Position numbers and translations under genes: made by a program. This document shows, piece by piece, positions 1 through 64,000 of a stretch of DNA of 64,000 nucleotides. The notes below the pieces were generated by a model. That model ran no database searches and had not been told where the DNA came from. It saw nothing but the letters and a program-made list of their open reading frames with translations. Position 1 is the stretch's first letter. Each line of letters opens with the position of its first letter. Origin of the DNA: Podarcis vaucheri (taxonomy: Eukaryota); NCBI GenBank assembly GCA_965113315.1, contig OZ220363.1. The stretch is one strand, 5' to 3'.

Positions 1-123
1 CCTTCTTCATACAGCTGAGAGCACACTTCATCCAGCAGTTTGTCGTAATTGCCAACTTCCGCCTTCACTTTGTCCTGTAACATGACTTTGGCTCTTTTCA
101 CCAGCTCTGCTACCAGAGTTGCC
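1..123 (-). CDS. CDAN1: Codanin-1 exon 20 (truncated by the window edge)
   Basis: ATLVAELVKRAKVMLQDKVKAEVGNYDKLLDEVCSQLYEE; AG acceptor at 124-125, phase 2. Confidence 0.9.
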
Positions 124-513
124 CTGCAAAAGCCAATAGTAATAGCACAATAATTAAAAGACAACCAAAATATATCCTGAGAAATTACAGGTTCAGAATT
201 TACATCCTGAATCAGGTTTGCGGGAAAGCCTTCTATTAATGGTTTGGTGGATACTATGGTTTAACATGCGTCTGCCGTGAATCTAGGTGCATGAGAGGGA
301 GACACTCTTAAGCTTCTCACTGCCAATCGAAAAAAACAGGATTTGTTGACCTAGAAACATAATGGTGTGTGTGCCAATCTTAACATTTTTCTATTGTTTA
401 TTACTGTAGGTCATGGCATAACTTTATATAAAATATAAGTGAGAATATGTGGATAAAGCTACAATATAAGCAGGCAGCAATCACACATGCACAACCTGAT
501 TAAAAGAGCCTAA

Positions 514-516
<3 letters not shown>

Positions 517-562
<46 letters not shown>
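517..562. repeat. (GT)23 microsatellite
   Basis: Direct read. Confidence 0.97.
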
Positions 563-565
<3 letters not shown>

Positions 566-857
566 ATTTGCCACAGAACTCACACTAAAAGTGAATTAAG
601 AAGGGGAAGCATTCCAAAACAGACAACACATGAGAACAAACCCAAAGGAGCTTAAAAGCAATGTATTGGAGATTTAAAAGAGTAGGAAAATAAAAGGGTC
701 TTTGTCAGGCACCAAAATGACTTGCAGATGACTTGCAGAGCTTCTGTAATGAGGTGAGCACAAAGAAGGCTTAGCACTTACATTTAATAATAAAACCAGT
801 TGATGATCTCTCTCAATATTTCTCACATTTCACAATTCACCATTGCCATTTGCTCTA

Positions 858-1189
858 CAGTGGTGCCTCGCAAGACGAAATTAATCCGTTCCGCGAGTCT
901 CTTCGTCTAGCGGATTTTTCGTCTAACGAAGCAACCCTATTAGTGGATTAGCGCTATTAGCGGTTTAGCGGCTATTAAAGGCTTAGCGGATTAGCGGCTA
1001 AAAGGCTATTAGCAGCTTAGAAAAAGGGGGGGGGGAAGCAAAAAAAAATCGGAACACTCGCAAGACGTTTTCGTCTTGCAAAGCAAGCCCATAGGGAAAA
1101 TCGTCTTGCGAAGCAGCTCAAAAACGGAAAACCCTTTCGTCTAGCGGGTTTTCCGTCTTGCGAGGCATTCGTCTTGCGGGGCACCACTG
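858..1189. mobile_element. Tc1/mariner-pogo-type MITE (TIR CAGTGGTGCC(T/C)CGCAAGACGAA, TA TSD)
   Basis: Terminal inverted repeats with flanking TA; a related copy at 45904-46222 is in the opposite orientation. Confidence 0.88.
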
Positions 1190-1391
1190 TACTGACAAAT
1201 TTCACAACAACAATATAAGGGATGCACAAGACTAAGAGCTGTATCAGTAAAACCCACAGGCATGTCCTTGCATCATTTAAAAGCTGCCTGCTTATATGAT
1301 TAATACAAGGGGGAAAGATCTTTCGACGTAAATTCTCCCCACCAAACCATTTATGAAGTCCAGCAGGTTACAGGTGCCTTTCCTGCCCTTA

Positions 1392-1499
<108 letters not shown>

Positions 1500-2306
1500 T
1501 TAAAAACAGGAAGACCAAGAATCCTAAGGAAACCAAAGCATTCTACATGAAGCATTGTCCCCCCCCCCCAACACGAGCCATTCCTAAAGTATATCTGAAT
1601 GCTTTGATTGTTTATTCTATTTGATTGGCATTTTTTAAATGTAAGGGTGGTATCCAACTAAATTTTATTCAGGGCAGACCCACTGAAATGAGTGGGCATA
1701 ATCAAGTCAATCAATTTCAATGGGTCAGCTCTGAGTAAAAGTTAGTTGAATGCCACTACCCTTGAAACAAAACATTAAAAAAAATGCCTTCCAAATAATG
1801 TCCCATAAATGGGGAGCAAGGAACCAGAGACAAATATAAAAAGGAGCATGTTGAATTGTCAATCGACTGGCCTGCCCTCAAAATAAAGACTTTTTAATGA
1901 TTGCGTATTATTTATTTCATGAAATTTATATACCACTCGATTGTAACAAACAAACAAACAAACCCACCAAAGCAGTTTCTTTAGCATTTCATAAGCTTGG
2001 CAGCAAATTCAGGTTTTTCCTAACTCTGTTCCCTAATTCCCTTTCCCATTTCTTTATTTAGCTGGGGGTCAATTACCTCTTGCATGCTTGCAATTCACAC
2101 AAAATTAGTGGCATAGGGTACATGTCTACTTCTTGCACAGCTCCACTAAAAAAATATCAAAGTGCAAGTTCAGAAATTCCTCCCTGAAAAATCCAGCCTT
2201 CCCCAGCTGCCTCACAGATCTTGCTGGACTCCAGCTCTAATCATCCCAAGCCAACATGACCAATGGTCAAGGATGATGGGAGTGGCAGTCCCAAGACACC
2301 TCTCAC

Positions 2307-2440
2307 CTGAAGCTTCTGCTGTGTGATGGGAGGCTTTGGAACCAAGGTCTCAGCAGCAGTCGGAGTTATTTTCCTTACATAACCACCATTCTTTCCTCCG
2401 CTTCCCAACACAAAAGACGACAGCAGTTTCCTCAATTCAC
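2307..2440 (-). CDS. CDAN1: Codanin-1 exon 18
   Basis: GELRKLLSSFVLGSGGKNGGYVRKITPT...QQKLQ; 134 nt, phase 1-0. Confidence 0.94.
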
Positions 2441-2989
2441 CTAGAGCAGAAGGATACGCGGATTATAAGACGGCACACGTAGATATCTGAACACTCTGGT
2501 TTTTAAAATTCAATCTGATTGACAATTTTAAAATTTAGGGGTGGCATCCAACTAACTTTTATTCAGGTCAGACACAATGAAATGAGTGAAATATAATTAA
2601 ATCCAGGAACAGTTGGAGACAGAAAATTGCAGAGACGTGTATGAGACTGAACACTGGAGGAAAAAGCAGTCATGATCCCAACCACACTTGAGTAGGAGCT
2701 CAGAATCATAAGCAGTTCAGGTTGTTATTCACGGTGAATGGAAAAGCAAGGACAAGTCACCAAATAGTATTTCCACAGGTCACAACCCCCTAATCTGTGG
2801 GCCCAGTTTAAGTGCCATGCTGAAACACACAAAAAACCTTTTAACAGATAATTGTAACTCAGTTTTGGAGTAGGAAGCTCAATGTTTTATCCCTAGATGC
2901 TCTTTCCAGTGCCAGGCAAAGGAGAGACTCCAGATTTCTCAAGCAGCATATTGTTTCTGACACAGGACATAATTTGATAAATGACTTAC

Positions 2990-3044
2990 CAAGATATGGA
3001 CAGCAGGTATAAAGTAACTGCTGATCCACCACAGGCACAGAATC
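2990..3044 (-). CDS. CDAN1: Codanin-1 exon 17
   Basis: DSVPVVDQQLLYTCCPYL; 55 nt, phase 0-1. Confidence 0.93.
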
Positions 3045-3225
3045 CTAAGGGGAAAAGAACAAACAACAGATTGATTCCTTTCAGAAGCATTAGATAAGTG
3101 CATAGAAGCCCACAGACTTCTCTTTATTCTTCAGGTCACTCTTAGGCTTCGCGTGTCTTAAACAAATAACATGACAGTTGGTCTCTTTCAAACACACCCG
3201 CCGACACTCATCGACGTAAGTTTAC

Positions 3226-3315
3226 CAGAGCTTGAACTGTTGCTGCAGAGTCTGTTGCCAGTTCTTCTGATCTCACTTCGCCCGCAAAGAACAGATTCCC
3301 CGGGACAGTAGGCAC
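3226..3315 (-). CDS. CDAN1: Codanin-1 exon 16
   Basis: VPTVPGNLFFAGEVRSEELATDSAATVQAL; 90 nt, phase 0-0. Confidence 0.9.
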
Positions 3316-3528
3316 CTGGAATACAAGCCCCAAATAGTTAATCCTCCAAGGAGGGCAGAGCTAAGCGAAAATTCAGCTTCACATACAGGAGTGGATGAAT
3401 GGTTACATGGATGAAACGCTTAAAAGGCTTAAGGAAAGTACAGTAAGGAAAGTTTTACTTGACAATTTCTACAGCACTTGTGACATTTTTTCAAAGGTAC
3501 AATGTTTGTTACAAACACTCATCCGTAC

Positions 3529-3610
3529 ATGAAAAAGCCATCCCAAAATGGCAAGGATCAGCAGCTTGTTCAGGAAACACATCTCTTTATTTTCAGAAAT
3601 CAGCAGGTAT
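3529..3610 (-). CDS. CDAN1: Codanin-1 exon 15
   Basis: YLLISENKEMCFLNKLLILAILGWLFH; 82 nt, phase 2-0. Confidence 0.92.
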
Positions 3611-4377
3611 CTGTAACAAAAGGTTAGAGAATAGAGAGCAATAAACTTCGAAAGTTTTATCAGTTATACCACCTCTGCATTTCCCCTTTTTGCAAGTTTC
3701 TTTTGCTATGCTTTCTCATTTTTCTTGCATATTAAAACTCTGGCCCCAGCAGCAAACCCGTAAACAAGACATGTGCAAGCTACTACATTATTCCTATTTC
3801 CCTCCATTATTCATGAAGCCAGGGAGCAACATACAACAAACCTTGGCTTACCGTGATATGTGAACCAATGTATGTGGTTTGCTTCTCTCAGGGTAAGAGC
3901 CATGACTCATGGTTTGTTGCTCCTGGCTCCATGAACAAAGGAACAAAATGGGAGCAATTCAGAAGAATGCACTAGCATGCTGCTCGTTCACGGTAAGCTA
4001 TGGTTTATGGTTAACTGTACAACACAACTACCATTTGAAATGCACTACTGGAAAAAATTGACTTTCAGCTTCTTCATTTGTTTCTGCAAATATCGAGATG
4101 TAATGGAAGGATGTGAACATTTGCAGCTGGAGGAATATGATATATTTCAAGTCATCAGCGGAGCGTTCCTATACCGTGGTAATTATATATTTAACTGTGC
4201 TATAAATTTCTTGGTATATACTGTAAAAGAAAGCTTTAAGTCGTTTCCATAGACCCAGAAATTGTTAATGAGTACAATAAAAGCTTTACTAAGAAGCCAA
4301 TGTCCTACCCTCACAATAATTTAGATCCTTGATGCAGATCTCAATTAAGATGCAAATATTTCTTTCCAACCTCTTAC

Positions 4378-4544
4378 CTGTACAGCTGCAAGAGGAGAGA
4401 AAATATCTTCCCATAGTAGTCCAGAAATGGGGCGATATGATCCATAAGGGAAAGGAACTCTACAACCCAAGGTACAGTCAAGACCGTGCAGCGTTTCTGT
4501 ATTGATTGCCTAAGCAGCTTCAATATATCCAGCACAGGATGGGT
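4378..4544 (-). CDS. CDAN1: Codanin-1 exon 14
   Basis: THPVLDILKLL...VLTVPWVVEFLSLMD...LLLQLYR; 167 nt, phase 0-2. Confidence 0.94.
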
Positions 4545-5891
4545 CTTAAGGGAAAACATTAGGAAAATGTTAACTTTAATTCCTCTTCAGCACACATTAC
4601 TTACTATCATGGGCAACCACCAGAGTGTTTGATGATGAAACACCAAAAGTAGGAAAGGGAAATAAACATATCCAACTCCTCTTTCATTTTTCCCCCTTTA
4701 TTGGGTTCTCTTTCCTTCACTACTAAGAGGAAAACTCTTTCCTTGGCTAATTTGTGTGAACAGAACACTCTCCTCTTGCAGAGATGGAGGTAAGCCATAA
4801 GCACACAAGCACCTGGGCTTATTATTCAGGTCTTGTTGCATCTTCCTTTGTATACTTTTTAATTTGGCAAAGAAAGTGGGGTGTTTTTAGCTAACATCAC
4901 TCAGAGCAGCTAGTTAAGTCCCGAGCTCAAAAAAACAGTTTTTGTGGGGAAGTGGGGCAGGGGAGACAGAAGGACACAAGGGTGCAATCAGTTTCACATA
5001 TCAAGGAAAGGTATCAGAGCAGTGTCTTAGAGAGACCCAATATATTTTGGCACATGAAGCCTATTCAAATCCAGCAATCTTAAGTCACTCATCTGGCTAA
5101 AGTGTATTTCAAATGGTTGTACCCTGCCCTATGACCCTGGAGCGAAAGGCAGGTAATAAATTGAAATAATAGTAACCACCCCTCGCGCTTTCCACATTCA
5201 GCCGGCACACTGACAAACCACACAGCACAATCTGATGTCAAGAGAGCCAGTGCAGTTTAGCAACAAGAGTGCTGGACTTTGACGTGAGCGGGTGGGGAGG
5301 CATGAATCTAGTAAACAATATAACTGCAAATAATGTTCCATGGAGACTATTCCAGAGGAGTAGTTTGTACAATGTACTGAATTAGTTATTGACATTATGG
5401 GTTACTTGTTTGGAGCATCCCTGTATCAGAGGTTTACATCAAGAAGGACGCTTTCTGCAAACGTGCAAGCTTCTGATGCAACTGTGTTCACCAATAAATG
5501 AAACACTTCCCCTTCCTTCCATATCAAGAGTGTCATTAATTCATATGGCTGTACCGCATGAGTAACTCAATCTGCCCTCAGTTTATAGCAGCAACACAAG
5601 CAGCATCATTGAAACAATAATAGCACACAGCAGGGGGAACCTGCAGCCCTCTAGATGTTATCAGCATCCTCTCAGCCTCATGGGAGCTGTGGCTCCCCAA
5701 CAACATCTGCAGGACCACAGGACCCCATCCATCCCCATACTGGAGGTTGCTTAACTAGGAAAGGAGTTTTAACAGCAAGTATCTACCACCTCAGGAGGTG
5801 CCCAGAGGCTCCTCTAATGAAATGCCTGCACATCTCTCTGATAATAACAAAATTAAATACTTCTATTAGGTAAATGTGGCTGGTTACGCAC

Positions 5892-6035
5892 TTGGTTTCT
5901 TAACATCACTGCAGATTCTAGCAAGTCTCCAGTTGCTGGTTCCGATGTGTGATAAGGCAGGAAGACAAGGAAACCAAAAAACTTTGCCAGGAGTCGGAGG
6001 CTCATAAGGACAGCAGCAAAACGCTTCTTTTCATC
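5892..6035 (-). CDS. CDAN1: Codanin-1 exon 13
   Basis: [28 protein letters not shown]...LRNQ; 144 nt, phase 0-0. Confidence 0.93.
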
Positions 6036-6154
6036 CTGCAGTGAAAAGAAAGGCCAGACATATTATAGTCACAGATAACAGCAGCAATGCCTAACATTTT
6101 GAATGCTCACAACAAACCTATAAGTTAAGTCTTATGTTCCCACTTTGGTGGGTC

Positions 6155-6188
<34 letters not shown>

Positions 6189-6764
6189 TTTTTTTACTTT
6201 GTGGGGTGTGCAGCACGGACAGGACTATCCAAATCAGAGACAAATCAGCATGGTGGTATCAGTCGCAGGTCTACCTAGGACAACTGGGGCTCATCAGAGA
6301 ATGCTACTGTCTTCTATATACTTGCACTGTATTGGAGAAGGAGTGGGATGGGGCTTACACTGCAGCTACCACCCAGGCTTTCTACTGTTGCTCCACCACT
6401 TGGACGGGGGGCAGGTGGTTTTGGAGGAGCAATGATGGAGGAGTTGAGGCAGGGGGGACATCGCAGGAGAGAAAGGCCATTTGAAGGACAGACACCTCTT
6501 TTCAGAGAGGACAATGCACGACAGAAGGGAGGAGCAACGAAAAGAGGAATAAAGGAGACCCACACTAGAACAGCAAGATATTATTAAAGACAAATAGACA
6601 AAGAAAGACAAACAAGCCTGAACTGGAAGACACACACAGGGTGTGAAGTGAGTAGCACTCCCAATGAATGCCAAATTCTTCCTTCCAAGCAGTAGGAGAG
6701 ATCATAACCCACATGGACACCTCTGAAGCTCTACTGTGAATGGCTGTTTCCATGCAATACACAC

Positions 6765-6876
6765 CTGCTCATCCATTGCTTCTCCATCGCTGGGTTCATG
6801 TTCCACCAAGGCAAGGCCATCCAGCTCAAGTATTTGCAGGCTCAGGCTGTCCATAAGGTGCTGATTAAATTGATAA
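6765..6876 (-). CDS. CDAN1: Codanin-1 exon 12
   Basis: YQFNQHLMDSLSLQILELDGLALVEHEPSDGEAMDEQ; 112 nt, phase 2-0. Confidence 0.92.
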
Positions 6877-7481
6877 CTTAACCAAAAAAAGATAATGAGC
6901 TCTTTTGGAGAACAACTTAATTTCAGCAAAGAATGTAACCTCTTAAGTGACCACAGCAGCATTTGAGAATGCAAGTTTAAAATCAGATTAATTCCTACCA
7001 AACCCCTCACGTGCTGTTAGTCAGCACTGCTGCAAACACTGCCAAACACTCCCTGGTAAAGCCCACTTAATGTCATTCTAGCACCAGGCAAAGACCTTAT
7101 TCTTTTCCAAAGCCTTTTCATCTAAACCGTTTACTTTCTGCAATGATCTCATGCTCATCTGTTTAGGTTATGGATCCAGCTACTAAACAATGTATGCTTT
7201 ACTGTGAACGTGCTGATTTCAACTGCTTTGTCCCTACTTGCTAACACATAGGAGAAACACAATCCCTGGCTTAACATGATGTCCAGACATGGTTTGGTTC
7301 GCTCCAAAGAAACCAAGAACACAAAATCAAGATTAGTATGGTTATCACAAACTAACCATGGTTTACTGTGACACTGAACAAGGCCATTGCATTAGTTCAT
7401 TTAGGAAACCCAGCCACCACCATACAGTCGGGGTCACTCACCCAGACACATCCTAGATAGAAATAGCAATAAGTATCTAAC

Positions 7482-7690
7482 CTTCCTGCACTGAGGATGA
7501 AGTCCCTGAAGAACTGCTGGCATCCAGGGAAGGAGGGAGGTGGGCAAGGCCCTCGGATGCTCTGAGGGACAAGGAATCTCTCTTGCAGCCTTTTCAAGCG
7601 GCTCAGATTATCGGAACCCAGCATGTTAAGGACATCCTGGTCTGGGGTGTCTCCCCAACTTGTACCACCACCAACTGGACCTTTACACAT
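7482..7690 (-). CDS. CDAN1: Codanin-1 exon 11
   Basis: MCKGPVGGG...[16 protein letters not shown]...[16 protein letters not shown]; 209 nt, phase 0-2. Confidence 0.94.
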
Positions 7691-7967
7691 CTATGGCATA
7701 GAGGAGGGAGCAGGGAGAAAAGAGAGGTCAAATTTGTGAATGTGCCAACTTTTAACTCTGTAATCTGTTTATGAATACAAGCAGTCTCTACAGCCCAAAC
7801 CATAAACTGTTAGGTGCACGAACCTCAGACTAACTGAGGAAATTAGATTATGAATTAATTATGCATTCAATGAATAAGTATTTTCACCTATTAGATATGA
7901 ACTGAAGAAAAGTTTTACTTGCAAAATATACTCTTTTTTTCTTTATGGGAAGCGAGCGTTTCTTTAC

Positions 7968-8043
7968 CTGAAGAAGCTGCTTCTGAAAGAGCCTGGCAAA
8001 ATGGCTGTAGTTGCAAGCAGCAGAGAGGTGAGCCATCATGACC
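7968..8043 (-). CDS. CDAN1: Codanin-1 exon 10
   Basis: VMMAHLSAACNYSHFARLFQKQLLQ; 76 nt, phase 2-0. Confidence 0.93.
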
Positions 8044-8750
8044 CTGTGAAACCAGAAACAAATTAACAGTGCTACAAAGAAAAATAAGGAAAATATTACT
8101 CTCTATGCAGATATATAGAAGACAGCAAATGTCTGGGGGACTTTAATGTTTTAAAAATAATTATGAAAATACTATTCTGAAAAAGTTCTATGTGAACTGA
8201 GAATTCTCCCCTTTGTGAAACTAAGTAGCTTACTGTAGAATTAGTTTTTGTTGTAAATTGGGTTGCAAAATGTTCATTACCAGTACTGCTCTCTTGTAAC
8301 TCTTGTCTTTCAGAATTAAATGCAACCTGTGTGTTGGCACTCAAAGGGGGGGGGGGAAGAGTGGTAATTAAATTACAGTCTTTGAGACCCCATTATATCA
8401 AAACAAATAAATTAATTTCTTAGTGTAACAACTAAAAAAATATTAAACTGAGGTTTTCTTTTGCCCAAAGTAATGACCGCAAATTTATTCGGTAACAGTG
8501 GTGACATGGTCTTAGGACCAAATGCAAGTCAGTTTTGCAATGTGTCCCAGCGTACCACTGGATCTAATCCATAATACTGAACCAAGTATACCACCAGAGG
8601 CAATTTCCAGCTGCTGCAAACTGCACTTTAAAAACAATCCTCCCGATGGAACGTGGTGAACAGCTGCTCAGTGGAGGACCACACTAGACATCAGCAACGA
8701 GCAGCACTCTTTATCAAGTCTTGTTAAATTTACGGAGCAAAGATTCCGAC

Positions 8751-8840
8751 CTGATCCTGTCTCCCAGACACTTCTCAAAGTCCCAGCCTGTTTTTTCACA
8801 GTTGTCTTCCCATTCACGCAGCAACTCGTAGAAAATATCT
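8751..8840 (-). CDS. CDAN1: Codanin-1 exon 9
   Basis: [30 protein letters not shown]; 90 nt, phase 2-2. Confidence 0.93.
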
Positions 8841-9419
8841 CTATTGAGCAAGGCAAACAAGTTAGCTTCAAAATCCAAAGTCATAGTCATCAGATGTGCT
8901 ATCAGCAAACAAAAATGGGGCCATGATATTCTGCTTATGCGCAAGCACCACAGTTCTGACAAAGCTTTGGGTGGAATTCAATGTTGCATTAAGTTGACTG
9001 TTCTGTCAGCACAAGCATTTTTGCTTGTCAAACAGAACCATCTTCCCTCTCCTGCTCCTGCCTGCTGTTCTGGGGTCCCTCCCAAGCTGACTTAGGAAGG
9101 TCACTTGGGGGAGGGTGAGAGAGGGGGGGCAGGAAAGGATCCTTTGTGCAACCAGGACTGGCTTCTGCTAGCAGAACAAATTAGTTGAATCTGTCCCTTT
9201 GACCATTCCTACAAGACGCATTTTCATTCCAAAGCCAACAATTGACAAATATCCCCCTAGTTAAAGAATAGTTCAAGAATAACGACCAAAGAACCTAGCA
9301 AGCACACCTACAGCTGAACCCTAGATATGTCTACTCAGAAGTAAGTCCCACTGAGTTCACTGAGGCTTAATCCCAGGCAAGTGGTTTTCGGCTTGCAGCC
9401 TTAAACTGCTATCTTAAAG

Positions 9420-9473
9420 GAAGAAGAAGAAGAAGAAGAAGAAGAAGAAGAAGAAGAAGAAGAAGAAGAAGAA

Positions 9474-9504
<31 letters not shown>

Positions 9505-9736
9505 TTGGATTTGATATCCCGCTTTATCACTACCCGAAGGAGTCTCAAAGCAGCTAACAATCTCCTTTCCCTTCCTCCCCCACAACAAACGCTCTGTGAG
9601 GTGAGTGGGGCTGAGAGACTTCAAAGAAGTGTGACTGGCCCAAGGTCACCCAGCAGCTGCATGTGGAGGAGCGGAGACGCGAACCCGGTTACCCAGATTA
9701 CAAGTCTACCGCTCTTAACCATTACACCACACTGGC
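9420..9736 (-). mobile_element. tRNA-derived squamate SINE (Squam3-like) with (ACT)n(CTT)n tail
   Basis: Minus strand starts GCCAGTGTGGTGTAATGGTTAAGAGCG (A box)...GGTTCG (B box), then GGGTGACCTTGGGCCAGTCAC core; microsatellite tail 9420-9503. Confidence 0.82.
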
Positions 9737-10377
9737 ACAAATAGAAAGTAGAAAACTCCATTTAAATAAATTCAAACAACACATTATATGGAAAGTACTT
9801 TAAACAGAAGGTGGGCATAGGGAGAGCAGAGGAGGCCATATCTTCTACTACTTTTGACCTGAGAAAGCCAGATGAGTTTGCTCCAGCTGCAGGGAACCCG
9901 TCTTGCTAATTTCTGCATTTCTGAACTACATTAATCAGCCTTGCATTTAACAATGTCCCAGGAATCCCATACAGGTGGGTAAGCTGGCCAACTTCCTCCA
10001 CAGCTAGCGTGGAAGCCAAGTGGGCTAGACAGAGTACTCCAGATATTGTTCACTTGGTAGAAGGTGCATTTATTATTTTTTATTACTCTGTTTTTCTACG
10101 CCACTAGCTTCTTAGCAGGCTAGTAAGAAATTCTGCCAATGAATGTGTTTTGTGGGCTTATTCAAAAGGCTGACATTAACATCCAGACACTTGTTCCTGG
10201 TTTCATAAAACATACTTTATGAAGCTTGGGAGGAAATGTCCAAACCAGGCCTGTGGGTTTGGATAACTGATATAGAGTCTTGATAGCTACTCTATTCTCT
10301 GATGCATGTTCAATAAACTAAAACAACTGACAAATTGTACATTTTGACAAAATCCCATGATAAAAAACAGAGGATAC

Positions 10378-10487
10378 CTTTGTTTCTTAAACACATGAAA
10401 TGCCTTATCACTGGAAAAGTTAGACCGGTTGTCAGTTTCTGGCTGAAAGGAAACTGACTGTATGCTTGAAGGCAGCAACAGGGAGAC
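10378..10487 (-). CDS. CDAN1: Codanin-1 exon 8
   Basis: [37 protein letters not shown]; 110 nt, phase 0-2. Confidence 0.94.
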
Positions 10488-10952
10488 CTGTTCAATACAA
10501 AATAATGTTTAAGTGTAATACATTCCTCCTAATTTAACATACTTCTTTTCCATAAACACAAACAAGGAGGTTGGAATTACAATTTGTTCTCCCTTCTGTC
10601 CATTGCTGCAGCTTAAAAGTCCCATGATCTTAATGGTGTAACACGTACTAACTTGCCGGTTTGCAATAGATCAACATTTTCTAACCCACCAAATGCAAGT
10701 CAATCTCATTATCTCACTCTGTTTTTTGTTTTGGTCACAGTGCTAGATATAGTATTTTCACTCCTCATTTAATTAGAGCTGCAGAGGAAGCTTCTACATA
10801 GTATATACCAAGAAAACTAATCTGTTTCTAGAAGAGGATGGAATACTGCAGATACCATAATAGTGAGGAGGACACTGAGTAAAAACAGTTTCAATAACTG
10901 TTGGGAGAACCTTGATTTCATACTGTTCTTCTAGAACATGCTTAGTTTTTAC

Positions 10953-11073
10953 CTTTGCTGTGCTGTTTTCATAGACTGCCATAAGCCTCTCATGCAAGTC
11001 AGGGGAAAAGGATGTGATCCTGTCATTCTCAGCTAAGAGCTTCAGTGTTCCTTTCTCTAAATGTGATATAATT
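10953..11073 (-). CDS. CDAN1: Codanin-1 exon 7
   Basis: [40 protein letters not shown]; 121 nt, phase 2-0. Confidence 0.92.
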
Positions 11074-11493
11074 CTGCCAAGAAAAACAACAAAAAGAGGA
11101 AGAACACTCCACTATAGTATTTAGATTTGATCTTTCAGTTAAAGCCTATTCCACCGGATTCCTAATCTCTAATCCTCATTGATAAAAGCCAACATATATA
11201 CTAAACTCATGTCATTAGAGAAGGAAGTTCTCAGATTTCTTTTAGTTTTGATGACACTAGAAGCAAAAACACCATCTCCAAACACAACAGATAAAACCCT
11301 TCTACAGAAGTAGGGCAGCTGTTCAACTGGAACTGTCAATTAATAGATGACAGAACCCAAATTTTCAAACTTAAGGATATGTTAACAGTGCAATGTGATG
11401 CAAGATATTCCAACTTATGATAGCAATAAGCCAAGCACTTCAAAGTGCAAGTATATGTACACTGATGAGAACAACCTAAGCCATTCAACTTAC

Positions 11494-11572
11494 TGAAACT
11501 GATAATCCAAGACTTTCACAGCAAAATAAACACAGTTGTGTACACTTCGAAAGTGTTGCCTCTCTACTGCAT
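11494..11572 (-). CDS. CDAN1: Codanin-1 exon 6
   Basis: DAVERQHFRSVHNCVYFAVKVLDYQF; 79 nt, phase 1-2, GTAAGT donor. Confidence 0.9.
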
Positions 11573-12467
11573 CTGTAAACAAAACAAAACAAAAATGTCA
11601 GACAGAAAGCTGCAAGTAATCCCTGTGGTGGAAGAACTGGTTCTCTGCAATAACTCCCCCCCCCCCAAAAAAAAAGAAAACCACCACAGGCAGATCAGCG
11701 ACTGGTCACCAACAGATCACAAAATCCCTACCTTTATTACTTCTCACTCATCTCAAATACCAGAAGAACGTCAAACATCAATTAGGTTGTGTCAATTTAT
11801 CAGCCTGTTTGGGGGAGCAGTATCATAAAATTAAAGACTGCCCCAAACAATAAAATGTGTCAAAAGTACATTATTCTTTATTCAAAGCTCAAGCTTAACT
11901 TGGAGTGTTTTTTCTTTGCCAGGGTGTGTGTGTGCGCGCACGTAATCCACATTTTCATGAAGACACTTACAGATTTCCACTGTCTATGCACATATCTCAA
12001 GGGAGGAGCAGCTTCTTTCTTTCTTTTTTGAAACATTGACATCAAGAATTCCTGGCAGCAGGATCAGATACTGTAGTTTTACTACATTTCTGGATGTAAA
12101 TTATCCACAGACCCTGCAGTTTTACAGAGTAACCTGGGGGGGGGTAGTGCCACTTAAGTGCACAATCATGATTGTTTATATGTTAGTTGCAGTGCGAATA
12201 TTAAGATGAGAGGGAGGAGGGGAGGGAACTGCCAACATTACATGAGTGGCAGGGTACCATATAGCATTGTATATAAATGTCTATGATTGTGTATTTTAAG
12301 ATGATATGGGAAGAGGGTTACAAAATTGTATACTTTAGAACAATGGGGCAAATTTGTTCAGTACTGGAAGCATAAGAATAAATACCAAAATATAAGGGTA
12401 AAGTAGTCCTAGACATTACAGTATGATAATGTCTTATGTGCATGTAGCCTGCATGATTTTAACCATA

Positions 12468-12633
12468 CATATATACTCGAATCTAATGCACACCTAAATT
12501 TTCAGAACCTTGAAACAAAACAAAAAAAGTATTTGCTGGCGAATGTAAATGTGCCACTGAATCTAATGCGCACCTTAATTTTCACAACATAATTTGGCCA
12601 AAAAAGGTGAGCATTAGATTCGAGTAAATATGG
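12468..12633. mobile_element. Older pogo/Tigger-like MITE (TIR ...TACTCGAATCTAATGC)
   Basis: TACTCGAATCTAATGC ... GCATTAGATTCGAGTAAATATGG-TA. Confidence 0.75.
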
Positions 12634-13343
12634 TAGTTGAAATCCCACAAGTGAAATGTAGAGCCAGTACACATAGAGGGCCTTTCTTCCCAAGCATGGC
12701 AGAGATATTTGAAGCTCTTTTTGCACCAGGAAAATCCAGCACTAAAACAGTTTTTATGCTCTCTGTGCACTAGGTTTGGAATGCTCCTGTGAGATCTCGC
12801 AGGAACTTGGAAAAAGCACCCTGGGGCTTCTGGAGGCGGCACAAGGAGAGGGCCTTGCTGGGGAGCAAGCCAGAGAGCTGGGGAAACCCAGAGCAAAAAG
12901 AGCTCACTGCTTTGCTGGAGTGGGGCAAGGCCCTCTCTCTAAACATTTGTTCCAGATGCTCGAAAAGGGCCAGTTTCAAAGATTTGAGTATACGGGTTTC
13001 TGCGTATACAGGAAACCCTTGGAACCAAATCCCTGCATAAGATGCGACCTTACCATATTAAAAAAAATGGATATAAATGGAAACCTCACAATTTTATTTG
13101 ATTTATATACATGAAGTACTGTATACAGTGATCCATGTGTAATGGACTGAATTATTATATCCTTAATTTTGAGCCGCTGGTACTCTGTGGAATTTCTATT
13201 ACTTTTTTTTATTTGGATTACATTTAAAGTTCATTAAATGAATGAATATATTTAATGTATACCCTCCTCTAACTCTGTTTAGCAGGTGGTACAATCTGTA
13301 TTCTGTTAGTAGCCAAGAATCTTTATCCAATATAAGTCCCAAC

Positions 13344-13463
13344 CTTTATACTCTCCATTGAAACTCAGGTCATTCTCTCCATCTTCTAAAGAGGAAGTTC
13401 CCTTGGATGTTAGCAGCTGGAACACAAAAAAGATCTCCAAGAAGATATTCGGCACAAGGTTTT
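13344..13463 (-). CDS. CDAN1: Codanin-1 exon 5
   Basis: [22 protein letters not shown]...; donor AAAG/GTTGGG chosen because it keeps phase 1, so the 3' boundary is less certain. Confidence 0.8.
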
Positions 13464-13949
13464 CTGCAAAGAAAGTAAAGGAACAGAGAAAAACATGCAA
13501 AAGGACCTTTGATTTGTACTTGTACCCTGAATGATAGGATTAATCACATTAATTTCAAAACCTGAATTATATAAGATGCATTTTTAAAGAAGATAAAAAT
13601 ATCTACAACATAAAAAACATGATCTGGATGTAAGCAAAAAAAGTGCTTAAATACATAGGATTTTTTTAAAAAGGATATAGAATTCATTGCTTTCCTTTGT
13701 ACAACTCCCAAAACATTAAAATTATTTATCAGTGTTGGGAATTTTGTCAGAAATTCTATGAAAGGTCAAAAACTGCCATTTGTCATACAATAGGAAAATC
13801 CAAGCCATGATATATTTGCGAAGTCAAGGCTCATTGAAATTTTCATTACTACTAAAAAAAATTAATTTGAGGACATTTCTATGGGTTGCCATTCTTAGCA
13901 TCCTCCCAAATCAATATGGACTGAAAAGCATCCACTGCCATTTCTTCAC

Positions 13950-14143
13950 CTGCTATGCAAAATGAATAAAGTTGAGCCAGCTGTTCCAGCTGTTTCCTGT
14001 AGGAAACCTTGTTGACGTCAGCAGAGGTTACCAACTGGTTTTCAGAGGGAAGGCTTGCATTCTGACCGACATTAGGTTTCATTGGTATGCCAGAATCCAG
14101 AGATAATCCTGTTGGTGAAGATGTAGGATGCAGCAACTTGGAC
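13950..14143 (-). CDS. CDAN1: Codanin-1 exon 4
   Basis: SKLLHPTSSP...LEQLAQLYSFCIA; 194 nt, phase 2-1. Confidence 0.92.
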
Positions 14144-14492
14144 CTGCAATTCAAAGGTATGAAATAAGAGCGGTAAGAGAAGACTGAAAAACTCCTACTC
14201 TGTTGTAGTACCTAGTGGGATTCTTTCAAACGCTCACCAATTCATTAAGGAAGCAATTTCTTCATTGAAACATAAAATGTTTCACAAATGCAATTTGCAG
14301 CATGTTAAAACAGTTAAAGATCCATGGATCAAATTCTAATCTTAACACAGCACTTGTAAGATTGAAGGGTATCAAGAATTAAATCATATTGACATGTGAT
14401 TCTAGGAACATTGTTTGGCTTTAGCATAGGATTTCTGAGCTAGTGAACCATGTTGCTGCAGAATGTGACACAGAAAGCAACCATTTTTAATA

Positions 14493-14723
14493 CGGTGGTA
14501 CCTCAGGTTACAAACGCTTCAGGTTACAGACGCTTCAGGTTACAGACTCCACTAACCCAGAAATAGTACCTCGGGTTAAGAACTTTGCTTCAGGATGAGA
14601 ACAGAAATCATGTGGTGGCAGCGGGAGGCCCCATTAGCTAAAGTGGTGCTTCAGGTTAAGAACAGTTTCAGGTTAAGAACGGACCTCCAGAATGAATTAA
14701 GTTCTTAACCCGAGGTACCACTG
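14493..14723. mobile_element. TA-target MITE (TIR C(A/G)GTGGTACCTC), CAGGTTACA subterminal repeats
   Basis: TIRs with flanking TA; sister copy at 50151-50388. Confidence 0.85.
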
Positions 14724-14959
14724 TATTGAAATTACAGCCCCTAGAAATATTACTTGTTTGTTCATTCATTCTTTATACCACCTAGCTATGCAGTGTGCAA
14801 AAGCAAATCAATACAGAAAGCATAATAAAATGTGGCATGTTCACAAAAAGACAATATGGGCCATTCAGCTCTACCTCTCTAAGGCAATGTAAATCAACAT
14901 TTCTCACATCACAGATGCTTCCCTTCATTAAGCACCCCATCACAGATTTCATAACGTAC

Positions 14960-15181
14960 CGTTCCTTCTTCAGCATCTCTCTCTCCTCCTGAAGGCTACC
15001 CGAACTGGAAGACAGGGTCACTTCTTGAGATATAACAAGGGCCTCGGGACTTGTTCCGGACTGAGACTGAAAAGTTTGAGACTGGCCAACAGGAGTGGAA
15101 GTGAAGCACATCTTGGGCTTGGAGAAGGTTCGCTCAGCACTCACTGGAGTAGGGTTGATTCTCCTCGACGGTTTGGCTTTG
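14960..15181 (-). CDS. CDAN1: Codanin-1 exon 3 (contains the ASF1-binding B-domain-like SRRINPTP)
   Basis: [28 protein letters not shown]...[13 protein letters not shown]; 222 nt, phase 2-2. Confidence 0.93.
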
Positions 15182-16399
15182 CTGAAACGGGAAGTAAAAC
15201 TGGATCAAGAGGATGAAAACACAATATATTATCCCTCTGCTCCAATCACCTGTGCGGAAGCCAGCTGATGACACATACTACTGTGGTCCTAGATTCACTA
15301 ACCAAGGGCTCATCCAGACTTCCTTTTGTGCTGCATTTCCAGGCATAGGTCTAGGCTTTAAAGCTCCGTGGCCAAGCAGTGTTTTTTGTTTGATTATTTG
15401 TTTGTTCCAGCACTTTCCTCAGGAAAACCCAGGTTTTAGTGCTGAATCAAAGCAAGCAACAGTGGAGCTCTCCAGAGATTGTCGTTTGCTCCTATTCAGT
15501 GGTAAAATGCAGGTTTTCGCAGGGAAACCGCCTAGACAAAAAAAAAAAAAAAGCACTCAGACACAGAGCTTTAAAGCATAGAGAGGACAGCGCAAATGGA
15601 AGTCTGAAGTGAGAAATCAAAGTATAAAACATGTAGTTTTACTAAGAAATAGTTCTGCTCCTTGTCCAACAGCAGGTTTTTTAAAAAGAGAAGTTGCTAC
15701 CACAAGCTGCTATCTTTCAGCCACAATATCGCTAGATATTATCTAAGGTATTAAAATCTCACAGAATACCTTGGTCAGAGTTCAGGCTTAAGAGTAATCA
15801 AGCAAGCATATATCAACTTTAAGCATGCTTATTTGGAGCAAACCTAGCTTCAGCATCTCAAGGCAAGGGAGGAGACTTAAAACGATGGCATTTGGAAGGT
15901 GGCTGGCAAACAGAAGCCAAGGAGTGAAAAGGGGCATTCTAGGCCCCAGCCCTGGGAGGGAGGAGCACTAGGCTAGTGCTCCCCTCCAGAGCAAACCACT
16001 GAGACAGGAGCTGCCCACCCAGTGGGGTGGAACAACATCAAAAGCCTCCAAGCTGGGGTGTCACGGCTGCTTACTGGGAGGAGAGAGGCCTTGGCAAGGT
16101 CAGGGCTGTGCATCCCTGTGCACCAGTGGATGCTCAGGATTGGCTCCATTCGTGTGCCAGCACAGCCCTGAACTCATTGCCACCTCCTCCTCCAGAGCAA
16201 ACAGCAGCAATGTTGCTGCCGGGAGGCTTCCTGCTGTGGCTCTGTCCTCTGCCTACCTGGCAAGCTGCTCCTGCTCTGGGAGGGGCCATTTTTAGAAGTA
16301 GTACCTTCCTCCCATTTACTGATACAGAATAGTAAGCTGCAAAACTACTCTCGCCATAGATACCAGTGGGAATTGAGAAAGCTTCACATCAAGACTTAC

Positions 16400-17079
16400 T
16401 TTGCCATTCCAGCGGCACACATGAGCGGGAATTCCTCCAAGTCATTTAGGTTAAGCTGGTCAGGTGGGGAACTTGTACAGACAGGGCTCACTTCACCTTG
16501 TTTCCTCTGCCTCAATGAACCCAGTGATGGACTGTCACCTTTTACTTCTTCGTTCAAGCCTCTGCCCGCGTCTGGCCGGCCAGAGGCACTTGCAGAGCCG
16601 ATGCCTTTTCTTCTGCCCCTCCTCGCTGGGGTAGCAACAAGGAAACTCCCTAAACTTATTTTCTGAGCAGAGCGCCTCTCGTTGCGAGAAAAAATGGGGC
16701 TTGAACCAAAACTCGTGCTGCTGCCAGAATCCGTATTTAGGCATTCGCTGAAAGAACCCAATAAGCTTGATCCCGTAATGACAGAAGATCCATGCGATTC
16801 CAAGGCAGAATTGCCGGTGATGGGAGTTGAATCAAAGAAAAGCTGCCCTCGACTACTGCCAGACCCTGCGATGCTACGAGACCTCCTTTCAGACCCCAGC
16901 CTTTGATTCCTGTAACTAGGAGAACTTCCCAGGAGCTTGGAGTTTGGTGCTTTAGCAGGAGTAGGCGGCCCATTGGTCAGTATCCGACTAGTCTGTTCCC
17001 TTAAATAATTCAGCAAAAAAGGCACAAAGTCTTTCTGAAGCAAGTTCAGGAGGGATAGCTTGGGGTGGACTTGGTTTTC
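16400..17079 (-). CDS. CDAN1: Codanin-1 exon 2
   Basis: ENQVHPKLSLLNLLQKDFVPFLLNYLREQTSRILTNGPPTPAK...LEEFP; AG acceptor, GTAAGT donor, 680 nt, phase 0-2. Confidence 0.93.
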
Positions 17080-18129
17080 CTACACACACAAACATAACAA
17101 AACAAACCATGGTTAATATAAACTTGATTTAAAAAGAAATAGAGGGACAGCGGATATAAAGTAACTGATATTTTGCCATTTTTATAAGAATAAGGCAATT
17201 ATGAACATATAAAGCAAAGTGAACCAATCTGAAAAGACTAACTCCATTCAAAGGATATAAAACCAGGAAGCAAACATTCTTCACAACTGATTAAAGCAGG
17301 GAACTTATTTTTTCTCACACATGATTTACTACTGTATTTACTAAGTTTCACCATTGTTGTAGCCAGAGATTTTATGTAGTCATTTAGCTATATAAGGTAG
17401 ACACTCGTCCCTGAAGTTTGGAAATTTTAGTATGATCCTAAGCACATTTACCCAAAAGACCTAATAATGAATCAAATGGGATTACTCCCTAGGCTGTGGG
17501 ATTAGGAATGCAACTTTAATGCAGTACCATACTACTCAAAGTGGATGTTGATCCACAAAACATTGGCTGCCAGTCCAGTGACTCCACCACAGCCCGTGTT
17601 GGGTGCTACACTTCAGGGACCAAATATGGTACTGGGCCCTGGCACACTGGGGGAAAATTGGTAGTCCACATGAGATAGTTTTAGAGTAACAGTTGTAGTA
17701 CATTGCACAAAGTGAGAAATATCACTAAGCAGGAGGTACATTGCCCTCTAGTGTTCCTTAGCAAAATTACTTCCATGCTGAACTGGTGATAGAAGATATA
17801 CTGGCCTCATTTAGACATAATGTTGAATCACGATTTAGCATTACAAGAACCCTTGTAACTTATCCACCTACCATTCCAGCATGACTGAAAAAATGAGCTT
17901 GGAAACATTTATTTCCGATTGGAACTATTTGCATCTTGTCACATCAAGCAAATCTAAACAAACAGTTGTTCATCTCAACTATTGTTTGTTTAAAAAATGC
18001 CAACTTCAAAGCATAATTTGTTTCAACAAACCATAGTAAAGATTTGCAACTGTATAGGGTTTGAACAACACTCTCCCTATATGAACTGACCCAGACCCTG
18101 TGCTCATTATTGTGTGACTTCTCCAAGAA

Positions 18130-18290
18130 AGGTCTGGAGGGTGGCAACACGAGAACAGGCCTTTTCTGTGGTGGCTACCCACTTGTGGAATGCTCTCCCC
18201 AAGGAGACTCGCCTGGCACCCTCACAGCATATCCCTAGGCAGCAGGCAAAAACATTTCACTTCTCCCAGGCCTTTGGCTAATTAAGCAAC
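18130..18290 (+). mobile_element. L2 3' region fragment
   Basis: CAGGCCTTTTCTGTGGTGGCTACCCACTTGTGGAATGCTCTCCCC (RAFSVVA..LWNALP); similar pieces at ~40430-40760 and ~40850-41340. Confidence 0.7.
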
Positions 18291-19717
18291 CTACAGCCTT
18301 TTATACTGGGGAGTATTGTTTTTCTTTGTTATTATGTAATAAACAACAAGACTACAACGGAAACATAAGCTTCCAGTCTCCTCACAATGGAACAGGAGGT
18401 GGGGTGAGAACACATGAACCCAATATTCACTGTAGCTCATTTTTTCTAACACTATGCCATAACATTTAGCATTACCTCTGAACTCAACCACTGAACCATG
18501 ATTCTAGAAATTTTCATGCAATGCTTATTTTTTTTATCTTGTTCATACAATGTGACCATTAGGTGCAATAACTAGAGCTTTCCCTATCAACTACTGGTTA
18601 GCATCTTCGCTTTGTCAGGGGGAGTGTATTTTTCATTTAATTGGGCCAAGACAGAAGAACTGGCTAGTTCCCATCTTCCAGCCACACACCAAAGGCTGTG
18701 AGTGAGAACATTTTCACAAGTAACACAAAAAGTTTTAATCTGAAATTCATTGTTATGAATGCAGAGTACAGAAAACAGAAAAGCCACTTTGGAATCAGGT
18801 ATGCACAAGTTAGCATATGAAAACAAATACAAAAATATATTCAAACACTACTGACCCATTTCACACTAACAGGCTGTGGCATTCATCAGACATAAAATTA
18901 AGTGATTTAGACTTCAGTCCTATGCATGTTTAGATAGAAGCCCCAATGAACTAAAAGAAACTTATTTCTAAGTAGATCTACACAGAACTGGCCTGTTAAT
19001 CATCACCTAAGAATCCCTAGCCCTATACAAGATACTTAGAGGGAGGGAGGATATAGTATGTGGAATCTGTTGCTTTAGACAGCTTCCTGCGCACTCTGAA
19101 CCCTGGTCGCTCGTTTCCCAGACGGTTATCCAACACCGTGCTTCAGGTAGACCAAAGACTAAAACTTTTCGATGCCTGCTCTCCTGTGTACCAGTCCCCC
19201 CTCCACGACATTTAGTGCATCCAGACCGCTTTGAAAATTATAGTCGTTCACACATGTGCAGAAGAGAGGCGTCAATGTGATTTCGACTACGACTGAAATC
19301 CTGTGCACGGTTATTTGCAACTTCCAACGAATTCTGTAGGTCTTGTTTCTGAATCATTAAAGCTGCATATGGGAAGGACTCGTAAGGGCGCACAGCAACT
19401 CAGTCCCACCAACTCCACAGCAGGGTTCTCAGGTTCAGTGAAGGGCTCCCTCAGGGGGGCACATATATACACCTGGGCTCCCGAAAAGCTACCGCAAGAG
19501 CCCTTCAGGAGCTCACATAGCGCAGGCCTGAAGGCTGCAGCTTCCCACTTAGCATCCCGCCAGAGGAGAAAACCTCAAGTGGTCGACCTGTTTTTCCCCC
19601 CTCCCGCCTCCCTTTTGGAGCGCAGAGTTTTGAAGGCCGGCATCAACTCCGTTTTCCCGGAAACTTCCCGCTCGAACCGAGGGCTGGGTGAAGCAAGGGC
19701 GGCGCTGCGCGTTTTAC

Positions 19718-19813
19718 CTCCAAGGCGCAGGGGCTCTGGCTCGCCTTCAGCCACCGCACGACAGCGCTGGCTGCCACTTCGTCCTGCAGCAACAGCTCCA
19801 AAACAGCCGCCAT
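19718..19813 (-). CDS. CDAN1: Codanin-1 coding exon 1 (MAAVLELLLQDEVAASAVVRWLKASQSPCALE)
   Basis: Hand translation resembles the codanin-1 N-terminus (MAAVLESLL...AVVRW); 96 nt, donor GTAAAA, phase 0; lies in the CpG island. Confidence 0.92.
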
Positions 19814-20589
19814 GCCCACCTCTCTCCTCCTCTAGCACTACCGCGCGGGCGCCACCCCTCGACGCCGTCCCAAAAGCCGCCAAAAAGCCCTTAAAAAAAA
19901 GGAGCAGCGAAAAAAACCACACCACACACGGGGGGCGTGTTCTAATTCGCTTCTAACTCCGGGTTAGAGCGCAGCACGTGGAGGATGGGTGGGGAAAGAG
20001 AGAGGAGGCGCACTGATAGAACGCCAGGCGCGGGGGCCGCCAGGGAGAGCCAGCGCGCGCCCCACCCCGGACGCTCGCGGCCACCGCCGTCCCTCCCTCC
20101 CTCCCTCCCAGGGAAGGCGGGATTAGAGCAAGCGCCCGGGCAGCAAGAAGCGCGCCCGCGCGCGCGCCGGCCCTGCCCTGGATCCCTCAGAACCGCCAGT
20201 CTCTGGGAAAGTGGGCGTGGCTTCAGAACTCTCAGGCAGCAGCGCCCGCCGCCCGGCAAGGCTTCCCATTGGGAGGCGCGAATGCTTTAGTGGGCGGGGA
20301 TTGGCGCAAATGTAGGCAGGGCGGGCTGAGAGGAGGAGCCGCCGCCGAGGAGCAGCGGCACCAGCAGCGTTTCCTCTCCCCCCTCCCCTCCCGTGTCAAC
20401 AAGCGGGGCGCCTGCGCCGGGGGTTTGCGCGTCTTTTCCTCTCATGCGCGGTATTTGCTTCCCGAGTCGGGCCCGGGGTTTGGCCTAGAGCCGGCGGCGG
20501 GCAGAGGGCGCAGCGCGATCGGGCGCAGTGCTCCGGCCGCAGCGGCTCCCGCCGGGCGGGCGATCGATCGGTCGGTCCGCTGGCTCAGG

Positions 20590-21043
20590 ATGGCGGACGA
20601 CTCCCCGAAGCGGCGCAAGGCCAACTTCAACGAGGCGGAGACGGAGGTGCTGATCGAGCAGGTGCTGAAGCACGAGCAGGTGCTGTTCGCGGCGGGGCCC
20701 GGCCGGGCCTCCCCGGGGCAGAAGCGCAAAGTGTGGGAGCTGATCCGGCACAAGGTGAACCCGGTGGCCGCCTGCCCGCGCGAGGTGGAGGACCTGAAGA
20801 AGCGCTGGCGGGACCTCAAGCGCCGCGACCGGAGCAAGCTCTGCCGCGTCACCCAGGGGCCCGTCCCGCACCCGGCCTCGCTCGGCCTCCTCATGGCCGC
20901 CGAGGACATCTCGCCCCCCGACCACCTCCGATCCTATGCCCCGGGGATGGCCGCCGCCGCCGCCAGCGAGGCGCTGCCCATCGTCGGCGGCATCGACACG
21001 CTCGACTTGCCCGGAGCTGCCGCCGCTTCGGTGGCGGAGATCG
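20590..21043 (+). CDS. Myb/SANT-like (Myb_DNA-bind_5 / NAIF1-MSANTD type) DNA-binding protein, coding exon 1
   Basis: Strong Kozak context cAGGATGG; MADDSPKRRKANFNEAETEVLIEQVLKHEQVLF...KRKVWELIRHKVN...REVEDLKKRWRDLKRR fits the trihelix pattern RKxNF..E..L...W..I...VN...R....KKRW.DLK; donor G/GTGAGT, 454 nt, phase 1. Confidence 0.9.
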
Positions 21044-23059
21044 GTGAGTAGGGAAAAGAGGGAGGCGGGCAGCAGGGAGCCCCTTTCTCTGGTGCGATCC
21101 TGCCTTTCCCCCCGCGCAAGTCGGGGCTCCTTCTCTCACAGCTGGTGCCTTGTGTATGGGCTGCCCTTCTCACCCCACAAAACCTGGAAGCGGGGCGAGG
21201 GACCGCTTCCGTCCTCTACCCGCTACAGAGCTTTCCCTGCTGTGCCTTTTCTCTGTCCTCACAGCTTTTGGAACAGTTGCAGATGCTCAGGATCGCTCGC
21301 CATATCCCATCCCCGCTTTCCCCATTGACTGGGATTGCGCCATAAAAAGTATCAGAAAGCTTGCCTCGAGGATAGGTTTTTAGGGTCCAAGAGTCGACAA
21401 TTGGGCCTTTCTGTTGTGAAGGATGCTTTCACAACGGGACAAGCGAATTATATGCTAAAGTTAGTGAGTCACTTGTGAACATAAGTTATCTAACTCAGTC
21501 TCCTCTACGCTTAAAGGCAAGGGTGCTCTGTCTCGGATGTTTCACACTGGAGTCTTTTGTAGTACTACTCCAGAGATGCTGGGGACTGAACCTTATCTAT
21601 TTTTTGGCATATATTATATATTGCCCTTTTTACCTTTTGCATGCATACCATGTGCTCTGCAGTCACCCTTGTGTTTTAATGTCAATCTGGAGGAGAAGGT
21701 GGAAGCAAGTCCATTTTAATTCAGTCTCCACTCTAGCTGAAATAAACATTGCATTGTTTCAAAGGCCAGGAAACTAAAAAAGCAATTTGCATATTACTTA
21801 TGAAAAATAGACCTTCGGCCTATTAAGGTGCTTGCCTATTTGTTTTTCCAACTTTTCATTCCAAGCACAGTCATCTAATACTCTTCACTTTTTTGCAAAT
21901 GTTATTTGCTGTTAGGTACTCAGAACTTCAATCTATGGGTATGTCTACATGCAACATGTCTAGTTTGCAGCTTCAGTTCAGAATTTGAAATGCCTGCAGC
22001 AGTATACAAAACGAGGCAGCATTTTTCGCCACCTTCCCCGTTATAGATTATCAGTCATTTCTACTTAATCAATGTGATGACCAGCAAGGGGTATTGGATA
22101 GGTGCTGAGCATCTTTTGTCTGTCCGTCCCCCCCCCCACCCACATTTGTGTCCCACCTCTCCTCCCAACTGCTCAGGATAGCACACATAGGGTGGTCAGA
22201 TTTGAAATGATCTCACCAATTGTTGTCCTACTCTTTGTTTCCTACATGATGCTAGCAAGGCATTCCGCTCAAAAAGCTTCTTCATCCCATTAAGAGTTTT
22301 GTTTCTCTGACACAATTGTGCATATGTTTCTTTTTAAAAGATGAGGAACTGTCTAATAATAACTGGGTGCAATCTTAATCACAGACCAAGGCATGATACA
22401 TAATTTAGCTCAGGGATGGGGAACCTTTTTGACCCTATGGGCCAACTTTGACAGGTGGGTTGAACAATCTGTCAGTCACCTGACATAATGATGGCAGTTA
22501 TTGACAGGTGGGTTGTCCCACCCACCTGCAAAAATCTCTTGCATAAGGGTTCCAGAGTGCCCAGCAGCCTGCTGGTTGTCAGGTTCTTGGGAACGGCATC
22601 ACAAACAGCTTAGCAAGTACCAAACACAGAGCTGGCAAAGCTGCTTTCTGCAGGAATTGGCTATGAGATCAAGTGCCACATTGGAAAACATAGCTAGTGG
22701 TACCGTTGAATATCACTGTCTCTTTAAAAATTATTGGAAGTGGTTTTTAAGTCCTTGAGCAGAACAGATGTCTTGTGCAACTTTTCTTCCTCACTGCTGT
22801 TGAAAATTGGGGAGGGGGCTCCAGCACAGATGGGGGTGCAAGGGGCAAGAGCTATCGCAATGGCAGGTGTCACCTAATTAGCAGACACGTTTCATGTATA
22901 TCTTAATCACCAGGTGAAGCTAAACACTCAATAAAAACTCTGTTGTCTAGAGATAAATTTAGGCAACATTTTATGTGGTTATGATAGGCTGGTAGCCAGA
23001 AGCTGAATCCCCAAAGAGAGTGAAGCCTAACCTCTTTTCTCCCCCTCCTCTATTTTTAG

Positions 23060-23712
23060 GTTTTACAGATGATCCAGGCCCATCCCACCAGCCATGTGTG
23101 GAGAAGATGAATCTAAAAGAAGAAATAGTAGTCAAAGTCGTGGAGCCAGAAGAAAGTTCAGAGGACATGTCCGTAGTTCCTCCTAGCCAGGAGCCACTCC
23201 CTTTTTTGGGGTTGCCAAATGGAGGCCCCTGTGGAAAAGTAAAAGCCAAAACAAAAACTCAGCCGCAGATAGACCCCAGTGAAATTACAGAAGAGGAACT
23301 CCTGCAGATCCAACAGAACCAGCTCCACATCATCCAGTCTGGCTTTGACACAATCAACCACAATCTCCGGCTGCTGCAGCAAGGCATGCAAGATCTCAAC
23401 AACAGCCTCAGCATGGCAGCACACACTTTAGTGGCGATTAAAAATGTCTACGTGAAAAACAATGCTGGCCCAACCACCTTTGCTACGGTGGCTACTCAGA
23501 CCACCTCGGGGTACTTGAGCCCTGGGTCCCCACTGGTGGAGGACAGAGTCAGAGCACCAATGGCTGGAAGCAGTAGCAGAAGCAGCAGCAGCTGCAGCTC
23601 CAGCTCCATGTCGCAAGAGCCAGGCCCGTCAGAATTCCCCAGGCCCCCCCACAGAACCATTAAGAAGGAGCATCCCAATGGCTGCTACTATTTCTGTTTT
23701 GCAGATGTGTAA
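23060..23712 (+). CDS. Myb/SANT-like protein, coding exon 2 (coiled coil, Ser-rich tail, stop)
   Basis: Pyrimidine tract plus TTTTTAG acceptor whose phase matches exon 1; open frame to TAA at 23710-23712; joined CDS 1107 nt = 368 aa. Confidence 0.87.
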
Positions 23713-24815
23713 GACTTGAATGCGATGTTACTTGAGAAGGGGCTGTTTTGTACCCCACTCAAGAATGCGTCGTCATCACAGAGCGGGCTTGCCTTGCCGC
23801 CGTCTACACTGCTAAATCTGTCAGAGCTCCACCACCGCCAGTTGGGGAAACCTTACATTGTAGGAGGCATAATGCTAACTGTTTTTACATGGATTTATTA
23901 TGGGCTTGTATTTGAATTGTTGTCGGCAACTCTGGGCAATGTGAGTGCATTGGAAGGGTGGGGTATAATTTTTTTAAACTACAGCTCTTAGAGCCCAGTC
24001 CTGTCTAGGCCTACTCAGGACTAGTGCCCAGTGCGTAGGATTGCAACATTAGTAGTTATCCTGTAGGTTCTGCAGCTGGTTGATACGTCTTACATTGCAT
24101 CTCCCCTGCTTTCTTTGCCAGTGGAGGAAGAGGAAATCTTGACTCATCTAGATCTTCCTGGTATTAATTTGACCTTTTAAAACAAAGAAGTATGAAAAGG
24201 GAGCAGCAAATTTATCTAGTATCTGGGGCAGAATTGATCATACATTCTGTTTTTATTTTTTAGCCAACCTAACTGCAGATTAGTGAGAATTTAGTACTTG
24301 ATTGTACTTTGTTAAAAAAACAAAGAAAAGCTGCCTAATAGTACTACTACTGTAAGGAGCACATGGAGTTTGTCTGTTGTGGGACTGGGAATGAATGTGG
24401 GTGCTGAGCCACAAGCCAAGTGCTTTAAATTTTCCTTGCTCGTCATTCTTCGTTGCTCATGTCCAGCTCCTCAAAATGCATCTTCCCTGCTGACAACATG
24501 CAGTCGTGGGGAGGCTGCCTTACGTTGCATAATTAAAGAAAATTTTCCAAAAAAGAAAGAATCCGAGTGCTGAATGTGCTTGATACTCATCAGCAGAGTG
24601 AATCTGCTCCCTGTGAGGGTATGTGTGGTACTTAGATGCTGCAAAACACATTATTGGACCCCTGTTTTGGATGTAGTTTGAAATAATGATTTAGCGGTGC
24701 CTGATTGATCAGCAGCAAGCCTCCATCTCACACCCTCCACTGGATTATTTTATTCTGATCTGGGATTACTGGTTAGTTTAACGTATGCCTGGGATCATAA
24801 AGCATGGTTTGAGCC

Positions 24816-24825
24816 TGTAAATAAA
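24816..24825 (+). terminator. Candidate poly(A) signal of the Myb/SANT-like gene (AATAAA overlapping a TGTAAATA Pumilio element)
   Basis: First AATAAA I found after the stop (24820-24825); others lie near 25556 and 25801. Confidence 0.4.
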
Positions 24826-26149
24826 ACATTCACATTCCCCGTTCAGATACTTCCCCTCCAGGCTGTGCCAGAGGTAGTGCTGAGCTGTGGCCCACAGCTG
24901 CTTCTGTTTTACTTTGGAGATATTTGAAATTGTAAGTGGAGGAAGACCCTGTACATGGCATTTCCATGTAGGCTGGGAAAGATTCCTACTTGAAACCTTG
25001 GTGAGAGAGCTGCTGTCACTCAGCAAGCTTGATAGACCAATCATCTGACACAATATAAGATAGCTTCCTGTGTGCATTTGTTCTACAATATTTCCCTTAA
25101 GATACTGGAATAGTGATTGCTGGGAGGAGCAGAGGTCCATGAATGCACAGAGTAGTTTTATCTGCTATTGTAATAATAATAATGTTTGTAATAATATATT
25201 TTATCTGCCATTGTAATAATAATAAGAAGAATAAGAATAATAATTTATTATTTATACCCCACCCATTTGGCTGGGTTTCCCCAGCCACTCTGGGCAGCTT
25301 CCAACAAAATATTAAAATACAATAGTCCTTCAGATATTAAAAACTTCCCTAAACAGGGCTGTAGATATATGGGACTGTTTTCCTTGGATGTATATCACTA
25401 GATCTCAAAGCGGACAGCCTATCAATTGGGTGCAGATTGCAAAGGAAAAGGTATTGCATTCTGAAGCCTTTGCTCCATGGAAGACTGAAGGAGACAGGAG
25501 CAACTTTATCAACACCAGATTTAGAAAATAATGTATATTTCAAATTTATTATACAAATAAAAATAAATATGGCATAACATAATCTATGGAGAAATTGAGG
25601 CAGAGGGTAAGCCACTTTAAGAGGGATACTTTATGAATTTTGGTTGAAGAAATATTGTTAGAACAGAACATCTGTGCATTGCCAATGGTAATAGTGTGGT
25701 CCCCAAGTGTTTCAAACACATTACACACAATCATTTCCTCCTTTTATTTCTGGGCTGGCTCTAGAGATTCAACCACAGTTTGTTTCTCAGTATCAATATT
25801 AATAAATGTTTTTGATGTAATTAGGCTTCTGATAGCATAAGCTAATCTCATTTTTAAAAAATGTAACACCTTTTGTCTCAAATCATAATTAAGTTACATA
25901 TTGGGAAATATACAAACACCCCTCCCCAAAGAAGAACAAGTCAGTTTAGAGCCAAGTGGGGGAAGCAATGTTTTGTGCAACCACATCCTTACAATGTTGT
26001 ATGGGAACAATTATTTGCCACAGGGGGGCTATACATTGCAGCAGGCTACACATTCCTTCAGAGGCAGATTTAGAGGAGCGTGACCGGATTGGGCACAACA
26101 GAAGTTGAGAGGCAGAGGGGTGCTGATTCCTTAAGCCAAAGCCTTAAGC

Positions 26150-26287
26150 CAGCAGTTCTCAACCTGTGGGTCCCCATATGTTGTTGGAGTACAACTCCTA
26201 TCATCCCTGACCACTGGTCATGCTGGCTAGGAATGATAGGAGTTGTAGTTCATCAACATCTGGGGACCCACAGGTTGAGAAACACTG
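26150..26287. mobile_element. hAT-type MITE with 8-bp TSD CCTTAAGC
   Basis: CAG..TTCTCAACCTGTGGGTCCCC ... GGGGACCCACAGGTTGAGAAACACTG; identical 8-mer at 26142-26149 and 26288-26295. Confidence 0.88.
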
Positions 26288-26469
26288 CCTTAAGCCTTCA
26301 GGTAGCTTTTACCTGTCCCCTGCCTTGTTGCTATGAAACACACAAATAATCTGAGACAGATGTTGATGATGGAACAAAATCAGCATGGATGTTTAGCCTC
26401 TCTTGCAATTACAGATTGAGCAAGACTTTTGGGACAAGACAACTTACTCTCTTGTGATAATGAAATGAC

Positions 26470-27060
26470 CCTGTGGACTGGAGGCAGCCAAATGTCCCAT
26501 CTTCAGAAAGAGGATCAGGCAACCACCAACCAGTCAGTTTGATGTCAGTACCAATAAGGGTCCTAGAACACATAATGAAGCAGTTGGTCTGCAAGCACTT
26601 GCAGGTCTTTGTAGAATAGATCACAAGCTTAGCATGAGTCAACAGTGTGATGCAGCAGTGAAAATAGCTAAACCAATTCTAGGCTGCATCCATAGTAGTG
26701 GTGCCCAGATCAAGGATAGTAATAGTACCTCTCTATTCTGCCTTAATCAGGCCCCAAATGGAGCACTGTGGCCACACTTGGACACCACATTTTGAGAAGG
26801 ATATTGACAAAGGGTCTGGAAACCAGGCCTTACGAGGAATGCTTGAGGGAGTTGGGTATGTTTGACCTGGAGAAGGCTGAGAGGTTATACAACAGTCATC
26901 TTTAAATAAGGGAAGGGCTGTCATGAGTGATGGAACAAGCTTGTTTGGGGGGCTTTGGTTTTTTTGCTGCTGCAGAGGGTAGGGCTTGAGCCAATTTATT
27001 CAAATTACAAGCAAGGATATTCCAGCTAAACATAAGGAAGAACTTTCTGACAAGAGCATT
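26470..27060 (+). mobile_element. Degenerate CR1 LINE ORF2 fragments
   Basis: Remnants such as CATGAGTCAACAGTGTGATGCAGC, ATTCTAGGCTGCATC, CTCTATTCTGCCTT..TCAGGCC, TAAGGAAGAACTTTCTGAC. Confidence 0.75.
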
Positions 27061-27899
27061 TCTGTAAGATTCAATTTCAGTAAGCTATGAAGGAGCCAAT
27101 ATTCTCTTTGATTTATATGGCATTCTGTTCAGTTAGGGAACACGTCATCACTGCTGGTGCCGATATTGGATGGATGAGAAAGATGGGTGACCTCAGGATG
27201 TTAAAAGTGATATATAGGGGGGATAAGTATAGAAGGCATGAGTCTGGAAATGCTCTTCTGCATGATGTAACGCCACTCATGAGACTCACAACACAATCCT
27301 ATACATAAATACTGATAAGTACTCAAAAAGAAGTCTCATTGAGTTCAATGGGGCTTTAAAAAGACATGATTATAGCATTAAGAAATTAAATAGGGGGAAA
27401 AGTTAATTCCTTTTACTATCACACATAGCAATACAGAGTGTTGAGTGCAGACATTATTTGTTCTGCTTGCCCTTGTTTTTGGTGTTTGAATTTTGCCATA
27501 ACTCATCCTTAGAACCTTCTGTAGCTGTTTAATTTATATTTGCCTAATAGTGGCAATCAGTTCAAGACATCAGTGGTTTACATTTTCTTAAACGATGCCA
27601 GACACTGCAGGCTTCCAGGGAGGAACCATGGCACACTAGACGTCTCCTGGCCATAAATCTTGGTTATCACATTATCTATGGGGGAACAGGGGATACAGGG
27701 GAACAGGGATAACAGGGTTTAACTTCCAATGCTCTGAAAGTCATGCTTTCTAGGCCAAGGAACCAGTAAATTTTATTTTAAATTATCCACCTCACTGATG
27801 AATGTGCTAATTGTGAAGTGAAGCTACATTACGTCACTGTGAAAAGGGAATGCAAGGAATATACTGTTGATAAGTAAAGACTAATATATTAAAAGCACT

Positions 27900-29156
27900 C
27901 AGCATAGCAAAACTACCCCACTGACTGATGGCATTGTGCAGCAACTACTGGATGAGCAACTGAAAGAGCTCAAAGCTGAGGTGTATAAAATGGTGAATAA
28001 AAGTGAACTAGACAAAGCTGAGGCTAAAGAAGACACAGAGCCTTCGGAAAATAATATTTATGGAGAACGGGAAAGTGGAATGGTGAAGCTGGAGACAGTG
28101 GAATGGCAGATTCTGGAGCTATGATGCTGGAGGAGTGGAATGAAACCATGTATGGAAAGATTAAGAAATATAATACTTTTATTATTTGTACCCCACCCAT
28201 CTGTCAGGGTTGCCTGAGTTGGCAGAGATAGAGCTGGGAAAGAAAGGATTCCGCATACAATTTGCAGTGAATTCAGAGGGGAAAGCTTTCAAGCCTCTGG
28301 GAACACCCCTGGAAAAAGAATGGAAGAGGAAATGAAAGGAATATTTTTTTATTTAAAAAAGGATGGAAAACTAAGGAAAAGAGGAAATGGGATTGGAATA
28401 TACGGAACTGAGTGTGGATTAATGAATATACAATAAGCAAGTAATTATGGATTACAGTTTTAATATATGACCACAGCAAAGAGACTCATGTGGGAATAAA
28501 GATCAAGGATTTATTTTTTTCAACATTGGAGGTAAAGCTGTTATGTTGGACAGGAAGAAAACTACTGTTGACATATATTGATAAGAACAATAATTCGAGA
28601 ACCTCTTTTGGATGTTTTGTGCGGAAGGAAAATTAACTTGATACCTGGATCTGAAAACTGGAAAAACATCACCTAGCAGAATAGCTGGATACCACTCTGG
28701 AATGAATATTTGAATAATTTTTATATATACAACTGACAGATGGATAATTGGAAGCTCTTTTCGTTTATTTCTCTTTCCTTATATTTTTCCTCTTTTTTAT
28801 TTTTCTATTATTTTTATTTTTCTGTAGCTTTTTTCTTTCCTTCCCCCCCCCCTTTGCTCTTGCTGCTTCTTCTTATGTCCTCTACTCTGGGTCAATGAGG
28901 GGATTCTATGCAGATGAAGGTGATGGCTAGCTGCTGAAGGGCCCTGTGTGACAGGCAGGGAAAGGAAGATCTCTCTGGGCGGGAGGCTGGGGGAAGAAAG
29001 GGGATCTCCCAGGTGAGAGTTGGGAGGTTCCGATCCACCTCTTTCTTGGTGAGACAAGGGTTAAGACGAGAGAAGATTTTGCATTCTTCCTATTTTTGTT
29101 TAAATTTGTTTGTACTGTATTATAAAAAACTTAATAAAATCTTTTTTTAAAAAAAG
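27900..29156 (+). mobile_element. Probable degenerate L1-like element (coiled-coil ORF1-like remnant, T-rich 3' region, AATAAA + A tail)
   Basis: QQLLDEQLKELKAEV-like heptads and A-rich broken frames, ending CTTAATAAAATCTTTTTTTAAAAAAA. Confidence 0.45.
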
Positions 29157-29604
29157 CCAAACACTGAATTAACACAACTACAGAGATAACTTTATGAGTA
29201 ATTGTACATTTAAACTAACGGGAAGCAAATCTGTGTTATAGAACTTAAGCAGCTTGCTTTAGAGTTACTGGTAGTACAGAACAGGGCTAGCCAACCCATA
29301 AGGCAAGATGAGGTGACCAGATTCAGAAGGACAGCAATCCCGCTGGACTGTCACTTCTTCCCTAGCAGGTGTCAAAATGTCTTTGGTCAGCCGTGGTATA
29401 GATAAAGACAGTATTCTAAATACATGGTTGTGTCATGGATAAAGGGTCTACTGCAACTTCCGCTGCAGTATTCTCTTCTGCCTCCCAAAGGTATTGAACC
29501 ATATAAATAACGTAGCTGGAGGGTGTTCCATGCTTTGCAGAATTTGCACTTTTAGCATAGTACAAATCTTTCAAGTTGGAAGTACACTCACCTCTTAACT
29601 TCTA

Positions 29605-29692
29605 TTGTTGTTTAGTCGTGTCCAACTCTTCGTGACCCCATGGGCCAGAGCGCGACAGGCACTCCTGTCTTCCACTGCCTCCCGCAGTTTGG
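29605..29692 (-). mobile_element. Bov-B (RTE) LINE 3' end fragment
   Basis: TTGTTGTTTAGTCGTGTCCAACTCTTCGTGACCCCATGG... is the reverse complement of a Bov-B-like 3' end with a (CAA)n tail. Confidence 0.75.
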
Positions 29693-30775
29693 ATCACTTT
29701 CCCCCTGCAATGACTTTAAGATACATTCTTCTCCTACCATCTAAAAGTACTACTATTGGGGTCTGGGTGATAGAATTGAATATTGAATATAGGAGTTTAA
29801 TGCACAACATCTACGCGGTCCGAAATTTCCCACGTTGTCTTTGAGCAAGATAATAAACCAGACGACCACTGGATCCTTTTCAGACCCATGAATCGAGCTT
29901 CTTTTTTCACAGCCCTGTGAAAAAAAGAGCCAACCCACACAGATTCTATAGAGCCAATCCACACAGATTAGTTGCAGCTAATCCCAATATAAATGTACTA
30001 CTTTTACTGTCTTGTTGAATTGTATTATTGAAAGAAGTGTTTTGTGGAGAACTGCGTCAAGTCATGTAAAGGTGGGGTGGAAACTGAACAGTAGCAGCAA
30101 ACCTCCCGTCGCACTAATGTCCTGTAAAGGAACTGGGCTTAGTTGTTGCTTGAAGCGCAAAAGTCACCAAAAAGGTTGAACCAGGATGAAACCTGGTACC
30201 AAATTTACTATAACAGCATCCAGAAATTACCTTTTCTTAATCCAGTCATTGAAGTAAAAAGATTTCCCTTGATTTGGAGAAGGGGTGGGGATTCACGGGC
30301 AGCTTTCCCATCGCTCTAGGTTCCGAGCCGTAAGCTCCCAGCTTCCAGCTCCTCTCCCAGCAGTTTCAGATTTCATTAAGTCCCCTTTTGCTAGGTTGCC
30401 AGCACCCCTTATGTACTGTTCACCCCAGTTAATAGAGGTTCCTAATGTAGAACAAAGGCAGCTGTGGACATTTTCTTTGGTTACTCCACAGTCTAAGCTG
30501 ATTCCAGAAAACACATCTACCTGCTTGAACAATCAATGTGAGGAACAGGGAATAAGCAGAAAGCTGAAGAGACAACCAATGCTACTGTATTTTAGTAATA
30601 AAAATTATATATTGCTTGATAGTTTTTTTTTAAATGTGGGATTGTTTTTTTTTAAAAAAGACCCAAACATCATAGAGCTTATTCAACCAACACTTTGTCA
30701 TGGATTCTACCAAAATGCCTTTCGTACTCACTCTTCACACGATGGAGAGAAGTGTATCAAAGAAATCCCAATTTA

Positions 30776-30944
30776 CCGTATTTTTCGCTCTATAACACGC
30801 ACCTGACCATAACACGCACGTAGTTTTTAGAGGAGGAAAATCTGTAGGCATGCCACCTGTAGGCATTCCCTCCATAACACGCACAGACATTTCCCCTTAC
30901 TTTCTAGGAGGAAAAAAGTGAGTGTTATGGTGCAAAAAATACGG
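30776..30944. mobile_element. 169-bp pogo/Tigger-like MITE (TIR CCGTATTTTT, TA TSD)
   Basis: TIRs with TA; near-identical copy at 44846-45014. Confidence 0.88.
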
Positions 30945-31224
30945 TACTTTTAATGTGGGATCTCTCCAACCAAGAGTTTGTGTGTCAGTATATGAAACAG
31001 TACTGGGTCATTCCCAACAGTTCACAGCTTTAATCTAACCCACTTAGCACTTGAAATATAGCTGACCAAAAGGAAGTTTACAAGTTGTACCAGAGATGTA
31101 ACAGTTAACTACCTATGGGTTGTTAAAGCAGTCTGTAATTCTCAACAAGCCAATGTTGAGTAGACTATAAAACTCTTAAATTTCAGGGTTGTGGCAAAAG
31201 ATTGGGCACCCTGGGCAAAAAATT

Positions 31225-31290
31225 ACTGCATTACAGGGGTTTGGACTAGACAATTCTTGTGGTCCCTTCCAACTCTACAGTTCTATGAAT
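31225..31290 (+). mobile_element. Short CR1 3' end
   Basis: GGACTAGA...GGTCCCTTCCAACTCTACAGTTCTATGA. Confidence 0.65.
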
Positions 31291-31799
31291 ACTTAATTGT
31301 AGGTGTTTGTGATTATGCTTCTTTCTGAATACTTAACGATTTACAATTCACTTTGTTTGATGGAGACTTCACTATAATCTTTGCACAATCCTTTATGAAA
31401 ATAAGCTATCCTTATAATATTACCCTGCCTGTTTTGTATTTATTGTTTTCTGGACAAAACTCAGCATTCACTGATGTTCAAACACTATCATATTTGCTCC
31501 CATTGAAAGGAACCTGGTGTATATTTCCCAATTGCAATTTGCACCAGGCAGTGATTCATGGAATGCAATGGTAAGAAATCAAGCAACGAGAAAAACGTCC
31601 ATTTTCATTTCACTACTGTAGGGGGGAAAGATGTTTAATATGTCATCAACATTGCAAAACTGGTAATTCACAGATCAGCACCACACTTCCATTTCATAGG
31701 AAACAAACTTCATTGCTTTTCGAAGGAAGGTATTTCCAGAACTATTTTTGGTCAAGTTCCATATAGAATAAATTGAACAAATGTAGGCAAAATAATTGT

Positions 31800-34700
31800 T
31801 TGCATGCTGAATGATTTTTTTTTATTTAGAACCAGTTTATAAAAATAAAATACAAAATAATTTGAAAAACAGAACTTAAAACATTTACAAAGCCTTGATA
31901 TGATACAAATGGGGGAAGGGAAATAAATAACTACACCTTTATGTACAAATGACCATTACAAAGACACTATGTCAGTACCTTATGTTCTTAAACAACTGAG
32001 CAAAAATTATAAATAAAAAGACATCCAATTTGAATTTTGGAAACAAGAAGTGGGGAAAGACTGGAATACTTGACGATACTAAGTTACCTCTCCAGAACAA
32101 CTTTCTACCTAAATTCATCATCATAACTGTTATTCTTGAGATGCTAAATGTTTTCTAGTAAATAAGAGGTGCATTTTTTTCTAATTTTGAAATAATTCAT
32201 TTTTAAAATATTGTTAAGCAATTTCAGATTAGTTAGAAGTTCAGTGCTTCAGAGGTCACTCCTGGTTTCAAAGCCTTCATTTCCTTCATTTTTGGATGTT
32301 GTAAAGTAGTTAGGGGGGAAAACCCAAATATAAAACATGATCAGGCATGAATAGTTCAGTAAGAAAGCAGATGTTTAGGGAGAGAGTTACAGAAACGTAC
32401 TTTCTGGCCACCAAGGAACAGTATGCAAGAGAAGTTGGAGGACCACCTAGATGCATAATACTGCTCTTCTGAAGGATCTGAAGACCTATGTAAAAAGCCT
32501 TTTTAAAAGGCAGCCTTTTATGTATCAAGACAGTGAGTTGTATCTAACATTATTCATACTCAGACGCAGTGAAATTAACAGACCTACTGACCTGTTACTC
32601 ATGACCATTAATTTCTTTGAGTCTCCTCCAGGTCTGACTAACATTGGATAGAACCTTGTATTAATTTGACTCTGCTATATGTGAGCCAGAGCAGCTGAAA
32701 CATTTCCTGGTGCAATCCACAATCTATACACTTTTGCACAAAATGTATATTTTGTATATCTAAGGGGGAAAATCATGGCCAACACAACTATCCTCTGCGG
32801 CTCATTCTTTTAGTTCCTTTAAAGGCAATAATTTGGCTAATGCCATGGGGAATTATGCCTGCATAAAAATGGACAAAAGTACAACATAGTATGTCCAGCA
32901 GAAAACTGAGATAGCAAGATCCAAATGCAGAACAGCAAAAGTCAACGCTTACCAAAGCAAAGATTTTGTGAAAGACCCAAGGAATTAAATTTCTAAATCT
33001 ATATACACTCAGATGTCAGAAAATCTCTTTCGTTGAATGAACACTCAAGGTAAAGCCTACTTAGATGTTGCACTGCTCTCTCTAGTACGAATGACAGATG
33101 AACTCTGAACTTTAACCCAAATTCCTAAGCCTATAGAACTATATGAAAGTTTTAGATATAATGGAGTGCACCACTGCTCAGAAGTCCCTCTCTGTGTGAT
33201 GTCCTTGTGACCACTTATTGCAGAAGGAAATAAGTTGTATTCCTTTAAGTTACCTACAAGCAAGCTGAGTTGAGCTCATAAAAGCAAGTTGCTAGTCTAA
33301 AGCTGCAGAAGTTCAGTTTAAAGATTTTCTAGCACTAGGGGTTTTTGGCCATTATTAACTGTTAATAGACACTGTTACTAGAGACCAAAGCCATTTAAAA
33401 GTAATAAAATTATGGAGCTACCACCAAGTTAAAAAACAAGACCAACATACAATACGCTTCTATATATATACATATATATATATACATATACGCACACAGC
33501 CTGCTGTGATAATAATTACATAAATGTAGATAATATAGGCAACACACTCGCCTAAGATCCTATGACTAGAATTGTTAATATTCCATCTTACTCAATTTGT
33601 TTGTTTTCAGAAAACTATTCTTGTAGGGTTGTGAGGAGAAAAAAAGTTCCTCTGAAGTGGAAGGCCAAAATTTGGAGAAAGCTATGTTATATACAAATCC
33701 TTGTTCATAAGTACAGGTATCAATCAATTTATCACTAAAAGACATGCACAACAATAAGCATACTACATATCTGGTTTAAGGCCTGTGCCCACTCATTCCA
33801 CTAACCTGTTTTACTAACAACAGATTTAGTTGGTGGAAAAGCAGACTACACAAGAACAAAAGCAAAAAAGTTGCCTTTCTTATTTCCCTGCTTTTTGTTT
33901 TGAGACAAAGGAAGGGGTTAGGCACTACCCTAAAATGTCAGAATGCTCTGGGCAATCCTCAAACAGTTAAGGGGATCAGTTGGGTAAGTCAGCTATTACA
34001 GCCATTACAGCCCAATCCTCAAAGGCAGCAGGGTCAACATACTGCGGGATGGGGGTCTTCATTCATTCAGTGAGCCCCCATGTGTTGTCAGAGCTCCCAG
34101 AATCTTCAGGTGCATAGGAGGAGTCAGTGCTCTGCAGAGATTTCCTCTATGCAACCACGTATGTTTTATAGTAATACAGAGAGGAGCAAGCATTGTAGTG
34201 AGTTCTCTGACCACTTCCCCCTCTTAAATAAATGTTACTTATGAGGAGTCACTACAATAACAAACCTGATCTTAGGACAAAAGGAAGCCGTCAGAGGGTC
34301 CTTCCTCGGTGCAAGGCTGGGCAAAGGAGATCTGTGCCCGCTATCCTGGCGGGTTGGGCTGTCCTTAACTCAAGATGCAGGAAGACCAAGACTACAGGAG
34401 ACAGTATAGCAGCATAGTGATTTGGGAATCACAGCATATAATTTGGGGGCTCAATGCAACAAGATACGCACTATCTTAATTTCCTATTAGCATTAACTGG
34501 GAAAATAACACTGTCCTGTATCTTGCAGCATTGAGCCTATAAAAGCAGCAAGGTTATGTTTTCTCTCGGCTATGCCAATAAACCAGTTGGCCTATTACAT
34601 TTTTACCATTTTTAATTGGTTTGTTTTGAGGAAATAAAAGAAAACGTGCAAATAATATTTTAGATAAATTGAAGGAATAGATTTTAAAATGCAGGCACAG

Positions 34701-37686
34701 TTACGCTTTCATATTTAAGTACATTATTGGCATATATTCATTGTCTTCCTTATGTTATTAGAATTATTGTCCTTTGTTTTCTGCAAACGGGAGGTGATAC
34801 AAAAGCATTTCATAGATTTACTACTGTAGACAAATCAATGCATTACTTATGTTTACCTCAGGGAGGAATTGCATCTGGTGGCATCAGAGAACATTAAATT
34901 TGTAAATTATAAAAATAAGCAGCCATAGGTAAAATTAGAGCAGGGTTTTGAATATTGGTAATTTCTTTTAATTAGACTTGATGGGGATGATGTTCAGCAA
35001 GGTGTAGCAGACAGAACATTATCAAGAGCAAGAGACTATATCCAAAACATTTCCCACAAATACACGTGTTGTACTGTAGAATTAAAATAAAAGGAAACCT
35101 GAATCAAAAAGACAACTCTATTTTCTTGTTACTATTAAAGAATAGCATTAGGGACAGATAATCTCAAAGGCAGGTGTTAAAACCTCTAAATGACCCTTAC
35201 CACAGGTAGTACATGAGTATCACAGGAATGCTATGCTTATTGTTACCCTACAAAGGTGCTACGCATAAGTTTCAAACTGCATTCCCTTCCCATCTAGCAA
35301 GGCTATATTGTAGCCACAACATGTGTCAGGGATGTGACAAGTGTCCCTCCAACTATTATAGAAGAGTTTGTTGAACAAGGTAAAAATGGAGTTTGCCAGC
35401 AATAAACCTCTAATTCTGAGATGTTTCCCATCAATACCATTTAGAAGTGTGATCTACATACCATAATATAGCAGCCTAAAAATGATAATACTAAAAACTG
35501 TGCAAAAGATGCTGTGATGTTCCCGGAAGCAGTGACATAAAGTGTATTCAGCACAAAGTGGCAACAGTTTAGAGAATCTGTAGAGTAGGTACTGTATCTA
35601 TTATACCTGTCACGGCTTTGGGGTAGTATTCTCAATTTAAGTTGAGCAGTGCTGCTCAGCTGACAGTAAGGCTTTTGTCATCAGAACAGGAAAGGAAGCA
35701 ATTTGTGGTGATTCCCCCAATCAGTTGCTGCAGTCCCTTTGCCCTTCCTAAACCTGCTCCAGAGAGTTGGGAGTTTCATTGGCAAAATGATGCTGTTTGT
35801 GGGTAAATGTCTGCAGCCTATTCAGAAAATTGTGCAACTATTTCTTACTCTGGCTCAAGCCAATGAGGAAACTAGTTTTATTTGTTCTGATTCAATCCCA
35901 GCCATGCTTATTAATTCTTTGCTGCCCTTGATTTACATATTCAAATTTGAAATTTATTATCCAACACAAACTAGATTAAACAATTCAAATTAACCCCATG
36001 ACAGCAATCACTTCATTACTGTGTGGCTAGAGTTGTTGTAATCAAAATTCATTCACAATATCTATTTGGTTCACTTCCAGAAGTGGTAACGGTTATGCAG
36101 ATCTCTGTGTAAGACATGACATGGAGAAACTAAACCACGGATTAAGACAAAGAAAATGAGTTGGTTAATAGTAAGTCAACATGCTAATTTAAAGCTTCAT
36201 TAGTAAACTAAAGGATTTCTAATCACTATTGGATCAGATGTTTGGCAAAGTGACAACTCCAGAAAATAGTTTTTTCAGTCACTGCACTAAAAAAAAAATA
36301 CATAGGCAACCTCCTGTGCTTTCCACAATTACCTTCTAGTCTGACCTATATCTCAACTGCATTTGTACAACATGGAAAGAAATACAAATGCATTTCAACA
36401 CAAAATAGTTTGAACATTAGCATACATATGCCATAAGTAAGAGGAATGTATAACAGCATTTTGACAACATTCTTTTTAAGTCAATGCATAGGATAGGAAT
36501 TATTTTGTCCCTGACAGCAAAGCATGAAAATACATCTTTGGGATATGCCTCTCCCTACATGCAAGGGGAACTGTTTTTCTAATACTGATGCTCTGGGCAT
36601 GTTTATAAAGGTTTTCCTCCAGGGCTCTTCTAGAAGCATCATGACCGTGGATTTAGCACAAAATATAAAAACTGAATATTGCAAGCAGTTTAAACAAGTC
36701 ATAAATAAAGGAATGCCTTTTTAAGCTGAACTTTAGAAATCAAATGGTTATATGACATTAAATGCCTCACAAAAATGTAAGAATGAGCATGAAGAATTCA
36801 TAACTTTGTTGTTTCAAGGCAGTTATCACAAAGTGATGTACCTCTGTATCAACAAGAATTATTTACCTTCACGATAAATGATTCCCTGGAAGCACTTATG
36901 CACCATCTCAAAAGGGGGCATGTCATGTAACCCAGTTTTCCTAAACTGGTGTCCTCCAGAAGTTTGGGACAATTTCCAACAGTCCCAGGCAGGATAACTC
37001 GCCATCATGGATGAAGGGAGCCATAGTCCAGAAATCTGATGGAGACCAGCTTGGGGAAGACTGATGTAGAATGTTTCAGCCACACTCTATGAGGACAATT
37101 TGTTAGATGAAAGTAAACTCTATAAAATTTGGTAACATGTGAAGACCAGAACACAGACACTTGGACTGCAGCCTCAGGGAAGCGTTGAGAGTCCCAGCAG
37201 CTTTTCATAGACATGGGAGAGGGCAAGAGAAAAGAGCTGACAAGGCATGGGCAAAGAGAAAATTAATTTTCTTTGCTTTTATCATATTGATCTATTATCA
37301 TCACTCACTGCCCAGTGTCACAAGGAACAATTTCAACACGAAAGCCTGCTGATGGAAAGATGTGGGGGAAAGATGAAAAGTCAAAATCATGAATACACAT
37401 CTCACTTGGCCATCGGATACATAGCTCCCCTGATTCATTCCATTTCATTCTGAAATTTAAAAGTGAAGCGACAAAGCTGATATTGAACACTGAGTTGCTG
37501 AGCAACCACCAACCCTTCAGTCCTGAACTGAGGCATGAAGAATATTCAGCTTTGTGCATGCCAGGAAATGGGAGCAGCAAGGCCAAGGGTATTTAATTCA
37601 GGCACGCAACTGAAGGAGTACTGCATTGTCTGTGGTCCATAATGTTACAAATGCAAATGAGAGAGTTAAGGATATAGAAGCATATG

Positions 37687-37727
<41 letters not shown>

Positions 37728-39818
37728 TTATAAATATTTATAATATATAATTTACCATGAGAACATGCAATTATTGGTATAGCACCTATCATACAATATA
37801 ATACAACATAATAGGTCTTATAAATCATATAGTTTCTCAAGAAACAGCAGGTATGCTCTCCCTACTGCATTCCTCTGTAGTGTTTGAAACCTGAATGAGG
37901 CTAAGGTTTCACACTGTGCTACATTACTTATGGGAAACAATATACACATTTAAGAGTAAAAAAATTCCAACACATTCTGACAGAACCAGAGAAATTCAGT
38001 GCAGCTTCAATGCAGCATTAGAAATGTGTTAGCTCAGAGAGAAAATATTCCCTTTTCCATCCAAAGATACTATTTTGGCAGCAAACGAAGTTAAATAAAA
38101 CAAAGTTAAATTAAAAATAATTTATGCTGGCTACAGGCATATGACTATAGCAAGCAGATCAGTAATTTCCAAATTTACCCACACGTCCAGTATCCCCTAC
38201 AACAGGAACCTTTTTGGAGAGCTAGTTGTATCCCTTTTAAAACATCCCTATGTGATCCACCATTGATTTCTAAATCTAGCAAAACAAGTCATTCCTCTAA
38301 TAGTCATAAAATGATACCCATATAAAGTTTGGGAAAACTAAAAGCCACTGATCTTATTCAGAGGGAATGGAAGACAATCCTTAAACATGAGTTTTCAGTA
38401 TGTTGTTTTCCAAATTATAATGTCCCTAAACACAAGAATATGTCTGAGTAAGGAACTATGTATATTTGTATTGCAGGAAGCTACAGAGGTGTGGGCTTCC
38501 ACCCAAACCCCCAATAAACATGTATGATTACCTGGTTCAGATTTTGGTAGCAACACCTGCAAATTGGACAGACGTGCTCTTGACATACAATATAGGTTTA
38601 GGGATGTTGACATGTGAGGAATAGTGTTGTAGGTTTTACTATCAAGTATTATTTTTCAGATTCTTAAGAAAACAAAGGAATTGCTGCTTCTTTCTAACCT
38701 ACTACGTATGAAGGCTCTGCAGTGTCCTTTTAGTAGGTGGTGAAAGCTTCATTTATCTTCCAGATTTAGATTACATTCTCAAGTAAGAAGTCTAAGTGTG
38801 TAAACATTTTTGCTCTTCCTCAGTACAGTTACACTGAGAGGAACACTGTAAATAAGGTAGGTAAATGGACTAAACATCTCACCCCAATGGGTAAATTCTG
38901 ATCAGCTTTAACAGTGGCTCTCCTTTGTACCCTGAGAGACTATTGCACAAACAAATGTTTTAATTATAGGAATGCTCCAGGGTCCAAACTCTTCTGGTTT
39001 TCCTTCTTAACTCAGACTGTGAGCATCATCTCCAGATCCTTCATATATGATATGATGTAAACCTGCCATAACTCCAGAAATTCACACACAGATAAATGAT
39101 CAAGTTGTCCAAGAATCAGGATCTGAACAGCAGTTAATAGAATGTTACCAATCTGAAAATATAGGTAAATTTACATAAATGTTAAATTACATTGGTTTCA
39201 GTGGATTTGAACACATTTACTGCATATAAGAATGTAGCCCACATTAAATATACAGCGGTACAAGATGCTGAGTTTTTCTGTTTTTGCTTTAAAAGGAGGA
39301 ACATGGGCAGTGAGCAACTTGAAAACAGATGTGTGAAGCCCAACACTGATAGAAACTTACAGGAGTATTGCTGTTTCAAATAATGTGCTTTTTAAAAACT
39401 CTACAGACACGCACAGCTGAGTAGTACCTCAGATGTAATAGTGCCAAGGTGAAATTAATTTCAGGTTTGATAACTGAAAGAGCCTAAAACAGGTCATGCT
39501 TTTATATGAAATAAAACGTAAACTAAAATCTTATTAAAAACACTCACCTCCAAGACACTGTTCTGTTTCACACATCTTGGACTTTCCAGATGCTCCATCC
39601 CTGCCCTCTAGCCTCCCTGATCTGCTTGCTGCATGTTCTTAGGAAATGCCTGGCCACTCATATACAAAGTGGACCTTATAAATATTTCATCTTAATTTTT
39701 GTTTCCTTTGAAAGTCAGGATGAACACTGATTTTTGAAGACTTTTGTTTAAATACACAGTACACAAACACAACATGCATCGGATTAAGGGGCTTTGACAC
39801 CAGACACAGACTCAGTTC
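31800..39818 (-). other. TTBK2: Putative long TTBK2 3' UTR with distal poly(A) signal AATAAA (plus-strand TTTATT 31821-31826)
   Basis: AU-rich and poor in young TEs; U-rich terminal segment (TTTGTA, TATTTT runs) and a TGTACATA Pumilio site (31940-31947) just upstream of AATAAA. Confidence 0.55.
37690..37722. repeat. (AT)n microsatellite in the putative TTBK2 3' UTR
   Basis: Direct read. Confidence 0.95.
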
Positions 39819-40289
<471 letters not shown>

Positions 40290-42324
40290 TCAAGAGAAAG
40301 AGAAGTTGATTAGTACCATTTCCTCCTCCTCCAGTGCCATGAGAAGGTCTGGGTAGGCTCATACTCCTTGATCTAAGAACAAAGGCACTTCTCTGTGTCC
40401 CCCTCTAGCAAAAGTCCAAGGGGTGGAGTTCTTTTCAGTGGCAGCTCCCCATCTGTAGAATGTTCTTTGCAGGGAAGCTCAGCTGGCACTGGCATTAACA
40501 ACCTTCTGCTGCCAGGTGAAATCCTCTCTTCCTACGTATTTGAGCATTAATATCACTGTGGTTCCTGTGGAAATTTTAGCTATGTATTTCTTGGTGATCG
40601 TGCTTATGTTGTGTATGGGATGGAGTAATCTGATTAATTATAATTAGTAGATGGCCACTTTTAATGTATTGTTGCTATTTTAAATGTTGTATTGGTATGG
40701 ATTTTTTATTCTTATAGGTCACTTTGAGGTACTTTTGTTGAAAGCAATGAATGCATTAACTCTACAATAACTACTACTACAATGTGGCATCTTTACTACT
40801 TATTTCCAGGCCTGGCCTAATGTGCTACTGTAAAAGGACCAAGGCAAATCAAGAACTGCCTTATCCTACAGGAAGCTGTCCAAGTCCTGGAATCAACCTG
40901 AGGTCCCGCTCTCTGTTCCATCATTGAGATGGGATGGGTAGATACAAGGAATATAGCTTTTTTAGTGATAACACCAAAGAGGAAAGGCCTCCCTCATGTG
41001 ATCCAGCAGGCTCCCTCTCTTCTTGCATCTAGGCAAGAACTCATTTGACAAGCACAAGAAACTGAACCTTTGATGCCATCAACCCAGTCCTGTGGAATAC
41101 TCTGCCAATAGAGATTCAGCAGGCAGCTTCTGCGCCAACTTTTAAATGCCTCCTGAAACTATTCCACAAGGCCTATGTGGGCGATTAAGAATACATCCTT
41201 CCACAATGGTTAACTGGTGAATGCTTTTAATTTTTTAACTTTTTATGGTTTTTATTGCATAATTTTTAAGTTTTATTGCTGTAAACTGATTTGATTTTTT
41301 TAAATGACATAGCAGTAAATAAATAAATTGAATAAATAATACATAGGAATAAGTATACTGCATGCATTCACTGTAAAATGCAAAATCTGGTATTTGACAC
41401 CCAATTTAGCATCCTAAAAGCAACTTTTAAACTTCAGTAAGTGTGGCTACAAAGCCTATAAGAATGCAATCTGCATTCAGAATCTGTACAAGTGCTGGTC
41501 AGGACAATCAGGAGGTCTTGGCTATTGTTCCTCGGTGATAATTTTTTTGTGACTTGAAGGCAGCATGTTACAATTTCCTGCAGTACAAAACCCTGTTTAA
41601 CGAGAATCCGTAGCAGGACAAGAGGAAAAAGAGAGAGAGTGTAGCGCAAAAAGCAAGAGCTGTCTCATACCGTCTTCAAAGTCTCTGAAAAGCCATGATT
41701 CTCAGCCATAATCTGCATTACCTTGTAAACACCACCCAGGAAAAGCTTTTGCTTGAAAGAAAAGCTACAAATAAAAAATATTTTGTTTCCGCTTACATTC
41801 TGCTATTATGTCCTTTAAATATTTAATAGTCAAAGGTCCAGCTTTAAGAAAAAGCATATGATCAGTTCTTGGTTGAGTGGTTGGTTGGTTTTTGGGTAAA
41901 TTAGACAAGGAATGGTAACAGAAAAGGTGTTTCCTTAATGGCATTACCCAAAGATACATGATAAGGAGTGGTTTATATCAAGAGTCATAGCTTGATTTTC
42001 TTACTATCATATCCAGCTCACTTGGTGTGTACTCTTATGTCTTTATAGGCAATCCAGGTTCACTTAAATCTAGAAGCAAAATGTTTTAGAAACCTAGTGT
42101 TTTAAATTAACATTGTATACAAATGTTGTTAATGTTCTTATTCAGGCAATTTTTTTCTGAATTTTGAAAGATAAAAATATTCTGTATGTGTGTATGCACA
42201 TAAGCTTGACTGCAGGTATTTGGGGGGGGGGGCGGAGAGTACTTAGTGCAATTTGCATGGTATCATACAAAGCCTTCCCAAAACTGCTCAAAGCTGCTTC
42301 AAAGGTGTAGCTGTTTTTACTTAC

Positions 42325-43589
42325 CTGGCTTCTACTCCAGGCCTTGTTGGTGGTCTTCCTGGTGGTGGACGAGGAAAAAACTGAGCTGAATTTGAACTGC
42401 TAACGTGATCTGTGGGAGTCCAAGATACGGGTCTTGGGATTTTGCTCTTTCTGGACTGAGGATTGCTTGGTGACAAAAAACTCTCCTCTACTTGGCTGTG
42501 CAAATGAGTGTCCAGTGTCAGTTTTGAAAAGGAGGACAACACATCTTCAGGAAGTGGTAATGGACCAGCAACTACTTTTTCTTTCAGTGACTTGTCAGAG
42601 GCACTTGAGAGGTCACCAAGGAAAGATTTGAGCTGTCTCTTTTCTACAAGCAATCTAACCAAGTCTGTCTGATGAGCCTTTTTTAGAAGCAGCTTCTCCT
42701 TTGCTGAAACAGGAGACGATTCTGATGAGGAGTCTACCTCTTGTGCTAAAACTGGAATGCGACTCTGTCTAGCCACGAATGCAGATCTAACTAACTCCTT
42801 CTTGGATGGATTAGAACTCTCATTCTCTGAACTGGAGTGCAACAATTCTCCATTTCTCTGGACATTTTGCTCTTCTTTCCCCTCTTGGTGCAAAAAGGTG
42901 GCAAGGTTCACCTGTTGGCATTGCAATTCTTCAGCATGATCAATATCCCCATCATCATGGAAACCATTTTCTTGCACTGGTACTACTTGGCTTTCCTGTT
43001 TTTGAGCAAATGGGTCAGTACTTCTTGATAAAGAAACATCTGATGTTTCGGCTGCTGACTGCTTCTGTAACTCCTGTTTTGCATCCTGATTTGGCAAGGA
43101 GGAGGAAGGAATTGGCCTCAGTTCTTCAGGTTCTGTAACAGCCAGAGGACCATCCAATACAGATTCAGTGTTTCCTTGAGCAGTTGAACATGGTCCTTCA
43201 ATCTGTATTTCAATATCATTTTCATAAGCCACAGGAAGCTGATTCTCTTCCACTTTTTCGAAGAGATTTTCTCCTTGTCTCTTCATGTATTGTTCAAGTA
43301 GGTCTGTTTGGCTATGATCTTGGATTCCAACACATTCTTCAATACACTCATCCTTTCCAATTGCCTCTAGGTTTTGGTCTAACTTGTGTACTACATCTGT
43401 TCTACTGCCACTAAGAGTTAGTGCATCGTTTGCCGCTGCCAAGCCAACCAAGTTCTCCTTAGGAGAGGAAAGTTCAACAGTATGTTCCAAAAGCCGAGGA
43501 TCCCGGTCCTTCTTCTCTAGTTGCTGGCCAAAATGAAAACTCTCAGAAGCAGACTGTGTGGATGCCATTGATGGTCTGGGTATTGTAAC
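42325..43589 (-). CDS. TTBK2: TTBK2 ~exon 14 (SxIP EB-binding motifs SRIP/SKIP; Pro-rich CEP164-binding segment)
   Basis: VTIPRPSMASTQS...RQSRIPVLAQE...RKSKIPRPVSW...PRPPPGRPPTRPGVEAR; 1265 nt, phase 0-2. Confidence 0.95.
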
Positions 43590-43859
43590 CTATACAGAAA
43601 ACAGGAAGAAAGAAATGGTATTACAGAAAAGATTTTTATTGGCTTTGAAATTACATATTGCCATATCATATTTTCAGGTTCAAAAAGACAAGTAATAGAT
43701 AACTTGCTCTTGCACAACTACACAGCCCTATATTTTTGTATCTCTGTGCTGGGCCAACTGGTGCAATCTCTACTGGAAAAAAACTGGAAGACAACAGGAA
43801 AATTTTAAGCTGGGTTGTAAATTATGTTTGTGTGTGGTAACATTAACAGTCCTCATCAA

Positions 43860-44300
43860 AATCACTAATCTCCTCACTGCCAGCTCTACAGATCTCTGCT
43901 CTGTCCTCATCCAACTCAATCTTTATGTGGTGTTTGATACGGCTGACCCCCTATGACTCTGTTCATAGATGGTTGTCCTTATCCTGGCTGGATCACTCTT
44001 TCAGCATTTCCACAGAAATATGGTCCTCTTCCGCCTTCCCACTGTTTTGTGGAGTTCTTCAGGGTTCCATTCTTGGTTCCTTGCTATTCTCTTTCTGCAC
44101 ATTTTTTTTTTTCTGAGTAACTTCATCAAAATCTGTATCTCTCATTACCATGTAGAGAACGATGGCACTCAATGATACCTTTCTACTCCAGAACGTTTGC
44201 CTCGGCTAATCCTGCATTTCCACTTGCCTCTCCGATATTTACCTAGAGGTCTCACTATCATCTCAATTTCAGTATCTCAGTGACTGACCTATTCATCATT
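43860..44300 (+). mobile_element. Old L2 reverse transcriptase remnant
   Basis: GVLQGSILGSLLFS and a degenerate YADDTQ-like HVENDGTQ. Confidence 0.65.
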
Positions 44301-44845
44301 ACTCTATAGTAATTAACATTATCATCCACATTGTTGACCGGGGGTGGGGGGTGGGGAGGATTAGAATGATATTCAGCTAAGTTTTATTCAGAGTAGATCC
44401 ACTGAAATTAATAAACCTAACTTAAGACATGTTCATTAATTTCACTGGGTATACTCTGAATAAGTGTTATTTGAATAGTACTCATGGTTTTTAATTCTTT
44501 CCTTGCTAGCACGTAGGTTCTTAATCGGAAAATCGTGCTATTTCCTAAACTACACAGCAAAAATAAATATTTACATTTGTAACTGCTGAAGGTGACTAAG
44601 GTTGCATGCTTATGAGTTAGGAAATGAAGCTAAACAAAATGTAGCTACTTCTCACATCATAGGGCTGGGGGTTAGGTAGAAATAGTAAGTCTTCTGTCTT
44701 TGAGAATGACAAGGCATTCAGGAAAATAAATCAGCAACACAGAGATATAGGACCAAACAGAAAGAGGTGATAGAGAACAGATTTGGAAGCCATCATCATA
44801 TGGGTATTAGCTGACACTATGAAAATGATAACAATCAAAAATTTA

Positions 44846-45014
44846 CCGTATTTTTCGCTCTATAACACGCACCCGACCATAACACACACGTAGTTTTTAG
44901 AGGAGGAAAATCCATAGGCATGCCACCCGTAGGCATTCCCTCCATAACACGCACAGACATTTCCCCTTACTTTTTAGGAGGAAAAAAGTGAGTGTTATGG
45001 TGCAAAAAATACGG
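44846..45014. mobile_element. Second copy of the 169-bp CCGTATTTTT MITE
   Basis: 6 substitutions versus 30776-30944 by hand alignment. Confidence 0.88.
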
Positions 45015-45903
45015 TAATTTCTGACTTTTTACCATCTCCCATTTAAGTTATAGGCTTGTTATGAAAAGAGATTTTTTAGAAATTGACATTTCTATTTTTA
45101 ATCATGCAGTGGCTCACATGACTGAAGAAACGCTCATTGAAAAAATAGCTCACTGTCTCCCTCTGGTGGGCAAAGACTAAGTGATATTATTTAAAGTAGG
45201 AAAGATAGTAATGATTTGAAACAATGGTTTTTTTCATAAGAATAAAAATTAAGTCAAAACTATGATACCTAGTCAATACTTAAAAGAGGCCTTCTCATTA
45301 TCGTTAGAGATTCTTTTTAAAGGGCATTGTGGTAATAAAACAGCTTAGAGCAGCCAGAACTGCTGGTTAGCCTTGCTATAGTATAAGAAATCGGTGGGCC
45401 TTCCTCCCTACTCCAGCAACTGGAAAACTTTGCACTAAGCAACCAATTTCAAGGACCCATTTGTTCATGCTCAGGTTAAGCAAGGTAACAGAACAAAGGT
45501 CCTTCTTGCTGTAACAGAGAGACAAAAGCATTTCTTTTCCATCCCCCTAATTCCATTATCACCTACTGAAGGGTTCTTGGGTTTTGAGGCTGAACAAATC
45601 AAATTCAAAAGTAGTTTGAAGGGCAGCATATGCGCTGCCCCCCCCCCCCCCGCAATAATGAAATGCCTTTGGAGTTAATGCCCAATATTGTATTACTGAA
45701 CTTATTTATTTCATAAAATTTATACACTGCTTGATTGTAAAAAGCCTCAAAAAGGCTTACAAAAAGATTAAAAAAAAATCAAGGAAAAAAATACAACCCT
45801 ACTTTAAAACATACAAAAGTTAAAAGACTAAAACAGATTAAACTTTGGGATTTAATCACTGGTCCTTTTTATTTGAAATATGAAAGTTGTAGAGTTAAAT
45901 GTA

Positions 45904-46222
45904 CAGTGGTGCCCCGCAAGACGAATGCCTCGAAGACGGAAAACTCGCTAAACGAAAGAGTTTTCCGTTTTGGAGGTGCTTCGCAAAACGAATTTCCTAT
46001 GGGCTTGCTTCGCAAGACGACAATGTCTTGCGAGTTCCTGCTGGTTTTTTTCCCTCCCCCCCTTTTCTAAGCCTCTAAGCCGCTTATCAGCTGATAAGCT
46101 GATAAGCCGCTAAAAGCCGCTAATAGCGCTAATTCGTCAATGGGCTTGCTTCGCAAGACGAAAAAACTGCTAGACAAAGAGAATCACAGAACGGATTCTT
46201 TTCGTCTTGCGAGGCACCACTG
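45904..46222. mobile_element. Second copy of the CAGTGGTGCC MITE family
   Basis: Same TIRs, TA TSD, internal sequence approximately the reverse complement of 858-1189. Confidence 0.88.
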
Positions 46223-46416
46223 TATTCTTACAGTACAATCGTTTTCAAGGTTCTGGAAGTTACACCTCCACAGCTAAAGTCTTTTATATTTAATTTATAT
46301 CTTGTCTTCTTCCATGGTGCTTTCTTTCCCTAATTCCTTCCATTTTTCCACATGTCTGTTTATATTGTAAGCCTGCAGGTGGAGTTTACTCATTGTCAGT
46401 TTTGTTTTATGCTGTA

Positions 46417-46419
<3 letters not shown>

Positions 46420-46480
<61 letters not shown>
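46420..46480. repeat. (ATT)n microsatellite
   Basis: Direct read; a shorter (ATT)n lies at ~6156-6186. Confidence 0.95.
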
Positions 46481-47330
46481 TTAAAAACACACAATATTGA
46501 AAACAGTTGAAAATAATTTACAACCTCTGAAATAAGGTGGGTCCTTAAAATATACACCCCAGATATCAAAAGCTAGGTAGAGAGGTGTGTCTTCAGCATT
46601 CACCAAAAGCCGTGTAATGAAGATGCCAGATGCATCTCTATGAGGAGCTAGTCAGTAATCTGGTTACCCTATTTTGAACTAATTGAAGTACCCAAGTCAT
46701 TGTTAAAGTCAGCCCAACATAGTGCGCATTGCAATAATCTAATCTGCAAGATACCACAACAAGACCAAGTCATTTATGTCCAAAATGGGCTGTAGCTCGT
46801 GAACCAACCAGTCTAACACTTCAACTGCCTCTCTTGATTCAGATGGTACAGAAAGACAGAACTGGGTGTCATTTGCATATTGATAGCACTTCACTCCGAA
46901 TCCCCTGGTGACAGCTCCCAGAGGCTTCATATATATGTTTAATACCAAGGGGGACAAGATGGAACCATGTGAGAACAACTCCCATGGTGCTGAAGAGTAG
47001 CCTCTCATAGCTACATTTGGGAAACAACCCTAGGAGTATGAGCAAAACCTCTGAAACAGAGTGCCCCCCCCATTTCCCTGAGACATTCCAGAGATCAAAG
47101 ACAACGAACAGGGTCACACTCCCCCCCCCCATCTCTCTCCCGCGACATGTCATCCACCAGGGCTACCAAAGGCAACTTCAGTACCATGACCAGGCCTGAA
47201 GCCAGCCAGGAATGCATCCAAGCAACCAGTTTTCTCCAAACTTGTCTGATGCAGGACTACCACCACCTTTTTGAGCACCTTGCCCAAAAGGAAATATTCA
47301 TCACTGGTAGTATACAGTGCCTTGGCCTTT
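46480..47330 (-). mobile_element. Degenerate L2 LINE with reverse transcriptase remnant
   Basis: GSILSPLVLNIYMKPLG...CYQYANDTQ (YADD-like) and GFRPGHGTEVA, broken by frameshifts; (AAT)n tail near 46420-46480. Confidence 0.8.
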
Positions 47331-48846
47331 TGGAAACTGTAATCTATTGCCTCTACATAAACAGAAGGACTGCTGTTCATGGAGGAAACTGGAAACCAAT
47401 GGAGGCTCCCCAATGAAGTTTGAGGGCAATAAGGCAGCATTATTCATCCCCCCTTGGGAACAACTGCTCTAGTCTATTCCTTAGCTTTTCATTTAGTGAA
47501 AAACTAAATGTTCTTTCCTATTTTTATATTGCCAGAAATTTATCTGATACAATGTTTGCCATTTGTTAGACATATACTGTATTAGAAAAGTAAAACTGCA
47601 TTCTAGCCTCAGGACACAAAATATGATACACAGTACTATTATAGGTGAGCTTCTAAAATACATTATCTTTCTAAAAGCAGATCATATATATCCATGCTTT
47701 CTTCCATTAAATTCAAGGCTATCTCTTGTACAGGAATTGACCAGACTAAGACTTGCTCAGCTTTAGAAAGACTGCAGCAACATATGTATTAAGACAATGA
47801 TGGGATCATGATTTTGATTATAGTCTTCCCAGTAGCAATAATATTAAACCCTGCTGAAGTTTCAGCATTAAAAAAATTCAGAAACCAAGTGACAAACTAA
47901 AAGTATCCAAGTTCAATATATGCAAGTAAATCTACATGCTCCAGCACAGAATGCAGTGATGATTTAATCCAGTGACAGAATATGACAATTGAAACCAATG
48001 TTATTTTGTATATAAAGCAAAATGAAGAGCTCTGCTGGAATGTCCTATACGCACGATAGTATTTTGGTGGGATGGATTAAAATGAGAGGTTAAAACCACA
48101 CTGTTTAATAGTCATTTCATGTATAAGTTCCTCAGCTGCTATTAACAATTCTAAGTGCTATTATTATTTTGAACACTGGTATTTTTGCCTGGAAAGAAAA
48201 ATAGCTTGGATATTAGGTTCTCAGCATTTTCTATATTACTTTCCCCTATGCTACATACTCCAACCATTCATTTTAGTGCCCTGGGCAATACACTTTAGCT
48301 TCCTATTTGCTGTGGAAATACCTATCAGCTTTGTTAGTTCTATCAATTGGGAAATAAGACTCAAACACAAGAGTCAATATTTTTTTCCATCCGGTAGGCT
48401 AGATCCTGACCTCCCACACATCCCACGATGCACTTTGACAGCAAGTCCTGCATTGTCTGTTTGCACACATGGTTTGAATTCGAACCATGCCTGCAAATGG
48501 TCAGTCTTCCTCTGCAGACTAGCAAAGCTCTATGCAAAGCTGGTCTACAGAGGAAAATAATTTGTTTGCAGACACAAGCAGAACCCAAACCACAGTGACA
48601 TATAGGAAACTTCAAAAGAGCTCGCTGTCAGTAGAGTTAGTGAGTCCCACTTTCCAAGGGACAATCAAGAGTGCACTTTAAGCATCCAATTATTTCTTTT
48701 TGGCCTCATCTTTACCTAATTTACCCCAATGTCATATATGTTGTCAGGGTTGGCATAGGTAGGTGTGGTTTGCAAGAAATGGCCTTGTGAACCAAATTGG
48801 GATCCTTGTTGGGCCTAATTTGACTACAGGCTACAAGTTCCCTATG

Positions 48847-48849
<3 letters not shown>

Positions 48850-48918
<69 letters not shown>
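48850..48918. repeat. (CT)n(CA)n compound microsatellite
   Basis: Direct read. Confidence 0.97.
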
Positions 48919-48920
<2 letters not shown>

Positions 48921-49299
48921 TACTTTAGTATATTCATTTAAAAAAATGTTCAAGTCACCTATGCTTCCTGGCTGTTATCTACTGACACTGCTTTAACCTA
49001 AGATTAAAACTACAGAGGTTCTCATTCATCGTTTCTTAAAATTAAGAAATTTCATTTTCTGCATAGTAAATCAGCTTAATGGATTTTTCCTGCTCTGGCC
49101 TCTGCATATTTAATTAGTGCTTTTGTCTGAAGTTTACATCTCTTAAGTTATTATTTTTATTTCCCAAGACCAATGTTTTCAAAAGGTAAGCATTTAGAGT
49201 ACACAAGTCTACTTTTTGAGCAATGCAAAGTAGCTGGGAACCCATAAAACATGGCAAATGACTGACACAGTGTAGTTGCTTAGATGAAGATGCATTCAC

Positions 49300-49548
49300 C
49301 TGCTGAAGTTGTGCTTTTGAGATGCGAATGACAGGGGGGAACTTGTTTCCACTGGGAATGACAGGAAGTTGCCTACGGGCAGCTGACCAGGAAGAGGAAG
49401 AGTGGCTGTCTCCTGATTGACTCCTTGGAAAGCCAGCCTCTTTCACAGGGTCCGGGTGGGTGGTGAGGTGGGTTATAGGGCTCAGGGTACGGAGGATGGG
49501 ACTTGAAATTCTTGGGATGGAGAAATGCAGCATGTGAAGTGAGTTGAG
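49300..49548 (-). CDS. TTBK2: Candidate alternative (cassette) TTBK2 exon, 83 codons
   Basis: Long pyrimidine tract plus CACAG acceptor, CAG/GTGAAT donor, 249 nt, phase 0-0 matching the flanking exons, no stops; Ser/Pro-rich sequence. Confidence 0.65.
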
Positions 49549-50043
49549 CTGTGAGAACAACATGGCAAGGAAAAAAAGAAAATGCTTCAAATATATAAAG
49601 ATCACTTTATTTTGGTCTGCTCTCTGTAGCTTTGAACTTTTGTTTCCTCCAGTAGCCAATATTACAAAGAGTAAATACTGGCAGCCACGTGATGCTGATT
49701 AGAATAGACAGAGACAGAGTTATACTGTTGAGAAAGGTTAAGAGTTTCAAAGTAAGCAAAAGTGATGAAGAACTGAATAGACAGTGGGCTGTGAAGAACC
49801 AGAGAACTGAAAACAACAGTTTACACCTGGGTGGGTGGGTTAATTTTTTCCAAAATACTTCAGTATCTACAATCAACAGTTACTGGCCTCTGGTAATAAA
49901 AATAGAATTCAATAAAAGTTAAATTATATCAGGTAATTATTCAAACTAGGTGCATTCCTCATGTTTTTTATATTTCAAAAGTGGTTTTTGGAACTGAACA
50001 AGCCACTTTTTTCTTCGATAAAGGAACAACATTATTTATATTA

Positions 50044-50117
50044 AGGGTAAAGGGACCCCTGACCAGTAAGTCCAGTCGTGACCGACTCTGGGGTTGCAGC
50101 GCTCATCTCGCTTTACT
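50044..50117 (-). mobile_element. 5'-truncated Sauria SINE 3' end with 12-bp TSD TTATTTATATTA
   Basis: AGGGTAAAGGGACCCCTGACC...GCGCTCATCTCGCTTTAC; TSD at 50032-50043 and 50118-50129. Confidence 0.8.
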
Positions 50118-50150
50118 TTATTTATATTACATCATTGCAAAACCTTAGTC

Positions 50151-50388
50151 CAGTGGTACCTCGAGTTACAAATGCCTCAGGTTACAAATGCTTCAGGTTA
50201 CAAACTCTGCTAACCTGGAAGAGTTACCTCGAGTTGAGAACTTTGCCCCAGGATTAGAATGGAAATCGTGTGCCGGCACAGCAGCAGCAAGAGGCCCCAT
50301 TAGCGAATGCACGCCTCTAGTTAAGAACAGTTTCAGGCTAAAAACAGACCTCCGGAACAAATTAAGTTTGTAACTAGAGGTACCATTG
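50151..50388. mobile_element. Sister copy of the 14493-14723 MITE
   Basis: CAGTGGTACCTC...GAGGTACCATTG; shared GAGGCCCCATTAGC and GTTAAGAACAGTTTCAGG blocks. Confidence 0.82.
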
Positions 50389-50626
50389 TATTTTCGATAA
50401 TTCTCAAACATACCATCATTCTTGTGCTTTCTTAGCATGTATCTTAATTAAATCAAAATTGAGAGTTGTGGACGTTATTGAAATACATGCTAAGCCCTGA
50501 AAAATTGCTTCTACAAAGTGCAATTAACTATCATACTCTTCTTAAATTGACTGCAAGCAGGATATTATCTCTATGCAGTATTTTGATTAAGCTTCAGATC
50601 TCATGCTTTCAGTTAAAGATTTCTCA

Positions 50627-51265
<639 letters not shown>

Positions 51266-51678
51266 TTAAGGAAACATGATCAAGCAAATTAGGATTGTGT
51301 AAGCCATGTTAAGTGAAAAATAACAGGATACTATCTAATGTAGACAAATTAGGCCATTTGTTATCAATATCATTACATTTCTATTTCTAGTAGATGTTCT
51401 GGGGTAGCTCCTGTGGCATCCTCCAGTTGTTCTTGGACTACAACTCTCATCAACACTCAGCATGTCAAATGGCCAGGAATTATGAGAGCGATAGTGTAAG
51501 AACATATGGAGGGCACCATGTTGGCTACCCCTGTTCTAAGTAATCTTTTAGAAGTGGATTTCCCAAATTATATTATGAATTACTGGCTCCCCATTTCCAA
51601 AACCTGCCTTTACTTTCCCTGCATTTGTAGGGTCAATCATATGGCATGAGTAACAGTGAAATCTGTGCCAAATAACTA

Positions 51679-51969
<291 letters not shown>

Positions 51970-52544
51970 TTAAAAACACCATAAGAGAACTATAAAATAT
52001 CAGGTAAAAGACACAAAATGTAACATTTAGTTGTTGGCAGCCCGGCTTTTCATTCTGTCAAAACACTTTCAGTTCTTCTATTTGATAGGCTTGCAATGCT
52101 AAATGTAGTCAGAACTGCAGCAGAATGATCGCTGCTCAACTTCATTTACCACCAGAACTAACTAATTTCCACATGAACTTTCAATTTTGCTTGTGGCTAA
52201 TATGCAGTCTTCTGTAAATGTGCTTTTGAAATTGTTTGCTTGTGGACTTTAACTCCAAATCAGTATCCATATCTAAAAGCAGACCTATATACTACCTAAC
52301 ATCCAGGGTTTAGATACTAATGAACATAGAAAACTGCCTTATTTCAAATTAGACTAAGCTCAATAGCAGCAATCTGAGGTTTCAAGCAGGAGTCTTTCCT
52401 AGCCCTATGTGGAAAGACAAGGATTGAAACAGAGGCCCCTAAGTTGCAAACAATATACTCTATCACTGATTTTCAAAAATTAAGTTTTAATGTTTTCTGA
52501 TTTCACTCACACACAGCTGATCCCACTAGCAAACACAAATATCT

Positions 52545-52760
52545 AAAGAGCAGTCACAGGGAAGATGGAGCAACCCTGTTTTTTCCTGACAGAGGAGCCA
52601 TCTCCCTCGGGAGGTTGTGGACTCTCCTTCATGTGAGGTTTTTAAGCAGAGGTTGGATGGCCATCTGTCATGGATGCTCTAGCTGTGATTCATGCACTGC
52701 ACGGAATTGGACAAGATGACCCTTGGGTACCTTCCAACTCTACAGTTCTGGGATTCTATA
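52545..52760 (+). mobile_element. CR1 LINE 3' end
   Basis: GAGGTTTTTAAGCAGAGGTTGGATGGCCATCTGTC...CCTTCCAACTCTACAGTTCT..GATTCTA terminal motif. Confidence 0.8.
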
Positions 52761-53756
52761 GCTGCTCTTATACAATTCATTTAGCAGAGGCCTCTGCTAA
52801 CAGACTCAATGAGGTTTTTTCACTAATTCTACCTCCCGCCTGCCACCTTCCATGCTGTTCTGAAGGGTTCCCAAAACTCTTCAGAGCAGATTATTTGTGA
52901 AGCAGCTGAGGCAGGGAGATGTACCGCTCCTTCCATTAGCAGAGGTGCTCACCAAACTGAAATATCTTCCATCTGTGGAACAGAACAACTGAACTCTACC
53001 CAACATCCCTACCCCCACACAGAAGGAACTACATGTCCCATTACTGCTCTAAGAAAGGGCTGTTTTGTCTAAAATAGCAATACTTTGTGCCACCTTAGCT
53101 GTGACCAATGCAAGCATCAGGGAGACAGATTGTAATATGCTACAGAAACAAGCAGCCACAGAATCTTCAGCTTATTCCTATGATCAGTGGTCAAAAGGTG
53201 AAAACATAAAGTAATGAACAATGGGGTTAAAAATAGCCTACTTCAAGTATATACTCTGATATATGTCCCAAATGCTGTGCCTGGGGCCACTGTAAAATTG
53301 CTCACTGTAATGCCAGCTAGGTGTCCTTAGCAATTTAACAAAAATTAGGAAATAATTTATAAAAAAAATATATTTTCACAATACTACTATGTAACCTAAG
53401 GTGAAGCAATATAAAGAATACAATGCAGTTATGGCCATGCTCAAAAGTTAGCACAGAGCTGGAGTATATACAGAAAATAACAACAAATTATCAGGAAGAA
53501 ACAGTATCTTCCTCACGAATACTTGCTTAAAAATGGAGAGTTCTGTGATGGGGGAAAAGAACTACCACAATAAGGAAGAGCAAATGTAGGTTTATAAAAT
53601 TATAAACAAATAAACAATTCTCTCAACACACTAGAACTCTTGAGTCATCAAATGGAAAGCTGTCAGTAGGTTTCAGGACAAACAGAAGAAAGCATAATTA
53701 ACTCATGAAAACCACTGAAACAGGACACAGAGATGTCCACTATCTTATATAGTTCA

Positions 53757-54278
<522 letters not shown>

Positions 54279-54610
54279 CTAAGAGTTTAAACCATGATCC
54301 TTAAGGTCTCAGGCCTCATCTAATAAGCTATTGTAAAACAGTGTGTGTGCCATCTTCAGAACTCTTCAGGGTTCAGGCTTTGCATCTGGCAGCAAGTAAG
54401 AAGCACCTGGATTGGTCAGACCTGGTATCACACACAGATTCTAAACAGAGCTTTACTCTCTACTGGCTGTACACTCTACCTCCTTTCAGCTCAAACCTTA
54501 GGGAATCTGAACTCAGAACATTGCCATCAATTCCGAGACTGAAGGGAAGATGCTTCTGCATCTTCCCTAGTCATAGTGCAGCATGCAGGAGCAAGATTAG
54601 AATGCTGGTA

Positions 54611-54844
54611 CAGTGGTACCTTGGTTGTCAAACTTAATCCGTTCTGGGAGCCCGTTCAACTCCAAGAACCATTCAAAAACCAAGGCGCGGCTTTCGATTG
54701 GTTGCAAGAGCTTCCTGCACTCAATCGGAAGTCGTGGAAGCTTCCAAAGAACATTCGAAAGCTGGAACACTTACTTCCGGGTTTTTGGCATTCGGGAGCC
54801 AAAACATATGCATACCAAGGCATTCTAGAACCAAGGTATGACTG
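54611..54844. mobile_element. TA-target MITE (TIR CAGTGGTACCTTGGTT)
   Basis: TA-CAGTGGTACCTTGGTT ... AACCAAGGTATGACTG-TA. Confidence 0.8.
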
Positions 54845-55349
54845 TATTGTGTTATTTTGCCAGAATGCTATAAGATGGGGGGGGGATGCCAGGAGATATG
54901 TAGATATGTAATCTACATTAATGGGTTTGTTACCTATAACCAACAGAATTAATACGAAGTTTTAAATTTTGTCACCTATTCAACAAAGTCCTCTAGGCTG
55001 TTCACAAAGTTATCTGGGTAGTAGTACACTCTCCAGGTACTATCCCAAATGGAAACTGAGCAATCTGTTTTTCTTAATGCTGCAACACAATTTAGAATGA
55101 GAATCACATATAATCCCATCCTAAAACTATTCAAAACAGAAGCACTGACTTTTTAGAGAAGTATGAAAGATTCTTCCAAGCAAGCTCTCCAGAGTGTCTG
55201 TCAACACCTGGTTATGGAAGAAGTACATCTGGTTCCCTCACCATTACAATGCTATCACATAAGGAACAGAAGTCTAGATGCCTTTAGATCAAGGTCTTAG
55301 GACAGAGAAAGAATGCCTACTATCCAGAATGCCACATGTCACTTCATTA

Positions 55350-55532
<183 letters not shown>

Positions 55533-56597
55533 CTATATAAACAAAAGAGAAGAGTTGGTATGCTCCCAGGTTACATTTAGAAAACTCACGAAAGTTGTTC
55601 TTTCACGCCATTCATGAAAACTTTTTTTTAAAAAAAATCCTATTATTTATTTATTGAATTTCTATACACTTCAGCCAAGGATCACAGGGCAGTTTACATT
55701 ATAAAAACACAAAACTACACAACATAGTAACAAACAATGACACTCAACAGTTTAAAAGACCATAAATTGTTTAATTTGCCAAAGGCCTTGGAGAAGAGGA
55801 ATGTTTCATATCCTATGAAAGGCAGACATTATATTGATATCTGTTAAAAAAGGCAACACAGCATTCAAATGATGGACAGGTTTCATTAATAAGTTGAAGC
55901 CGCTATATTTACATGTCATCGCAAGACATTTTCTTACACCTGTTTTCTATTACAGGTTAAGTACAGTGTATATTGTGGCATGAGGATTAACAGGAAGTGG
56001 GCAATAAAAAGAACACTGTATGAGCAAGCACAAAGAATACAATGGGAGAAATGAGGAACTAGACACTTTGATATATTCTATTTTAAAAACGACTTTCCAA
56101 TTTATTCTGCAAATCTTTGCAAAACTACCCAAATATGAACATTATAGAATTCTGCCTCATCAGCTAATTTCTCTAACTGATACAGGGGTACAATTCCTGC
56201 AGAAAAATGGTTTCATATACACACTGCACAAAACATGCAGTGGCCATCTGAATTGTGTTTGGAAATCAATATATTCAATGTATTTAAATATGTCCAATGT
56301 ATTGAGATATGTCTTAGACACCAGACTAAAGACACAATAAAACATGCAAAAGCAGCTTAAAGAGTAAAAAGGAAACCATTCACTTCAGCTGTTTGTCATT
56401 TTTTTACTTTAGAAGTCCCGTAAAAAAGTTAGTATGGATTTGTCTAGGTACGATATGATAAAACACAAGAGGCAAAAGTAAGGTATAATGATAGTGTACC
56501 TAATTAGCTATTGCTACTCATTGGAACAGATGTGTGAGTGCATGTTTAACAAGACATGGGTTTCCAATAAGACATAAAATTAAGGCATAAAAAATCA

Positions 56598-56726
<129 letters not shown>

Positions 56727-58134
56727 CTACAAGTAGGAAAACGAAATATTTACCATACTTTCCTTCAGTTCCTTATAGACATTATTTATTTATATGCCAC
56801 CCCTCTGCCAAGGAACTGAAAGCAGTAAAGAATTTTAAAATGCTAAACAAATAAATGAAAATACAGTTGGCCAGGTGAGAAGACAGCCCAACTGGAGCAG
56901 GTGTCTCCCTTACCTTCCTTTCTTCTTTCTTCCATTAGAGTATATTTTGTATTATTTTAACTTCTTCTGTGCATAGTAGGACCTCAGATAGGACAAATGC
57001 TCTTACCTGAAGCATAGATTTGATAGGTTCTGAGGATATGAATGAGTTTTTCTCAACACATTAGGGTCCTCAGTAACCATATCAAATCTGAGTTTCTAAT
57101 CTTTACTCAGATCAAAATTAATAGCTCTGGTTTTAAAGGTAAAGGTCTGTAACAAGCTTTAAGATGAACCATTTTTAAAATAAAACAAATGCTCTTGGAT
57201 ATACCTGCCTGTTACCTTAAGCCTAAAAACACATAAAGAGCCATTTGAAATGAAACTGAACTTCTGCCAAGATCCAAGTTGCTCTTCTCCAAACAGCAAG
57301 TGGGGAACTAACAGCTGGTCAGATATAGTGAAGAGATATATTAAATTATGTACAAAAGACACTGGCTTGATTGTGTAGCACAAACATGGGGCACTTCCAG
57401 CCTGCAGGCCACATTAGGCACACCAGAGAGCATAATCTGTCCAACAATATCAATTTTCCCCCAGCCATCATATGATGTCAGATGTGAGATCAGTAAAGTT
57501 ATGGCTGAGAAGAAACATTCAGGAGCCCTAGAATGTGCTCCCAATTGTTCCTCTGAAACAGGGCTTGAATTAGGTGTCTTTTTAATTTGGCAGCAAATGC
57601 AAACACACTGGGTTCAGCTCAGAGCTCCTAAGTAGACTGGATTCCCACAGAAGGTGGGAACTTGCATTTGACAGGAATCTTTGCAGCTTCAGGTTGAATT
57701 CAAGCTGTGGCTGCAAAGATTCTCAATGTCAATGTTTATTATTATGGCAAACAGCCAGCATACTCGGCAAAGATTCTGCAAATAAGAATCAGGAGTACTT
57801 TTAGAGTGTGTTCCCAATTATTCCTTTGAAGTTTAATAATCTGACAACGTATGACTGATAACTGACTGGAGGGTGGCCATGTGCATCTATCCAATTAGAA
57901 CCATAGAAGGTTGATCACCAGATCCTGTTCCCAACCCCTTGTGTAGAAGATGGGCTTTATTATTTTTAACTAAGATTAATGAAATTCTGTACCCATGCCG
58001 GCTATGTTAATTAAAAAACAAATGCATTGAAGTAAGCAAACATTGTTTTTAAAGAACTTTAATATATTGAAAGGAATCTCATGAACATATTCAAAGACAT
58101 TCTCTGCAGTTTATCTCCAATGGTACATTTCTCA

Positions 58135-58233
<99 letters not shown>

Positions 58234-60038
58234 CTAAAGAAAAAGAGACAGTATGTTATTATATAGTCAACTCCCCATTTTCTTGTGCTACCAAAAACAA
58301 TGTATCACATGCTCTTCCCAGGCATCCTCTTCTTCCACATCCAGTGATGCATGAGATAATGGCATAGTAAAATCAGCCTCCTGTAATTCCTCAACCATAA
58401 CTTGAAAAGGGTAAGGGGAGGAATTCCCTGCAAAATGTGGCATATGCGTACAAGAAGCTTTGATTTAGTACACACAGGAAAGGCAGCATTGGGACATGTC
58501 ATGCTTAAGGTCTGATGATAAGGAGGCAAGAAGGGCATCCTTCAACTGATCAATTAAAGAAGCAGACAAGTTCACATTCAAAACCTCTGATAAACCTTGA
58601 CCCATTGGTGGCAATGAACTTTGCTCATTACAGTAGATCCTAATTGGCCATCAGCAAAACCCTGAAATTCAGGCTCAGGATCAGAGGATATAGCTATGTC
58701 ATTATTAGTATTGCCAGCAGATGGCAGTAAAATCTCACTAGATAACTGAGCAGCACTCTGTGGCTGAGCCATGGATTGCTCTGAAGGAGATTTGTTTACA
58801 TGGGTAGACCTTACCTTACTGACAACACTGGAAAACAATGGCCCTTAGCATGGGAGGAGTGATTTGAGCAACTGCACGAAGCAGAGGACCACATTCTATG
58901 TTTATTTCGCTTTTTTATGCGGAGAGGCACCCAAACCTTGCAGAGACTCTAAGGACGCCATTGAAATTTATTGGGAGGAAATTGAGCCTCTGAACCAGAC
59001 TGCTGATTCAAATATTACTGCAGGCGAAACGTGTTGAAACAGCCCTTTGCGCTGCTGAAGCAGACAGGAGAACAAGGAGTTGAAGCTTATTTTCTTTGTC
59101 CCTTTCTTTCTCTGTAGAAGCAGCAATTCTTGAAGGAAAGCAAATGCGCTGAATAAAGGGTCCAAAAGGACAGTGAGGGTAAGGCGCAGAGCGGCTGTTA
59201 GGGAAGCAGCTCGCAGTCACTGCACGAGGCAGCCTGCACCGCAAAAAAAAGCTGGAATAAAAGGCATCCCATCTGCCAAAACGACAATAGCCAGCAACAA
59301 GAAATAAAGATAAAAATTAAGAAATTAATGGAAAATAGAAGTAAAACACTGAACGCAGAACATGGAAAGATGTTTAGCAGGGAGACAAGGTTGTTTGTTT
59401 TTTTACACCTCAGTGGAGGACGCATAAAAGGACCAATAGACAGGAAAAGTAGCCAATTACTAAGTAACTAAGAATAACGAAGAAAGCAGTTAAAGAGGAC
59501 TCTGCTAACAATCAACAAAACAGTGAGAGCTGAGGAGGAAAAAATTGAGGAGAAACGGTCTACCTCCCATAATTCTTTGCTCCTGCCTGAGTCTTGTGCA
59601 AGATGAACAACCCAATAAGAACACTTCATTGTCCATCATAATAAATCAGCACCATCCATGCACAGGGAAGGAGGTTAGTAGACTCTTGGGCTTACACAAG
59701 TACCTTGGTGGTTACAAAACAGCCCAAGAACAGACTGAGAACATTCAGTGGCCTGATTGGGGGCGTGGAAATAGACTGCCAGAGGGGAGGAGACATGGAA
59801 TGAGACATAGCCTGGGAAAGGACATGGCTGGTTGGAACCCTAGAAGAAGCACTCTACACGGCAACATTTTGTGGCAAGACTCACTTGTAAGAAAACAATG
59901 CTTAAAGAGTTGAAATGTTCTCTATAGATTCAAAACAGATGGGGGAAGAAACTCTATAAATATACTCACAGAAGTATACATAGAAGCAAAGCAAGCTAGC
60001 AACTAGTTTAAATGTGTTTCACCTCTTTCCTTAAATTA

Positions 60039-60442
60039 CCGTATTTTTCACCCTATAGGGCGCACCCAGTTTTTTCTGGGGGGGGGGGATAAAGGAAAAA
60101 AAATCCCCCCCCAGGCGCAGGGCTGGGGCAGGGGAAGCCCGAGCTTCCCTCGACCCCAGAACAGGCTTGCGGATATCTGCCCGAAGCCCGGGGTGCGCTC
60201 CGCTGCGTTCCCGGGTTTCGGGCTGCAGGCTGCTGTCTGCAAGCCTTGCGAGCCCAGCGCGACTTCCCAACGGGCTCCCAAGGCTTGCGGAGAGCTTCCT
60301 GAAGCCTGGAGAGCGAGAGGGGTCGGTGCGCACCGACCCCTCTCGCTCTCCAGGAAGCCTGCATTCGCCCCATAGGACGCACACACATTTCCCCTTCATT
60401 TTTGGAGGGGAAAAAGTGCGTCCTATAGGGCGAAAAATACGG
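60039..60442. mobile_element. GC-rich 404-bp CCGTATTTTT MITE with an internal perfect palindrome
   Basis: TA-CCGTATTTTTCACCCTATAGG...CCTATAGGGCGAAAAATACGG-TA; shares the CACGCAC/ACATTTCCCCTT subterminal block with the 169-bp family. Confidence 0.88.
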
Positions 60443-61414
60443 TATTTTATGTGGTTTCAAGTACTTTGCTAAATTATTGGATAGGCACTGATTTGTGTAT
60501 TTGTAGGTCTTTCTGGGCCTGCTCCTGAACCAGAGATTTTGTCTGCCCTTAGCAAATATACACCCTTGTGTCATTCCTATGAACCTTAATCCACCCTGCT
60601 GATGATATACCAAGTTCCAGGAGACCAACAAAGAAAGCTGTTTACAGATTGTACAAGGTCCAGGTATTGGCTCAGTTAGTGGACCACTGAACACCCATGA
60701 TCAGCTGCCTGCCTTGCTAGTTGCTTGCGCCAGCTATGAGTGAACAGCCATGTCTTGAAGTATATGCAAGAAGAGTTGCCTCTTCCTGAACTACATAATT
60801 ATCTAGTATTTCACTGAAAATCACCTTTTAGTTCAACAGCAGAAACAGGCTTCCTGCTAACCTTCAAGGTTTAAAACTGGAGACAGATAAACAGAATCCC
60901 ACCTGTCTTCTGTAATCACAATGAGAATTATATTGTTGGTGCTTTTGTACCCACCATCTAGAGCTAGCAGTTACCATCTGCTGTGCAACACCTCGATAAA
61001 AAAAGAAAGTCAAAAGTGGCCAAAAGACTGTGATCCATCCGTCAGTTCTCACATCCCACCAGAAAAACATTTTCCCAGCAAAGCCAAACCCCACCCTAGT
61101 CTGTATCAACCTCTCATAGGGAGTGGATCATGTGTGTCCCTTTCATCCATACCTACTAAAAATTAATTAGCACTCTTTTAATATGCCATGTAATTAAAAT
61201 GGTAATCAATTTATTTAGCAAATTTCAGTCACAGTATTATTTCCATTCTAAGAACATTCAGTATGATTAAAGGTGCATAAGTAGACATTTTCTTTTGCCA
61301 ACAATTTAAATATTTCAGGCAGTATTACTTACAATTATAAATCACCTATAGGAAAAAGACATGTGAAACAGAAAGTTAAGATAATCACACCATTTGTAAT
61401 TGTTTCAGTAACTA

Positions 61415-61513
<99 letters not shown>

Positions 61514-62304
61514 CTATCAATACAACAGAGGGGGAGAAATTCTGTTACACTGTGTTAGTTAAAGATATACAGTACATAAAAGCCACACTACAAAGAATAA
61601 TGTAGGCCTTCTACTCTGAAGTCTTCCCCCGCTAAGAATGCACAGGTCTGTTTAATCTATGTTATTGGGGCAACATGTTTGTATAATAAATAAAATTTAA
61701 ATGGGTATGGTAAATAAGTTTTGAACACATTTTAAGTAGTTCAGAAACATTTTTCTATTTAACCAGATTTATTAACTATAAGCTGCTGGGGATCAAAAGT
61801 GGTGAAAGTGATTTTGCACTCAGGACCTGCTTACAGGCTTTACAATAGGCATCTGGTTAGCCACTGTGAGAAGAGTTTACTAGACTGGATGGGTCCAGCA
61901 GGGCTCTTCTGTTCTTATTCAAATAGTTCCATTTTATTCAACCTTAAAGAAGCCATTTTGTTATTTCCCTTTTTTTTCAGCACCCAAATTCCAGTGCATT
62001 TTACTTTAGTTGCTAGTTTCCTATTCACTCCACGACTAGGATACTAAGTGCCCAGACAAACAAAAAAACCCTGTCCCCTTCATACAAAGCACTTTTTCAG
62101 TTCTTTGCAAACATACTCCTAGTTGCTTTATGCAAAGTATTAATGCTCGTTGCTAATTGAAAGTGCAATAAGCTCCAGTCAGACACCTTTTTATTCCTTA
62201 TTTTGGGAGATCAGGGAATAAGACAAAAGTTTCACAAGTCAGTAGTAGCCAGCATCTTTTTATTTATTTATTATTCTATTTACATATTTATATACTGCTT
62301 AATA

Positions 62305-62668
62305 GGGAGTGGGTGGTGCTGTGGTCTAAACCACTGAGCCTATTCAGATTGCTGATCAGAAGGTCAGCAGTTTGAATCCGAGCTCCCATTGCTCTGTCCC
62401 AACTTCTGCCAACCTAGCAGTTCGAAAGCACACCAGTGCAAGTAGATAAATAGGTACCGCTGAGGCGGGAAGGTAAATGGCATTTCTGTGTGCTCTGGTT
62501 TCTGTCACGGTGTCCCATTGTGCCAGAAGCAATTAAGTCATGCTGGCCACATGACCAGGAAAGCTGTCTGTGGACAAACGCTAGCTCCCTCAGCCTGAAG
62601 TGATATGAGTGCTGCCACCCCATAGTCACCTTTAACTGGACTTAACTGTCCATGGGTCCTTTACCTTA
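62305..62668 (+). mobile_element. Sauria SINE, near full length, 13-bp TSD ATACTGCTTAATA
   Basis: GTGCTGTGGTCTAAACCACTGAGC...GCAAGTAGATAAATAGGTACCGC...CCTTTACCTT; TSD at 62292-62304 and 62669-62681. Confidence 0.9.
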
Positions 62669-63639
62669 ATACTGCTTAATACTAACACAAAGTGTTTTAC
62701 AAAAACAAATTACTAATTTTTCTATAGTATTTGAAACTGAAAAACAGTGATGCAGTACAAATTAATAAAATAATTAAAAAACCAAACAAAATCCAGAAGC
62801 AAATTTTGGAAACATATTGAGTCAGGGCCCCCTTCCCTCCTCAGCCTCTAACTTGCCAAGTCATATCCTAACTCACAGTATGTAACATTCACCCAACTTC
62901 TGTTTTTCAATTACACAAATTGTACAAAATTCACTACTCATGCTGTATCACACATCCCATTCTATTCCCACACCTCACAGAAGCGAACTAACCTCCCAAT
63001 CCCTCCTATATCTCGCACTAAATCACCAAACCACTAACACCAATCACTCCTTACACGTTATTAAAAATGTACAGCAACAACACCAGGGGACAATGAACCT
63101 ACTCACTGACACAATTACCTCACTTTCATGTGATAGTAAACCATGGTTTAAAACAAAAAGTTAACATGGTGCTCCCCCTCCCTCTGCTCCTACTGTGACA
63201 GACAAAATAAGTCAGAGTGTGGCTTGTCATGTTATCCAAACCTGGCCTTGTGGTTTCCTTTGCTCAAACAAACAAGTAATAAGTGAAAAAGAAACCTTGG
63301 TTACCACTCGTGGGGGTTTTGGGTGAAAGAAACCACATGTTCCTATTTGTATGACATGACAAGCCACACTTTCCTATTTTGCTCAGAGCATAGCGGCAGC
63401 AGAATGATGGAGGATTACCCTAAAAACTTTGTAACAGCACATACCAGCATGCTACCCATTAACATTAAACCACAGATTGTATAAACCATAGTTTGGTCCC
63501 ACTCACTTAGCCCTTGGAGGTTTGGCCAGATTAGAACTTGGGTCTCAGACCTCTGGCGTAATGCATCAAGCATGGATAAAACAGTTCAGCCTGACAGTTA
63601 TTTTAAAAGCAGTCCAATATATCAAGTTTAAAATTATTA

Positions 63640-63807
<168 letters not shown>

Positions 63808-64000
63808 CTATACATGTTCTTCAACAACAATCTACACACAAGACAAACGCTGAATACAACATTAAGGCTGCAATCAATTACTTAAACTACCCTGCGTAGG
63901 ACTACCACTGGATGCAGTTATTTAAACTTTTGGGTAGACATGCATAGGACTGTGCTATTCAGTCATGTTAAACAGAACATCTTAATACTTTGAAATAAAG

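What the first reader, a model, noticed from the sequence alone, without database searches (positions are those of the whole stretch)
20590..23712. Unnamed intact Myb/SANT-like gene between CDAN1 and TTBK2: candidate domesticated Harbinger DNA-binding gene
Seen: a 368-aa two-exon ORF with a strong Kozak, a canonical phase-1 intron, an NLS-like SPKRRK, a trihelix Myb/SANT-like domain (RKANF..E...W..I...VN...KKRW.DLK), an IVGGIDT block and a heptad coiled coil. I found no TIRs and no DDE transposase ORF nearby. Known: PIF/Harbinger transposons encode this Myb-like protein, and vertebrate NAIF1 and MSANTD genes are domesticated versions of it. Inference: the C-terminus matches no NAIF1/MSANTD1-4/TSNARE1 sequence I recall, and I recall no gene between human CDAN1 and TTBK2. 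It may be a separate domestication kept in reptiles and lost in humans or mammals.
Basis: partly seen in the sequence, partly recalled or inferred. Interest (0 to 1): 0.85.

Follow-up and report, generated by a model that had tools for sequence, protein, structure and literature searches.

The report
Unnamed conserved Myb/SANT-like gene beside CDAN1
This is a real, spliced and strongly conserved gene for a DNA-binding protein of the transposon-derived Myb/SANT-like family; it is found from lungfish to birds, has no counterpart among annotated mammal or frog proteins, and has never been named or studied.

Summary
A two-exon, 368-codon gene (20590-21043 and 23060-23712, + strand) lies between CDAN1 (- strand, ATG at 19813) and a tau-tubulin kinase best matching TTBK2 (- strand).

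- Domain: exon 1 matches Pfam Myb_DNA-bind_5 (E 2e-21).
- Transcription: contigs from four runs in four studies skip exactly 21044-23059 (GT..AG) and end just after an ATTAAA at 24532.
- Selection: of 14 listed coding differences to close relatives, 11 are synonymous. All coding indels are multiples of three.
- Distribution: full-length orthologues exist in squamates, turtles, an alligator, many birds, caecilians, salamanders and a lungfish. All carry automatic names only ("uncharacterized LOC", "MYPOP-like", "NAIF1-like", "TSNARE1-like"). None was found in mammals, frogs or ray-finned fish.
- Phylogeny: in a Myb-domain tree the orthologues form their own supported clade, outside the TSNARE1 and MYPOP clades. 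Deeper nodes are unresolved.
- Transposon signs: no terminal inverted repeats or long repeat arms flank it. No tool scan for a transposase was run.

The gene is a new, unnamed member of the known family of Harbinger Myb-like-derived genes, at least about 400 million years old. A separate domestication event is possible but not shown. The likely function is a nuclear, coiled-coil DNA-binding regulator. Synteny in other species and absence from mammalian genomes could not be tested. The scan's only other notes sit on this same window.

The parts
19500..21100 (.). CpG island spanning the divergent 5' ends of CDAN1 (-) and the Myb/SANT-like gene (+); presumed bidirectional promoter
   Evidence: GC 68%, CpG observed/expected 0.91. 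GC is 72% in 20001-21000. The two ATGs are 776 bp apart. A transcript contig of run X5 runs 434 nt upstream of 20300.
19811..19813 (-). Start codon of the CDAN1 (codanin-1) neighbour, head-to-head with the gene
   Evidence: The - strand translation reads MAAVLELLLQDEVAASAVVRW.... The next exon, 16396-17043 (-), hits PDB Codanin-1 9cvc at E 1.7e-12.
20404..20589 (+). 5' UTR (minimum extent; the true start may lie further upstream)
   Evidence: The 2114-nt spliced contig of run X1 begins at 20404. The X5 contig continues upstream of 20300 (table 8).
20590..21043 (+). Coding exon 1 (151 codons plus the first base of a split Gly codon)
   Evidence: The start matches the orthologues' N-termini MAEDSPKRRK.
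20602..20628 (+). SPKRRKANF, a basic NLS-like stretch at the start of the domain
   Evidence: S5-F13 are invariant in 21 orthologues from lizard to lungfish. Coordinates.
20614..20844 (+). Myb/SANT-like trihelix DNA-binding domain (Pfam PF13873 Myb_DNA-bind_5)
   Evidence: E 2.1e-21 on residues 9-85. AlphaFold2 helices 15-33, 42-56 and 66-88 have pLDDT 77-92. The top Foldseek matches are the Zeste DNA-binding domain on DNA and the GT-1 trihelix domain (weak, E 0.015).
20974..21015 (+). Conserved LPIVGGIDTLDLPG block in a region predicted to be disordered
   Evidence: P131 and G135 are invariant; G134, D137, T138, L139 and P142 are at least 90% conserved. Coordinates.
21044..23059 (+). Single phase-1 GT..AG intron (2016 nt)
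   Evidence: Skipped exactly in contigs of runs X1, X5 and X9. Run X13 skips it with a small alignment offset (table 5).
23060..23712 (+). Coding exon 2 (two bases of the split codon, 216 codons and TAA)
   Evidence: It is 67-99% identical to orthologues from caecilian to Podarcis.
23107..23166 (+). Conserved acidic block MNLKEEIVVKVVEPEESSED: an LKEE site fitting the sumoylation consensus, then a hydrophobic-acidic stretch resembling a SUMO-interaction motif (inference from the pattern only)
   Evidence: L172 and K173 are invariant; E174-K179, V181-E185, S187 and D189 are at least 90% conserved. The segment is predicted disordered.
23284..23463 (+). Long amphipathic helix with unbroken 3-4 heptad spacing (candidate coiled coil)
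   Evidence: AlphaFold2 gives a single helix over residues 231-288 of P0001 with pLDDT 90-97. In the best register, 75% of a/d positions are hydrophobic against 24% of the others. The opening motif is shared weakly with coelacanth and shark/ray relatives.
23509..23619 (+). GYLSPGSP and Ser-rich SSSRSSSSCSSSSMSQE region (likely phosphorylation-rich linker; inference)
   Evidence: Nearly invariant in tetrapods. A 3-nt in-frame length difference at 23581 is seen in a related species.
23659..23709 (+). C-terminal tail IKKEHPNGCYYFCFADV, specific to this orthologue group; IKKE fits the sumoylation consensus
   Evidence: Conserved from caecilian to birds and lizards. No match outside the orthologues ('tail' profile).
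23713..24554 (+). 3' UTR with ATTAAA poly(A) signal at 24532-24537
   Evidence: The spliced contigs end at 24529-24554 (table 8). Signal located.
58135..58233 (-). Kinase-domain exon of the downstream, convergent tau-tubulin kinase gene (best match TTBK2)
   Evidence: PDB 6vrf TTBK2 at E 3.7e-17. Further kinase motifs lie at 61415-61513 and 63640-63807. Long C-terminal exons on the - strand are at 39819-40286 and 42321-43568.

Best explanation
This is a genuine single-locus host gene, not a mobile element. It encodes a 368-residue nuclear protein with several parts. At the N-terminus is a Myb/SANT-like trihelix DNA-binding domain of the Myb_DNA-bind_5 type, the type encoded by the second gene of PIF/Harbinger transposons. 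After it come conserved short motifs in disordered linkers, a helix of about 58 residues with heptad spacing, and a lineage-specific Ser-rich, Cys/aromatic tail. The gene is transcribed from a CpG island shared head-to-head with CDAN1, spliced once, and polyadenylated about 0.8 kb after the stop codon. It forms its own orthologous group, found in lungfish, caecilians, salamanders, turtles, crocodilians, birds and squamates, and distinct from TSNARE1 and MYPOP. NAIF1 and MSANTD1-4 were not placed in the tree; they did not appear among the named closest relatives. No orthologue appears in annotated mammalian or frog proteomes. Shown here: the gene model, transcription and splicing, domain membership, purifying selection, taxonomic spread, and a clade separate from TSNARE1 and MYPOP. 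Inferred: the protein enters the nucleus through the KRRK stretch, binds specific DNA through the basic third helix (VEDLKKRWRDLKRRDR, invariant over about 400 million years), self-associates or binds a partner through the coiled coil, and acts as a transcription or chromatin regulator, possibly controlled by SUMO. The Harbinger origin is inferred from family membership, not from a transposon copy found here.
For: - Gene model and motifs.
- Domain: Pfam PF13873 at E 2.1e-21.
- Transcription: intron-less contigs of 1.5-2.7 kb from four runs in four studies join 21043 to 23060 and end at 24529-24554, next to ATTAAA.
- Selection: 11 of 14 listed coding differences in exon 2 are synonymous and the other 3 are conservative (V>A, E>D, L>M). 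Coding indels are +3, +9 and -3 nt, while 3' UTR indels include +5, +4, -4 and -1.
- Orthologues: 36 at E 1e-138 to 9e-43 with exon 2 alone. A lungfish orthologue turned up in the exhaustive HMMER search. The profile search shows a gap from E 5e-59 down to 1e-22 after the last orthologue.
- Conservation: in 21 full-length orthologues, much of the Myb domain is invariant (for example A60-R81 with a single exception).
- Phylogeny: the orthologue clade has support 97/95 and branches roughly in species order. A TSNARE1 + coelacanth clade (96/90) excludes it, and MYPOP is separate (FastTree on 214 domains agrees).
- Structure: confident trihelix plus one long helix. The nearest solved folds are the Zeste and GT-1 DNA-binding domains. 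Heptad pattern.
- No terminal inverted repeats.
- Literature: TSNARE1, MYPOP, NAIF1 and MSANTD1-4 are regarded as Harbinger Myb-like derivatives (PMC9392472; bioRxiv 10.1101/2021.02.09.430442), and no paper mentions this gene or its LOC identifiers.
Against: - No DNA binding, nuclear localisation or dimerisation was measured. The homodimer prediction gave no verdict.
- The fold match is weak for the whole model (E 0.015).
- The runs are labelled 'RNA?' by guess, although intron-less contigs are hard to explain as genomic DNA. Tissue and expression level are unknown.
- Table 3 lists only the best-supported differences (29 were not shown), so the synonymous-to-nonsynonymous count is a sample, not a dN/dS estimate.
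- Absence from mammals and frogs rests on protein databases, not on genome searches.
- No bona fide Harbinger element with a transposase next to a close Myb-like relative was identified here.
Confidence: 0.85

Rival explanations
1. The gene arose by an independent domestication of a Harbinger Myb-like gene in the lungfish-tetrapod ancestor, separate from the events that gave TSNARE1, MYPOP, NAIF1 and MSANTD1-4.
For: It forms a clade of its own, outside the TSNARE1 and MYPOP clades. No clear orthologue was found in coelacanth, ray-finned or cartilaginous fish. The literature argues for recurrent independent domestications in this family (PMC9392472). Salamander sequences that may be transposon copies sit in the same polytomy.
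Against: The deep nodes are unresolved with only 82 alignment columns. No transposon-borne sister sequence was identified. Shark/ray proteins of 358-380 residues share the overall layout and 45-47% domain identity, so they could be older orthologues or paralogues.
Confidence: 0.35
2. The gene is a paralogue made by duplication of an already domesticated family member (the TSNARE1, MYPOP or shark 'MYPOP-like' lineage), possibly older than sarcopterygians and then lost in several lineages.
For: The layout is shared across the family: an N-terminal domain at residues ~5-90, then an acidic linker, then a helix opening with (S/T)E..(L/I)L..QQ.Q. The helix start shows weak collinear matches in coelacanth and shark/ray proteins (E 3e-4 to 7e-3 in a set of 225 sequences). 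The language-model feature search placed exon 2 near an NAIF1 cluster at 0.77, which is only a lead.
Against: The matches outside the domain are weak and partly explained by coiled-coil composition. Transposon-encoded Myb-like proteins may have the same layout, so a shared layout does not distinguish duplication from re-domestication.
Confidence: 0.4
3. It is a still-mobile or recently inserted Harbinger-type element, or a decaying copy of one.
For: Only the domain family.
Against: There are no terminal inverted repeats, and no transposase-sized ORF appears among the mechanically listed ORFs nearby; none of these was scanned against a transposase profile. The gene has a spliceosomal intron, a CpG-island promoter and a poly(A) signal. 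Orthologues track the species tree over about 400 million years with a near-invariant domain. Synonymous changes are in excess and coding indels are in frame.
Confidence: 0.02
4. It is the orthologue of a named gene (TSNARE1, MYPOP or NAIF1) that automatic annotation failed to recognise.
For: RefSeq names for the orthologues include 'MYPOP-like', 'NAIF1-like' and 'TSNARE1-like'.
Against: Those names are similarity labels, and they disagree with each other. Several taxa carry this gene alongside separate TSNARE1-like or MYPOP-like genes: lungfish P0046 and P0087, Tiliqua P0009 and P0161, and birds with P0015-type genes as well as P0072 and P0094. In the tree, TSNARE1 and MYPOP form other supported clades. 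There is no SNARE domain.
Confidence: 0.03

Closest known systems
TSNARE1 (Myb-like modules of t-SNARE domain-containing protein 1)
   Same: Closest named mammalian relatives of the domain: 40-43% identity, E 3e-31 and 3e-26 for horse and meerkat proteins with two modules. Same Pfam family. Regarded as Harbinger-derived (bioRxiv 10.1101/2021.02.09.430442).
   Different: This gene has no SNARE domain. It carries one Myb module, not one or two fused to a syntaxin-like part. TSNARE1 sits in a separate supported clade with coelacanth sequences (96/90). The chromosomal neighbourhood here is CDAN1-TTBK2.
MYPOP (p42POP, Myb-related transcription factor, partner of profilin)
   Same: Similar size and layout: an N-terminal Myb_DNA-bind_5 domain and a C-terminal helical region. 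Many orthologues are auto-named 'MYPOP-like'. Listed as a putative Harbinger derivative (PMC9392472).
   Different: The mammalian MYPOP cluster (P0105 and relatives) is a distinct, strongly supported clade. The linker and tail motifs are not shared.
NAIF1 (nuclear apoptosis-inducing factor 1), the Myb-like partner of HARBI1
   Same: The textbook domesticated Harbinger Myb-like protein: a nuclear trihelix domain plus a C-terminal helical part. Exon 2's language-model features fall near an NAIF1 cluster at 0.77, a lead only.
   Different: No verified NAIF1 was among the best 150 domain relatives, as far as these were named. No HARBI1-type partner gene is nearby, and an interaction with HARBI1 was not tested.
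MSANTD1-4 (Etchegaray et al. 2022, PMC9392472)
   Same: [quoted passage not shown]
   Different: That survey started from human proteins and so could not find a gene that human lacks. None of the named proteins among the best relatives here is an MSANTD protein.
Zeste and plant GT-1 trihelix DNA-binding domains (PDB 5cqq, 2ebi/2jmw)
   Same: Nearest solved folds to the modelled domain: TM 0.70 on the target for Zeste bound to DNA. This supports sequence-specific DNA binding through the third helix.
   Different: Only 15-25% identity and a Foldseek E of 0.015 or worse. They resemble it in fold but are not orthologues.

Membership tests
Pfam PF13873 Myb_DNA-bind_5 (Myb/SANT-like trihelix domain) | Profile match above the curated gathering score | tested here: met
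   76.1 bits against a cut-off of 21.7, E 2.1e-21, profile positions 1-77 of 78
Pfam PF13873 Myb_DNA-bind_5 (Myb/SANT-like trihelix domain) | Three-helix fold with conserved aromatic residues and a basic third helix | tested here: met
   AlphaFold2 helices 15-33, 42-56 and 66-88 at pLDDT 77-92. F13, F33, W49 and W73 are invariant. The best Foldseek matches are the Zeste and GT-1 domains (weak E).
Domesticated Harbinger Myb-like genes (NAIF1 / MSANTD / TSNARE1 / MYPOP kind) | Fixed single locus without transposon termini or an adjacent transposase | tested here: inconclusive
   No terminal inverted repeats and no transposase-sized ORF listed between CDAN1 and TTBK2 in this window; the ORFs were not scanned against a transposase profile.
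Domesticated Harbinger Myb-like genes (NAIF1 / MSANTD / TSNARE1 / MYPOP kind) | Orthologues across distant species, evolving under purifying selection | tested here: met
   Orthologues from lungfish to birds, with the clade branching in species order. Eleven synonymous against three conservative replacements, and in-frame indels only. Near-invariant domain.
Domesticated Harbinger Myb-like genes (NAIF1 / MSANTD / TSNARE1 / MYPOP kind) | Demonstrated descent from a transposon-encoded Myb-like gene (a transposon sequence as sister) | tested here: inconclusive
   The tree places the clade in a polytomy with TSNARE1, MYPOP and unnamed fish and salamander sequences. None of these was verified as transposon-borne.
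Domesticated Harbinger Myb-like genes (NAIF1 / MSANTD / TSNARE1 / MYPOP kind) | Transcribed and processed like a host gene | tested here: met
   Spliced contigs from four runs and a poly(A) signal.
TSNARE1 orthologue group | Myb-like module(s) fused to a Qa-SNARE domain; membership of the TSNARE1 clade | tested here: not met
   No SNARE domain in either exon. Excluded from the TSNARE1 clade, which has support 96/90.
MYPOP orthologue group | Membership of the MYPOP clade | tested here: not met
   The mammalian MYPOP cluster forms a separate clade with support 100/99.
Coiled-coil dimerising transcription factor (functional analogy) | Self-association through the heptad helix | tested here: inconclusive
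   The heptad pattern and a confident long helix are present. The two-copy complex prediction returned no verdict.
Coiled-coil dimerising transcription factor (functional analogy) | Sequence-specific DNA binding and nuclear localisation | not testable with these tools
   Needs wet-lab assays.

The most novel reading that the evidence does not exclude
The gene is an independent, roughly 400-million-year-old capture of a Harbinger Myb-like gene. It became a constrained transcription or chromatin regulator in lobe-finned vertebrates, is co-expressed with CDAN1 from a shared promoter, and was later lost separately in mammals and in frogs. That would make it a vertebrate regulator that human-centred surveys of domesticated transposon genes cannot see.
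Probability: 0.3. Interest if true: 0.55.

Novelty: new member of a known kind. Interest (0 to 1): 0.45.

Why it matters
Catalogues of transposon-derived vertebrate genes have been built from the human proteome (PMC9392472), so genes lost in mammals are missed systematically. This locus adds an ancient and very strongly conserved member of the Harbinger Myb-like family, present in birds, reptiles, two amphibian orders and lungfish. It has only placeholder names and no literature. Its DNA-binding domain is nearly invariant, which points to an important conserved target. Its apparent loss in mammals and frogs gives a natural comparison for asking what the gene does. Chicken, Anolis and axolotl all carry it, so a function can be tested directly. 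The finding extends a known pattern and does not overturn one.

Tried and rejected
Synteny, intron positions and coding DNA of orthologues could therefore not be examined, and no formal dN/dS was computed.
- A search with the lungfish C-terminal half found only itself.
- hhalign of the orthologue alignment against coelacanth LOC102353983 aligned only the Myb domain.
- Separate profiles of the linker and tail found nothing outside the orthologues. The helix profile gave only weak matches.
- The complex-prediction run on two copies of the helix region returned 'no answer' (score 0.02). It counts neither for nor against dimerisation.
- Foldseek against the PDB gave no match at E <= 0.001 for the whole, mostly disordered model.
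- The ESM Atlas gave only sub-threshold leads for exon 2 and nothing useful for the TTBK2 exon.
- PDB sequence searches with two long C-terminal TTBK2 ORFs found nothing. The kinase exon did hit.
- Exon 2 has only a sub-threshold Pfam hit, DUF5689 at E 0.025, which I dismissed.
- Literature searches for the gene's LOC identifiers and for sauropsid Harbinger domestications found nothing specific.
- The joined two-exon protein was deliberately not built or searched.
- Human sequence was not consulted.
- The transposon reading and orthology to TSNARE1 or MYPOP were considered and rejected (see the rival explanations).
Full report

- An ATG at 20590 sits in a strong context (A at -3, G at +4) and opens a 454-nt coding exon that ends before GTGAGT at 21044.
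- A polypyrimidine tract and AG end the intron at 23059.
- The frame continues from 23060 to a TAA at 23710-23712, through a split Gly codon.
- The model has 368 codons.
Each was searched by reference, and full-length work used the database orthologue P0001, which is 99% identical.

**Is it a real, expressed gene?** Exon 1 matches Pfam Myb_DNA-bind_5 far above threshold (76 bits against 21.7, E 2.1e-21, residues 9-85).

Runs holding about 30% of the sampled words of 20300-24300 were found. That share is about what the two exons and the UTRs make up. Laying four of these runs (four studies, two related organisms) gave contigs of 1.5-2.7 kb:

- They cover 20300/20404-21042, skip 2016 nt with GT..AG ends, and resume at 23059/23060.
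- They stop at 24529-24554, next to an ATTAAA at 24532-24537.
- The run type is only guessed to be RNA. Intron-less contigs at 7-30x depth, from organisms whose genome has the intron, are what a spliced mRNA would give.

The differences between those relatives and the window carry a coding signature:

- In exon 2, 11 of 14 listed differences are synonymous. The other three are V>A, E>D and L>M.
- Coding indels are +3 and +9 nt in an Ala run and -3 nt in a Ser run.
- Indels in the 3' UTR include +5, +4, -4 and -1.
- The table shows only the best-supported differences, so this is a sample and not a dN/dS estimate.

**Surroundings.**

- Upstream on the - strand, the ORF 16396-17043 hits Codanin-1 in the PDB. 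A CDAN1-like first exon starts at 19813. The two start codons are 776 bp apart.
- Both lie in a CpG island (GC 68%, CpG observed/expected 0.91).
- Downstream on the - strand are long Ser/Pro-rich exons and kinase exons. One kinase exon hits the TTBK2 kinase domain at E 3.7e-17, with TTBK1 just behind.
- The order is therefore CDAN1 (-), this gene (+), TTBK2 (-): head-to-head with CDAN1 and tail-to-tail with TTBK2.
- No credible terminal inverted repeats flank the gene, and no transposase-sized ORF stands out in the mechanical ORF lists. I ran no profile scan for a transposase.

**Relatives.**

- Exon 2 alone finds 36 proteins at E 1e-138 to 9e-43: Podarcis muralis (99%), geckos, snakes, agamids, iguanians, a skink, a sea turtle, many bird orders including palaeognaths, an alligator fragment, the caecilian Rhinatrema (67%), and the salamanders Ambystoma and Lissotriton (53% and 48%).
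- All have automatic names: 'uncharacterized LOC...', 'MYPOP-like', 'NAIF1-like', 'TSNARE1-like', and one erroneous 'one cut domain' isoform.
- The exhaustive HMMER search with exon 1 added a lungfish protein, P0046. It is 59% identical in exon 1 by that search (53% by BLAST) and 44% identical across the helix.
- A profile of 21 full-length orthologues found more birds, a second caecilian and Pleurodeles, then dropped from E 5e-59 to 1e-22.
- No mammal, frog, ray-finned or cartilaginous fish protein scores as an orthologue.
- The two databases cover each other's weakness. One is exhaustive but clustered at 50% identity. The other is clustered at 90% with names but depends on shared words. A mammalian orthologue as conserved as the caecilian one should have shown up in the second.
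- This is absence from annotated proteomes, not from genomes.

**Conservation**. Much of the Myb domain is invariant from lizard to lungfish, for example AACPR.VEDLKKRWRDLKRRDR. Several blocks are nearly invariant in tetrapods:

- LPIVGGIDTL.LPG
- LKEEIVVKVVEPEESSED..VVPPSQE
- GKVKAKTK
- the helix region
- GYLSPGSP
- the Ser run
- the tail IKKEHPNGCYYFCFADV

**Place in the family.**

- After the orthologues, the closest domains are the Myb modules of mammalian TSNARE1 (40-43% identity), coelacanth and lungfish 'TSNARE1-like' proteins, shark/ray proteins of 358-380 residues (45-47%), bird 'MYPOP-like' genes, and true MYPOP.
- FastTree on 214 domains and a careful IQ-TREE run on 55 both recover the orthologues as one supported clade (98; 97/95) that branches roughly in species order.
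- TSNARE1, two coelacanth proteins and a sauropsid TSNARE1-like gene form another supported clade (96/90) that excludes the orthologues. MYPOP is a third clade.
- The nodes joining these clades are unresolved, with only 82 columns to work from.
- Several species carry this gene alongside separate TSNARE1-like or MYPOP-like genes.
- The gene is therefore a distinct member of the family. Whether it came from its own transposon capture or from duplication of an earlier captured gene cannot be decided here.
- Outside the domain, only the start of the helix ((S/T)E..(L/I)L..QQ.Q) shows weak, collinear similarity to coelacanth and shark/ray relatives. The linker motifs and the tail are specific to this group.

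**Structure and likely mechanism.**

- AlphaFold2 on the orthologue alignment gives a confident three-helix domain (residues 15-88) and a single confident helix (231-288). Everything else is disordered.
- The best solved-structure matches of the model are the Zeste DNA-binding domain bound to DNA and the plant GT-1 trihelix domain. The whole-model E-value is only 0.015.
- The helix has unbroken 3-4 spacing: 75% of a/d positions are hydrophobic against 24% elsewhere.
- A two-copy complex prediction gave no verdict and is not used as evidence.
- From these points I infer a nuclear protein (invariant SPKRRKANF) that reads DNA with its basic third helix and pairs with itself or a partner through the coiled coil.
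- The conserved disordered motifs may act as docking or modification sites. Two fit the psi-K-x-E sumoylation pattern and one resembles a SUMO-interaction motif. The motif readings rest on sequence pattern alone.
- The CpG island shared with CDAN1 suggests co-regulation with that gene, but this was not tested.

**Comparison with the literature.**

- Etchegaray et al. (PMC9392472) describe NAIF1 and MSANTD1-4 as Harbinger Myb-like derivatives. They list MYPOP, ZSCAN20, PRDM11 and TSNARE1 as further candidates.
- Their screen started from human proteins. They note explicitly that more such genes probably exist.
- The tSNARE1 preprint restates the Harbinger origin of TSNARE1.
- I found no paper that mentions this gene, its LOC identifiers, or a Myb-like gene next to CDAN1.

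- This is a new, unnamed member of a known kind of gene. It is ancient (at least as old as the lungfish-tetrapod ancestor), strongly constrained, and apparently missing from mammals and frogs.
- It is not reptile-specific, and a separate domestication has not been shown.
- Interest is moderate. The finding fills a blind spot of human-centred catalogues and gives a tractable candidate regulator, but it fits an established pattern.

**Limits.**

- No vertebrate genome search was available.
- Human sequence was not used.
- The joined protein was not built.

Noticed in passing
window:22402-22662: A short stretch inside the intron is matched by pieces of unrelated contigs in all four runs, some at high depth (75x in X13). 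It carries a local inverted repeat (22447-22478 / 22502-22533). It looks like a dispersed short repeat (SINE- or MITE-like) that is transcribed elsewhere.
   Followed up: no
window:21018 and 23581: Length variation between related species in the poly-Ala run (+GCC, +GCCGCCGCC) and in the Ser run (-3 nt). Always in frame.
   Followed up: partly
window:19866-20433: One contig (X5) runs continuously from the gene's exon 1 to within about 50 nt of the CDAN1 start codon. Short opposite-oriented contigs in X1 and X9 cover 20300-20433 and then diverge. The 5' ends of the two divergent transcripts may overlap, or there may be an alternative first exon.
   Followed up: no
P0013 (Anolis carolinensis 'one cut domain family member 3 isoform X2') and P0053/P0190 (Latimeria 'RPC6' isoforms), P0145 (Discoglossus 'ANKRD16'): Several RefSeq or GenBank models fuse Myb/SANT-like exons to neighbouring genes, or name them after those genes. 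These are probable annotation chimeras.
   Followed up: no
P0072, P0161 (Leptosomus, Tiliqua) and P0094, P0100 (Sylvia, Coturnix): Sauropsids carry at least two more unnamed Myb_DNA-bind_5 gene lineages ('TSNARE1-like' of 585 residues, and 'MYPOP-like' of about 330-405 residues). Both form tight clades of their own, so the family has more unstudied non-mammalian members.
   Followed up: partly
I did not examine it.
   Followed up: no
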